In this document: in pieces, positions 1 to 64,000 of the stretch
Layout: each line of letters begins with the position of its first letter
Position numbering within the stretch: position 1 is the stretch's first letter
NCBI RefSeq assembly: GCF_006345805.1
Contig: NC_043008.1
Location: 66,898,001-66,962,000, forward strand
Source of the DNA: Octopus sinensis
Lineage: Eukaryota
DNA length: 64,000 bases
Direction of reading: 5' to 3'
Notes under the pieces: generated by a model
What the model was told of the DNA's origin: nothing
The model's input: the letters and a program-made list of their open reading frames with translations, nothing else
Databases searched by the model: none
Made by a program: the position numbers and the translations under genes

Positions 1-539
1 TTACTCAAATATGGAAATATTTCCATGCAAGCTCGACCTCCCTCCTACCTTCCACTGCCATCTATGTATCCCAACCTATTACCCCTACCTCTCTCCATTC
101 CTACTATCTTCTCTCTCCTACCCCCCACCTCATACGCTTCATAACATCTCACTTGTTGATGATGTTGGTTAATGACCCATGTTCAACTGCTATACTCAGA
201 GTAACTGCCCTAAAGAACTGCTGGTGAAGGTGACTTTAATGGTGCAAGGAATGAAGCACTGTACATCAGAAATTAGTCATCACCAGCAGTCTCTCAAGAG
301 CCAAAGAGAAATAAAAGCAACTCTTGTCTTTTTCTTTGTCCAATGTGAAGGGTTGGCATCAGGGAATTCAATGCTGTAGGTCAGCCCTACAAAGTGCACT
401 CTCTTCTTCCAACCCGATAATGTAAACATCCTTCACTTCCTTCCTTAACCATCAGTGTTATTAGACCAGCAGAAAAATTATAATTGACTAGAGAACAAGT
501 AATCTATAATTTTATTATCTTACATGTCATTGGTAAAAA

Positions 540-1030
540 AAGTATGGAGCGCAAGTGTAATTTCAATAAAGAACAAAATAGGAATTTTTAACACTAACAT
601 AAAAGCAGTGTTTTTGTAAGGGGGCTGAGACATGGTGAACAACAGTTAAGTCAAATAAGCAAATACAATCATTCATCAACAGATGCTTGCGTAGCATACT
701 TAAAATCAGATGGCCCGAACACATAAGTAATATGGAGCTATGGAAAAGAACAAATCAAGTTTTGATTAGGGAGCAAATATTAAAGAAAAAGTGGAAGTGG
801 ATTGGTAGCACAATTTGAAAAGACACACCAAATGTAGTGAAAAGTGCTTTACAGTGGAATCTGGATGGATATAGAAAGAAAGGTAGGCCTAAGAATTTGT
901 GGTGTAGATCAACACAAAAGGAATTAGAGAAAGGGGGACATTCATGGCAGAGTATAAGTACAGAAGCGAAAAATTATGCGATATGGAATTCAACTATAAG
1001 TGGCCTATACTCCACTTATAGTTGGAGGGT
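540..1030 (+). mobile_element. RTE-clade LINE, 3' ORF fragment
   Basis: IFNTNIKAVFL*GAETW...[27 protein letters not shown]...KWKWIG...ALQWNLDGYRKKGRPKNLW is the typical RTE C-terminus. Confidence 0.85.
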
Positions 1031-1451
1031 TAAAGGCAGGAAAGAAAAAGAAAAACAAAACATATCACTATATAGAGGTGCATTATTGCCAAATAGTTAG
1101 GAAGTTCACTTCGCAACCACAAGTCTCAGGTTTGATTCTAGTGTGTGGCATCTTGTCATTTCTTTTTTCTGGTTTCAACTCAACCCAAACCTTTTGAATG
1201 AAGTTGGGTAGATGGAAACTATAGAGAAGCCCATTGGGTGGGTTGTATCTGTAATTCAAAAGGTACATTGTCATGCTGATTCTGCTTGACAATTACATTA
1301 AAGATATGTGTCTGTGGGATACTCAGCCATTATTTCTAGTGGGTGGAGGATACCTAGTTGGCTGGATCTAGATTTGGAAAGGTGTAAGTGAATTAATAGT
1401 TTGCCAAATATATGTACAAATAAAGTTAAGAATAATCTGGTTTTACTTTAA

Positions 1452-1668
1452 CCTTTTCGTTACTGTATTTATTTTGAGATGCTGTGTTTCTTTCAATTAC
1501 TTTAAATATAACAAAGGATTTAGTAAAATAACTAAGTTATCATGAAGCTAGTGTTAGGAACATAATTTGTGACCAAGGTTTGTGGAAGTTTTTATTTCAG
1601 AACTTATGAAAACAAGACATTCATAATCAGAGCCAGAGCCAGTTTCAGCCGGGTTGGTAACAAAAGAG
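1452..1668. mobile_element. piggyBac-type MITE, family 1, second copy
   Basis: TTAA-flanked and colinear with 28880-29099. Confidence 0.85.
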
Positions 1669-3059
1669 TTAAAAGAAAAGAATGGTTTGTGCATGAAAAA
1701 GAAATGAGAGTTCAAGTGATGACCATCTTGTTCCATACAGTGAGATTTTGCTGCAAATATCTGTGGATTTACCATTTCTAGAATTTATACGTATTTTTAT
1801 ATGTGGTCCACTAAGTTTTTGTATTTTAATTTAGATTAACAATGATGTATCTATTCATTCTTAATTCATTCTGGCTGATTTGAATATCTGGTCACTGTTG
1901 TTTTACATCATAGCAGAGAGCACTCACTTCTCTAAATGATGTATGTTCTGAACACTCATGACTTACTGATGTAAGGAAACTTTGAGATACTATGGTGTCT
2001 TGGCCTTATTGCGTGTCTTCTCAGTCAAAGCTACTTACTGGACTGATGGACTAACAAGAGGTCAGGCTTTTGTTTGCAGAAATCAAGAACCAAATTATTT
2101 GTTAATATGCGTTGATGTCTGCCAAACAGATCATAATCCATGGGGTGCAGAAAGCACAGCAAGGATCCAAACAATAATGTATTTATTAAATCTTAATACA
2201 TTCTAGCAGGTTTCTTCAGAGAACACTTACTCCCTCTTGACTAAATTGTTCAAATATTTTGTGATGCTCACCCCTATCACTAGATTTTACAACCCTAAAT
2301 AATTAGTTTGTCTCTCTCTCTCTCTAGTGCATTCAAATTTTACACTACTGGATTCCCATAGCAATTTGATGCTTTAAAAAAAACTTACTGTAATTTTATA
2401 ATTAAATATTATAAGTAATTGTATAAACAATTGTTAAAATATTTTGTGCGTTATAGAAGCATAACCAATTAATAGCACAATCTTTAACAACTAAACCTTT
2501 AAGGGCCACATGGAACCCCCCCCCCCCCCAAGGCCATATGCATCCCAGTTGAGAATCACTGCTCTAGCGCTTAATGCTGGCTCTCCCAATATATCATTTC
2601 TTCTAAAGACGACAAGGGTTTGAAATTTGGCTGCTATTTCTAGCTAGTCAAGTAATCCCACAAAAGCTCACTTGTGGCTTGTTGGGCACTCTTGTCATTG
2701 TTGCTGTTTTCCTCCAGATTAGCCCTTGCTGAGCAGACCTTTAAGCAAAGTGTTCCAGCAGTGATCATCCGATCATTTTAAATATCTTCTCCTTCCATCA
2801 CTTCCTTCATTTCGTTCATTATTGTCTTCCTTCTTTATCCACCACTACTCTCTACTTCTCCAGATACTTTTTCTTCCCTTTGTCTTTCTTCCTCTTCCTT
2901 TTCCTTTCTCTGTTAGCCTTTCTGCTTCACGTTTCAGCCTGTCTTTCTGGACATGTTTCTGTCTCTCAGCTCATTTGCATTAATCCTATCATGTGACAGC
3001 CACTATCATTGCTGGTGCCAACACCAACATAATCCCCACATACACATGCTCATATACCC

Positions 3060-3277
3060 AAACTTACACACACACACACACACATATATGTATACATATA
3101 TATGTTATGCATATGTTTTATACATCTATCTATATATATATATGTGTGTGTGTGTGTGTTAAATATATATATATATATGTTATATATATATACATATATG
3201 TTATATATAATATATATATGTTATATATATATACATATGTTATATATATATATATATGTTATATATATATACATATG

Positions 3278-3322
<45 letters not shown>

Positions 3323-3457
3323 ATATATATATACACATATATATGTTGTATATATAATATATATATATATATGTGTTATATATATACATATATATATGTT
3401 GTATATATATATATGTTATATATATACATATATATATATATATATGTGTTATATATC

Positions 3458-3492
<35 letters not shown>

Positions 3493-3616
3493 TGTTATAT
3501 ATTAATATATATATGTTATATATATACATATATATGTATATATATAATAATATATGTTATATATATACATATATATATGTTGTATATATATGTTATATAT
3601 ACATATATATATGTGT

Positions 3617-3648
<32 letters not shown>

Positions 3649-3720
3649 ACACAAACACATATATATATATTCACATATACATACACACACACAAACACAT
3701 ATATATACATACACATATGC
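3060..3720. repeat. Compound (TA)n/(CA)n microsatellite, representative of many in the window
   Basis: Seen directly. Similar tracts at 42060-42200, 54730-55130, 58260-58590, 59120-59636 and 60380-60790. (ATCT)n at 52435-52675. (AAT)n at 9045-9162, 11003-11065 and 28714-28820. Confidence 0.95.
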
Positions 3721-4354
3721 AGCCATGCATACAAAATACACATTCTGTTCCATCTTCACCGTTCCCTCCTACTAAAAGCTTGGAGACCTTTTGTCTCTAT
3801 ATCCAGATCCCTGTCGCTGCCATGCAACATCACACGCTCTAGTAATCCCCACAGCAACAGTCAGAGACTGCCATTCACTGAACACTGGCCATAAATCGGT
3901 CTTACCAAAGTCTTTAAGAAGATTAATAAAAAGACAGCCATTTTTTTTGATCAGTAAACGAAGATAATGGTGGACAAATGGTGATTATAATGTCACCATG
4001 TTGAGAGGAACATCGATGACATGTTGTATGGATGTATGTGTATGACATTGTGTGTGTGTGTGTGAGTGTGTATTCATGTATGACTGCGTAATTGCATTGG
4101 TGTATGTGAGAAGGTGAACATGTGTATGTGTGTGTGTGTGTGTTTGTTTATAGCTGTGTAATTGCACTGGTGTGTGTGTGTGTGTGTGTGTGATCATGTG
4201 TATGTGTGGGTGTGTTTGTGTATGGTTGTGTAATTGCACTGGTGTGTGTGCGTGTATGTGTATGAATTTGCGCTTGATGAGTGTGTTTCCATATCAGTCT
4301 ATCTAAAAACGTGTGTGTGTATATATATATATGTGTATGTATATGTATACATAC

Positions 4355-4416
<62 letters not shown>

Positions 4417-5050
4417 ATACAAGGGGTGTTCATTAAAGATTTCCCCTGACCCACTTCCCAAGGACTGAGATGGACGGAACTTGGCATAATTATTAGACCT
4501 TCTGTATATAACCACCACCAATGGTGATACACTTCTCCCATCGCCTTTTGCAGCCGTGAAGACCTCGTCTATAGAAGTCAGCAGGTTGTGTTTGGAGCTA
4601 AAACATTACCTTGGAAATAAGCTCATTATCCTCATCCGAAAAGTGCTTCCCCTTCAAAAAAGATTTCATGGTTGGAAAGAGGTAAAAGTGAGATGGTGTA
4701 AGGTCAGGAGAGTAAGGGAAGGATTTCATAGCCACAGGAGTGTGCTTTCATCTGAGCAACATGTGCATTGTGAACTGGGGTGTTGTCTTGAAGGAGGCAT
4801 GCCATGACTCTCTGCTTTGATGGTACAATTTCTGTAGTAGAGAAGCATAATATGCTCCATTAATCGTGGTGCCCTTTACCAGAAAATCCAGAAAATCATC
4901 ACTATTCCATGCTGGTCCCAAAAGTCTGTGAGCATCACCTCGCCTGCTGAGAGTTGGATACCAGCCTTCTTTGGAGGTGGTGAGTTATCATGCTTCTATT
5001 ACTTCGACTGGACTTTAATCTCAGGATCATAGTGATGGACTGTTTCATCC
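4417..5050 (-). mobile_element. Degraded mariner 3' half, related to the 57 kb element
   Basis: TIR tacaaggggtgttcattaaagatttcccctgaccc resembles the 57.99 kb terminus. The minus strand encodes PYSPDLTPSHFYLFP. Confidence 0.8.
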
Positions 5051-5633
5051 TGTGTAATAACTACTAGAATCTATGCCAGAAGTATGGAATACCAAACATA
5101 ACGAAAAGTGCAGGCGTGATTGTGTGGTAAGAAGCTTGCTTCCAAACCACATGGTTCTGGGTTCAGTCCCACTGTGAGGACACCTTAGACAAGTGTCTTA
5201 TACTGTTCAGGCTGACCAAAGCTTTGTAAGTGGATTTGGTAGACAGAAATGCAAAGAAGTGGCAAGCTGGCAGAAACAAGGTGGCAAGCTGGCAGAAACG
5301 TTAGCATGCTTAGCGGTATTTTGTCTGTCTTTATATTCTGAGTTCAAGTTCCACCGAGGTCGACTTAACCTTTCATCCTTTTGGGGTTGATTAAATAAGT
5401 ACCAGTTACACACTGGGGTTGATATAATCGACTTAATCTGTTTGTCTGTCCTTGTTTGTCCCCTCTGTGTGTAGCCCCTTGTGGTCAGTAAAGAAATAAG
5501 AAATGGAAAGAAGCCCATCATATATGTATATATATATTAATATTTTTATAAGCTTAAAGCTTATAAGCAATTACTGTGTATTGACTAAAGAAAATAGTCT
5601 AATATTGGGGTTTATCACGGAAAGAAGCGAGGT

Positions 5634-5702
5634 TGTATGTTGGTGTAATGGTAGCACACTTGTGAAAACACGGAGGTGTGGGTCTAAGACCCACATGTAC
5701 AG
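5634..5702 (+). pseudogene. tRNA-like cloverleaf inside a palindromic element
   Basis: Acceptor tgtatgt/atgtaca, D-arm gtgt-aatggta-gcac, T-arm gtggg-tctaaga-cccac. The anticodon arm is non-canonical. A T6 run follows at ~5712. Confidence 0.5.
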
Positions 5703-7072
5703 GACACCCACTTTTTTCTGTCAAGAGCTTATATGCCCCAATATTAGATTTTTTTCTTTAGTCATTGCATGGTGATCGCCTATAAGGTTTAAGCTTATAA
5801 AAAATTATTATTATTATTATATTATTATTATTATTATTATTTACAGAATTGTAAAATACTGCCTATCAAATCAGTCACATCATGTGTGTGTGTGTATGTG
5901 TGTGTGTGAGTGGTGTGTGTCTTTGTGTTTGTCCCCCACCTTGTTGACAACTGGTGTTGGTGTGTTTACATCCTTGTAACTCAGCAGTTCTGCAAAAATG
6001 ACTGACAGAATGGGTCCAAGGCTTATAAAAAAAGTGCTGGGGTCAATCTGTTTAACTAAAAGTCTTCAAGGTGGTGCCCCAGCATGGCCATAGTCAAATG
6101 ACTGAAACAACTAAAAAATAAAAAAAAAATACTGATAAAAAAAAAAGAAGATATGGTGTAGACACACTCTAGAAAAGGTCTCAGAGAATGTCAAAGCAAC
6201 CATAGTCTGTGTTATATCAAAAACTCAGACAGAGAGAGATTAAGTCTAATCGACCAAATATTGTTGTCAAGGACCATTAATGATGCAAAAATCTCCAATT
6301 CATGTATAAGTGCTAAAAGATGATACAGTATCTATGAAAGAAACAGAAATGATCCAAAAATAATGAACTGGGAATAGAGATAATCAAAATGGCAGGCATG
6401 GAAATAGAAACAGTTTTTTTTTTGTAATAATAATAATGATGACAACGACGATGATGATGATGATAATCATCCTTTCTACTATAGATACAAGGCCTGAAAT
6501 TTGGGGGAGGGAATTGGTTAATTATATTGATCCCAGTGTTCCACTGGTACTTATTTCATCAACCCTGAAATAATGAATGGTAAAGTTGACCTCAGTGGAA
6601 TTTGAACTCAGACCATAAGAACAGATAAAATGTTGCTTAAGCATTTTGCCCGGTGTGCTCATGGTTCTGCCAGCTTACCATCTTAATAGTAATAATAGAA
6701 TGATAAAAAAAAAATGTTATATATTAAGATGTAATAAAAATTTTAGGATTTAGAAATATTTAAATCCCAGGATTTAGAAATATTGGTTTCAAATTGGCAC
6801 AAGGCCAGCATGTTTGGGAAAGGGACTAAGTCAATTAAACCAACCCCAGTGTTCAACTGGTACTTATTTTATCAATCCTGAAAGGATGAAAAGGCAAAGT
6901 CGACTCCAGCAGCAATTGAACTCAGAATGTAAGAGGATTTAGAAATATTTACAACATAAAGAAGATAGCAAATCTCAGAACTGTATACATATTACATAGA
7001 AAATTAATGACACAAGAGAAAATAGAAAACCAAAATGAAACATTTCATATATCTATGGGGTACATATATCTA

Positions 7073-7300
7073 TGGCGAGCTGGCAGAAACGTTAGCACGC
7101 TGGGCGAAATGCTTTGCGGTATTTCGTCTGTCGTTAGGTTCTGAGTTCAAATTCCACTGAGGTTGACTTTGCCTTTCATCCTTTCGGGGTCGATAAATAA
7201 AGTACCAGTTTCGCACTGGGGTCGATGTAATCGGCTTAATCCGTTTGTCTGTCCTTGTTTGTCCCCTCTATGTTTAGCCCCTTGTAGGTAGTAAAGAAAT
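7073..7300 (+). mobile_element. SINE family B (head ggcgagctggcagaaacgttagc, core gtcgactttgcctttcatcctttcggggtcgataa, resembling the Meta-SINE domain)
   Basis: More than 15 copies, e.g. 5259-5503, 7745-7985, 14695-15090 (partial tandem), 21362-21580, 32940-33315, 51840-52165, 53555-53965 (partial tandem) and 56035-56222. Confidence 0.85.
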
Positions 7301-8296
7301 ATAAGGGGTACAAGATTTGAGTAGTTCCATATTTGATGGCACAAAGGATGCATGGGCATATTAGATTCACCTTAATTTCAATGGTGTGTATTCAAGAAAA
7401 TAAAAACAACTTTTTAGTGCATTACAACTTTGCAAACAAAACTCAGGGTAATTTATTGAGATATTTTTTGGTGGGGGAAAAAGTGCATCTTATATTGCCA
7501 TCAAATACGATGCTTTATTTTATCACCTCTGAAAGGATTAAAAGCAAAATTGGCTTCAGAGGGGATTGAGCTAAGAATTCAGAGACTAGAAACAAATAAC
7601 CAAATATCCAGTACATTAACAATTCTGCCAACCAAACACCACAGCAATTATAATGATGGTGGTGATGATGATGAAGAGGAGAAGGAGGAAGAAGATTTTT
7701 CTTATTTGCCACAAATAAAGTCCTCCTTCTCCACTTCTTATTTCTTATTTCTTGTTTCTTTACTGCCCACAAGGGGCTACACACAGAGGGGACAAACAAG
7801 GACAGACAAACGGATTGAGTCGATTATATCAACCCCAGTGTGTAACTGGTACTTATTTAATTGACCCTGAAAGGATGAAAGGCAAAATCGACCTTGGCAG
7901 AATTTGAACTCAGAATGTAAAGACAGATGAAATACCACTAAGCATTTCGCCTGGCGTGCTCACATTTCTGCCAGCTCGCTGCCTTCACTTCTCCTTCACT
8001 TCTCCTAAGTTACAAGTTCTTGATGTCACAAAGACAGGTTGCTTGTAGTGGGGAGGGCTTACATATAAACCGGATAAAGTAAAAAGAAAGAGTGATATAA
8101 TTAAAGCATAAACAATGACGACAACAACAACAATGATGATGATGATGATGTTGATGATAAAGCAGCTGCACTAGAGGAGGGAGACAAGAGCATGAACGTG
8201 AAAAACATTTAAATCTTGAATTAATATTCAGCAAAAAACAAAAGTAGAGTAATATCACAAGATTTCAATGGTGAGAAATATAATATATATATATAA

Positions 8297-8331
<35 letters not shown>

Positions 8332-9060
8332 ATATATATATATATTATATATATATATATGTATATATGTATATATAATATATATACAAGCATATATATA
8401 TACATACATACATGCATATATATATATATGTATGTATATTATTTCTTTTTGTTGCTGGAATTAATTTAGCTGTTGTGTTATGAAATTCAGGTGAGTTTCT
8501 TGTTGTTGCTGTTCTTGGTGTTGAAGATGGTGGTTGTGATAATGGTTGTATGTGGTGTGATGGTGTTGGCGATGATGGTGGTGGTGGTGGTGGTTGTGAA
8601 GGTGTTGATGGTGTTGGGGTTGAGGATTTTAATGCTGGTGGTGATGGCAGTAGTTTTGTCTCGGGAGTGATACTTATTTGGAGTTTAGTGCTGCCATTTG
8701 CTATTTCAACAGTTGTTGCTCTTGTTATTTTTGATTTAGAACATAAAATTCCACATCACACACACATAATGCTTACACACGCACACACACATTCAAAGAA
8801 AGATTTAATGGAACAGAATTTAAAAAAAATCAAACTAAATTATTTGTGTTTGTGAATAAAATAAGAAACTCAGGCAAAAAATGAAGAAGAATGATAAAGA
8901 ATAGTCCAAAGATTTGGAAAGAAAACAAGAAAATTCATGCGTAAAAGAGTCATGAGAAGGTAAATGAAATGTTGTTCTACTTGGATGGTTGCTGAAGAAA
9001 GATTTTACTCCAAGAGAAAAAAAATATACATGGACAAAATTATGAATAATAATAATAATA

Positions 9061-9164
<104 letters not shown>

Positions 9165-9768
9165 CATCATCCTTTTTACAACAGCCACAAGGCCTGAGAT
9201 TTGGCAGGGAAGGAGCTAGTTGATTAAATCTATCCCAGCATTTTGCTTGTACTTATTTCATTGACTCCGAAAGGAGGAAAGGCAAAATTGATCTTGGTAG
9301 AATTTGGAATCAGAACATAAACAGCTGGAAGAAATGCCATAAAGCATTTTGTCTGACTTGCTAATTTTCCTGCCAACTTACAGCCCCCCCCACTCCCAAT
9401 TTTTTTTTGGGTAGCATGTAGTTTGAAGGGAAGCTAGGCAACAGATGTACTTAGTCAGGGGAGAAGCAGAGAGGAAGAAGTTTACAAATGTCCTGCAATA
9501 TGGTGATCAGAGGCTTGTAGTGTTTAGAATTGCAAAACAGCGTATCAAAGAAAATCATGATGTGGTAGGAGAGAAGTACACTTGCATGGATGATGGCTCA
9601 CTTGTCAGTGCCACATAAAAGGCACCCAGTACATTCTGTGAAGTGGTTGGTATTAGAAAGGGCATCAAGCCATAGAAGTCATGCTAAAACAGACAATTAG
9701 AGCCTGTGCAGCTCTCTGGTTGGCCAGCTCCTATCAAAACCCAATCCAGCATGGAAAACAGACATTAA

Positions 9769-10196
9769 ACCTTTAACATTTAAACCGGTCATATCCAGTC
9801 AAAAGTATTCAGCCTGTTTTATGTTCAAACTGGCCAGATCTGGTCTCTCACATCAACCCTACAATGTCGTTTTAAAAATTAACAGCTACCTCAAAATCTC
9901 ATTGCTCCAAGATAATGCATGATTAGTTCAAAACAGTCATCATCATCATCATCATCATCATCATTTAGCGTCCGTTTTCCATGCTAGCATGGGTTGGACG
10001 GTTTAACTGGGGTCTGTGAAGCCGGAAGGCTGCATCAGGCCCAGTCAGATCTGGCAGTGTTTCTACGGCTGGATGCCCTTCCTAACGCCAACCACTCCGT
10101 GAGTGTAGTGGGTGCTTTTTACGTGCCACCCGCACAGGTGTGGATGATAAATCAATAATGCATTAATTTAGGCAGAATAATGTGAACACTAATGGG
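9769..10196. mobile_element. piggyBac-type MITE, family 2 copy, interrupted by a SINE at ~9938-10140
   Basis: Both halves match 37211-37431 and the ends are TTAA. Confidence 0.75.
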
Positions 10197-11002
10197 TTAA
10201 ATGAATAATGATAATAATAATCCTTTCTACTAAAAGCACAAGGCCTGAAACTTTGTGGAGGGGTAAGTCAATTTCATTGGCCCAGGGATTCACTGGTACT
10301 TAATCTATCGACACTGAAAAGATGAAAGGCGAAGTCGACCTCAGCGGAATTTGAACTCAGAACGTAAAGATGGATGAAATTCCACAAAGCATTTTGTCTG
10401 GCATGCTAATGATTCTGCCAGCTCGCTACCCTTTATCTTTTTATTCTTTTACTTGTTTCAATCATTTAACTGTGGCCATGCTGGAGCACTGTCTTTAGTT
10501 GAATAAATGCACCCCAGGACTTATTCTTTGTAAGCCTAGTACTTATTCTATCAGTTTCTTTTTGCCGAACTGCTAAGTTACAGGGATGTAAGCACATCAA
10601 CACTGGTTGTCAAGCAATGGTGGGGAGGACAAACACAGACACAAATACACACACACACACACACATATATATGATAGGCTTCTTTCAGTTTCCGTCTACC
10701 AAATCCACTCATAAGGCGTTGGTCAGCCCGAAGCTGTAGTAGATGACACTTGCTCAAGGTGCCACACAGTGGGACTGAACCTGGAACCATGTGGTTGGGA
10801 AGTAAGCTTCTTACCACACAGCCACACCTAATAATAATAATAATAATAATAATAATGATAATGGTTACAAATTTTGTCACAAGGGCAGCAATTTTGGGGG
10901 AGGGAATTAGTTGATTACATCAACCCCAGTGTTCAACTGGTACTTATTTTATCAACCCCAAAAGCATGAAAGGCAAAGTTAACCTTGGCAGAATTTGAAC
11001 TC

Positions 11003-11067
<65 letters not shown>

Positions 11068-11926
11068 GATAATGATGATTTCAAATTTTGGCACAAGGCC
11101 AATATAAAGGGCAAGGCCCAAAACCATGTATACACATACTGAATGATTATAAAGTCAGTGTTTATTAAAATACACTTCATTTCCAAAATTTGATAGAGTC
11201 TACAGACAGAAAATAACTCATCATGAACACCTCTTTCCAAACTGGTGAGCATTCTGGTTCAAGCAGAGCTGAGAATGTGAAGCAATGGAATCACAGACAT
11301 CACGAATCATTTCAGTTGATATTTATGTGCATTTTCATTCAATGGCAGTATGTGTGTTTACTTATATTCATATGTATAAATATGTGTGTGCATACATATC
11401 CTGATATATATATATATCATATGTATATGTAAATGGAGTTATTTAATTTCTGTGATTAATAAATCTGGCTATATACTGGTTCCGTCAAATCAGATTTGGC
11501 AAGAAATTGGCAGAACAGTGTCCAGTGATTTATATTTAGAATATGACCTAGCATTGCTTCCATTACAGATATGATCAAGGAATCACTCCAGACATCTCTT
11601 GTTGTTATCATCAACATTGTTAGCTTTTTTTTTTTTTTTGCTAGCCATTTTTACAACCACAGGAGTGTACAGGTGTAGTTATGTTGTTGACTACCTACTT
11701 TCACAATTGAAGTTACTTTTATAGAAATTTTTCACCAGTACAAAGCCAATCAAAAGGTAAACTGAAATGAATGAATACATGAAGGTATGCAAGTTAGAAG
11801 AGAAAAAAAAGAGAGGAGGGAGAGGAGGACAGAGAGAGGGAAAAGGAAAGTGAGAGGAGGTAAGGAGGAAAAGACAAGAATAAGGAGTTATGTCTATTCA
11901 TATATATATATATATATATATAATAC

Positions 11927-12165
11927 ACCAATCCGACCGTGGCCGTTGCCAGCCTCGCCTGGCACCTGTGCAGGTGGCACGTAAAAAGCACCCACTACAC
12001 TCACGGAGTGGTTGGCGTTAGGAAGGGCATCCAGCTGTAGAAACACTGCCAGATAAGACTGGAGCCTGGTGCAGCCTTCTGGCTTCCCAGATCCCGGTCG
12101 AACCGTCCAACCCATGCTAGCATGGAGAACGGACGTTAAACGACGATGATGATGATGATGATGAT
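11927..12165 (+). mobile_element. SINE/retroposon family C (core ggcgttaggaagggcatccagc, (GAT)n tail)
   Basis: Copies at about 9938-10140(-), 20355-20503(+), 29913-30170(-), 35490-35730(+), 39330-39500(-), 44545-44735(+) and 55200-55460(+). Confidence 0.8.
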
Positions 12166-12251
12166 ATATATATATATATTAATGATCAGGAGAACAGAGA
12201 TTTTTTCCACGTGTATAATTTTATTAAACAGCTATTTACAGCAGTCTTTCG

Positions 12252-12340
12252 TGGACCTACACATGTTTCAAATGCATCAACTCCACACTTAGATATGTAT
12301 CCTCCTGGTGCCATGTTCAGTACAATTTCTTCAGGATCCA
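12252..12340 (-). ncRNA. Type I hammerhead ribozyme motif
   Basis: Minus strand: tggatc-CTGAAGA-aattgta...tgcattt-GAAAC-atgt-GTA-ggtcca. Confidence 0.65.
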
Positions 12341-13046
12341 TTAGTTGCTACCATTAAAAGTGAAACTGAAGGAATCAGCAAGCTGAGTGAATAAAGTGTT
12401 TTTTTAGGAGGTATTGGTGTTACTAAAAATAGTTATAGTATCAATGACCCATGGTTCACTTCTGCTGAGTGTGGAAGATGAAGCAAGATACAGTCTTAAA
12501 AATAGTTGCACAGATTCATTAGTACTAGAATGTTCTTGTTTTTAGAGGTGTTCAATTAATTTTGATTTATTATTATTTTTTTCCACAATTGTTATTCTAG
12601 TAATTTATAATTTTCTAGCCATATTAGGTGTAATGCATTCAGCTAAATTTCTTAAAAGTACATTTATTTGCATGCAGACACCTTAAACTATGTTCTTGGC
12701 AAGTATTTAGAAGTAAAAATTTTGTACCAAATTTTTGCTTCTAAATTTAATCTGATAAAACACTAGGTAAGAACAGGGCTTAAGGTGGCTTCATACAAAT
12801 AAATGTACTTTTAAGAAATTTAAATGAATGAATTACACTTAATATGGCTAGAAAATTATAAATTACTAGAATGACAATTGTGGAAACAAAAAAATAATAA
12901 CTCACAATTATTACACCATTCTGCTTAAATAATGGAACTGCAAATACAACATCCTTACGTATCTCATGTCTGTTTTCATTCCTCCACTTCAATATGTATT
13001 TCATATCTTCTCTACAATAATTACTACTTAAACATTTTCTCACACC

Positions 13047-13094
13047 GTCTCTGATGAAGGGATACATAAAATATCCCAGAAACAGCTGTAAGAC
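13047..13094 (+). ncRNA. Type I hammerhead ribozyme motif
   Basis: gtct-CTGATGA-a[gggata/tatccc]a-GAAAC-agct-GTA-agac, with palindromic stem III ACAGCTGT. Confidence 0.75.
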
Positions 13095-15962
13095 CTTCTC
13101 TTTATAAATGTTCTGGAAACTATTCACAGCCTTGGATTTTTTTTTATCTCATTCTGTTAATTTATATGTATTTTGCTTCTCAAAACCCCACTATATAGAA
13201 CAATATTCTTATTCTGATTTTTACTGCTTACCTTTTTTTGTCACAATCAATTTCATTTTCTCATTCCCTCTATGCTGCCTCTCTTTCTCTCTTCTGATGA
13301 AGGACTAACAACCAAAAAGTTAAAGCATTAAGTTAATATCTTATTTGTCAAACATTGTTCCACTTGAGCTGCCCTTTTTATTGTTCATTCTATTTGCATT
13401 ATACGTATACACATCATCATCATTTAATGACATGAATGCACACACACACACACACACACACATTATTGGGGTCCAGAAAGAAAAGTATGTTCTGTTGCAG
13501 AAATCAACTGCCCTCTGGACATTAATGTGGTCAGAAAAAAACATGGGAAAGAGGACATCTGTGGACCACTGATAAGGAGTTTGCAAATTCAGGACCCAAG
13601 ACACATTTTCAGCTTCATACACTGAAGCAACAGGTTATGTACCAATCCCACTGGAGCAGTGTGTGGTTGAACTTGGGGTTCTTGGGAAGAAAATATAGCT
13701 GCTAAATTCATATACTACAAATGATCACAATACCAGGGACAATAAAAGACTGCAAGGCTTTTGTAAGATTTAAAAGAAGATGAACAAAACAAGGTGCTTT
13801 CTTTTCCAACTTGCTACCAAGCAGGTGGTTAGTCAAAATTAACTCTCAGTTAAAAAGATAAGATGCATACATACATACATACACACAAACACATACATAA
13901 TTCATACATATATCATAAGAAAAGGTAACTGTTGATTCTAAGTTATCTCATACTAGCTTAATATGAGTGTTGTTTAGAAGTCAAAAGTCTCAGCTTACCA
14001 GAAGAAAAGAATTGGAGTGGCTAACTAGCCATATAAGGTGATAATTGGCTTCTGAGTTTATATATATGTGTGTGTGTGTTAGGAAGTTAAAAGTTATGGC
14101 CGGTCATAAAGATACCATTGGTTTTACACCTATAAAGCGCTTAGCAGTATAGGTGCCTTGTCAGACTCAAATGGCTGAAGGTGGATAACCTCTCTACAAC
14201 TGGAGGAAGAAATACATAATGTAGAGAGGTTATGCACCTTCAAACATTTCTGTCTGATGAGTCACTTACACTTATAAGAACTTTATAGGTGTGAAACCAC
14301 CAGTCGCTCTATGACAGGCCATAACTTTTAACTTCCTAAAAATATATTAGTGCTCTAATTCTTTAGAGTGTGCTTCTTTTTCAGATATATGAACTACTGA
14401 TGATATGTGTGTGTGTGTGTGTGTGTGTGTGTTCATAACACAGCTAAAACAAGGAAGATTATACAGATAAGACAAGTAAGATATGCAATGGAGCAAGCAT
14501 AAATTTGAATTAAAATGAAATGTAGTATTTAGTTATACTGGACAGTATAATGAGTTCAAGCCTTATTTTACCATAATCCAACAGTCTGGGAATATGAAAT
14601 TAAATACCAGTAATATTTTGGGATCTGCTTAATCTATTAAACTCCTTTTCGGTTTTCTGGCTCAATGTCTGTGTGTATATGTTTATGTTTCTTATTTCTT
14701 TACTGCCCACAGAGAGGACAAACAAGGACAGACAAACGGATTAAGTCGATTATATCAACCCCAGTACGTAACTGGTACTTATTATTTGACCCCAAAAGAA
14801 TGAAAGGCAAAGTCGACCTCGGTGGAATTTGAACTCAGAACATAGCAGCAGACGAAATACCTATTTCTTTACTACCCACAAGGGGCTAAACACAGAGAGG
14901 AAAAACAAGGACAGACAAACAGATTAAGTCGATTATATCAACCCCAGTGCATAACTGGTACTTATTTAACCGACCCCAAAAGGATGAAAGGCAAAGTCGA
15001 CCTCGGTGGAATTTGAACTCAGAACATAGCAGCAGACGAAATACCGCTAAGCATTTCGCCCAGCGTGCTAATGTTTCTGCCAGCTCGCTGCCTTTGTTTA
15101 TGTGTTTATGTTTCTCTCTCAAGCTCTTTCTATATAATTACATACAAATACACATATACATACATTCGTGCATGCATACATAAATACATGTGTACAATCG
15201 TACATACACACACATATATATGTATTTAACAATTATAAATTTTGGTTTTTTACTTTGATAATTTGAAGACAGCAGAATGTATAATTTTAATTTATAATTT
15301 GAAGGGAAATAGAAAATAAAATTGTATAAGAAAGGAGTTAAAGAAAGAGTAGAAACTTAAAAGATGAAAAGGACAGCCTGAAGTAGCTACAATAATAAGA
15401 ATGCAATTAATTAATTAAAACAGAAAAAAACCCCATCAAAATGAATAAATAAACAGAAATATTTTTGTCAGAATAATGGAATAATTTGCCTTGTGGAATC
15501 GATAAATCTAAAAATATATCTGAAAAATCTGAAGGAATTGCAGAAAAATGTGTTGACTTTCTGAGATACTGAAATACCATCTTAAATATAGTCACTTGAG
15601 CTGCTGGAAACACTAACTTAATCTCCTTCAAATGACACTTTATTGTCTTAGCAAAAGACACATTGAATATGATTCTGGGTTATCTGCATGTTGAGAAAAG
15701 ACAGGATAGTTATGGCTGGAATGCCTTTGATCAACGGTCAACTCAATTCAGAACTGACCTGGGACTAAACAACAATAATAACAATAATTCTTCTATTGTT
15801 CCGATATAGGCACAAGCCCAGAATTTTACATCAACCCCAATACTTGACTGGTACTTTATTTTGTTGACCCTGGAATGATGAAAAGTAAAGTCAACTTCGG
15901 CGGCATTTGCATTCAGGACATAAAGCCAGAAGAAATGTTGCTAAGCATTTTATCCTCAATAT

Positions 15963-16215
15963 TAGTGGTTCTTAAGTGAGGTCTTTATGGCCCTTGGGCG
16001 TCCACATAAGGTTTTGTTGTTAAAATTTATGTGCAATAAACTGATTATATTCTACAATACACAAAATATTTTAACAATTTCTTTTACACAATTCTTAATA
16101 ATATCTAAACATAAAAATATAATAGTATTTTTTAAAACATCAAATAGCTATGGGGCCCACTTGAGTAAGATAGAAATCAAAGGGATCCACAGGCAAAATA
16201 TGGTTAAGAACCACT
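15963..16215. mobile_element. hAT-like MITE
   Basis: TIR tagtggttcttaa ... ttaagaaccactg. A related degraded sequence lies at ~2330-2561. Confidence 0.55.
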
Positions 16216-16891
16216 GTTGTATGCTAACAATTCTGCCACTTTGCTACCTTAATGACAACAACAATAAAAATAATTCTGCCAATGTGTAAGTAGAAATGGT
16301 AAAATCCTGAGAAGAAGGAAATTGGTAATGGGCAATTAATCAATGGAAGTGTTTCATATAAAAATTCAATAGCTTCAATTCAATTGCTCTAAACTCATCA
16401 TACTCTCCTTAGAGTTCTCTTAGTTGAAAAAGAGCCCAATGTCTTTACTTTCTGAGTTCAAATTCCACCAAAGATGACTTTGCTGTACATCCTTTCGGGG
16501 TCGATAAATTAAGTACCTATTGCATACTGGGGTCGATCTAATTGACTAGCCCCCTCTCCACAAATTTTGGGCCTTGTGCCTAGAGTAGAAAAGAATATTC
16601 TGTGAATTCTTTGAATTGGAGTAAAGTGAAGTGGAATGGTATTCCACTCCACCCCACTCCACGCATCTCATTGATGTTGTTGATTACTGAAAAGGCAATG
16701 GTTTGAGTAATTAGGTCATTATTGTGATGTTGTGGTTTCCATTCCAGGACTTCGCAACATGTTATCACCTTGAGTAAGACACTTCATTTCAGTTCGCTCT
16801 TTTGCAGCTTTAATAAAATAGCATATTACTCTACCTTTGGTATTCAAGTACTATCTTTTACCACCTTGTTTTGCAATTATGTGCTTACTCA

Positions 16892-16926
<35 letters not shown>

Positions 16927-17698
16927 TCACACACACACACACACACACATATATATGTGTGTCTGTGTTGCTTGCACACCACTTGATAGCATGGTGTTGG
17001 TTTGTTTACATCTCTATAACTTAGTGGAGAAATATATTTATATATCATGGGCTTCCATGCAGTTTCCATGTCTCAAATCTACTCAAAGGCATTGGTCAAC
17101 CTAAGGCAATAGAAGAAAACACTTGCCAAGGGGGCAGCACTGTGGAACTGGACTCAAAACTACTTGGTTCCAAAGCAAATTTCTCAACCACATGACCATG
17201 CTTGCATTTCAACAATTCAAAATTTCTTCCTTACATTCTTCCTCATAAAACAGTGATGATGCCTCTATGTAGTTACTAGATATGGTAGAAATAGCAGCCA
17301 AATATCCTTCAAATCTTACTCTTGTGTTTTGAGAACAGAAACGACACATTAAGATAATGTTGTTCAAGAAAACCCTAAAAAAGACAGGATGGCCATATAT
17401 GTAATGCCTTTGATCATAGGTATATTCAATCAGAGCAGACCTGGGGTTAAACATCATCAACAATAATCAAAGAAGGTACATTTATGTGGTCACTCAATTT
17501 GCAAGAAACTGCAGCCAAATAAGCCTCAAATTACCCTCTAATGTCTTGAGAAAGGAAGGACACATTAGCTAATGTAGTACTAAATATATGTTATATTTTG
17601 GGACAGGGAAGATAGGATGGTCACAACAGGAATGTCTTTGATCATAAGTCTGCGAAAGGCTAAACAACAGCTACAACAGCAACCAAAATTAATTCACA

Positions 17699-17736
<38 letters not shown>

Positions 17737-20700
17737 TCTTCTTGGTCACTTGGTGTGCTAGAAATAATAACCTAATTTCTGTCATATTGTACTTTACCAT
17801 TTTAAAGACAAAAGGACACATTAGATAATGTAGTCCTACATATATCACAAAAAAGCAAAAAAATTAAATAGGGTAGTCATGGTTGGAACCTCTTTGATCA
17901 TGTCTCCTTGAGTAGAAAAAAACCCCCAAAAAACAAGAAACCTAATGACTCCAATTCTGTGGAGAGACAAAATATTAGATTTGTTTTTATTTATTTATTT
18001 ATTTATTTATTTATCTGTTTTGTAGTTCAATGGCTTGTTAGTCAGTAGGTTGGTGGGTGGTTTTTTTTTTGGCAACATGCCCAGAGTAAATAATTGTTCA
18101 AATATAACAACCAATCGATACCAACTATTTATTCACTTCCTATATTTTCAACAGTTCCTAGAATATTGTGAATTTATTATTGTGTTGTGTTGTGTAGGTG
18201 TGGTGATGGTGGTGGTGGTAGTGTGTGTGTATGTTTGTAAGGGAGTCCTTTCATTCTCTTTCTTTTATAATTGTTAGATTTGTTTGTGTTTATGAATGCG
18301 TACTGAGATTCTGTGTGTTAGTGATTATTTATGAGTATACATCTGTGTGTTTATATGTGTGTTTCTGTGCCATACTGCGGCAAAACCACAGTATAGCTTT
18401 GTATTACTGGACAGCGGCCAAATAGCGGACGGATGATGATGATAATGACTACGACCACCACCACAAAAACAATAAGGAAAATGATGATGGTGATGATGAT
18501 GATGGCAACAACATTGATGATGATGATGATGATGATGATGATGACAGCGGGGAGGAAGAAGAAGAGAGTGTGATGATAACAATTAATGTGGTGATAGCAG
18601 TGATGGTGATGGAATGAGCAATGGTGGTGATGAAAATAGTGGAGGATGGAGAGTGCAGGTGCTACTTTGATAGCATGGCAGAGCCAGTGGTGGTAATGGT
18701 GATGGTTGTGTTGGTGGTAATGGTTGTTCTGATGATGCTACAAGTCTTGGAAGAATGTGAGAGGCAGTGGTAGAGGTGATTACAATGGTATTACACGTTG
18801 CTGATAATAACATTGTAGATGATAACTGATTATTGTAATGATATTAATGATGATCAAGATAACAATAATTAATAATGAGAGGATTAACAATGCTATTATG
18901 GGTAATATGTTTATAAAACATTAATCTGAGATTCACGTAACAAAGTGACAATGTGTGAATCCCATAACATAGGTGAGAAAGTTGAATGTGGTGTTAACAT
19001 CAGAATTATGTAACATAATGTTTTAAGACAAGAATAAGGCAGTACTAAGGCAAGAAGATTATCACAAAAATGAGAGTTATGTAATTAAAGTAAGAATCAC
19101 ATGACAGTATTAACTCTTTTACTCTTTTACTCTCTTACTTGTTTCAGTCATTTGACTGCGGCCATGCTGGAGCACCGCCTTTAATCGAGCAACTCGACCC
19201 CGGGACTTATTCTATCGGTCTCTTTTGCCGAACTGCTAAGTAACGGGAACATAAACACACCAGCATCGGTTGTCAAGCAATGCTAGGAGGACAAACACAC
19301 ACACGCATATATATATATACATATATACGATGGGCTTCTTCCAGTTTCCGTCTACCAAATCCACTCACAAGGCTTTGGTCGGCCCGAGGCTATAGAAGAA
19401 GACACTTGCCCAAGGTGCCACGCAGTGGGACTGAACCCGGAACCATGTGGTTGGTAAACAAGCTACTTACCACATAGCCACTCCTATTAAGAGGAGAATC
19501 AGTTGATATATCGAAGCAAATAGTAAATAATGAAGGAGAGCTTCTAACAATGGAAAAAAAGGAAAAAACTAAGCAACTTTGATAAATTTACGAAAAACAC
19601 TTAACATCATCAAATGTGAAAAGCTTAAAGAAATGCAAGTGAATTGGGTCATAAAACAATCAAAGGACAACGTCACATTAAATTACTTCTTTAAACAAAT
19701 GGCCAGGTAGAAATAGCTTGATATGACACTGTCCATTGCATCATTTCAGAGTCTTTCAGGGATATACACACATACATACACACTACACTTCCATTTAATC
19801 CTTTATTTATTATTATCTTTTACTAGTCATTGGATTGCAGCCATGCTGAGGTACTGCTTTGAAGGGCTTTAATCAAATAATACTTACATTTCTTTTAAGA
19901 TTGGCACTTATTCAATCAGTCTCTTTTGCTGAACCACTAAGTTTTAGGAATGAAAACAAACCAACACCTGTTGTCAAGCAGTGGCAGAAGCTGTGTTTGA
20001 TATAGATACAAGCACAAAGATAGACACAGATAAAGATATATATATATATTATATATATATATATATATATTATATATTATATATATTACACACACACACA
20101 CACACGACTGCTTCCACACAGTGATGTCAACCAAATTCATTCACAAGACATTGGCTATCCAGGGCCATAGTAGAAGACACTTATCCAAGGTGCCATGCAG
20201 TGAAATTGAACTTGAAACCATGTAATCACAAAAGGAAGTTCTGAACCACACAACCATGTCTGGGACTAGTGTTGAAGCAAGAATCACGCAATATTATTAT
20301 GTTAAGACAAAAATCCTGTAATATCATGTTAAAGTGAAAAATCATATATAAAATTGGCGTTAGGAAGGGCATCCAGCTGTAGAAACTCTGCCAGATCACG
20401 ATTGAAGCCTGGTGCAACTATCTGGTTCGCCAACCCTCAGTCAAATCGTCCACCCCATGCTAGCATGGAAAGCGAACATTAAATGATGATGATGATGATG
20501 ATGAAAATTAAGGTGAAATTCCAATAATATGGTACAGTAAGGATGATGTTATAAAAACAAGCATCCCTGCGTTATGAAGATGTTGCATTCATGAAAATTT
20601 TCCGTTAACATGGAGTTCAACAACAAAAAAGCATTTTCTTTTTGACTTCAATGTAACAGAAGTCAATGTTATTGTGTTACAGAAAGATTTTCAAAAGTGC

Positions 20701-21306
20701 AACGTTTCCATAATGTAGAGGATGCCTGGAGTATGTAGAAATTCAGTTATCGTATTCCTAAAGAGAGAATTACATAATGTACTCTTAAAGTCAAAATTAT
20801 GTAATAAAGGTTTAAAAACAAATAATATAGTGATAAAATGAGAATTAATTAATAAAGCATTCAACAAGAAATATCACACGATATTGTGTTATAAAGTGAA
20901 ACATGTGATATAGTTTTAAGGCAAGATTCACATGATATAATATTACAGTTAGAATTATCTTACATAATAGTTAACCGGTGCAAAACTGGCAGAATATATG
21001 GTAACAAAAGAATATTTGCCTAATAGCAGTATGTAAATATCTTCTTTGACCCACCAGCAGCCAACCAGACTTTTCATCCCTGATTTGAACGTTAAGATGC
21101 ATGTAGTAACAAAACTAAATTTACTGAAATATTTAGTTCCGGCTAATTTCACTTCCAAACATCTTGTCTCCCACCATGATAATGATAAGATAGAGGGAAG
21201 TAGTGTGATAATGAGGGTGGTGACATTGGAGTGATGGTGTTTATGTTATAAAGCTGCTGCTGCTCTGATCTACCCCACATATTAATGGTAATTTATATAT
21301 ATATAT

Positions 21307-21341
<35 letters not shown>

Positions 21342-21576
21342 TTGTGTGTGAAATATGTATAAGGTGGCGAACTGGCAGAAACATTAGCACGCCGGGCGAA
21401 ATGCTTAGCAGTATTTCGTTCTGAGTTCAAATTTCGTCGAGGTCGACTTTGCCTTTCATCCTTTCGGGGTCGATAAATTAAGGACCAGTTACGCACTGGG
21501 GTCGATATAATCAACTTAATCCATTTGTCTGTCCTTGTTTGTCCCCTCTGTGTTTAGCCCCATGTGGGTAGTAACG

Positions 21577-21611
<35 letters not shown>

Positions 21612-21694
21612 GGTCCCGGGTTGATTCGGGGTTAACCACAGTAAATAAGGTACTCAATACATAGTAGAGTAAAATTAATTTATTATATAGAAGG

Positions 21695-21745
21695 AGCTTC
21701 TACAGGACTAGAACTGTTTCATTCAAGAGAAATCTTCAGGAAGCT
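21695..21745 (-). ncRNA. Type I hammerhead motif in the left arm of the palindrome
   Basis: Reverse complement of 24949-24999. Confidence 0.72.
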
Positions 21746-22842
21746 AGTTAACAAGAATTGTATTGGCATTTATACATTTAGGCATGTTTAAAGGGGTGTT
21801 GGTGGGGGACTTTTTGGGGGTAGGCATAGCGCAAAATATCATACTTGGGGGAGTGGTCAAGGAGTCAGTGTTAAATTAGATAGAAGAATAAATAAAAAAA
21901 TTAAAAAAATATAAGAAAATATATATATATATAAAAAAAAAAAAAAGGGAATAGAGTTTTAGGTAAATAAGGAGATTCTCACTTATACCTATGCACATAT
22001 GTATACATATATACACACACACACACAAACGTACATACATATACATACACACATACGTACACACACACATATATACATATATATACACTTACACATACAT
22101 ATCCATATCTACACATACACATATATGTATACATACACACACTCACATGCATACACGTATACACACATGTATATATACACACACGACCACACATACATAT
22201 ACACACAGAAAAATATATATACACATACACACATACTCACATACACGCATACACACACATATCCACACACACATGCACACACAGCACACTAGTCCCTATA
22301 TACACATATATACACATACACACACATATATACACACACATACATATACATACATATATATATATATATATATAATATATATACATATGTGTACCTATGC
22401 ATACCTACACATACACACATATATATACACATACATATACAGACCCATTCCCTAATTTTAATTTTATTATCTTCATTTATTACTTTTGTTATCTTTGATC
22501 ACTGGTCACAAACATCTTGGCTATGACAGCCAGTCCATTTATCTGTCTACTGGAAAACAAGCACTCATTTACTCACGCACACTCTTTAGCACGTACACTC
22601 ACTCATTCGTACACTCATACACATACACACGCACGCACGCGTTATATTCATACATACATACATCTACATACATTCACGTATATATACATACGTACGCGTA
22701 CCTACAGATTCATGTCTACACTCTTAGAAGGCTAGTCTATACATATACACCAATAAATATAAATACACACACATACATATACACCTACATACAAATACAT
22801 ACATGTATATATATATATATATACACACACATCCACATATAT

Positions 22843-22893
<51 letters not shown>

Positions 22894-23116
22894 TACATAC
22901 ATATATATATATATATACATATACACACATACACATACATACATATACACACATACACATACATACGTATACATACATACATCCATACATCCATACATAC
23001 ATACATTTATACACATACACACACCCACACGTATACATATACGTACATATATATACGCGCATGCATACACATACAAATACATACACATACGCATATACAT
23101 ATACATACATACACAT

Positions 23117-23155
<39 letters not shown>

Positions 23156-23710
23156 CATACACACACATACATATACATACATACATATACAAATATACGC
23201 ACACACATACATATATACTCATATACACATACACGCACATACACATGTACATGCGTACCCATACACACACACACACACACGCATCCATATATACACATAA
23301 GTACACACATGCGTAAAAGTATACATATATCTATGCTTACACATACACACACACACACTTGCCTTCTTATATTCATACTTACATGCATACTCAAAAAATA
23401 AGTAAATAGTAAAATATATATACGCGCAGTTATTCATACATGCATACTCAAAAAATAAATAATATACAATATTTATTATTTATTTTTTGAGTATGCATGT
23501 ATGAATAACTGCGCGTATATATATTTTACTATTTACTTATTTTTTGAGTATGCATGTAAGTATGAATATAAGGAGGCAAGTGTGTGTGTGTGTGTATGGG
23601 TACGCATGTACATGTGTATGTGCGTGTATGTGTATATGAGTATATGTATGGTGGTGCGTATATTTGTATATGTATGTATGTATATGTATGTGTGTGTATG
23701 TATATATATA

Positions 23711-23751
<41 letters not shown>

Positions 23752-23951
23752 GTATGTGTATGTATGTATATGTATATGCGTATGTGTATGTATTTGTATG
23801 TGTATGCATGCGCGTATATATATGTACGTATATGTATACGTGTGGGTGTGTGTATGTGTATAATGTATGTATGTATGTATACGTATGTATGTGTATGTGT
23901 GTATATGTATGTATGTGTATGTGTGTATATGTATATATATATATGTATGTA

Positions 23952-23992
<41 letters not shown>

Positions 23993-24948
23993 ATATATGT
24001 GGATGTGTGTGTATATATATATATATACATGTATGTATTTGTATGTAGGTGTATATGTATGTGTGTGTATTTATATTTATTGGTGTATATGTATAGACTA
24101 GCCTTCTAAGAGTGTAGACATGAATCTGTAGGTGCGCGTACGTATGTGTATATACGTGAATGTATGTAGATGTATGTATGTATGAATATAACGCGTGCGT
24201 GCGTGTGTATGTGTATGAGTGTACGAATGAGTGAGTGTACGTGCTAAAGAGTGTGCGTGAGTAAATCCAGTAGACAGATAAATGGACTGGCTGTCATAGC
24301 CAAGATGTTTGTGACCAGCGATCAAAGATAACAAAAGTAATAAATGAAGATAAAATTAAAATTAGGGAATGGGTCTGTATATGTATGTGTATATATATGT
24401 GTGTATGTGTAGGTATGCATAGGTACACATATGTATATATATATATATATATATGTATGTATATGTATGTGTGTGTATATATGTGTGTGTATGTGTATAT
24501 ATGTGTATATAGGGACTAGTGTGCTGTGTGTGCATGTGTGTGTGTGGATATGTGTGTGTATGCGTGTATGTGAGTATGTGTGTGTATGTGTAGATATGGA
24601 TATGTATGTGTAAGTGTATATATATGTATATATGTGTGTGTGTACGTATGTGTGTATGTATATGTATGTACGTTTGTGTGTGTGTGTATATATGTATACA
24701 TATGTGCATAGGTATAAGTGAGAATCTCCTTATTTACCTAAAACTCTATTCCCTTTTTTTTTTTTTATATATATATATATTTTTTTATATATTTTTTAAT
24801 TTTTTAATTTTTTTATTTATTCTTCTATCTAATTTAACACTGACTCCAAGTATGATATTTTGCGCTATGCCTACCCCCAAAAAGTCCCCCACCAACACCC
24901 CTTTAAACATGCCTAAATGTATAAATGCCAATACAATTCTTGTTAACT

Positions 24949-24999
24949 AGCTTCCTGAAGATTTCTCTTGAATGAAACAGTTCTAGTCCTGTAGAAGCT
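24949..24999 (+). ncRNA. Type I hammerhead motif in the right arm of the palindrome
   Basis: agcttc-CTGAAGA-tttctcttgaat-GAAACAG-ttctagtc-CTGTA-gaagct. Stems I and III are perfect. Stem II is short with a U.U closing mismatch. Confidence 0.72.
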
Positions 25000-25148
25000 C
25001 CTTCTATATAATAAATATATATATATATATATTATATATATATATATATAACGGGAAGCTTTATGAAAATAAACAAAAGACGAAGGCAGGGGGAAAACAA
25101 ACGAACAAATGTATTAGTATGGCGCTCAGGAAATATAAATAAAACAAG

Positions 25149-25186
25149 TCTTTAACGTTTCGAGCCTACGCTCTTCAACAGAAAGA
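25149..25186 (-). ncRNA. Minimal variant hammerhead motif (CUGUUGA core)
   Basis: tcttt-CTGTTGA-agagc-gtag-gctc-GAAACGTT-aaaga. A second copy is at 27474-27511 (-) and a relative at ~53190-53226 (+). Confidence 0.55.
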
Positions 25187-26718
25187 TACACAGAGAGAGA
25201 AAAACACAGAAAGAAGGAGCGAAAAAAAATGCGTGCAGTAGCTAACGAATCAACATGGCGATCTGATTTCGGCCAGAGGTCAAAGATATATATATGTATG
25301 TATATATGTATGTATCTATATATGTATGTATGTCTGTGTATATATATATATATATGTTTCTGGGGGCTCGGAATTACTTCATAATGTTGGCAGGTGTAAT
25401 TCAAAACAAGCCTAACTTATGCAACCAGTAGTTGAAGCATATAAATGTTATGTAGATCTGACTAAATTTTGTATTTTAGAAGTTATATTGTCACAAGTTA
25501 CAGAGTGACAATGGACAAATTCATATTTGATAAGTGCCAATAAACAATACTCAAGTTTTGACTTACTTTCTAACTTCTGCCAATGATATATATGCATATT
25601 ATGCATATATAGGCACAGAAGTGGCTGTGTGTAAGTAGCTTGCTTACCAACCACATGGTTCCGGGTTCAGTCCCACTGCATGGCACCTTGGGCAAGTGTC
25701 TTCTACTATAGCCTCGGGCCAACCAAAGCTTTTTGAGTGGAGTTGGTAGATGGAAACTGAAAGAAGCCCATTGTATATATGTTTATGTATGTGCGTGTAT
25801 ATGTTAGTGTGTCTGTGTTTGTTCCCCCAACATCGTTTGACAACCGATGCTTGTGTGTTGACGTCCACATAACTTAGCGGTTCAGCAAAAGAGACCGCTA
25901 GAATAAGTACTAGGCTTACAAAGAATAAGTCCTGGGGTTGACTTGCTCGACTAAAGAAAATCTCATCACGCAATCAAACAGATGAAAGAGCCTCTACCTG
26001 GTTGCACAACACACTAAAAATAGCAGCCAATGTATCCCCCTACCCAGTATTTTATAAGGTAAAATCCTAAATTATTAATTCACACATTATTAATTATCTT
26101 ATAACAGCAATGCCTGGAAAAATCATGGATTACATGGAAAAATGCGAACATGAAAAGTAATATTCTTGAGATTATAAACCTGGAAAAGAACATGACAAGT
26201 TATTACACCTGTAAAAGTATAGGACAAGCTATTATTTCTAGCAAAGTAAAGAATAAGAAACTTTTTACTTAGAATATTGCAGCTAAAATTAAAATATAAA
26301 AAAATATTTTATTATAGTTTACAAATAACACTATACTTATTTAAGTAGAATTTTGCTAATTTACTGCCTTAAATACAGAAAAAAGTAACTAATTAGACAA
26401 ACTTACAAATTAGCTAAAAAGTTTTGTACAATAAATTTAAAAGATGAGAACTGTAAAGAGTGCTAAATTAGAAGAACTGGCATTCTTTGCTGCTATATTT
26501 TAAGTAAAAGTTTCTTATTCTTTACTTTACTAGAAATAATAGTTTGCCCTATACTTTTACAGGTGTAATAACTTGTCCTGTACTTTCCAGGTTTATAATC
26601 TTAAGAATATTACTTTTCATTCTTGCATTTTCTCATGTAATATATATATGAATATATATGTCTATATTTGTATTTATATATATATGTAGGTAGTATGCAT
26701 ATATGTGTATATATATAT

Positions 26719-27045
26719 GGCTCAGTAGTTAGAGCGTTGAGCTTATGATCTGATCGTGAGGTTGTAAGTTTAATACCTGGACTGGGCTGCATGTTGTGTT
26801 CTTGAGCAAGACACTTTATTTCATGTTGCTCCAGTTCACTCAGCTGTAGAAATGAGTTGCGACTTCACTGATGCCAAGCTGTATCGGCCTTTGCCTTTCC
26901 CTTGGATAACATCAGTGGTGTGGAGAGGGGAGGCTGGTATGCATGGGCGACTGCTCGCCTTCTACAAACAACCTTACCTAGACTTGTAGCTTAGAGGGCA
27001 ACTTTCTAGGTGCAATCCCATGGTCATTCATGACCGAAGGCGGTT
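26719..27045 (+). mobile_element. tRNA-derived SINE family D
   Basis: A-box ggctcagtagttagagcg and body ttcttgagcaagacactttatttc. Related heads at ~16700-16800 and ~33935-34050. Confidence 0.6.
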
Positions 27046-27303
27046 CCCCCACCCATATATGTATATAAATAGATGTATACATATATATTCTTTTACTTGT
27101 TTCAGTCATTTGACTGTGGCCATGCTGAAGCACAGCCTTTAGTCAAGCAAATCGTCCCCAAAGCTTATTCTTTATAAGCCTAGTACTTATTCTCTTGGTT
27201 TCTTTTGCCAAACCACTAAGTTACGGGTACGTAAACACACCAGCATTGGTTTTCAAGCAATGTTGGGGGGAGGGGGGACAAACACAGAGACACAAGCATA
27301 TAT

Positions 27304-27346
<43 letters not shown>

Positions 27347-28366
27347 ACGGGAAGGTTTACGAAAATAAACAAAAGACGAAGGCAGGTTTACAAAAATAAA
27401 CAAAGGACGAAGGCAGGTGGAGTACAAACAAACAATGTATTAGTATGGTGCTCAGGAATAGAAATAAAACAAGTCTTTTACATTTCGAGCCTATGCTCTT
27501 CAACAGAAAGATACACAGAAAAGAAACAAGGAGAGAAAAAAATTGCGTGTAGGGGCTAAACGACAGGCTTCTTCCAGTTTCCGTCTACCAAATCCACTCA
27601 CAAGTCCAAGGCTATAGTAGAAGACATTTTGCCCAAGGAGCCACACAGTGGGACTGAACCCAGGACCATGTAGTTGGTAAGCAGCTACTTACTACACAGC
27701 CACTATGTATTTATTATACATATAATATACATTTATGTGTATATAGGTGTGTATATGTGTGTGTGTGTGTGTGCATGTATATAGGTGTATGTTTGTGCGT
27801 GTGTGCATGCTTATAGACAGATAGATATAAAGTAATATTAAGTAATAAACATTTAGAGGATAATTGAAGTTGTCTGTTATGATAGGTATGATGTTTACAG
27901 CCTTACAGTCAGCCCCATATTTGTGTTGGTCACTCTACCTACTGACTTGGTAAACAAACACCATTATCATAATCCGTCTACCATTAGTCAGAACTGTCTA
28001 TCGACTGTGATTATCGAGAAGCCAAAGGTTATTATTGATTGAAAAGATTATTGATCAGTTATGAATGATAAGAGAGATATAGTGATGGTGTTGGTGGTAG
28101 TTGTGGTGATATGGTGAGGGTTTTGGTTGGGGTTGGAGTTGGGATTGGAGATAAGGTAGCGGGGTTTTGATATTAATTCTCCAGACATATGTCTTTAAGA
28201 ATTATGATGCAGTTTTAAACAGCAGAGCAGGCAGGACCAAACAGTCAGACAGCCAGAGAGATATGCATGTAGAAAGATGAAAGGACAGACAGGGAAGCAG
28301 ACAGATAGATGGGCAGGCAGGTAGGCCAAAAGACAGACAGACGAAAAGATAGAGTGAGAAGTAGGA

Positions 28367-28398
<32 letters not shown>

Positions 28399-28712
28399 AC
28401 AGAGAGACAGACAGATAGATAGACTGACAGGCAGGCTGACAAAATAGACAGACATAGAATGATCAACTCTTAGATAGGCAGATTGATAAACAAAATGGCT
28501 AATCAAAGACAGACATGGATGCACTCACACGTGTGTGCGCGGTATGTATGTGTGTCTGCCCGGAGAAATGTGTATACATTTTGAAGGTATTGAAATCAAA
28601 ACCCACTACACTGATATTTGATACCATGGACAAATCAGAAATGGTGGTGGTGGTGGTGGTAGATCTCCATCATTCGATAATTAGAATTCAAACATGTACC
28701 AAACTCTGAAAC

Positions 28713-28746
<34 letters not shown>

Positions 28747-28792
28747 GTTATTGTTATTATTATTATTATTGTGTTTGTTATTGTTATTATTA

Positions 28793-28823
<31 letters not shown>

Positions 28824-28879
28824 TTTGAGATAAACAGGCTTATTGTCACCTTTGCAGTCCAATAAAAGCAGGGGGTTAA

Positions 28880-29099
28880 CCCTTTCGTTACCGTATTTAT
28901 TTTGAGATGCTCTGTGTTTCTTTCAATTACTTTAAATATAACAAAGAATTTAGTAAAATAACTTAGTCATCATTCAGCTAGTGTTAGGAACATTAATTGT
29001 GAGTAAGCTTTGGCGGAAGATTTTAATTCAAAACTTATGAAAACAAGACATTTGTACTCAGAGCCAGAGCCGACTTCAGCCGGGTTGGTAACGAAAGGG
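28880..29099. mobile_element. piggyBac-type MITE, family 1
   Basis: TTAA|ccctttcgttacc...ggtaacgaaaggg|TTAA. Confidence 0.9.
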
Positions 29100-31669
29100 T
29101 TAATGTAGAAATGACCCTGCAACATAATATGGTCAAGAAGTGGGTCTACATGAACCTTCAAGTAGTAATGCTTTCAAAATTGCTTTCAAATTTTGGCACA
29201 AGGCCAGGAATTTTGGGGGAGTGATTAAGTTAATTACATTGACCCCAATACTCAACAGGTACTTATTTTATTGACCCCCAAAAGGATGAAAGGCAAAGTC
29301 GGTCTTGGTGGAATTTGAACTCGGAAAGTAAATGCTGCTAAGTATTTTGCCTGGCACACTAATGATTCTGCTAGCTCACTGCCTTAGACTTCCATGTAAT
29401 AATAACCCCTGAAAATCATCATCCTACTTATATGTCCCATTGCAGGAGGACAGAACAAAATTGAGAATAATCAGGCTGAAGGTAAAGAGTAGAAAATCCA
29501 GTTGTACGAGGAGTGAAAATCCACTTGAGATCTTCCTGCCTAGAAAATGAAAAGTGAAGAAAAGAGAGGAGGATAGCAACAGGCAGCAGCAAGAACTGCA
29601 ACCAAGGAAGAAGACCACAGTTTCTGTTCCATTTGTTGCTACAATCATCTCACCACTTGATGTTTTGAGGATAGTTTGAACTGAACTAGAAACACAGTTG
29701 CCTCAGCACCAACATCACCAAAGGATGATGAGGAATAGAACTGAGAAACCCAAGGACTTCATTCCTTCCAGAGCATGGGTAGCCAGAGGCTTCAAGCTGC
29801 AGTTCAAACCCATCATCTAGTGGTGATGAAAAAGTGGTAAAATATTGTGATGACAATGAAGTCCACAGCCATGGGATTAAGTATTGTGGCCCTGAGATTG
29901 AAGATGGAAGGGATCATCATCATCATCATCATCGTTTAACGTCCGTTCTCCATGCTAGCATGGGTTGGACGGTTCAACCGGGGATCTGGGAAGCCAGAAG
30001 GCTGCACCAGGCTCCAGTCTGATCTGGCAGTGTTTTTACAGCTAGATGCCCTTCCTAACGCCAACCACTCTGTGAGTGTAGTGGGTGCTTTTTACGTGCC
30101 ACCGGCACAGGTGCCAGGCGAGGCTGGCAATGGCCACAATCAGATTGGTGCTTTTTACGTGCCACCAGCAGATCCTGAAATGTAAACATGGTAATGAGGG
30201 ACAAAAAGATGAGATTTTAGAGCCAGATTTAGAGAGGCAGGCAAATGATAGGATGTTATTGAAGAATATAAACACAGTGGATAAAAATATATAACCAATC
30301 AGGTTAATCTATTAACCTTTCTCCCCAAATATGTGGATCTAAGCTTGAATTAAAATCTACAACCATCATCATCATCATCATCCTCCTCCTCCTCATCATT
30401 ATTATCATTGGTGTTGTTGTTGCTGCAGTTTTGCTATTTTGTCTGACAGAGCCTCACGTCAACATAAGAAAAGTACCTAATTTTGGTTTCTCTAGCACAA
30501 GTGAATAAGACAAACATATTCACCTTGCAGTAGTAAACCAGTTGCTTACAGCAGAAAACATGTAATTGAAATCAGTCACACAAGCCAGCAGTTTCATCAT
30601 TAATTCTACATGTGTGTGTTTGTATGTCTGTGAGAGAGAGAGTGTGTGTGTGTGTGCTTGTTAGCAGATATATTACAAACCTACACATGTGGATTTATAT
30701 ATTTTGAACATATACAAACACACTTCACATTCTCTTAAAGTTTCTAAATTCTTATGACGTATACAATGTACGTATGTTTGCATGTATGTATGTATATAAC
30801 ATGTAAATATTGGAAATGTTATTGCAGATATCAGTTACTATATAAATACAAAGAGATAGATATTAAAATTATTATGATATTAAAACACAGAGAGGAAAAG
30901 TATTTATATAGATAAAAACAAAAATAAAGATTAATTTAATTAAGTCTTTAAGGTAATAATTTCTTGTTACAAGCTTATTAAGAATATAATGTAATAAGTA
31001 TAAATTAATTAATTACTATACATATATGTGTATATGTTCATGGGTGAGTGAGCATGTGTAAGGATGTGTGTATATCCACCTATCTATCTAGTTGTCTTTT
31101 TATCTAAACAAATGTAACATATATTCTCCATGCCAGCATGGAGAATGGATACTGAGTGATGAAGTGTTGATGACAATCATATATACATATGTATGTATTA
31201 TATATATATATATCTGTGCATATGCTTGTATAATTCTTGCATTCTAAATATATATATAGTCTTTTACTTGTTTCAGTCATTTGACTTTGGCCATGCTGGA
31301 GCACCGCCTTTAGCTGAGAAAATCGACCCCAGGACTTATTCTTTGGAAGCCTAGTACTTATTCTATTGGTCTCTTTTGCCAAACCAATAAGTTACAGGGA
31401 CATAAACACACCAGCATGAGTTGTCAAGCGATGTTGGAGGGGACAAACACAGACACAGAAACATATACACACACATACATATATATATATATATACACAT
31501 ATATACAACGGGCTTCTTTCAGTTTTCATCTACCAAATCCACTCACAAGGCTTTGGTCAACCCAAGGCTTTAGTAGAAGACACTTGCCCAAGGTGCCATG
31601 CAGTGGGACTGAATCTGGAACAATGTGGTTCAATAAGCAAGCTACTTATCACACAGCCATTCCAGGTTG

Positions 31670-32525
31670 CATAAGATATTTGAGGACAGATTTATGTTTA
31701 TAAAAAACAGATATATAATAACAGATAATAACTTTATTTATCATAAAATGCTATGAGGATAAAAATAAACCTTTTTTTCGATAATGTTATTCAATAAAAC
31801 CACCTTCAGCCTCAACAATTGCTTCTATATGAGATCTAAATCATCTACATGTTACAAGTGGTCCTGGTTCATTTGGGACATTACTCTGACTATGGCAGCT
31901 TTCAAAGAATCTTTGGTGTTATGGGCATGTTCATTGACCTCAACAATGTTCCACATGTAATAGTCCAATGGATTGAGATCTGGGGAATTAGGAAGCCAAA
32001 TGTTAGGGGTTATGTGATCATGAAAATTTTCAGCCATCCATTCTTGTGTTACTAGAGCCATGTGTAATAGTACAGAATCTTACTGAAACACATATGGCCT
32101 TCCATTGCATACACTGTCTACCCAGGGCTTAACAATTATTTCCAGGATTTTAATATAGGCAGCAGAGTTAACTCTAAGGCCTTGTGGAAAGACGTAAGGA
32201 GGCAACCCCTAAATCCATGACAGTTGTAGGAAATTTTGTATGCATAACACTTGGAACTTCAGAAGGGTCTGCACATAACCACCTGTCATTTCTGTTAACT
32301 TTTGATTTTGGTCGAAGTTTTCTCGTTTGAGAAAAACCAAATCAAATCTTCCTCTGCTGGATTTTTCAGTTTGTTTAAGAGCCTTTTAGATCTGATGAAG
32401 TGATTTTCTTTTGCATTTTGTGACAAACTGACCTTTCCTCATCATATAAGACATATCTGATGTTTTCGTGAATAACATTTCTGACTGTTCCTTCTGACAC
32501 ATGGAGATCTTTTGCAATTGATCTC
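31670..32525 (-). mobile_element. Tc1/mariner transposase relic, DD37D/maT-like
   Basis: WLPNSPDLNPLDYYMWNIVE...HNTKDSLKAAIV in ORF 31852-32061. Upstream transposase-like sequence is degraded. Confidence 0.8.
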
Positions 32526-33774
32526 ATGGACTTTCTGAGATTGTATTCAATGGTCTGTAGAACTTGCTGGATAAATTCAGGGGTTCTGATGATTTGAGGG
32601 CATTTAGAATGCTTTTTATGCTTTGATACTGGTGATACATTTCCACCTCCAGTCTACTGATAATTTCTAGTAAAAGGAAATCACATAAATGGGAGTTCCA
32701 GTATCTATGACAGGCAATTCTCATCTGCTATGATCTATGAGTGCTTTTATGCTCCAAGTGCCTCTCAAGGATCCTTCAAGACTAATAATGTGGTATTCAG
32801 TATTCTAACAGACATCCATGTTAAGGTAGATATAAAGATTACTTTTGGTACACTGCTTTTGTCAATAACAATATTTAATAAGTCTGCTGGTTATTTGCGA
32901 AATCAGCATCTGCAAAGATGCTGCTATTCTGTATATTCTTTTCTACACAAGGCCCAAAATTTTTTGGGAAGGGGCCAGTGAATTAGATCAACTCCAGTAT
33001 GCAACTGGTACTTAATTTATCGACCCCGAAAGGATGAAAGGCAAAGTCAACCACAGCAGAATTTGAACTCAGAACGTAGCGGCAGACGAAATACCTATTT
33101 CTTTACTACCCACAAGGAGCTAAACACAGAGAGGACAGACAAATGGATTAAGTCGATTATATCGACCCCAGTGCATAACTGGTACTTAATTTATCGACCC
33201 CGAAAGGATGAAAGGCAAAGTCGACTGCGGCAGAATTTGAACTCAGAACATAAAGACAGACGAAATATCGCTAAGCATTTCACCCGGTGTGCTAATGATT
33301 CTACCAGCTCACCACCATGTGGTGACTGGATATCACTCATTGAGGATTTTCAATGAAAGGGAATCATGTAATGTGGGAATTCTGGCACTCCTGACAAACA
33401 AGTTGCTTCTGCTACAATCTATGTGGGTAGTTTTATGCACCTAGTGCTTATATGATAGAATTTCTCAAGGCTAATAATGAAGAATTCAGTGTTCTAACAA
33501 TACATTCATATTACTTTGGACATAAAGATTACTTTATACATATATATTGCATGATACAATTAGATGACAATTTTTTTACCAAATGCAGAAACACCGTTAG
33601 AACAGCAGAAATATTGGGTAAATTACTTTTATAAATTTTTCCTCTTTGTAAGAGTAGTTTACCAAATATTTCTGCTTTTCTAATGACGTTTCTGCATTTG
33701 GAAAAAAAAAATCATCATCTAATTGTATCATACTATACACATTTTGATGCTTACAAAAACACAAATGCTAGTTT

Positions 33775-33819
<45 letters not shown>

Positions 33820-34241
33820 TATACATACATATATATATATATACATTCACACATACATACATATATCTACACACACACATATACACATACATACACATAC
33901 ATGCATGCACACACACATATGTGAAAGGGCATCACTTAGTGGTCAGGATGATACACTCACGACTGCAAAATCATGGTATTGATTCCCTGACAAAGAATTG
34001 TATTTGTTGTTCTTGAGTAAAGCACCACATTTCACGATGCTCTGCAATCATTTCATCATCTGACATGTGTCATGTCATGCACCTCTCAATTTGAGGAAGA
34101 GAGTGGGCTTATGTGAACACAAACATTTGATAACAATAAACACATCAGGTGTGTGGTTGTTCAGCAAGAAATTGCAGAACCCTTAAATATCATCTAACGA
34201 CAAGAGAGTTCATTTTATATATGTGAATATATATATACATA

Positions 34242-34273
<32 letters not shown>

Positions 34274-34578
34274 CAAATTGAGATAGGGGTTGTAAATGCA
34301 ACCCTCTATGGGATAACGTATATCCAATATACTGCTAGTGAAGTACCCAACAAAGTTAATACATAAATGTTAATGATTGCGATGCAATCAATTCATTTAC
34401 TGTATTATATGGGCAAAGGTAAAATGATTTACCACAAATTACTAATACAAGATAAGAAAATGGAGAAATTTTATATGTAACCCTACAGTCTCTTATGTGG
34501 TGGTTTAATAAAGTATGTGATTGAGTATTATCGAGTAATTGATATTTGATTTAGATGTATTTCTCCATTTTCTTATCT

Positions 34579-34630
<52 letters not shown>

Positions 34631-34639
34631 CACATACAT

Positions 34640-35105
34640 ACAGACACACAAAAAACCCCATCCTGGAATAGAAAATTTTCTCATTATTAAATACATACAT
34701 AAACATCAACACAAAGAATATCGGTGGAACATTCCCATCAAAACTTCTATCAACTGCAAACATAACAAGCTGTATATTATTGTTTGGGACTCACAAGAAA
34801 AAGGATGTGCTATCATATAGGTCAACCCTCTTGCTGATATGAATATTTCTTTGAAAATCAAAAAGAAAGAGGATAGCTATGGACAACGGTTTCAAAACTT
34901 CCAGCTTCTTTATCCAGATTACAAATTTACATTTATACTAATAATAATTGGTGAACTTCGTTTTGTGAGTAAATGCCTGAGCGACAATCTGGAAAAGCCG
35001 GAACTTTCAGAAAAAGAAATCAACCAGCTAACATGTACTTTACAAATATTATCAGTAAATGGAAGAGTAAAAGTATGTAAAACTTTTCTCAAGTTCAAAA
35101 TATGA
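34640..35105 (+). mobile_element. Non-LTR retrotransposon C-terminal restriction-like endonuclease relic (R4/Dong/NeSL-like)
   Basis: WNIPIKTSINCKHNKxxIIVWD...K...K..SY...LQLLYPDYKFTFILIIIG...KVCKTFLKF resembles the PD-(D/E)xK RLE tail. Confidence 0.7.
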
Positions 35106-36156
35106 AATTAGTTTTGTTTATCTACATTTCAATGATGAAGATACAAATCTTTGTTAGAAACCAACTCCTTCCTTGCAGGAAGACTTCAAATAATTTGATA
35201 TAGAAGAGAACATATCTTTAATTGTATACTAATAAAAATAGTTTAAAGCACTATAAAAAACAACAACAGTAGGGCGTGATTTTGAAGTCTACTTTTTGGC
35301 AACTATTTCAAGTACTTAATTGTGCTTGTGTCAGTATCGATTCTAAGCTCAGCCTAGTGAATTCACTTTATCACCAACAGAAGCTAGCCACATTCAGCAA
35401 TCACAGATGTCCAATGGGAATATTTTAAATTATAACTGCAATAGTAGCCACTATACATACATATATATATATAACGTGGCAGAACACATAAAAGCACCAA
35501 CTGATCGTGGCCATTTGCCAACCTCCTCTGGCCCCTGTGCCGGTGGCACGTAAAAAGCACCCACTACACTCACAGAGTGGTTGGCGTTATGAAAGGCATC
35601 CAGCTGTAGAAACACTGCTAGATCAGACTGGTGCCTGGTGCAGCCTCCATGGCTTACCAGACTCTGGTCAAACCATCCAACACATGCTACCATGGAAAAC
35701 GGACGTTAAACAATGATGATGATGATGATATATATGTGTGTGTGTGTATGTATGTATATATACACACATCCATGCTGGTGGCACGTAAAAAGCACCATTA
35801 CATTTTTGGAGTGGTTGAAATTAAAAAGGGCATCCAGCCGTAGAAACCATGCCAAATCAGGGTGCATCTCACCAGCTTACCAGTTTCAAAATGTCTAACC
35901 CATGGCAGCATGGAAGGCAGATGCTAAATGATGATGATGATGCTGAAACATGTTGAGTGACAGACTGGTTAGTTTGTTGGTTGCTTGCTTGCTTGCTTGC
36001 TTGGTTAGTTGTACTGGTCAAAACCATGAGTTTAAAGAAAAAAACCTGCTTAAGTTTGCATCAAATACTGCAGTGAAATGAAACCATTTCAATAAGAATG
36101 CTTTCTGACATTTCAAAGACAGAGTCATGATTTATAAGGAAAAAAAATTTTTTTTA

Positions 36157-36242
36157 ATGATTTCTCTTACCTAGGATAGGTGTTGCATTAGAATCAGGTG
36201 TGTTCTTAGCGACAAGTAATTCGAGTACATAAAGCGTAAGAA
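36157..36242 (-). other. Partial tandem duplicate of the 3' end of the receptor exon, including its splice donor
   Basis: About 85-nt near-identical copy of ~36378-36463 with 3 substitutions: E to K (GAG>AAG), a silent GCT>GCA, and donor gtaagt>gtaaga. Confidence 0.9.
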
Positions 36243-36391
36243 TTTTTTTAAAATCTTTTAAAAATTAAAAAAAAAAATTTTTTTTTAATTTAAAAAATTT
36301 TTTAAAACTTAAAAAAAATTTTATATAAAGTTTAAAAAATTTTTTAAATTAAAAAAATTTTTTTTTAAATTAAAAAAATGATTTCACTTAC

Positions 36392-36939
36392 CTAGGATAG
36401 GTGTAGCATTAGAATCAGGTGTGTTCTCAGCGACAAGTAATTCGAGTACATAAAGCGTAAGAAAAACAGTAAGTCCTATGGCAATTTTTTCTCCACAATG
36501 ACAGGGAAGCAGGAATGAAGCTAAAGTCATCACACACAACATCAGAGTTGGTGCGATTACAATATAATCATAGTACAAAGACTTCCGGTCGATCTCAATT
36601 GTGAAATGAATCATGGGGTGCCATCCGTCTCCAGGACAACAATCACTGTCGGCTGCAACGCGAGAAAGACTGACGTTCAGCAGTACAAATTCACTGTTCT
36701 CAACGTATTTTGATAGATCCGGCTTACTGGGTTCGTTGAAGAGGTTTAGTTGCTCTCCATCATAAACCCATGACCCGAAGCGCACTGTACATTGTTGACT
36801 ATCGTACGGAAAATAGGTAACATCTACAGAGCATGAAGATTTTATCATTAGTGGCACCATCCAACGTACTCTTCCTGACGGCTTGATCATAATCTTACTT
36901 CCAGTCACATTCACATAACCAGCATTGTTTTCTGACGCC
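36392..36939 (-). CDS. Internal exon of a nicotinic acetylcholine receptor-like (Cys-loop pLGIC) alpha-type subunit, covering loop E, Cys-loop, loops B and C, M1, M2 and the M2-M3 linker
   Basis: Translation has the Cys-loop CSVDVTYFPYDSQQC, loop B FGSWVYDG, vicinal CC, pre-M1 DRKSLYY, and M2 GEKIAIGLTVFLTLYVLELLVAE followed by PDSNATPILG. Acceptor ttttacag|G (AG at 36941-36940) and donor CTAG|gtaagt (GT at 36391-36390). Length is 548 nt = 1 + 182 codons + 1. No other exons of the gene were found in the window. Confidence 0.95.
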
Positions 36940-37210
36940 CTGTAAAACACAGATGGAATAATACGGTGGTACTATAAGCATTTGAAAATATACATTACAA
37001 TATTATAAATATTACAAAGTCATAAGCAAGACGTATTTTGTACTGTTTCAGACATTGATTTAATTCACACACACACACACACAAACAATGCAACACAAAC
37101 ATACAAACACACAGAGGTACACACACAGAGGCACATACACACATCGTGTAAAACAAAGACAAATGCAGGTATATCAAACACCATACAACATAAATCCTTG
37201 GTTTATTTAA

Positions 37211-37431
37211 CCCTTTAGCATTTAAACCGGCCATATCCGGCCAGAAGTATTCTGCCTGTTTTATGTTCAAACTGGCCAGATCTGGTCTCTCACACCAACC
37301 CTACAATATTGTTTTAAAAATTAACAGCTACCTCATCAAAATCTCATAGCTACAAGGTAATGCATGTTTAATTAAAAACAATGTAGATGAAGAAGCATTA
37401 ATTTTGGCAGAATAATGTGAACACTAAAGGG
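37211..37431. mobile_element. piggyBac-type MITE, family 2
   Basis: TTAA|ccctttag...ctaaaggg|TTAA. Confidence 0.85.
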
Positions 37432-37857
37432 TTAAATTATCTTCACTGCTGTAGGATGTGTCTCAATCACTAAATGGTAATTGGGAACAGCTTCATATAA
37501 AAAGAAAAGGGAATCTAAGGAATCAAGTGTTCTCCTAATATGTCACACCGTCAAAGAAAGGTGCAGGCTTATTGCCCCATTGTTAGATGATGGACGAGGG
37601 TTTCACAGTTTTTTGCTGGACAACCACACTGATGCTTTGTTATGGTGATCAAATGTTTGTGTTCACATAAGCTCATTCTCTCCATCAAACTGACATTGCC
37701 TGTACAGGTGCACAAGTGCCACACGTCAAACATTGAAGTGATTACAGAGCAAAGTGAGATGAAGTATCTTGCTCAAGAATCGAAACTACGATCTTGTGAT
37801 TTGTTTATGTATGTATATATACATACATACATGCGTATGTATGTATGTATGTATGTA

Positions 37858-38262
37858 GGCGCAGGAGTGGCTGTGTGGTAAGTAGCTTGCTTACCAACCT
37901 CATTGTTCTGGGTTCATTCCCACTGCGTGGCACCTTGGGCAAGTGTCTTCTACTATAGCCTCGGGTTGACCAAAGCCTTGTGAGCACATTTGGTAGACGG
38001 AAACTGAAAGAAGCCCGTCGTATATATGTATATATATATATATGTACGTGTGTGTATATGTTTGTCCCCCCCACTCAACATCGCTTGACAACTGATGGTG
38101 GTGTGTTTACGTCACCATGACTTAGCGGTTCGGCAAAAGAGATCGATAGAATAAGATCTAGGCTTCCAAAGTATAAGTCCTGGGGTTGATTTGCTCGACT
38201 AAAAGGCAGTGCTCCAGCATGGCTGCAGTCAAATGACTGAAACAAGTAAAAGAGTAAAGAGT
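37858..38262 (+). mobile_element. tRNA-derived SINE family A (head ggcgcaggagtggctgtgtggtaag, tail gtaaaaga repeats)
   Basis: Pol III A/B boxes in the head. Other copies at about 5108-6120(+), 10445-10830(-), 19113-19486(-), 25612-25955(+), 27088-27705(-), 31260-31660(-), 59637-60030(+) and 62330-63120(-). Confidence 0.85.
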
Positions 38263-38352
38263 AAGAGTATGTTTTATCTTCTCTCTCAAGTTCCATACAT
38301 ATTTCCACATGGACTCCTTGTAGGTTGTTTGAAACAGCAAAACTTCCTGAAA

Positions 38353-38397
38353 CAGTTACCAATGTTTCTAGACTTTTATAGTCTCATCTTCAGAATG
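38353..38397 (-). ncRNA. Degenerate hammerhead motif
   Basis: catt-CTGAAGA-tg[agact/agtct]a-GAAAC-attg-GTA-actg, with one mismatch in stem I. Confidence 0.45.
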
Positions 38398-39293
38398 AAG
38401 TGATGATGGAGTGTGTTGATACATCTTTATAATAGATAAGGCCAATATAAATGAATAGCCAAACCCTAGGAAATGTCAGAGATAAGAGCATCATAAACAT
38501 AGACAATAAACCATAAGATTTATTCTGAGGTGCATATCATAAAAATAGACATTCACACAACAATAACGAAATACTCAACATGAAACTTGGCCAAGCTGTG
38601 CATGATTTTAAAAATAATGACATTACAAGAACCACATTGTTGTGATGAATTCATCCCAGTACATAACTACGATTCTTATAACATAAAACTGAAATAATAC
38701 AAATGGTATGGCTGATGGGGCATTAAGATATAAGGTTAGAAATATAAGTGTAAGTGTTTGTAACAAAAGTGCAATACAAAAGGTGGTATATATAAAATGT
38801 GGAGGAGAAAACAGGAGAAATTTTCAAGAAAGAAGAATGGAATGAGTAAATAAATATCAAGAGGGTTAAACAGATGCTAAGTAGAGTAGTATAAGAGAAA
38901 AAAGTAGAAGTGGAATACATAGCAAAAAATATATAACAGTCACATTATTTTAAAGTTTTGCTGATAAGATAACTTTTTTTTGTTTTTTTTTGTATTTTTA
39001 CATCTATAGAAAGTGATAGTGCTCACAGGTTTTGCAGACCAAAATAAATTTATACAATGCTGTGATGATGAGGAAAGTTTACATTTATGAGGCAGAGGGG
39101 TGAAAAAAAGGATGGAAAGAAGTGAGGAAATGAGAGAGTTTGATGTAAATGCATTAAAGTTAGTGAGTGTGGTGAAAGTGAGCTGTTTATATGTAAACAG
39201 AGTAAAAGAGGACTAAATAAGGAAGGAAAGAAGATAGATAAAAATCACTATAAGATAAAGAAGGGGAACGAAAAGTGAATTGGGAATATATAT

Positions 39294-39331
<38 letters not shown>

Positions 39332-40345
39332 CATCATCATCATCATCCTTCAACATCTGTTTTCCATACTGGCATGGGTTGGATGTTTTGATCAGAGCTG
39401 GCAAGCTGGGGAGCTGCACCAGGTTCTAGTCTGATTTCACTTGGTTTCTACAGCTGGATGCCCTTCCTAACGTCTACCACTTTACTGTGTGCATTGGAAG
39501 CTTTTATATGTATATGTATGTACATCTGTGTGTATGTATAGACACAGGGGTGGCTGGGAAGCTTGATTTACAACCAAGTGTTCTTGGGTTCAGTTCCACT
39601 GCCTGGCACCTCTTCTTCTATAGCTATTATTGACAAACCAAAGCTTTCTGAGAGGATTTGTTAGATGAAAACTGAAAGAAGCCTGTCACGGGTGTGTTGC
39701 GTGTGCGTGTGTGTGAATGCATTTGTGTGTACCCTTCTCAAGACATCATGTGATGGCTGTATACAAGCAAGGTTGTTCATTTCCAGTCTTTCTTGAAAAA
39801 CATGTCTAGCTATGGGAAAATATCACCTAGCTAGAAAACAGGTTAGGGTTGATGATAGGAAGAGCATCCAACCAGAAAAGTTGCCTCAACAAATTCCATC
39901 TAACCCATTCTAGAATGGAAAAGTTACATTAAATGACTATAATATGTAATTGCTCTAAATTTCATGTTCTTTTTCTGCCTTTCCCCCATATTCACATCTT
40001 CATTAGTAGTAATTTATTATTGTGTATTGTCAAGAAAATGCTATTACTACATTTGCCACTCATCCTTTCAATGAAAATATTTGGCTGTTCCAGGTTAAAG
40101 ATATTAATATATCCATACTTCATGTGAGATGATGTTATTTATAATTAATGCCTGTACACCTGTTTTGATATTATGCATTATGAGACCTGCTTTCATATGT
40201 ATTATAGCATCAAGAAGTTGCAGAATCTTTGAAACAGCTGTAAAGATGAAAAAAAAATCATTTGATAAGAGTATGTATAGGTCATTTCCTAAAGAAATGA
40301 GTTCCTGTCATCTATAATTGTTTGTCCAGCTTTTATACATACATC

Positions 40346-40388
<43 letters not shown>

Positions 40389-41864
40389 AAATGTAAAAGA
40401 CTTTCTCACCTTCCCGAACGTTAAACTAATACACCTGTTTTGTTGTTTACACACCTGTCTTCATCCTTTGTTTTTTTGTAAATTCCATCTATATATAATG
40501 ACAGTCTGGGAAGTATGATATAGTCTCTGTTTCATAGAAAATATATTCTAGTTCTTTTGCAAATTATGAGAAAAAGAGGAGATAGTGAATCAAAAATATG
40601 CAGTTTTCATGTAAATATATTTTAATAACACTTATTTATTAGCAACTATTTGACACAATAATGTAACTTTGCAATAAAAAATCTACATATTTATAGAATA
40701 TTTACAATTATTCTAGAATTATCCAAAAATGATTAAATAATTTCAAGGAAATTCCGCTTGAAGTATTACAGTAAATTTAGATATAGTGTAGCTACAATGA
40801 AGTTTCACAGAATGAACTCATTTTGGTGACAACATTTCGAAACAAGCTCATTTATAGAATTCAAGAAGTTTAGAAAAGTTGTTAATAGAAAGAAATTTTC
40901 AGATACACACACACACATGTAAGTATATATACTTAGCTTCATATGTGAAGTGTGTGTGCATGCAGACACATATATTGATGTAAATAAACATGCATGATTA
41001 CACATGTGTAAGTGTATGTGCATATATACATACATATACCTGCATAAATGTGTATGTAAGTCTTTATGAGACTTTATGTGTGTTTGTGTGTATAAATATA
41101 TATATAAATGCATGTCTGTATAAATGCACCTATGCATACACATATGCATATGTAGAAGTATTTATGATATTAAATGTTAAAAATGAGAAATAACATTATT
41201 GACTTTAGAAAGGACAAACATTAAAAATCACAAAAAATAACACAAAACAAAAGAAAACTGGCTTCTATGTACACACATTGTAAAAGAAACAAAAGAGTAG
41301 GCAGACACAAATATAAAATATATATAAAAGCAACAAATATGCAAAGAAAAATAAGACAAACATAAACTGTTTCGATTTAAAGCTTTATAGATAAATCACC
41401 AATATCATTTGAATACAAGCTTATAGTGTCAATTGTTAAAAAAATAATAATTTGATAATCAATAATAAAGAAATATTAAATAAAAAATAACATATATTGG
41501 TAAAAAAAGTAAAATTGAAAAGCAAAAACGAAAATGGGTTATTGTAAAACTAAGAATGGGATAGGTGGCAAGTTGAGGTGTGGTTGTGAAAATATGTGAA
41601 CTGGAGTTGCATGAGAACAGAACAATTATCAATGCCTCTACAGGTTTATGAGTTGCTGTTAAAAGTTGTACAGGGTGTAATAAACGATCTGTAGCCAACG
41701 GCCCTGTGAAATTATAAAGTAAATTCAATACTGATAATAATAGATAAGAAAGAATAAAAATGAAGCCACTTAATAAAACTGTAAAATGAAACGTATAAAG
41801 CAGTACTAAAGTAGCTAAAAAGTAAAATAATAATAGAAAGACAATGTTTTACAGAAACATAAGC

Positions 41865-41900
<36 letters not shown>

Positions 41901-42125
41901 ATATGTAGGAGTAGAGATGAACAGAAATGGAATGGAATTTGAAATATTGACCAGATGTAATAAATTTGAAGATAATTGTGGTGGAGGAAGAATGAAAAAA
42001 AGAAATTAGATAAATAAAACAAAATCATACATACATGTATGTGTGCATGCATGCATAAATATCTATAAATAAATATATAAATGCATAAATGTACATATAC
42101 ATATATATATATGTGTGTGTGTATG

Positions 42126-42183
<58 letters not shown>

Positions 42184-43599
42184 ATATGCACATATGCATG
42201 TGTGCATGTATACATATGTGTTGGTTTCTATTGAGTACATAATGCAATATATGTGTGTATACTTTTTTTATGTGCATACTCACATATACACATACAGTAT
42301 TAAACAGTGTGAATGAGTGCTCAACGTCACACTTTGTGGCTAAATATTCGCTATTTGTAGATTAACAATGCTGTCAGTGAAAACAAGTAGAAAAAATTTC
42401 TGCAATATCCATGTGATCCACTTCAAAATGCTGGTAATTGCCTCCATCTTGAATGAGAATATACAAAGTTGCACAAGACTACATGAGACTTCAAGATGAA
42501 AACACTGGCAAAAAAAAGCAACATTTTAGGGATTTCTTACTTGTTATTTCCCTTAGAATGGTTCTGGACTTTGCAAAAATTTGCGTTCAACATTGAGAGA
42601 ACATTTGTGTATTATCATATTTATAAATATATGTATGCATGTGTGTATGTATGTGTGCAAGTGTGTAGTTAGTGTATGGGTGGTGAGTTGAGGCTGAAGG
42701 GGATGTGAGTTTGGGGAGAAAAGATGAATCACTATTCTTTCCAAAGTCTAGAATTTGTAGTCCGTTGTTTAAGACCAAGATAAATACTGTAAGGTGTTAG
42801 AGTGGTTGACTGAGCAGAAATAGGGGTTTGATTCCAGAAATGGATGCCTAGTAGGTGCTGAGTCTGCCAAGGAGCAACAGTATACAAGGCCCTGTTGAGA
42901 GATCCTTTTAAGCACTGAATGACGATATTGGAGGTGCAAATGAAGATGTCAGAGATGCATACTGTACAGTGGTTGGGACTTGTGATAGTAGGTGGGGTTG
43001 GGGAAAAATGGACAGGTTATTGCAACAGGGCCAGGAGCAAAGATGAAAATCTGGAGTATGTAGGAGTTGGGGAGAGATGTGAGCTATGGAGCAGTAAATC
43101 ATGCAGGGTCTGGAAAGTGGTGACAAAAAAGATGAAATTATTCACTTGTTCACCAGAGATGAAAGTTGCGCCAATACAATCACATATGTACTGACCATAT
43201 AGTGCTTTGGTCAGTCCAATATAGTGCAAAGTTGACATCCAATCTTGTTCCCTTAGCAATCTTACATACCTACTGGTAGACTTTACACACAAATAAGAAG
43301 CCTTTAAGTACACACACACACACACATATCTATCTATCTAGCTATCTATATATATAAGTATATATATTATATGTATTGATATATGTAGATAGATTTACAC
43401 ACACACACATTATATGTATGTGATCCAAAATATTACAATAAACCAGCATTACAAGCTCCTTTTGAATGGGACAAAGATATTTTGAACTGGCCAGTAATAT
43501 TGTCTTTAAATATTACTTATTTTCATCGGCTTTATATCAAATGTTATAAATGTAGCAGGGGATTACAAATGGCTGGGTGAATAGGCTACAAGACAACCA

Positions 43600-44380
43600 T
43601 ATAAGTGATCAGCAGTGCATAACATGTTAACAGAAAGGCTTTGTATATGTGAGTAAAATGCTTAACTCTCAAAAATCTTAGTTGTCCAGTTAGATACCAC
43701 AAAGTGGAAATTGCTCATTGTTCTAAAAGTGGTAATACTCTAAAATCAAGAAATCCTTTGTTAGTTTGCAATACTGAGGTAATAGTTATTACCTGTCAGT
43801 CTACAGAAACCTCTTTGGTACTCATCAACAAACTGGTTATCAAACCAGTTTGGTGCTAGGTCTACTTCTTTGAGCTTTTGCCATTTATTTTTTCTTATAG
43901 TGATAGTCATTCTATAACTTGTGTTCTTACCATTTATCATCAAAGTACTTCAAATATATGCACCAACCCAAGATCATGATGAAGACTTTGAAAAATTTCA
44001 CAAGGAAGTAGAGAAATGATTAAAGTATGTCATGTCTGGAGACATAACATGTGTAGTGGGAGACCTAAATGCAAAGGTAGGCAAAGAGAAAAATCAACAA
44101 TGCAATTGGAACACATGGCTTAGGTGAAAAGAATGAAAGAGGTGAATGAGTATTGGGATTTTATGAAAGAAATATCTTAATAATTGCAAATGCCTCATTC
44201 CAACAACCAGCTATAAAATTATAAAAGAGTCCCATTAATGTATTAAGAAACCAAATTGATTATATCATGGTCACCAAAGATTTAAAAACTGCTTGAGATC
44301 AGTAAAATACACATCCAGCATCTGGTATAATCTTTGACCATAATCCAATTATTATTAAACTCAATGTGTATTATTAAAGA
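43600..44380 (+). mobile_element. RTE-clade LINE AP-endonuclease relic
   Basis: VLQIYAPT, VVGDLNAKVG, GLGEKNERG, NQIDYIM and DHNP motifs, with stops. Confidence 0.8.
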
Positions 44381-45589
44381 ATCATAACATGAGCCACCTG
44401 AGTCATAAAATTCAAATATTACTATACCTATGATGTTGTGATTGTTGTTGTTTGTCCAGGTCATCCCTGATTGAACAGGGTCATGATTTAAAGTGTTCCA
44501 GCTGTGACCATCTTTGTATGTCTTTTTGTTTTATTAAGACTTAGTGGCATGTAAAAAGCACCCTCTACACTATTGGAGTGGTTGGCATTAGGAAGGGCAT
44601 TCCAGCCATAGAAACCAAGCAAAATCAAATTGGAATCTGGTGCAGCTCTCCAGCTTGCCAGTTTTCAGTCAAACCACCCAACCCATGCCAACATGGAAAA
44701 TGGATGTTAAACAGTAATGATGATGATGATGATGATATCTTTAGAAGAAAAAAAGGGATTAAAAAATCCAGGCAGATATCAATAAAACACTCAGTTTTAA
44801 ACAAATTTTGTTACCTATATCCAACAATCAGACACTAGTAAATGTAAGTAGAATACACAACCAAGGTAATTCTTCAAGTATGATAAGTAGATCCGAATGT
44901 CATTTAGAAGAATTTCAAGCAATTTGACAATTTGACAACAAACATACACATACATAAAATCATACTGTTATTGTAGAATTCCCATTATAAAGCCAACAAT
45001 TGTTTCTATTGTATTAACATATTTAGAAATAGAAAATATCATTGAAATTGATATTTCTGAAAATAAATGTGAACAGAACATTTCCAAGGTGATCCTTGAA
45101 TTTCACTAATTTCGGATCACCTTGAAAACATTGTGTTAACGTTTATTTTCAGAAATATTAATTTTAATGATATTTTCTATATCTATATATGTTATATGTT
45201 AATAGAAATAATTGTTGACTTTATAAAGTACACACACACACACATACATATAATTTTTAAGGTTAGCTCTATAGGATTCAGCGCCAATACTGTAAGTTAA
45301 AATGTTCTGTAAACAAATATGTCTATGTAAAGAATATGATTAAAGATACAAAAAGTAGGTAATGGGTGTATCCCTACACACATTCCATACCTACACAAAT
45401 ATGTCAAAGAATTTAACCAAAATATAAACAAAAGACACAATCAAACATACAGGCACCTATATGACCTTTGGGTATCTGCCCACCAGCCTCACTCCCCCAA
45501 AGAAAACGCTACACATATAGTACGTCTGCACATATTCCAACCCTAGAAGAATATCAACCCCTAAATCATACACACATTTCCAGAAAACT

Positions 45590-45745
45590 CTTGTAACGTT
45601 GCAACACACCAGAAGCTGTTTGGTGCAAAGGGACATAACTCTTAACTCAACCCTTGTTCAGTACGTTTCGTTGTCTTTTTTCACAGCAACTACAAACCGG
45701 ATGTGTCTTTTCAACGATAGATAGTGGCTGCCATATTTTCTCCCA
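45590..45745. promoter_or_regulatory. Candidate promoter or enhancer motif cluster
   Basis: X-box-like gtaacgttgcaac (45593), ACTACA (45689), ETS-like CCGGATGT (45697) and YY1-like GCCATATT (45730), at the point where CpG density visibly rises. Confidence 0.35.
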
Positions 45746-48499
45746 TAAATGTCAACTCTGAAGAACACTGGGTTACATAATCAGGCTTTAACCTAACATC
45801 CCATTGAACCCCTAGTACGAAACCGATTAAGATCGGCCATAATAAATGTATAATACCGTACACTTTGATTAATACACACTGACACTCTCAGATATACATA
45901 CACATATATACACACGTTCATAAATAAATAGGTAAATGTATTCTGAAGCATGATGATCCACAGACACTCACCTCGCACGTATATAATAGACAAATACGCA
46001 TAAATACATACATGAAGATATATATCCGTCCATACGTATAGAAGTATATGAATACATACAGAAAGACCTGAATACACACGTAGACACATATAAAACAACA
46101 TAGATGCATAAATATATATCAGCAAATATATATATATATATACACATATAAATAAAATAATGAAGATACGGGACATATCAGTTTCTTTGATTTGATGTAA
46201 TTGAAATTAGCGAGTGCCACTGACTCTAGCAGGTCAAGAGGGTGTTAGTTATATTGTTTATATGTATACAGGTGGAGAGAAAGGAATTGGAGGGATAAAA
46301 CAAAAATTTCAACGAGGCGGCTGTGATGCCAGAAAGGAGGGAAAGTTGGTGGTTAACTATCTAGGTGGAATTTTAAAGGGAAATTTAAAGAAAGTTGCTC
46401 ATTTCACTCTACTTGTTTGATAATTATGTAAACTCTACGGATATTTATAGATTTTCGGAAATATAATCTGTAAAAAGTCAACGTCCGATTCAAAGTCTGG
46501 TCGCCTCAACCCGTCCATGAGTCTAAAAGAGTAAACTTGGGGGTCAACATCCGAACGAAATGATTGTGTGTGTGTGTGTGTGTAATACACACACACGCGC
46601 ACTCATATATACATAACGAGAGAGAGAAAGTTAAGGATATCTATCGTATCCTCCATACAGAACGATTTCAATTAATCTGCTTCCGATAAAATCAGAAATA
46701 TTGTTGTGTTCCTACGGTGAAAGATTTTAATCTCAACGTTGCAAGATAAAGAAGCAGTCGTCAAGATACAGTATACTCCTGTTTACATCGATAAACAGCA
46801 CCACTTTTCGTTTATTGTTTCTCATTTATGGCTAAGTAAACCGAGCCATTAATGAGTCGGGTAGATTTGTTAGGGTTACAGCGCAATATCGGCGATGTAG
46901 TTTAATAACTGTTGAAGAGACTACAGATCGATCTGACCAAACTACAGCTCTCAAAACCTATCTATTATATCGAATTATTTGAAAGATTAAACCATTGACA
47001 TTTCTAGGAGTTTTAGCATTAATGAATTTAATCGATTTTTCTCTAAGTACACATGAAAAATAAGCGATGTCGTCTGTCAGCTCAATGATTAGCAAAAATC
47101 GGAATAGGAATATTTATTAAACAGGACCCAGACCAAAAAGAAAAAAAAGTTTCTATGGAATTAATGAGTTCTGTATAGATAATAATGATTTTTTTTTTAA
47201 TTAATTAGAAGAGGAATATTCCCCTTTGTTCGAAATAATATTTAATATCGACCATTACAGGAAGCTGTCATGAACAACCCATTTTGCTATTATTATACTA
47301 CGAAAGCATGGAAGCATTTTTCATGCTAACGTGAATATATATAAGGATGTAAAACTAAAGAGATTAAGAGCAAGGGAGTTAGACATGGTTGTTTTAGTTG
47401 AGAAAATTGAATAATTGAGAGAAAAAGTAACGATTAGTGGAAATGGAGAACAATAAAATAACCACTTATTGGAGAGCATTTTCTGCAAGGAAATTCAATA
47501 ATATAAGCACAGTAAACGGTTATATTGTTAAGCTGTCCCTGTGGTTGGTTAAGACGTTCATTTCGCAGCAATATGTATTTCACTACTGCCCACAAGGGGC
47601 TAAACACAGAGGGGACAAACGGATTATGTCGATTACATCGATCCCAGGGCGTAACTGGTACTTAATTTATCGACCCCGAAAGGATGAAAGGCAAAGTCGA
47701 CCTCGGCGGAGCAATATGGTTTCATGTTCGCTCCTACATTTTGACACTTCAAGTCTGACCAGCAGGTTTTGCATGGAATTTCGTGAATTGTGGAAATACA
47801 TTGCCAGGAATGTAATTCTGTGATCGCAATGATGATAATAGATGCAACTCAGGAATAGATCCGCAACTCAATTTCGAGCAAAATCATTGATTGATACTGT
47901 CATCTTCAAGTAGCACTAATTTTACAACGATGGGCGCCTCTTGCAGCCGGTGTTCAGAGAGTAACCATCCACGTTGACATACATGCTTTCATTCTATCAT
48001 GGACTAGACACACACACACACACACACACGATTAATATGTAGTTTACCGTCATAAAATAGTGAAAGTAAATTGGGGGTCTTTAAAAAATGAAAGTAAATT
48101 GCTATAGAAACTGGAAATGAAGACGGTGATATATCAAAATTTCATAACACACTTTGATGGGTGGGATTCCTATGTGGGTCTGGCCAACTTCTCTAGTCAT
48201 GAAGTTGTCAACCATTCACTCAATTGTGTTGGTCCGAACGATGACAACATCCATACACAGACCATAGGAAGGTAATGGATGCACGCCACGAAGAAAATTA
48301 GCCAACAGTGTGAGAATAGTGATGATTTATTTATAACATGTTTTCATGAGCATGTGTGGCGAAACAAATTTAGAGATCGTGAAAAACTATTCACTAATTT
48401 TTATTTCATGCATCAATGATTGTTGTTATCACATAAATGTAATTGTCTTCATCCTATACGTAAAAAGAAAAGAAAACAATATTCCATCCAAAAATTTTT

Positions 48500-48857
48500 C
48501 TTGTTTTGCTTTTTAAATCTAAAAATAAACTGATTATGGCTAGGAGATAACAGTTTACTCAAAGTAGCCACCCTTAGCTTCCGTCGCGGCCTCAAGACAG
48601 CTCCAGAATCTGGTGTATGCATTATTCAGTGTTCTTGGGAAGATCTTCGAACATCTCTATGATCTTGGCTACCAGCTCGGTCTTGGTGTTGCAGGCAGCG
48701 CAGTTGGTGTCTTTATCAACCGTGCCTCACACATAGCAATTCATGGAATTACAGTCGAGAGAGTTAGAAGGCCAGAAACTGGGGCTGGGTGAAATCGTAG
48801 AAATTCTCAGACAACCATTTCTTACTCTTTCTGGAAGTATGGAAAGGAGCCGAATCC
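48500..48857 (-). mobile_element. Second DD37D/maT-like transposase C-terminal relic
   Basis: Minus strand reads DSAP...FWPSNSLDCNSMNCYV*GTVDKDTN, a degenerate WPPxSPDxNPxDY motif. It is cut off at 48857 by a MITE. Confidence 0.65.
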
Positions 48858-49289
48858 GGATCTTTTCGGTTTGAACTGCAGTTTTTAAAAATAATTTCCA
48901 CGTAACTAAACACTTTTAAACTTCGTATACTGGTAGAATGTGTTTATAAAACATCTTTTTCTCTTGGCTTTATTGAGAAAATTCTATAGTTTGTAAGATA
49001 TTTGTTGTTTTTTTCTTCAATTTCTGCAATTTCAACCAATCAATGACGTCTATTGAGTTGAAAACATTCTGTACCGTATGAATATGTCCCTCGTTTAAGA
49101 AACAGATTGGTTTTATTTACATTTGTGAAGAAGAAAAGATACCCTTCCCCCCACCTCTAACCCTAATCCTAACTAACCCTAACCCTAAAACAGATTGAAA
49201 TGAAATAGATCGATACTAGGGTTATAATTATGGGTGACAATTTCACATGACACCGCTAGAAAAATCTGCCGTTCAAACAGAAAAGATCC
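48858..49289. mobile_element. Non-autonomous DNA transposon (MITE) with internal CCCTAA-like repeats
   Basis: TIR ggatcttttcggtttgaactgcagtttt ... aaaatctgccgttcaaacagaaaagatcc. A related internal sequence recurs at ~50554-51523 around the LTR. Confidence 0.8.
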
Positions 49290-50642
49290 ATAGTAATAAA
49301 AAATATACAGTACAGTACTGTTTCTACTTCGCGGATTTTCACATATCGCGGTAGGTTTTGGAACGTAACGTCTGCGACAGCCGAGGTATTACTGTACATG
49401 AAATTACGAGATGTCACTTCCGGTTTCTATCGCAAAATACTTTCACATATTGAGGACAATATAATTTCACAATTTTACGACGCTAAATTGCATGTTATCT
49501 CAAACATATACATACATTTAAGTGCGCGCGCGATTATTCGTGCGTGCACTGTATCTTTGCGAGTATAAAAGCGTGTGTTTGAGAACCGGGCTAAACATCA
49601 GCAAACTTAATATATATAACAAAAAAGGGGAAAAACACAGCAACATCAGAGGGAAAAAGTTTAAACTGAGAATCGAAATCGTTGAGCTCGGGAAGGTCAT
49701 TAGGTTGTTTCTACTCAGCTACAATAAAACTGAACACACGTCGAGAGTTTAGTATCTGGTTTCAATGACACTTTCGTTTTATTCTTCCAAATCACGTTCT
49801 TTTGAAAATTACTATGTTAATGTTAGAAAGAGAATGATTGGGAAATAGTGAAATGATGGAGGTGGAGGTAGAGGGTGGACATGGTGGTGTTAATGGCGTT
49901 GCTGGAGGTTGTGGTAGTGGTGATATTAATGATAAAGGGTGGTGGTGATAGTTGTTGTTGTTGTTGGTGGTGGTGGTGGTAGTGGCGGTAAATGGTGTTG
50001 GTGTTGGTGGTGATAGTGATGTTGGTATTGGTGATGGTGGTGACGGTTTTTACGGCGGTGTTGTTGTTAGCGATGTTATTAGTGGTGGTATTGTCGAAAG
50101 CGGAGGTGGTCTCGGAGATGTTTATTTTTGGTGGTGGTCTTCGTAGTCGTCGTCGACCTATTGCTGCTGCAAATGCTGAGGATGATGATATGGTGGTAAC
50201 TGGTGACAACGACGACGACGGTGACGATGATGATGATGATGATGATAATGCTGAGTACTGGCGGTGGTGTTAATGATGATGAATGTCTATATTCTGCAGA
50301 GTATGATTAAAACAAAAAAAGATCGGTGCCACTTTAACGTGGGGTCTGTCTTCCATTTACACTTTAGCGTTCAGTTTCTCCCAAACCTTAACTATAACTT
50401 TAATCCTAAATCTTACCCTAAGTTCTTGCCCATCCTTAGACCTTAAGCCTAATCTATCCCTAACCCTAATCCTAACCTAAATCAGGTCGTTTCAAACGTA
50501 AACTGAAGTTACGGCGGCAGACCGCACGCTAAATTCGCACTTTGGGATCTTTACCTTTTGACCGACAGATTTTTTTAATAATTTTTTGTAACTAAACACT
50601 TTCAAACTTCGAACACTGGTAGAATGTGTCATATAAAACATC

Positions 50643-51352
50643 TGTAGCGAATCTTGCATGCATGAAGTGGATTCGATCCACAATAGCCAAATTTAAACTA
50701 ACACTGCTACAGAACTTTTCCCGCGATGGAACAATCGTTTTTCTCTGACAGCAGTTTTTACGGTTTCCAGATGCCCTTTAGCTAGGCCAAAATAATGTCT
50801 TCACCACTTGACCCTTTCTAACCTCTTCTACTTTACCAAAAGCTAGGATAGATAACAAGATCACCAACTAAATTTATTGTTCTCAATGATATATCTCTCC
50901 TTCTGGATCTTTATATAAGCCAGCACATCCCAAGCAAAAATCAGTTAGTTACCAACCGGTGACGACTCAACGAGATCTGGCTGACCAACCTTGGTCAGAG
51001 GGAGAAAGAAACTGTGAGACAAGACCCTACCATTCTCTCAAGCTCTAATTCTGTTCTCTTACAACATCATTCTATCTCTTTCTGTAATTACTACTAACTA
51101 TACGTAACGCCAAACTATGTAATGAAACATTCTACTGCAACAAACTTTACTTCGCATGCTTTTGGATTTATCACAACCTGCTCGTCGAGGCAAGGTATTT
51201 GCAACGTAACGGTAAATAAATACTTTCTTTAAACTTTATGTACTTTGTTCTTACACATCTTACAACATGCAGTTATAACAACAAATCTTTATCGTAACAA
51301 AATCTCCCATTACAATTGGTAACTATACAACAACAAATTCTCCGCCGTTACA
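50643..51352 (+). mobile_element. Solo LTR (710 bp), Gypsy-like, nested in a DNA element
   Basis: Termini TGTAGCG...CGTTACA. TSD CATC at 50639-42 and 51353-56. TATA-like tttatataag at ~50910 and AATAAA at ~51215. The related host sequence at ~48945-48965 has a single CATC. Confidence 0.85.
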
Positions 51353-52435
51353 CATCTTTTACTCTCAGCGTTTTTGAGAAAAGCTTATATTTAGGAAGTT
51401 ATTTCACGTTTAAGTTGTAGTATTTCGATAATTTCAACCAACCAATGACGTGTATTCAGCTGAATAAAATTACTGCTGTTGTTTGTCTACAAAAATTATT
51501 TTTTAAATCTGTCGGTCAAAAGGACTTTGGGATCATGAGCTGGATCAGTGATTTGACAAAGTAATTTTACTTCAGCAGATGTCACTAGATTTCTTGATTC
51601 ATGAATGAATGAATGCCACAACATCACAGTTCTCATCCTTTATTAAATCTAATAACCTAGCCTCTAGAGGCGGAGATAGTTTTAATAAATAAATGCGAGT
51701 GTATGTAGTTATGTATGTGTGTACAATTAGAGGTGATTACTATACATAAATGTCTCCCGATTCATATGGTAGATGAGTTCGGCGAGTCAACTTATAAATC
51801 GAAATCGTGTAAATCGAATGTGATAGGTTTATAAAGATATTCCTTTCTACTCAAGACACAAGTCCCGAAATTTTGAGGGAGGGGAACAATCGAATAGATC
51901 GACTCCCAGTACGCAACTGGTACTTAATTTATCGACCCCCAAAAAGGATGAAAGGCAAAATCGACCTTGGCGGAATTTGATCTCAGAACGTAACTTCAGA
52001 TGAGGTTTATAAAAATATTTATTTCTTTATAGCCCACAGGAGGCTAAACATAGAGGGGACAAACAAGGACAGACAAAGGGGTTAAGTCGATTACATCGAC
52101 CCCGAAAGGATGAAAGGCAAAGCCGATCTCCACGGAATTTGAATTCAGAACGTAACGGCAGACGAGGTTTATAAATATATCAACAAAAGAAGGATCTAAT
52201 TTGGCTGCCAGCATTTCAAAATTTAAAGTTTATCGAAAATTTTAAAATTTGGCACATTAATACACTTTTCCAAGCTGAAATGAAGCAGTTATTTCACTTT
52301 TTCCAGAAAAAAATGTTTTTAAAAAGTTACAGAGGTTTAAAGTTTGATCATTTTCAACCAGTCAGGAAACAGGATATGGAAGCTGTCATTTTGTACGGCG
52401 TTTTATAAATGTACGTGTGTGTGTATGTATGTTTG

Positions 52436-52487
<52 letters not shown>

Positions 52488-52518
52488 CCTACCTACCTAC
52501 CTATCTATCTACCTACCC

Positions 52519-52570
<52 letters not shown>

Positions 52571-52601
52571 CTCTATCTACCTACCTACCTACCTACCTAT
52601 C

Positions 52602-52638
<37 letters not shown>

Positions 52639-53338
52639 CCTACCTATCATCTATCTATCTATCTATCTATCTATCTTTTTGTGCGTTTATCTGTATGTAT
52701 GTCTGAACATGTGTGTGTGTGTGTGCGCGCGCGCGCGTGTAATGAGCCAGCGAGCTGAAAGCGGTTCGTTAATATCCACGTACGCATCTGATATAGTTCG
52801 CAAGTTTTCATATTTTAATTAGTGAATAATATTTCTTATATTTTTTGCTAAAAGCCTACTCGTACATCGACAGAAGCATGACGAAAGGAAAAAAAACACA
52901 CCCACACACTCACTCACACACATGCATACATACAAGGCACAATGTACGTATATAGTTATGTATAATGAATGGACAAATAAAGCACCATTTCTTGCCTTTT
53001 TGTGGAATTTGGGTGTGGTTTGAGACAAATTATCCCTATTCTTACCAATTTCTATTCCTTATGCAACGAACAATTTGGTTAATGGACTGGGTTGCGGGAC
53101 GGATTATATTCGTATTATGGAGGCCCTCAACACACCTACACCAGCGACGAATAAACTATATATATATATATATATATAGGCATCTTCCTCTTTCTGACGA
53201 AGAGCCAAGCTCAAGCTCGAAACGTTACCCCCACTTCTTTTTCCCATTTTAACTGAGCGTCAACATAATACATTCACATGTACTTTTTGACTTCTGTTGT
53301 GTTTCTTTTTGCTTTGCCTACACACACACACGCACGTA

Positions 53339-53376
<38 letters not shown>

Positions 53377-54897
53377 TAATGGGTTCTCTTGTCGATTTCA
53401 ACATACGAGGATCCTACAGACATTATTTTTCAGTTCTGATGTTCATGTACTTTATAGGAGTCAAATCTGGCCGACGATTTTCTTTGAAGTCCACAGATAG
53501 GACTGAAGATTGTTATATAAAGTAGCTAGCATGTCAGAGCGAGACTGTGTCTTTACTTATTTCTTTACTGCCCACAAGGGGCTACACACAGAGGGGACAA
53601 ACAAGGACAGACAAACGGATTAAGTCGTTTATATCGACCCCAGTGCGTAACTGGTACTTATTTAATCGACTCCGAAAGGATGAAAGGCAAAGTCGACTTC
53701 GGCGGAATTTGAACTCAGAACGTAGCGGCAGATGAAATACCTATTTCTATACTATCCACAAGGGGCTAAACACAGAGGGGACAAACAAGGACAGACAAAC
53801 GGATTAAGTCAATTACATCGACCCCAGTGCCTAACTGGTACTTAATTTATCGACCCCGAAAGGATGAAAGGCAAAGTCGACCTCGGCGGAATTTGAACTC
53901 AGAACGTAGCGACAGACGAAATACCGCTAAGCATTTCGTCCGGTGTGCTAATGTTTCTGCCAGCTTCCCGTCTTTACTCTCAGTTCTTGATGATGATCCA
54001 AATCCATGGTCTTTTAGGGTCTTGTAGAAAGATTAACACTCATTCGTTGCAATTCCCTGCAGTTTTCAAATGTTTTGGGTTAGTGTGAGCTTGTCCATGT
54101 ACTTTTAGCCTCGGTCTTCCTCACCTATTTCTTCCATCATAAGGACTTACACACACAAACACATACACACAAGCAAACACAGTAAAATACACGCATTTTC
54201 TGGTTGAAATACAGATGCAAACACAAGCTTGCATGCGCGTACACTCTTGTTAAAACACATAGAGCCGAACACACGGACACAGAGAGACAACACAGATACA
54301 TACACACACGCTCACACACACATACACGTCCATACACATCTTATTGAAAGCTGATGTTTGAGAATGTCATAAACATGCCACATTCTCATAAACTCATATT
54401 CCTTTATTCCGCATGAATACGTAACTATTTGCTCGGGCTGCTTTTTTTTTTAAGAATGCAGGTGAAACACGCCACGTGACATATTCATCTGTTTGCAAAG
54501 TATGCCTGTGTGTGTGTGGTGTGTGTGTATGTGTGTGTGTGTGTGTGTGTGGTGCGCGAGCGCGCGGTGATAATGGAAGTAAGTAGAAATGTTTACACTG
54601 GTGTTAATAAATACAGAAGAATCGATATTAATATCCAGAATGGTCGATACAGCATACCCATAACTAGTGCAGTATATATGTGCAGGCAGGCCATTGACAG
54701 AAAACGTCTGGTACATATGCATATATAGGTTGTTATATATATATATATATATATATATTGGTAAAAACGGTAAGATAACAAAAGAAAGAAAGAGACCTCA
54801 ATATTATGTAAATAGAGGAAATTTATATATATGTGTATGTGTGTATGTGTTTTACAGAACAAAGTATTACCGATATGTGTATACATGTAATATATAT

Positions 54898-54953
<56 letters not shown>

Positions 54954-55053
54954 GTTAAGGCGGTGCTCCAGCATGGCCGCAGCTTTAAGGCTGAAACATA
55001 TAAAAGAATATATATATATATATATATATAATAGAGGTTGAAGAGTGTGTGTA

Positions 55054-55096
<43 letters not shown>

Positions 55097-55826
55097 TATA
55101 TATACATACATGCATACATACATACATGAATGCATAAGTATATGCAAATATCTAATACACGCATATACCATATACATTGGTATACATTATGCTTATACCT
55201 ACCGGCGCCACATAAAGAGCACCCGTGCCGGTGTCACGTAAAGAGCCCAGTGTTGACACCATGTGAAAAAAAAAACACCCGTGCCAGCACCACGGGGTGA
55301 ACACCCAGTTCACCCTGTAAAGTGTTTGGCATTAGGAAGGACATCTAATTATGCCAAAATAGCTAACTGGTGCCTTGTGCAGCCCTCCAGATTGCTAGCT
55401 CCTGTCAAACCGTCCAATCCATGCCAGCATGGAAAACAGACATTAAATGATGATGATATGTATGCAAATTATGTAGGCCAGAAAGCTGTTCTATTCGGTT
55501 TTTTTCTTCTTATGTCTATGTCCCTTAGTTGCTGGAGGTAGGATGGGACAATTATCACACAGATGACACTGAGGGGTGCAAACAGAAACACGTTCCAGAC
55601 TCTTCCCTTATCTTCAGACAAGAAGCCTGTAATCTCCCTTAATAGGATGTCAACTTTTGAGGATTCTTGAGATTGTCTTTCCGCCTCACACTGAGTTGGT
55701 TTCAACCGTTGTTTAGCAACTGTAACATATCTTCCCGAGGTTGAGATAATTTTGATATATCATGAATTTATATTATATAGTATTTGATATACTTGTATTT
55801 CTCTCACTCACTCTCTCCTTCTTTAT

Positions 55827-55886
<60 letters not shown>

Positions 55887-56787
55887 GTGAGAACATACGT
55901 GCAAAACAAGGTGGGAAAATAGTACTTGAATAGTAAAGGTAGAGTAATATGCTTTTATTAACGTTGCAAAATTATCATAAAAACTGTTATTCAAAGCTTC
56001 ATGTTCCTGTTCGTCAGGCATGGTATATGTAATATTTATTTCTTTACTACCCACAAGGGGCTAAACACAGAGGGGACAAACAAGGACAGACAAAGGGATT
56101 AAGTCGATTATATCGACCCCAGTGCGTAACTGGTACTTAATTTATCGACCCCGAGAGGATGAAAGGCAAAGTCGACCTCGGCGGAATTTGAACTCGGAAC
56201 GTAACGACAGACGAAATACGGCTATATGTAATATTGTGTAATAGATAGTGGAAGCTCGTGTATAGGAACTGCAGCACCCCCTGTTTCCACTCGATATTAT
56301 CGATAACATTCAAAATAACGAGTCCTTTTTTTTCTTTAATTCTTTCTTTCTACTTGTACATTATATAATCTTTAAGCTTAATGTCAGTAGCCATCCCCTA
56401 GTTTATGAAAAAAAAAATCCTTGTGTAGAACTGTGCGCCTCACATTTCCAGCGATGCGGTGTTTGGCTGTTGTGCGCATGCTCACATTTCTGAGATAGGA
56501 AGCTTCACACAAGTGAAAGGGAGCACTGCGAGAACGACAGTGCTGGGTGAAAGGTAATGTTTCTTTTTGACTCCGCGTGTGTTGTGCTTAAAAACATATT
56601 TATATTCTTGAATGTGATAAAGTGTACAACTAGATTATTATCCTGCTTCCAACTTCAATATTGCTGCCAGGATTTGAAAAATAGCCCCACACCACTTATT
56701 TTGTGATTTAGGGAGGATTTTTGAAAAACAAGGGGGAATTAAACTCACTACCCTATACCCTAAAACGCGAACAAATCAAGTTTATGT

Positions 56788-56822
<35 letters not shown>

Positions 56823-56827
<5 letters not shown>

Positions 56828-57989
56828 TTTTCTACATAGGAACCACCCAGAGTTACGCATTTCTCCCATCGTTTGATGCAGCTCTGGAGACCGGTTTTTG
56901 TAGAAGACCCCAGCTTGGTCCTCCAACCACGACGTGACTTCAGAAATCAAGGCTGCATCATCTGGGAAACGCTTTCCTTTCAAAAACAACTTCATGGCTG
57001 GAAAGACGTGAAAATCAGAGGGTGTAAGGTCAGGAGAGGATTTCATAGCCGCACGCCTGTGCTTCTGATCTGGCGACAACTGAGTTGTGGACCGGAGCGT
57101 TGTCCTGCAAGAGGAGGATGCCTTTGCTGATCTTGCCCCGCCTCTTGATTTTGATAGCTTCTCTTAATTTCCTCGAAAGTGAAACATAATAGGCTCCTGT
57201 AATTGTGGTACCCTTTGCCAGGAAATCTGTCATTACTACTCCGTCCTGGTCCCAGAAGACTGTGAGCATGACCTTGCTAGCGGAGGGCTGCACCCTTGCC
57301 TTCTTTGGAGGAGGTGAGTCACGGTGCTTCCACTGCATTGACTAGGCTTTGGTCTCTGGATCATAGTGATGGACCCAGGTTTCATCCTGTGTAATCAGTC
57401 TTTTGAAAAAATTTGACTCATCTTCTTTGCACATCTCCAAATTCATCCTCGAGCACTCGACGCGTTCTTGCTTCTGGAAAGGTGTGAGCAACCTGGGAAT
57501 CCATCTGGCAGACACCTTTTGCATATGCAAATGGTCATGAATGATAGTTTCCACAGACCCGGTACTAATCTTGACCTCATGGGCTATTTGTCTTTTGATG
57601 AGGACAGATGCCTCATCAATGGCAGAAGGGGGAGCTACCAGATTTGGGAGCTGTTTCCACAGAGTTCCGACCATGTTTGTATTCACGATTCCAGCGTTTT
57701 ACAAGGTCATATGATGGGGCATCATCACCATAAGTTACTTTCATTTCATCAAAAGTCTTCTGTGGTGTGCGTCCTTTCAAATACAAAAACCGAATCACTG
57801 CTCGACACTCAACAGGCTCCATTTCACACTTGACTCAGTTCAAACACTTGTAAATCAGAAACCACAATTAGTTCAGAGCTGTAATTTGCCACTTAATCTA
57901 TAGAGATGTAAATTTTTGCACATGCACCATTTCAGCTAGATCAAACAAATGCAAGTGGGTCAGGGGCATTACTTATTGAACGTCCCTCG

Positions 57990-57991
<2 letters not shown>
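56823..57991 (-). mobile_element. Mariner (DD34D-type) transposon with a disrupted transposase
   Basis: Fragments MEPVECRAVIRFL, WIPRLL, ITQDETW, VFWD, LQDNAP and SPDLTPSDF, with frameshifts and an in-frame stop (ETKA*SMQW). TIR-like end ...ttattgaacgtccctcgTA at ~57960-57991. The other end is lost in a TA tract. Confidence 0.93.
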
Positions 57992-58021
<30 letters not shown>

Positions 58022-58277
58022 TGTATGTATGTATGTATGTATGTATGTATGTATGTATGTATGTATATTCTTGCCTTCATAACGCGGAGTAGATGAAACA
58101 GGGACAACTGAAGAAGGGGGATATTCTTTATGTTGTATATTTCATTTCTTTGTTTTTTTTTATTTTATTGTTCGAAAAAAGTTCGTTTCTATGTTTTGTT
58201 TTTACGTTTTCGTTTCTCATTGTGTTCAACGTTTTTTCGATGTCCTGTACCCATATATGCATGTGTATATATATTAT

Positions 58278-58329
<52 letters not shown>

Positions 58330-58491
58330 GTGTGTGTGTGTGTGTGGTGTGTGTGTAGGTATGTACATATATGTATGTATATATGCATGCATATATATAT
58401 ATATATATATAATATATATATATATGTGTGTGGTGTGTGTGTGTGTGTGTGTGTGTGTGTAGGTATGTACATATATGTATGTATATATGCA

Positions 58492-58590
<99 letters not shown>

Positions 58591-59243
58591 TTACGATCGA
58601 ATTAATGGAAGAAAAGAATGTGTTTAAATTATTAGTGTATATGCCTCTTGTAAACATTAGACGAGGGCATTCGTTTTATAAATTCATGAAACAAAAAACC
58701 AGCTCAATTTGGTATTTACAAGAGCGCTAAATGAGGCAGCAGAACGGTAATGATTCAAGATGGCCAATGTACTGCCAACAACCTGAAATTACATCAGACA
58801 CAATGCAAACATGGACACCTATCACTTCTTTGTTCTTTCAACTTTATCAGGCTTTTTGTCGAAACCGGCTTTGTTGTTGTAGTCATTATTGTGAGTGAAG
58901 TCTTTATTGTTGTTGTTGTTTGTCGGCCTCTTCTTTCACCGATTGCTTGCTTTGTTTTTGTTGTTTTAAAGATGGTACGGCAAACTTTTACAGACATTTA
59001 CGTGTGTACAATACAAGAGGGTATATTTGAACAGCAATTAAGTACACCCCTCCACAAAAACATAATGGAGAGATAGATAAGATAAATAAATAGATAGGTA
59101 AGATATATATGTAAAAAAAATAACTAATGTATGTATGTATGTATATATATATATAATATATGTGTGTGTGTGTGTGTATGTATATATATATATTATATAT
59201 ATATATTATATATATATATATATGTGTGTGTGGTGTGTGTATG

Positions 59244-59274
<31 letters not shown>

Positions 59275-59485
59275 ATGTATATATATATATGTGTGTGTGT
59301 GTGTATGTATTATATATATATGTGTATGTATGTATGTATGTATGTATGTATGTATGTATGTATGTATGTATGTATGTATGTATGTATGTATGTATGTATG
59401 TATGTATGTATGTATGTATGTATATATATATTATATATATATATGTGTGTATGTATATATATATATATATATATATGTGTATATG

Positions 59486-59518
<33 letters not shown>

Positions 59519-59555
59519 ATGTATATATATATATATGTGTGTGTGTATATATATA

Positions 59556-59638
<83 letters not shown>

Positions 59639-60513
59639 CGCGGGAGTGGCTGTGTGGTAAGTACCTTGCTTACAAACCACATGGTTCCGGGTTCAGTCTA
59701 CTGGGCAAGTGTCTTTTACTATAGCCTCGGGCCGACCAAGGCCTTGCGAGTGGATTTGGTAGACGGAAACTGAAAGCCCGTCGTATATATGCATATATAT
59801 ATATGTGTGTGTGTGTGTGTTTGTATATGTTTCTGTGTCTGTGTTTGTCCCCCTAACATCGCTTGACAACCGATGCTGGTGTGTTTACGTCCCCGTAACT
59901 TAACGGCAAAAGAGACCGATAGAATAAGTACTAGGATAACAAAGAATAAGTCCTGGGGTCGATTTGCTAGACTAAAGGCAGTGCTCCAGCATGGCTGCAG
60001 ACAAATGACTGAAACAAGTAAAAGAGTAAAAGAGAGAGAGAGTAAGAGTAAAGAGTATATATATACATATATGTAATATATGTGTATGTGTGTATTTACG
60101 CATGTATGATGTATGTATGTATATATGGAAGAAGATAACGTGTTTCAATTATTAGTGTACATATTTGTTGCTGACATTATTGTTGCAATTATCACTTTTT
60201 TTGTTGTTGCTGTGATTCTTGTTCCTCCATTGATGTCTTGAACCGGCAGTTTATGAACTTACATAAACATTCCCCTGTGTACAGCGTGCGTATGCTGCAC
60301 GTGCGCACGAGTTGTGATTGGACAAAACTGCCTAATATTGCATGCATTAACATGCACACATACATTCATGTGTATAAACGTGTGTGTGTATATATATATA
60401 TATAATATATATATATATATATTATATATATATATATATATATACACACACTTATACAAGGGACACATTTATACAAACACATTCTTTTTATGAAAGAAAC
60501 AAAATACTGTGTG

Positions 60514-60555
<42 letters not shown>

Positions 60556-60687
60556 GTATATATGTATATATGCACACACATGCATATATATATATATATT
60601 ATATATATATATATAATGTATATATGTATATATGCACACAGATGCATATATATATATATAATGTATATATGTATATATGCACACACA

Positions 60688-60734
<47 letters not shown>

Positions 60735-62069
60735 ATATGACACATATAAATGCATACATTATATACATACATAAATACACACACACACGCAGACACATAT
60801 AAAGCACTGTCTCAATTATTGAATATGAATCGAAGTGCATGTCGGATGGTAGTCTGGTTAGTTTGTTGGTGATTTTGTAGGTGTGTGAGTGTGTGTGTGT
60901 GTGTGAGTGTCGTAACACTTGTTAATCAATACACACACGCAAACATAAACACACACACACATGCACAAACATAAACACACACGCACACACATTTTCTTTC
61001 TGTATCTTTCTAATGTACCTAAATACAGAGCGACACACGCAAGTACACACACACACACAGGGAATTACATGCACATCCATACGCTTGTATATACATACAT
61101 TCCAATATAAACACATACATAAACGTAGCCATACATACACACACACTCATGCATACAAACATACAAGCACCTCTCCCCCTAAAAAGAAAAGAAAAAGAAT
61201 ACACCAAGTGAATATATGTATTATATATGCATATATGCATGTATGTATTATGAAAGCAAGTATCACTATACTTTATTCTTTTACTGGTTTCAGTCATTGA
61301 ACAACGTTTGATCTTCTGTTGCTGTTATAGTCGTCGTCGCCGTTGCGTTGCTTCTATCTTCTGTGTTTTCTTTCAACAATATAATAGCCTCGTTCAAATG
61401 GAGGCAAGATCATTTGCACAGATAATATAAGAATATACTGCATCTCACTATCTCCCCTTCTTACCCTCTCTCTCTCTCTCTCTCTCTGCAATGTAATAAT
61501 GTTGGATGTCGTCGATGCTATTCATTTCTTTATGGCCAAAAAGGAGGAAGGAAAAGCGGTGCAGATGACCGTTGCCGGACTTCCGATACTGGCAGGAGGA
61601 ACGGAAGAAGCTCATCCCCGAATCAGAAGCCTGGTTTTATTGATTTCAGCAGACTAGATTCTGCTATAGGCAGCCAAAGACCAGGTGACAGTGTGTTGAA
61701 GAGGTAGGCTGATTAAGTCTCTCCAATTATTCACATGCCTGCTTCAGTATATACATCTGTACCTAGGTTCGTATGAACAGTTGCAGTCAATGTTGTTTCT
61801 GTTTTAGTTGTTGCTACCAAATCATCATAAGATCAAAAGCTTGCCAACAACGACCATCTCATCATTTCTTTTCTTTATTTATATTTCAGACGATATATTT
61901 AGGTTTGCCTGATCCAAAATGTACGTCCGTTTCTTATTACGGTCGAGTGTGATTTAAAGGAGATTTAACTGCTATCTCTAGCCGTTCCAGTAGTCGTATG
62001 AAAGTTCTCTGATGGACCATGCTTGGTTAAGCGTATATTACACATGTAACCACAAGGAAGAAATGCAAC

Positions 62070-62320
62070 CTTTAGATGAGGGCATTCGTTTTATAAATTC
62101 ATGGAAGCTACGTCAGTTTGACGATATTTGCAAAAGCATCAAATAAGACAGCAGTATGGAAATAACTCAAGATGGCCACTATGCCAACAACCTGAAATTA
62201 CTTCAGACACGATGCAAACATGCACACTTGTCACTTCTTTGGTCTTCCAGCTTTATCAGAAAGAAATGCAATTGTAGGATACCTACTAATTGCCCCTTAA
62301 ATGTAAATTGTCGTGTAATT
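62070..62320 (+). mobile_element. Penelope-like element relic
   Basis: CNCRIPTNCPLNVNC at 62267-62311 resembles the Cys-rich linker before the PLE GIY-YIG domain. A related upstream block is at ~58660-58850, and a hammerhead lies ~330 bp downstream. Confidence 0.55.
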
Positions 62321-62644
62321 ATATTCATTTATTCTTTTACTTGCTTCAATCATTTGATTGCAGTCATGCTGGAGCACCGCCTTGAAGGGGTGTTAGTCGA
62401 ACAAATAGACCCCAGGATTTTATTTCTTAAGCTTCGTATTCTATCGGTCTCTTCTGCCGAACCGCTATTCTACGGGAACGTAAACACACTAACACCGGTT
62501 GTCAAACGGTGATGGAGAGACAAGCACAGACATAAAGACACACACACGTGTATATATATATATATAACAAACACCATTTTACAGTTTTATTTCAAATTTT
62601 AAAAAAAACTATCATTCGATATATTATAGAATATTCATATTTTA

Positions 62645-62736
62645 TATCTCTGAAGAGCAGAAGAGTTGTCTATAAATGCTTATCAATATAGGATTTCATT
62701 ATCGGGACAACTCTTCTGTGAAACGATCGTAAGATG
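62645..62736 (+). ncRNA. Type I hammerhead ribozyme motif (Penelope-associated)
   Basis: tatct-CTGAAGA-[14-bp stem II gcagaagagttgtc/gacaactcttctgt]-GAAAC-gatc-GTA-agatg. Stem I pairs and stem III is palindromic (ACGATCGT). Confidence 0.85.
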
Positions 62737-62936
62737 CTTTATCTAATTAATTCAAAACTTTTAAACTACCAAATTTATTTATACATTATATTTTTATAGA
62801 TATTTACATATGTTTTTATATATATTTATTTATTTATTTATATATATTTTAATACAATAAGTATTTTCACATGGGTATATCTTTATGAGGAGTTTGGATA
62901 TTAATTTCCTTATATTAATAATAAGGATATATTATT

Positions 62937-62983
<47 letters not shown>

Positions 62984-63894
62984 ACGCACAAACACGATGG
63001 GTTTCTTTCAGATTCTGTCTACCAAATCCACTCACAAGGCTTTGGTCAGCCCGAGGCTATAGTAGAAGACACTTACCGAAGGTGACACGCAGTGGAACTG
63101 AACCCGAAACAATGTGGTTAGCACGCCTGCGCTTATGTGGTTTATAAATGCAGTATCTTTAACAAATAACAGAACGCCACTAAAATATATATCGGTGTCA
63201 CGGTTAGATTTAAACGTCGATATTGAGTTTACCTTAGCTCATTTACTTCCACAAAATGCAATAATCCTACCTCAGAAGGTAACCAACCACATACATAACC
63301 TAAAAGATAATAGCATACCATGTAGTATTATTTGATCTATCATCAATACTGGATGATATCAAAGAAATATCAAAGAAATAATGACCCGTGCAATTTATCT
63401 TCGAAAAAATCGAACATAAATGTAGGTTTAAAGCATAAGCCTCCATTACCTATTGAACTGCCAGGGTGAAGCTTTTATCACTCGCGTTCACCGATTCTTC
63501 AGAACTTTCCGATTTTATCATAACTAAGTATTGTGTATCGACTCTACGCAGCTAATACCCGTATGACTACTAGGTTCCTTAACTAAAATGCCATACGCTT
63601 TCTTCACTTACATTAAACTATACTTGATCATTATTTTCTTATTTGCATTTTGGACGTCTTTAATTACTATGTCTCTTAATTCAATAACTTAGCAGACACG
63701 ATTGTGCAAACTTCTTACATTAATTAAATCATACTTCATCATTATATATCCAAGGCCATCGAAATTCCGATGTCGTCAAATGTTTTTAAATTACTATAAT
63801 TATTACTAATTAGTTACAATACATGCTATTCAGTATGTATATATACTTCAGTATGTATATATCAAGTATGTACAAATATGTAATAATAATAATA

Positions 63895-63932
<38 letters not shown>

Positions 63933-64000
63933 GACAAGATGAAGAGCGCGATGCGATTGCAATAGATAGATATTTTATTGGTTCAACCAATAAAATATTC

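What the first reader, a model, noticed from the sequence alone, without database searches (positions are those of the whole stretch)
21678..25016. 3.3 kb imperfect palindrome with an identical hammerhead at each tip
Seen: arms of ~1.8 and ~1.55 kb meet at a ~12-nt spacer near 23468. They differ by discrete indels in non-microsatellite sequence: ~14 nt near 21848-21861 and aaaacaagcactcattt near 22554-22570 are absent from the right arm. There are also point changes, which argues for a real, aged duplication rather than a read fold-back artefact. The 51-nt hammerheads are identical in both arms. Inference: if the minus-strand receptor pre-mRNA runs through here, it would form >1 kb of dsRNA (an ADAR/Dicer substrate; coleoids are known for very high A-to-I editing) followed by a sense-oriented ribozyme.
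Basis: partly seen in the sequence, partly recalled or inferred. Interest (0 to 1): 0.72.

Follow-up and report, generated by a model that had tools for sequence, protein, structure and literature searches.

The report
Head-to-head Penelope-like retroelement insertion
The 3.3-kb palindrome is one insertion of a very abundant Penelope-like retrotransposon: two truncated copies lie head to head, each ending in the element's own predicted hammerhead ribozyme, inside an intron of an octopus acetylcholine-receptor gene. It is an ordinary product of this element family, and it would likely fold into long double-stranded RNA in the pre-mRNA.

Summary
Arms 21678-23464 and 23474-25016 are inverted copies, 99.1% identical over aligned bases with 16 indels. 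Their outer 171 nt are identical, and each holds a 51-nt hammerhead motif.

It is not a one-off duplication. The tip is a high-copy repeat (1471 first-look candidates, scored copies 98-100% identical). In other copies the arm is the 3' UTR of a 652-aa reverse transcriptase plus C-terminal GIY-YIG-like ORF. That ORF carries the published hallmarks of the Hydra clade of Penelope-like elements (DKT, CxCX5C, CxxC/CxH).

The family also shows the published insertion traits:
- insertion into (TA)n;
- an inverted 5'-truncated partner (15 of 25 other loci);
- a terminal 69-nt tail at one end only (10 of 10 pairs);
- a sense hammerhead about 90 nt from the 3' end.

Rfam does not recognise the hammerhead. 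A covariance model built only from relatives' hammerheads in metagenome contigs hits both tips at 31.4 bits (next best 14.8).

Exon mapping places the element in the ~41.8-kb last intron of a minus-strand nAChR alpha-10-like gene.

Verdict: a new member of a known kind, of modest interest.

The parts
21580..21608 (.). (TA)n microsatellite on the left flank, part of the insertion target
   Evidence: Sequence read. All family copies examined are flanked by (TA)n/(AT)n.
21609..21677 (-). 69-nt 3'-terminal 'tail' of the element (sense on the minus strand, ending ...CCCGGGACCTAC next to (AT)n). It is present at this end only.
   Evidence: the same 69 nt follow the tip in most copies. In 10 of 10 head-to-head pairs, only one end has it. 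It is conserved in diverged subfamilies.
21678..23464 (-). Left arm: a 5'-truncated copy of the element's microsatellite-rich 3' UTR (sense on the minus strand, 3' end at 21678)
   Evidence: 92-97% identical to other copies; the same sequence follows the stop codon of the RT/EN ORF in L035, L057 and L031.
21695..21745 (-). Predicted type I hammerhead, left copy (sense for the host gene's minus-strand transcript). Predicted cleavage lies between 21701 and 21700.
   Evidence: Descriptor hit. Model R1 scores 31.4 bits, E about 9e-8, at 21696-21744.
23465..23473 (.). 9-nt centre. Together with a few neighbouring bases it is the extra stretch of family sequence by which the right arm outruns the left, joined through 2-3 nt of microhomology.
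   Evidence: other copies continue AATATTAAGTATAT... past the arm end; the 91-nt junction matched in full only at this locus, among 40 scored of 523 candidates.
23474..25016 (+). Right arm: the inverted 5'-truncated copy (sense on the plus strand, 3' end at 25016). It has no tail and carries 12 deletions relative to the left arm.
   Evidence: The sequences missing from the right arm are present in the 6 other copies aligned.
24949..24999 (+). Predicted type I hammerhead, right copy: stem I AGCUUC/GAAGCU, core CUGAAGA, U, stem II UUC-UCUU-GAA, U, GAA, stem III ACAG-8 nt-CUGU, then A. Predicted cleavage is after 24993.
   Evidence: R1 31.4 bits at 24950-24998. There is no Rfam match.
25017..25049 (.). 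(TA)-rich microsatellite on the right flank, the rest of the insertion target
36390..36950 (-). Exon of the host gene (nAChR alpha-10-like, residues 139-325). The next and last exon lies left of the window at G000:C12:66892064-66892615 (-).
   Evidence: tblastn gives 98.4% over 187 aa. Residues 326-509 are 100% identical at the C12 position. Upstream exons were found.

Best explanation
The palindrome is a single insertion of a Hydra-clade Penelope-like retroelement (PLE) into a (TA)n microsatellite: two 5'-truncated copies of the element's 3' untranslated region lie head to head with their 3' ends outward, an arrangement likely made during target-primed reverse transcription, and each 3' end carries the element's predicted type I hammerhead.

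Shown:
- The arms are homologous to the ~3.3-3.9-kb microsatellite-rich 3' UTR that follows an RT plus GIY-YIG-like ORF in other copies.
- The sense direction runs from the centre to the tip.
- One end has the terminal 69-nt tail and the other does not.
- The two arms share 11 private substitutions, so they come from one source.
- The insertion lies in the last intron of a minus-strand nAChR alpha-10-like gene.

Inferred:
- The GIY-YIG endonuclease nicks (TA)n, and the tailed end was primed at the RNA's 3' end.
- The untailed end was primed 69 nt further in, at the TA-rich UAUAUAAUAAAU, or was made by copy-back of the nascent cDNA.
- The two cDNAs were joined at the centre through 2-3 nt of microhomology.
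- In the element's own transcripts the hammerhead would cut 92 nt before the 3' end.
- In the host pre-mRNA the arms would pair into a hairpin of about 1.5 kb. This is a plausible ADAR substrate, and it would probably sequester the sense ribozyme.
For: Family size and age:
- The tip is a young high-copy repeat: 1471 first-look candidates, with 40 of the 42 listed matches covering all 171 nt at 99-100% identity.

Link to an RT/EN element:
- In L035 the minus strand reads, in order: (AT)n, an inverted tip, the C-terminal 130 aa of an ORF, a stop codon, 3.3 kb of the arm sequence, the tip, the tail, (AT)n.
- The full ORF P0002 (652 aa) carries LKDHK..RLINP, FDVSMG, LYRDDG, FLDVTLD and a C-terminal LVYTCEV..SYI(G/R)MT..R..H.
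- It matches the Hydra-clade description in PMC8557442 section 11: DKT (SDKTKN), CxCX5C (CNCPDKTTC), and CxxC/CxH around E and N (CDLC..CMH).
- Homologues carry MRWKA.
- The nearest ESM Atlas clusters carry GIY-YIG, RVT_1 and HTH_animal.
- The P0001 domain has 17543 first-look candidates in the genome.

Published PLE insertion traits (PMC8557442, passages) are all seen here:
- (TA)n flanks.
- The tail at one end only, in 10 of 10 pairs.
- A head-to-head partner at 15 of 25 other loci.
- Differing truncation points in L031, L053, L054 and L055.
- Among the 150 scored EN hits: 5 (-)(+) pairs, 0 (+)(-) pairs and 2 same-strand pairs within 10 kb (counted by eye).

Single origin of the two arms:
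- Of 1364 comparable columns, 11 show a letter shared by both arms and absent from all 6 other copies.

Hammerhead:
- The motif is invariant in diverged subfamilies except at N7, loop 2 and loop 3.
- The same kind of motif occurs on the sense strand in 52 of 78 related loci, against 2 on the antisense strand.
- The letters at 10.1/11.1 are U/U in 24 of 49 distinct motifs.
- Model R1, built from relatives only, scores 31.4 bits on both tips. The next best hit in the window scores 14.8 bits.
Against: - Pfam recognises no RT or GIY-YIG domain in P0002 or in four homologues. PDB sequence and profile searches found nothing relevant. No structure could be predicted because the machine was busy.
- Clade assignment rests on motifs and on a published description, not on a tree.
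- Rfam's hammerhead models do not match, even at E<=10 on 131 nt.
- The thermodynamic fold is no better than shuffles (z -0.6). Stem II is only 3 A/U-rich pairs.
- Published Hydra elements are under 3 kb; this family is about 6 kb.
- Two independent truncations landing within ~12 nt of each other are unexpected. L034 and L040 also end within ~60 nt of this point, so either a hot spot or a copy-back step is needed and remains unexplained.
- The right arm's 12 deletions could be real or could be assembly errors.
- No reads confirm the centre.
Confidence: 0.85

Rival explanations
1. Assembly artefact: a chimeric fold-back long read, or a mis-join of two separate copies of a high-copy repeat, produced a palindrome that does not exist in the genome.
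For: The sequence is a very high-copy repeat. The Logan contigs laid on the centre were 40-80-nt unitigs at depths of 1e3-1e5, and none bridged the centre. PMC8557442 (passage) warns that such PLE structures cause assembly problems.
Against: The arms differ by 16 indels and 14 mismatches, unlike a read copied back on itself. Yet they share 11 private substitutions, unlike two unrelated copies. The ends are asymmetric in the family's usual way. Fifteen of 25 other loci have the same head-to-head design.
Confidence: 0.05
2. A later, locus-specific inverted duplication of a single-copy insertion. The second arm would have arisen after insertion by a replication fold-back.
For: The arms are each other's closest kin. 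Both end at nearly the same inner point. There are a few point differences in non-repetitive sequence.
Against: Head-to-head dimers, with a tail on exactly one end, recur across the family (10 of 10 pairs). They also have unequal arms. This points to a process acting at insertion. The untailed outer end abuts (TA)n exactly as in other copies.
Confidence: 0.06
3. A foldback-type or MITE-like DNA transposon with long terminal inverted repeats that targets TA.
For: It has long terminal inverted repeats, TA-rich flanks, and short two-tip copies of 260-480 bp.
Against: The 'TIR' is the 3' UTR of an RT/EN ORF, read in sense towards the tip. Inner ends are variable truncations that can reach into the ORF (L054). 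The outer ends are unequal. No target-site duplication is visible.
Confidence: 0.02
4. An exapted regulatory hairpin. The host would have kept the intronic palindrome and its ribozyme to control the receptor transcript through ADAR, Dicer or self-cleavage.
For: It lies in an intron of a neuronal receptor gene. Octopus shows exceptional hyper-editing and dsRNA potential (PMC5625713, passages).
Against: The insertion is very young. The structure is what the family makes everywhere. There is no conservation or expression evidence.
Confidence: 0.03

Closest known systems
Hydra clade of C-terminal-EN Penelope-like elements (Craig et al. 2021, PMC8557442; includes Hydra-1_Obim from Octopus bimaculoides)
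   Same: [quoted passage not shown] Both show DKT, CxCX5C, CxxC/CxH and no CCHH. Both insert into (TA)n and carry a sense hammerhead about 100 nt from the 3' end; the supplement row for Hydra-1_oBim puts it at 2403 of 2507 nt. The supplement also notes no pLTR in the octopus family.
   Different: The protein motifs differ from the printed Hydra-1_Obim sequence, for example LKDHKDHFENKPSVRLINPTKSDIG here against IKDHKPNFASNPKCRLINPAKSEIG there, so this is another family. This element is about 6 kb, with a 3.3-3.9-kb microsatellite-rich 3' UTR, against under 3 kb. Copy number is very high. No tree was made.
Canonical PLE insertion architecture (inverted 5'-truncated copy, one-sided 'tail')
   Same: A head-to-head inverted truncated copy next to the 5' end, an extension present at one end only, and microsatellite targets. 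All are described in PMC8557442 (passages).
   Different: The tail here is 69 nt, against the published 30-40 bp. In this copy both units are truncated inside the 3' UTR at almost the same point, giving a near-perfect palindrome with no ORF.
Type I hammerhead ribozymes of PLEs and animal retrozymes
   Same: The core is CUGANGA...GAAA...UH, helix I is open, and the motif lies in a retroelement terminus. PLE hammerheads are described as minimal versions (PMC6155905, passage).
   Different: Helix III is 4 bp with an 8-nt loop. The letters at 10.1/11.1 are U/U rather than the usual G-C (recalled). No Rfam model matches. The two copies are inverted rather than tandem, so one transcript holds only one sense ribozyme and cannot release a circle as retrozymes do.
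Palindromic or inverted repeats as ADAR substrates (Xenopus Harbinger; inverted Alu pairs)
   Same: It would work alike: a repeat that folds on itself inside a pre-mRNA into long, nearly perfect dsRNA (PMC5625713, passages).
   Different: Here the palindrome is made by a retroelement's insertion mechanism rather than by a palindromic consensus. Editing was not measured.
L1 twin-priming inversions (recalled, not read)
   Same: The second target strand would prime reverse transcription internally on the RNA, giving an inverted segment.
   Different: Twin priming inverts a different part of the RNA. Here both arms copy the same 3' region.

Membership tests
Penelope-like element, Hydra clade | [quoted passage not shown] | tested here: met
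   Met at motif level only. P0002 has LKDHK..RLINP, FDVSMG, LYRDDG, FLDVTLD, YHKPN..NSNHP, then LVYTCEV..SYIRMTSNSFKTRWYAH. The motifs are conserved in 42 homologues. The nearest Atlas clusters carry GIY-YIG and RVT_1. Pfam itself finds nothing.
Penelope-like element, Hydra clade | DKG changed to DKT; linker CxCX5C; CxxC and CxH around the conserved E and N; no CCHH | tested here: met
   P0002 has SDKTKN, CNCPDKTTC and CDLC..E..N..CMH, read against PMC8557442 section 11.
Penelope-like element, Hydra clade | N-terminal RWK motif | tested here: inconclusive
   Homologues have MRWKA or LRWRA. The open frame of the copy read (P0002) starts downstream of that region.
Penelope-like element, Hydra clade | Insertion into (TA)n | tested here: met
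   Nearly all outer ends in the window and in L003-L030 abut (TA)n/(AT)n.
Penelope-like element, Hydra clade | Inverted 5'-truncated copy at the 5' end; terminal extension at one end only | tested here: met
   15 of 25 other loci have a head-to-head partner. In 10 of 10 pairs one end is tailed and the other is not.
Penelope-like element, Hydra clade | Placement inside the Hydra clade in an RT phylogeny | not tested
   The reference sequences exist only in the paper's supplement and were not entered into tools.
Hammerhead ribozyme, type I | Conserved core C3 U4 G5 A6 N7 G8 A9, G12 A13 A14, A15.1-U16.1, H17, with three helices and helix I open | tested here: met
   Descriptor hit with helix I 6 bp, helix II 3 bp and helix III 4 bp.
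Hammerhead ribozyme, type I | G10.1-C11.1 pair closing helix II (recalled as usual, not universal) | tested here: not met
   It is U/U here. Of 49 distinct motifs in related PLE loci, 24 are also U/U, 16 G/C, 5 G/U and 4 A/U.
Hammerhead ribozyme, type I | Score at or above threshold against curated Rfam hammerhead models | tested here: not met
   No hammerhead family appears at gathering score, nor among the hits shown at E<=10 on 3.9 kb (150 of 160 rows shown), nor on 131 nt.
Hammerhead ribozyme, type I | Match to a covariance model of the hammerheads of related elements | tested here: met
   R1 was built from 22 relatives' motifs, none from this genome. It scores 31.4 bits, E about 9e-8, over the full model on both tips.
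Hammerhead ribozyme, type I | Site-specific self-cleavage | not testable with these tools
   Needs in vitro transcription.
Foldback / MITE DNA transposon | Terminal inverted repeats bounded by a target-site duplication, with no relation to an RT element | tested here: not met
   The arms are the 3' UTR of an RT/EN ORF. The ends are unequal. No duplication is seen.
Animal (non-LTR) retrozyme | Tandem direct repeats, each with a sense hammerhead, able to release a circular RNA | tested here: not met
   The two hammerheads lie on opposite strands.

The most novel reading that the evidence does not exclude
Head-to-head dimers made by this and related Penelope-like families number in the thousands, many of them in introns. 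They could be a major source of the exceptionally high density of long, nearly perfect dsRNA-forming loci and of the hyper-editing reported for octopus. That report left the cause unexplained because octopus repeats were not annotated (PMC5625713). The retroelement's insertion mechanism would then shape the cephalopod ADAR substrate landscape.
Probability: 0.25. Interest if true: 0.6.

Novelty: new member of a known kind. Interest (0 to 1): 0.3.

Why it matters
For this locus, little: it is a textbook-shaped PLE insertion in an intron.

Three things have some value:
1. It documents a very young, very abundant Hydra-clade PLE family in an octopus genome, with an unusually long microsatellite-laden 3' UTR. 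Such an element spreads microsatellites and ready-made palindromes.
2. It shows that the clade's hammerheads commonly carry U/U at 10.1/11.1 and escape the Rfam models, so genome scans that rely on Rfam will miss them.
3. It gives a concrete, countable candidate for why octopus transcripts hold so much long dsRNA.

Tried and rejected
- Rfam. No family reached gathering score in the whole window. At E<=10 the 3.9-kb region gave only microRNA-like hits on CA/TA repeats, which I take as chance matches to low-complexity sequence. The 131-nt tip gave no hammerhead.
- Single-sequence fold of the tip. The MFE structure is not the hammerhead, and z is -0.6.
- Earlier findings of this scan: none near this place.
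- Sequencing runs. No RNA holder was listed; all 24 runs are kept as Logan contigs.
- Second read-laying run, on 23362-23578. Only 40-80-nt unitigs of the repeat family were laid, none bridging the centre. This gives no verdict on the junction. The run guessed to be RNA (X7) holds family pieces, but that does not show transcription of this locus.
- Pfam on P0001, P0002 and four homologues: no RT or GIY-YIG match.
- PDB by sequence and by profile: nothing relevant.
The GIY-YIG and RT folds are therefore unverified.
- SINE-dimer and Helitron readings of the tip (a tRNA-like B-box look-alike, a 3' hairpin). I dropped these once the arm proved to be the 3' UTR of an RT/EN ORF.
- A search for an ADAR-like A-to-G bias in the 14 arm differences: mixed directions, no signal.
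- The covariation counts come from motifs chosen by a pairing descriptor. Their 100% pairing is circular and I do not use it as evidence.
Full report
**Observation**

The inverted repeat is in the sequence as described. The repeat finder gives the outer 171 nt (21678-21848 and 24846-25016) as 100% complementary. It gives the inner arms as meeting with 9 nt between them.

A global alignment of the left arm with the reversed right arm gives 1787 nt against 1543 nt. There are 1504 matches, 14 mismatches (99.1% over aligned pairs) and 16 gap events. Twelve gap events are sequence present only in the left arm.

The 51-nt hammerhead motif is identical at 24949-24999 (+) and 21695-21745 (-). A descriptor scan of both strands of the 64-kb window finds only these two hits. 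Markov simulations gave 0.03 hits per window, with 6 of 200 yielding any hit.

**It is a repeat family, not a local oddity**

The 171-nt tip has 1471 first-look candidates in the 2.72-Gb genome. Forty of the 42 listed matches cover all 171 nt at 99-100% identity, and several lie in (-)(+) pairs 0.1-5.5 kb apart.

The outer ends come in two forms. Either the tip is followed by a conserved 69-nt tail ending ...CCCGGGACCTAC and then (AT)n, or it is followed within 0-12 nt by (AT)n. In 10 of 10 pairs where both ends were seen, one end is tailed and the other is not. I left out L022, which holds two abutting elements. The window copy is tailed on the left (21609-21677) and untailed on the right.

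In other copies the arm sequence continues past the window's centre for at least 1.2 kb more. Both window arms are therefore truncated. The right arm runs about 12 nt further than the left, and that overhang is the 'spacer'.

**What the arm is**

In L035 the minus strand reads, in order: (AT)n, an inverted 196-nt tip, the last 130 codons of an ORF, a stop codon, about 3.3 kb of microsatellite-rich sequence equal to the window's arm, the tip, the tail, (AT)n. That ORF domain has 17543 first-look candidates, with open frames of up to 675 aa.

A 652-aa frame, P0002, holds reverse-transcriptase motifs (LKDHK..RLINP, FDVSMG, LYRDDG, FLDVTLD, YHKPN..NSNHP). It also holds a C-terminal GIY-YIG-like block (LVYTCEV..SYIRMTSNSFKTRWYAH).

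The database search did return 802 proteins at E<=1e-5, the best 120 listed being 38-54% identical and 541-970 aa long. Their N-termini carry MRWKA. The nearest ESM Atlas clusters carry GIY-YIG, RVT_1 and HTH_animal.

Craig et al. 2021 (PMC8557442: section 11 read whole, passages, supplement rows) define the Hydra clade of Penelope-like elements by these features:
- DKT instead of DKG;
- a CxCX5C linker;
- CxxC and CxH around the conserved E and N, with no CCHH;
- an RWK motif;
- (TA)n insertion;
- a canonical hammerhead.

P0002 shows SDKTKN, CNCPDKTTC and CDLC..CMH. The paper's supplement already lists a Hydra-1_Obim family from Octopus bimaculoides, with a sense hammerhead at 2403 of 2507 nt. 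The printed protein differs from P0002, so this is another family of the clade. I made no tree.

**Insertion architecture**

The same paper describes, for PLEs in general, an inverted 5'-truncated copy next to the 5' end and a 30-40-bp tail at one end only. Here 15 of 25 other loci show a head-to-head partner. Six show none within the stretch read, three were not extended, and one is ambiguous.

Truncation points differ between partners. In L031, an inverted copy of 1.3 kb abuts a copy that starts at ORF residue 251. L054 joins copies starting at residues 122 and 541.

Among the 150 scored EN hits I count by eye 5 (-)(+) pairs, 0 (+)(-) pairs and 2 same-strand pairs within 10 kb.

The window copy is the case in which both units are cut inside the 3' UTR at almost the same point. 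Its two arms share 11 letters that none of 6 other copies has, out of 1364 comparable columns. They therefore come from one source. The 91-nt centre matched in full only at this locus, among 40 scored of 523 candidates.

**The hammerhead**

Rfam gives no support, and the free-energy fold is unremarkable. Three other lines support it.

First, in subfamilies whose upstream sequence has diverged to 83-93%, the motif is unchanged except at N7 (A or U), loop 2 and loop 3.

Second, I examined 78 loci encoding relatives, fetched from metagenome contigs. A strict descriptor finds a sense-strand motif in 52 loci and an antisense one in 2. With a looser descriptor, 39 of the 78 have a sense motif downstream of the longest ORF; the sense motifs it lists downstream begin 41-2884 nt past the ORF end (most 60-300 nt), and those upstream mostly begin 50-250 nt before the ORF start. 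Of 49 distinct motifs, the letters flanking helix II are U/U in 24, G/C in 16, G/U in 5 and A/U in 4. The window's U/U is therefore typical of the clade.

Third, I built a covariance model from 22 of those 49 motifs, the ones with a 9-nt helix III. It hits both tips over its whole length at 31.4 bits, with a rough E of about 9e-8. The next best hit in the window scores 14.8 bits. The model also finds the 3' ends of own-genome copies.

The pairing counts are circular and are not used. Activity is untested. Stem II has only three A/U-rich pairs.

**Host context**

An ORF at 36384-36971 (-) is the exon for residues 139-325 of a 509-aa protein that NCBI names neuronal acetylcholine receptor subunit alpha-10-like, from Octopus sinensis. 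Residues 326-509 match at 100% at G000:C12:66892064-66892615 (-), 5.4 kb left of the window. Upstream exons lie to the right. The element therefore sits in a last intron of about 41.8 kb, in a gene transcribed on the minus strand.

A pre-mRNA would carry both arms and could zip into a hairpin whose outer 171 bp are perfect. The sense hammerhead (left arm) is transcribed last and lies inside that duplex, so I expect it to be largely sequestered (inference).

Porath et al. 2017 (PMC5625713, passages) report that octopus has an exceptional hyper-editing rate and an exceptional fraction of loci able to form long, nearly perfect dsRNA. They did not annotate the octopus repeats. They also note heavy editing of Penelope elements in lizard. 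This motivates the novel case. I could not test editing.

**Mechanism**

My best reading, with every step inferred, is as follows:
1. The element's endonuclease nicks a (TA)n target.
2. One 3'-OH primes at the RNA's 3' end, giving the tailed arm.
3. The other arm starts 69 nt further in, where the RNA reads UAUAUAAUAAAU and can pair with a (TA)n end. Alternatively it arises by copy-back of the nascent cDNA.
4. The inner ends are joined through 2-3 nt of microhomology.

The near-equal arm lengths favour copy-back or a hot spot, and L034 and L040 also end within about 60 nt of this point. This remains unexplained. The right arm's deletions could date from synthesis, from later palindrome instability, or from assembly error.

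**Verdict**

The object is an ordinary insertion of a known kind of retroelement carrying its own ribozyme. It is a new family member rather than a new phenomenon.

Noticed in passing
window 13046-13095 (+): A second hammerhead-like motif (stem I GUCU/AGAC, CUGAUGA, a 6-bp stem II, GAAAC, and a very short helix III ACAG/CUGU with no real loop). It scores 14.8 bits, E 0.038, with model R1. It may be the minimal hammerhead of another PLE family.
   Followed up: no
L057 (G000:C1:78641000-78650999), L035, L031: This PLE family carries a 3.3-3.9-kb 3' UTR made largely of CA/TA-type microsatellite-like sequence. This is far longer than the under-3-kb elements described for the clade. Each insertion therefore seeds kilobases of microsatellite.
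   Followed up: partly
L070:4112-4151 (+), L058:3432-3472 (-): Other hammerheads with different stems (38.5 and 32.1 bits with R1) lie near copies of the family. This suggests further Hydra-type families in the same genome.
   Followed up: no
window 36169-36243 (-): A 25-aa duplicate of the end of the receptor exon (residues 301-325, 92% identical) lies about 150 nt downstream of the real exon.
   Followed up: no
window 56753-57698 (-): Three adjacent open frames (..QDETWVHHYDPETK.., ..VFWDQDGVVMTDFLAKGTTITGAYY.., ..LLQDNAPVHNS..) look like a mariner/Tc1-type transposase broken by frameshifts. The resemblance is recalled and was not searched.
   Followed up: no
window 5207-5536, 7460-7864, 14890-15183, 32982-33356, 47431-47823: A repeated frame (..TRGYTQRGQTRTDKQIKSIISTPVCNWYLFN.PQKDERLSRPRWNLNSE..) recurs at least five times on both strands. 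It is probably another interspersed repeat.
   Followed up: no
window 21414-21584: The sequence just left of the insertion target is itself a repeat. It is found at 81-92% identity in L006, L007 and L016.
   Followed up: no
G000:C16:13.35-13.85 Mb: The N-terminal part of the receptor protein also matches a dense cluster of at least 14 intact-looking 390-430-aa frames on contig C16 at 30-37% identity. This looks like a tandem array of single-exon Cys-loop receptor genes.
   Followed up: no
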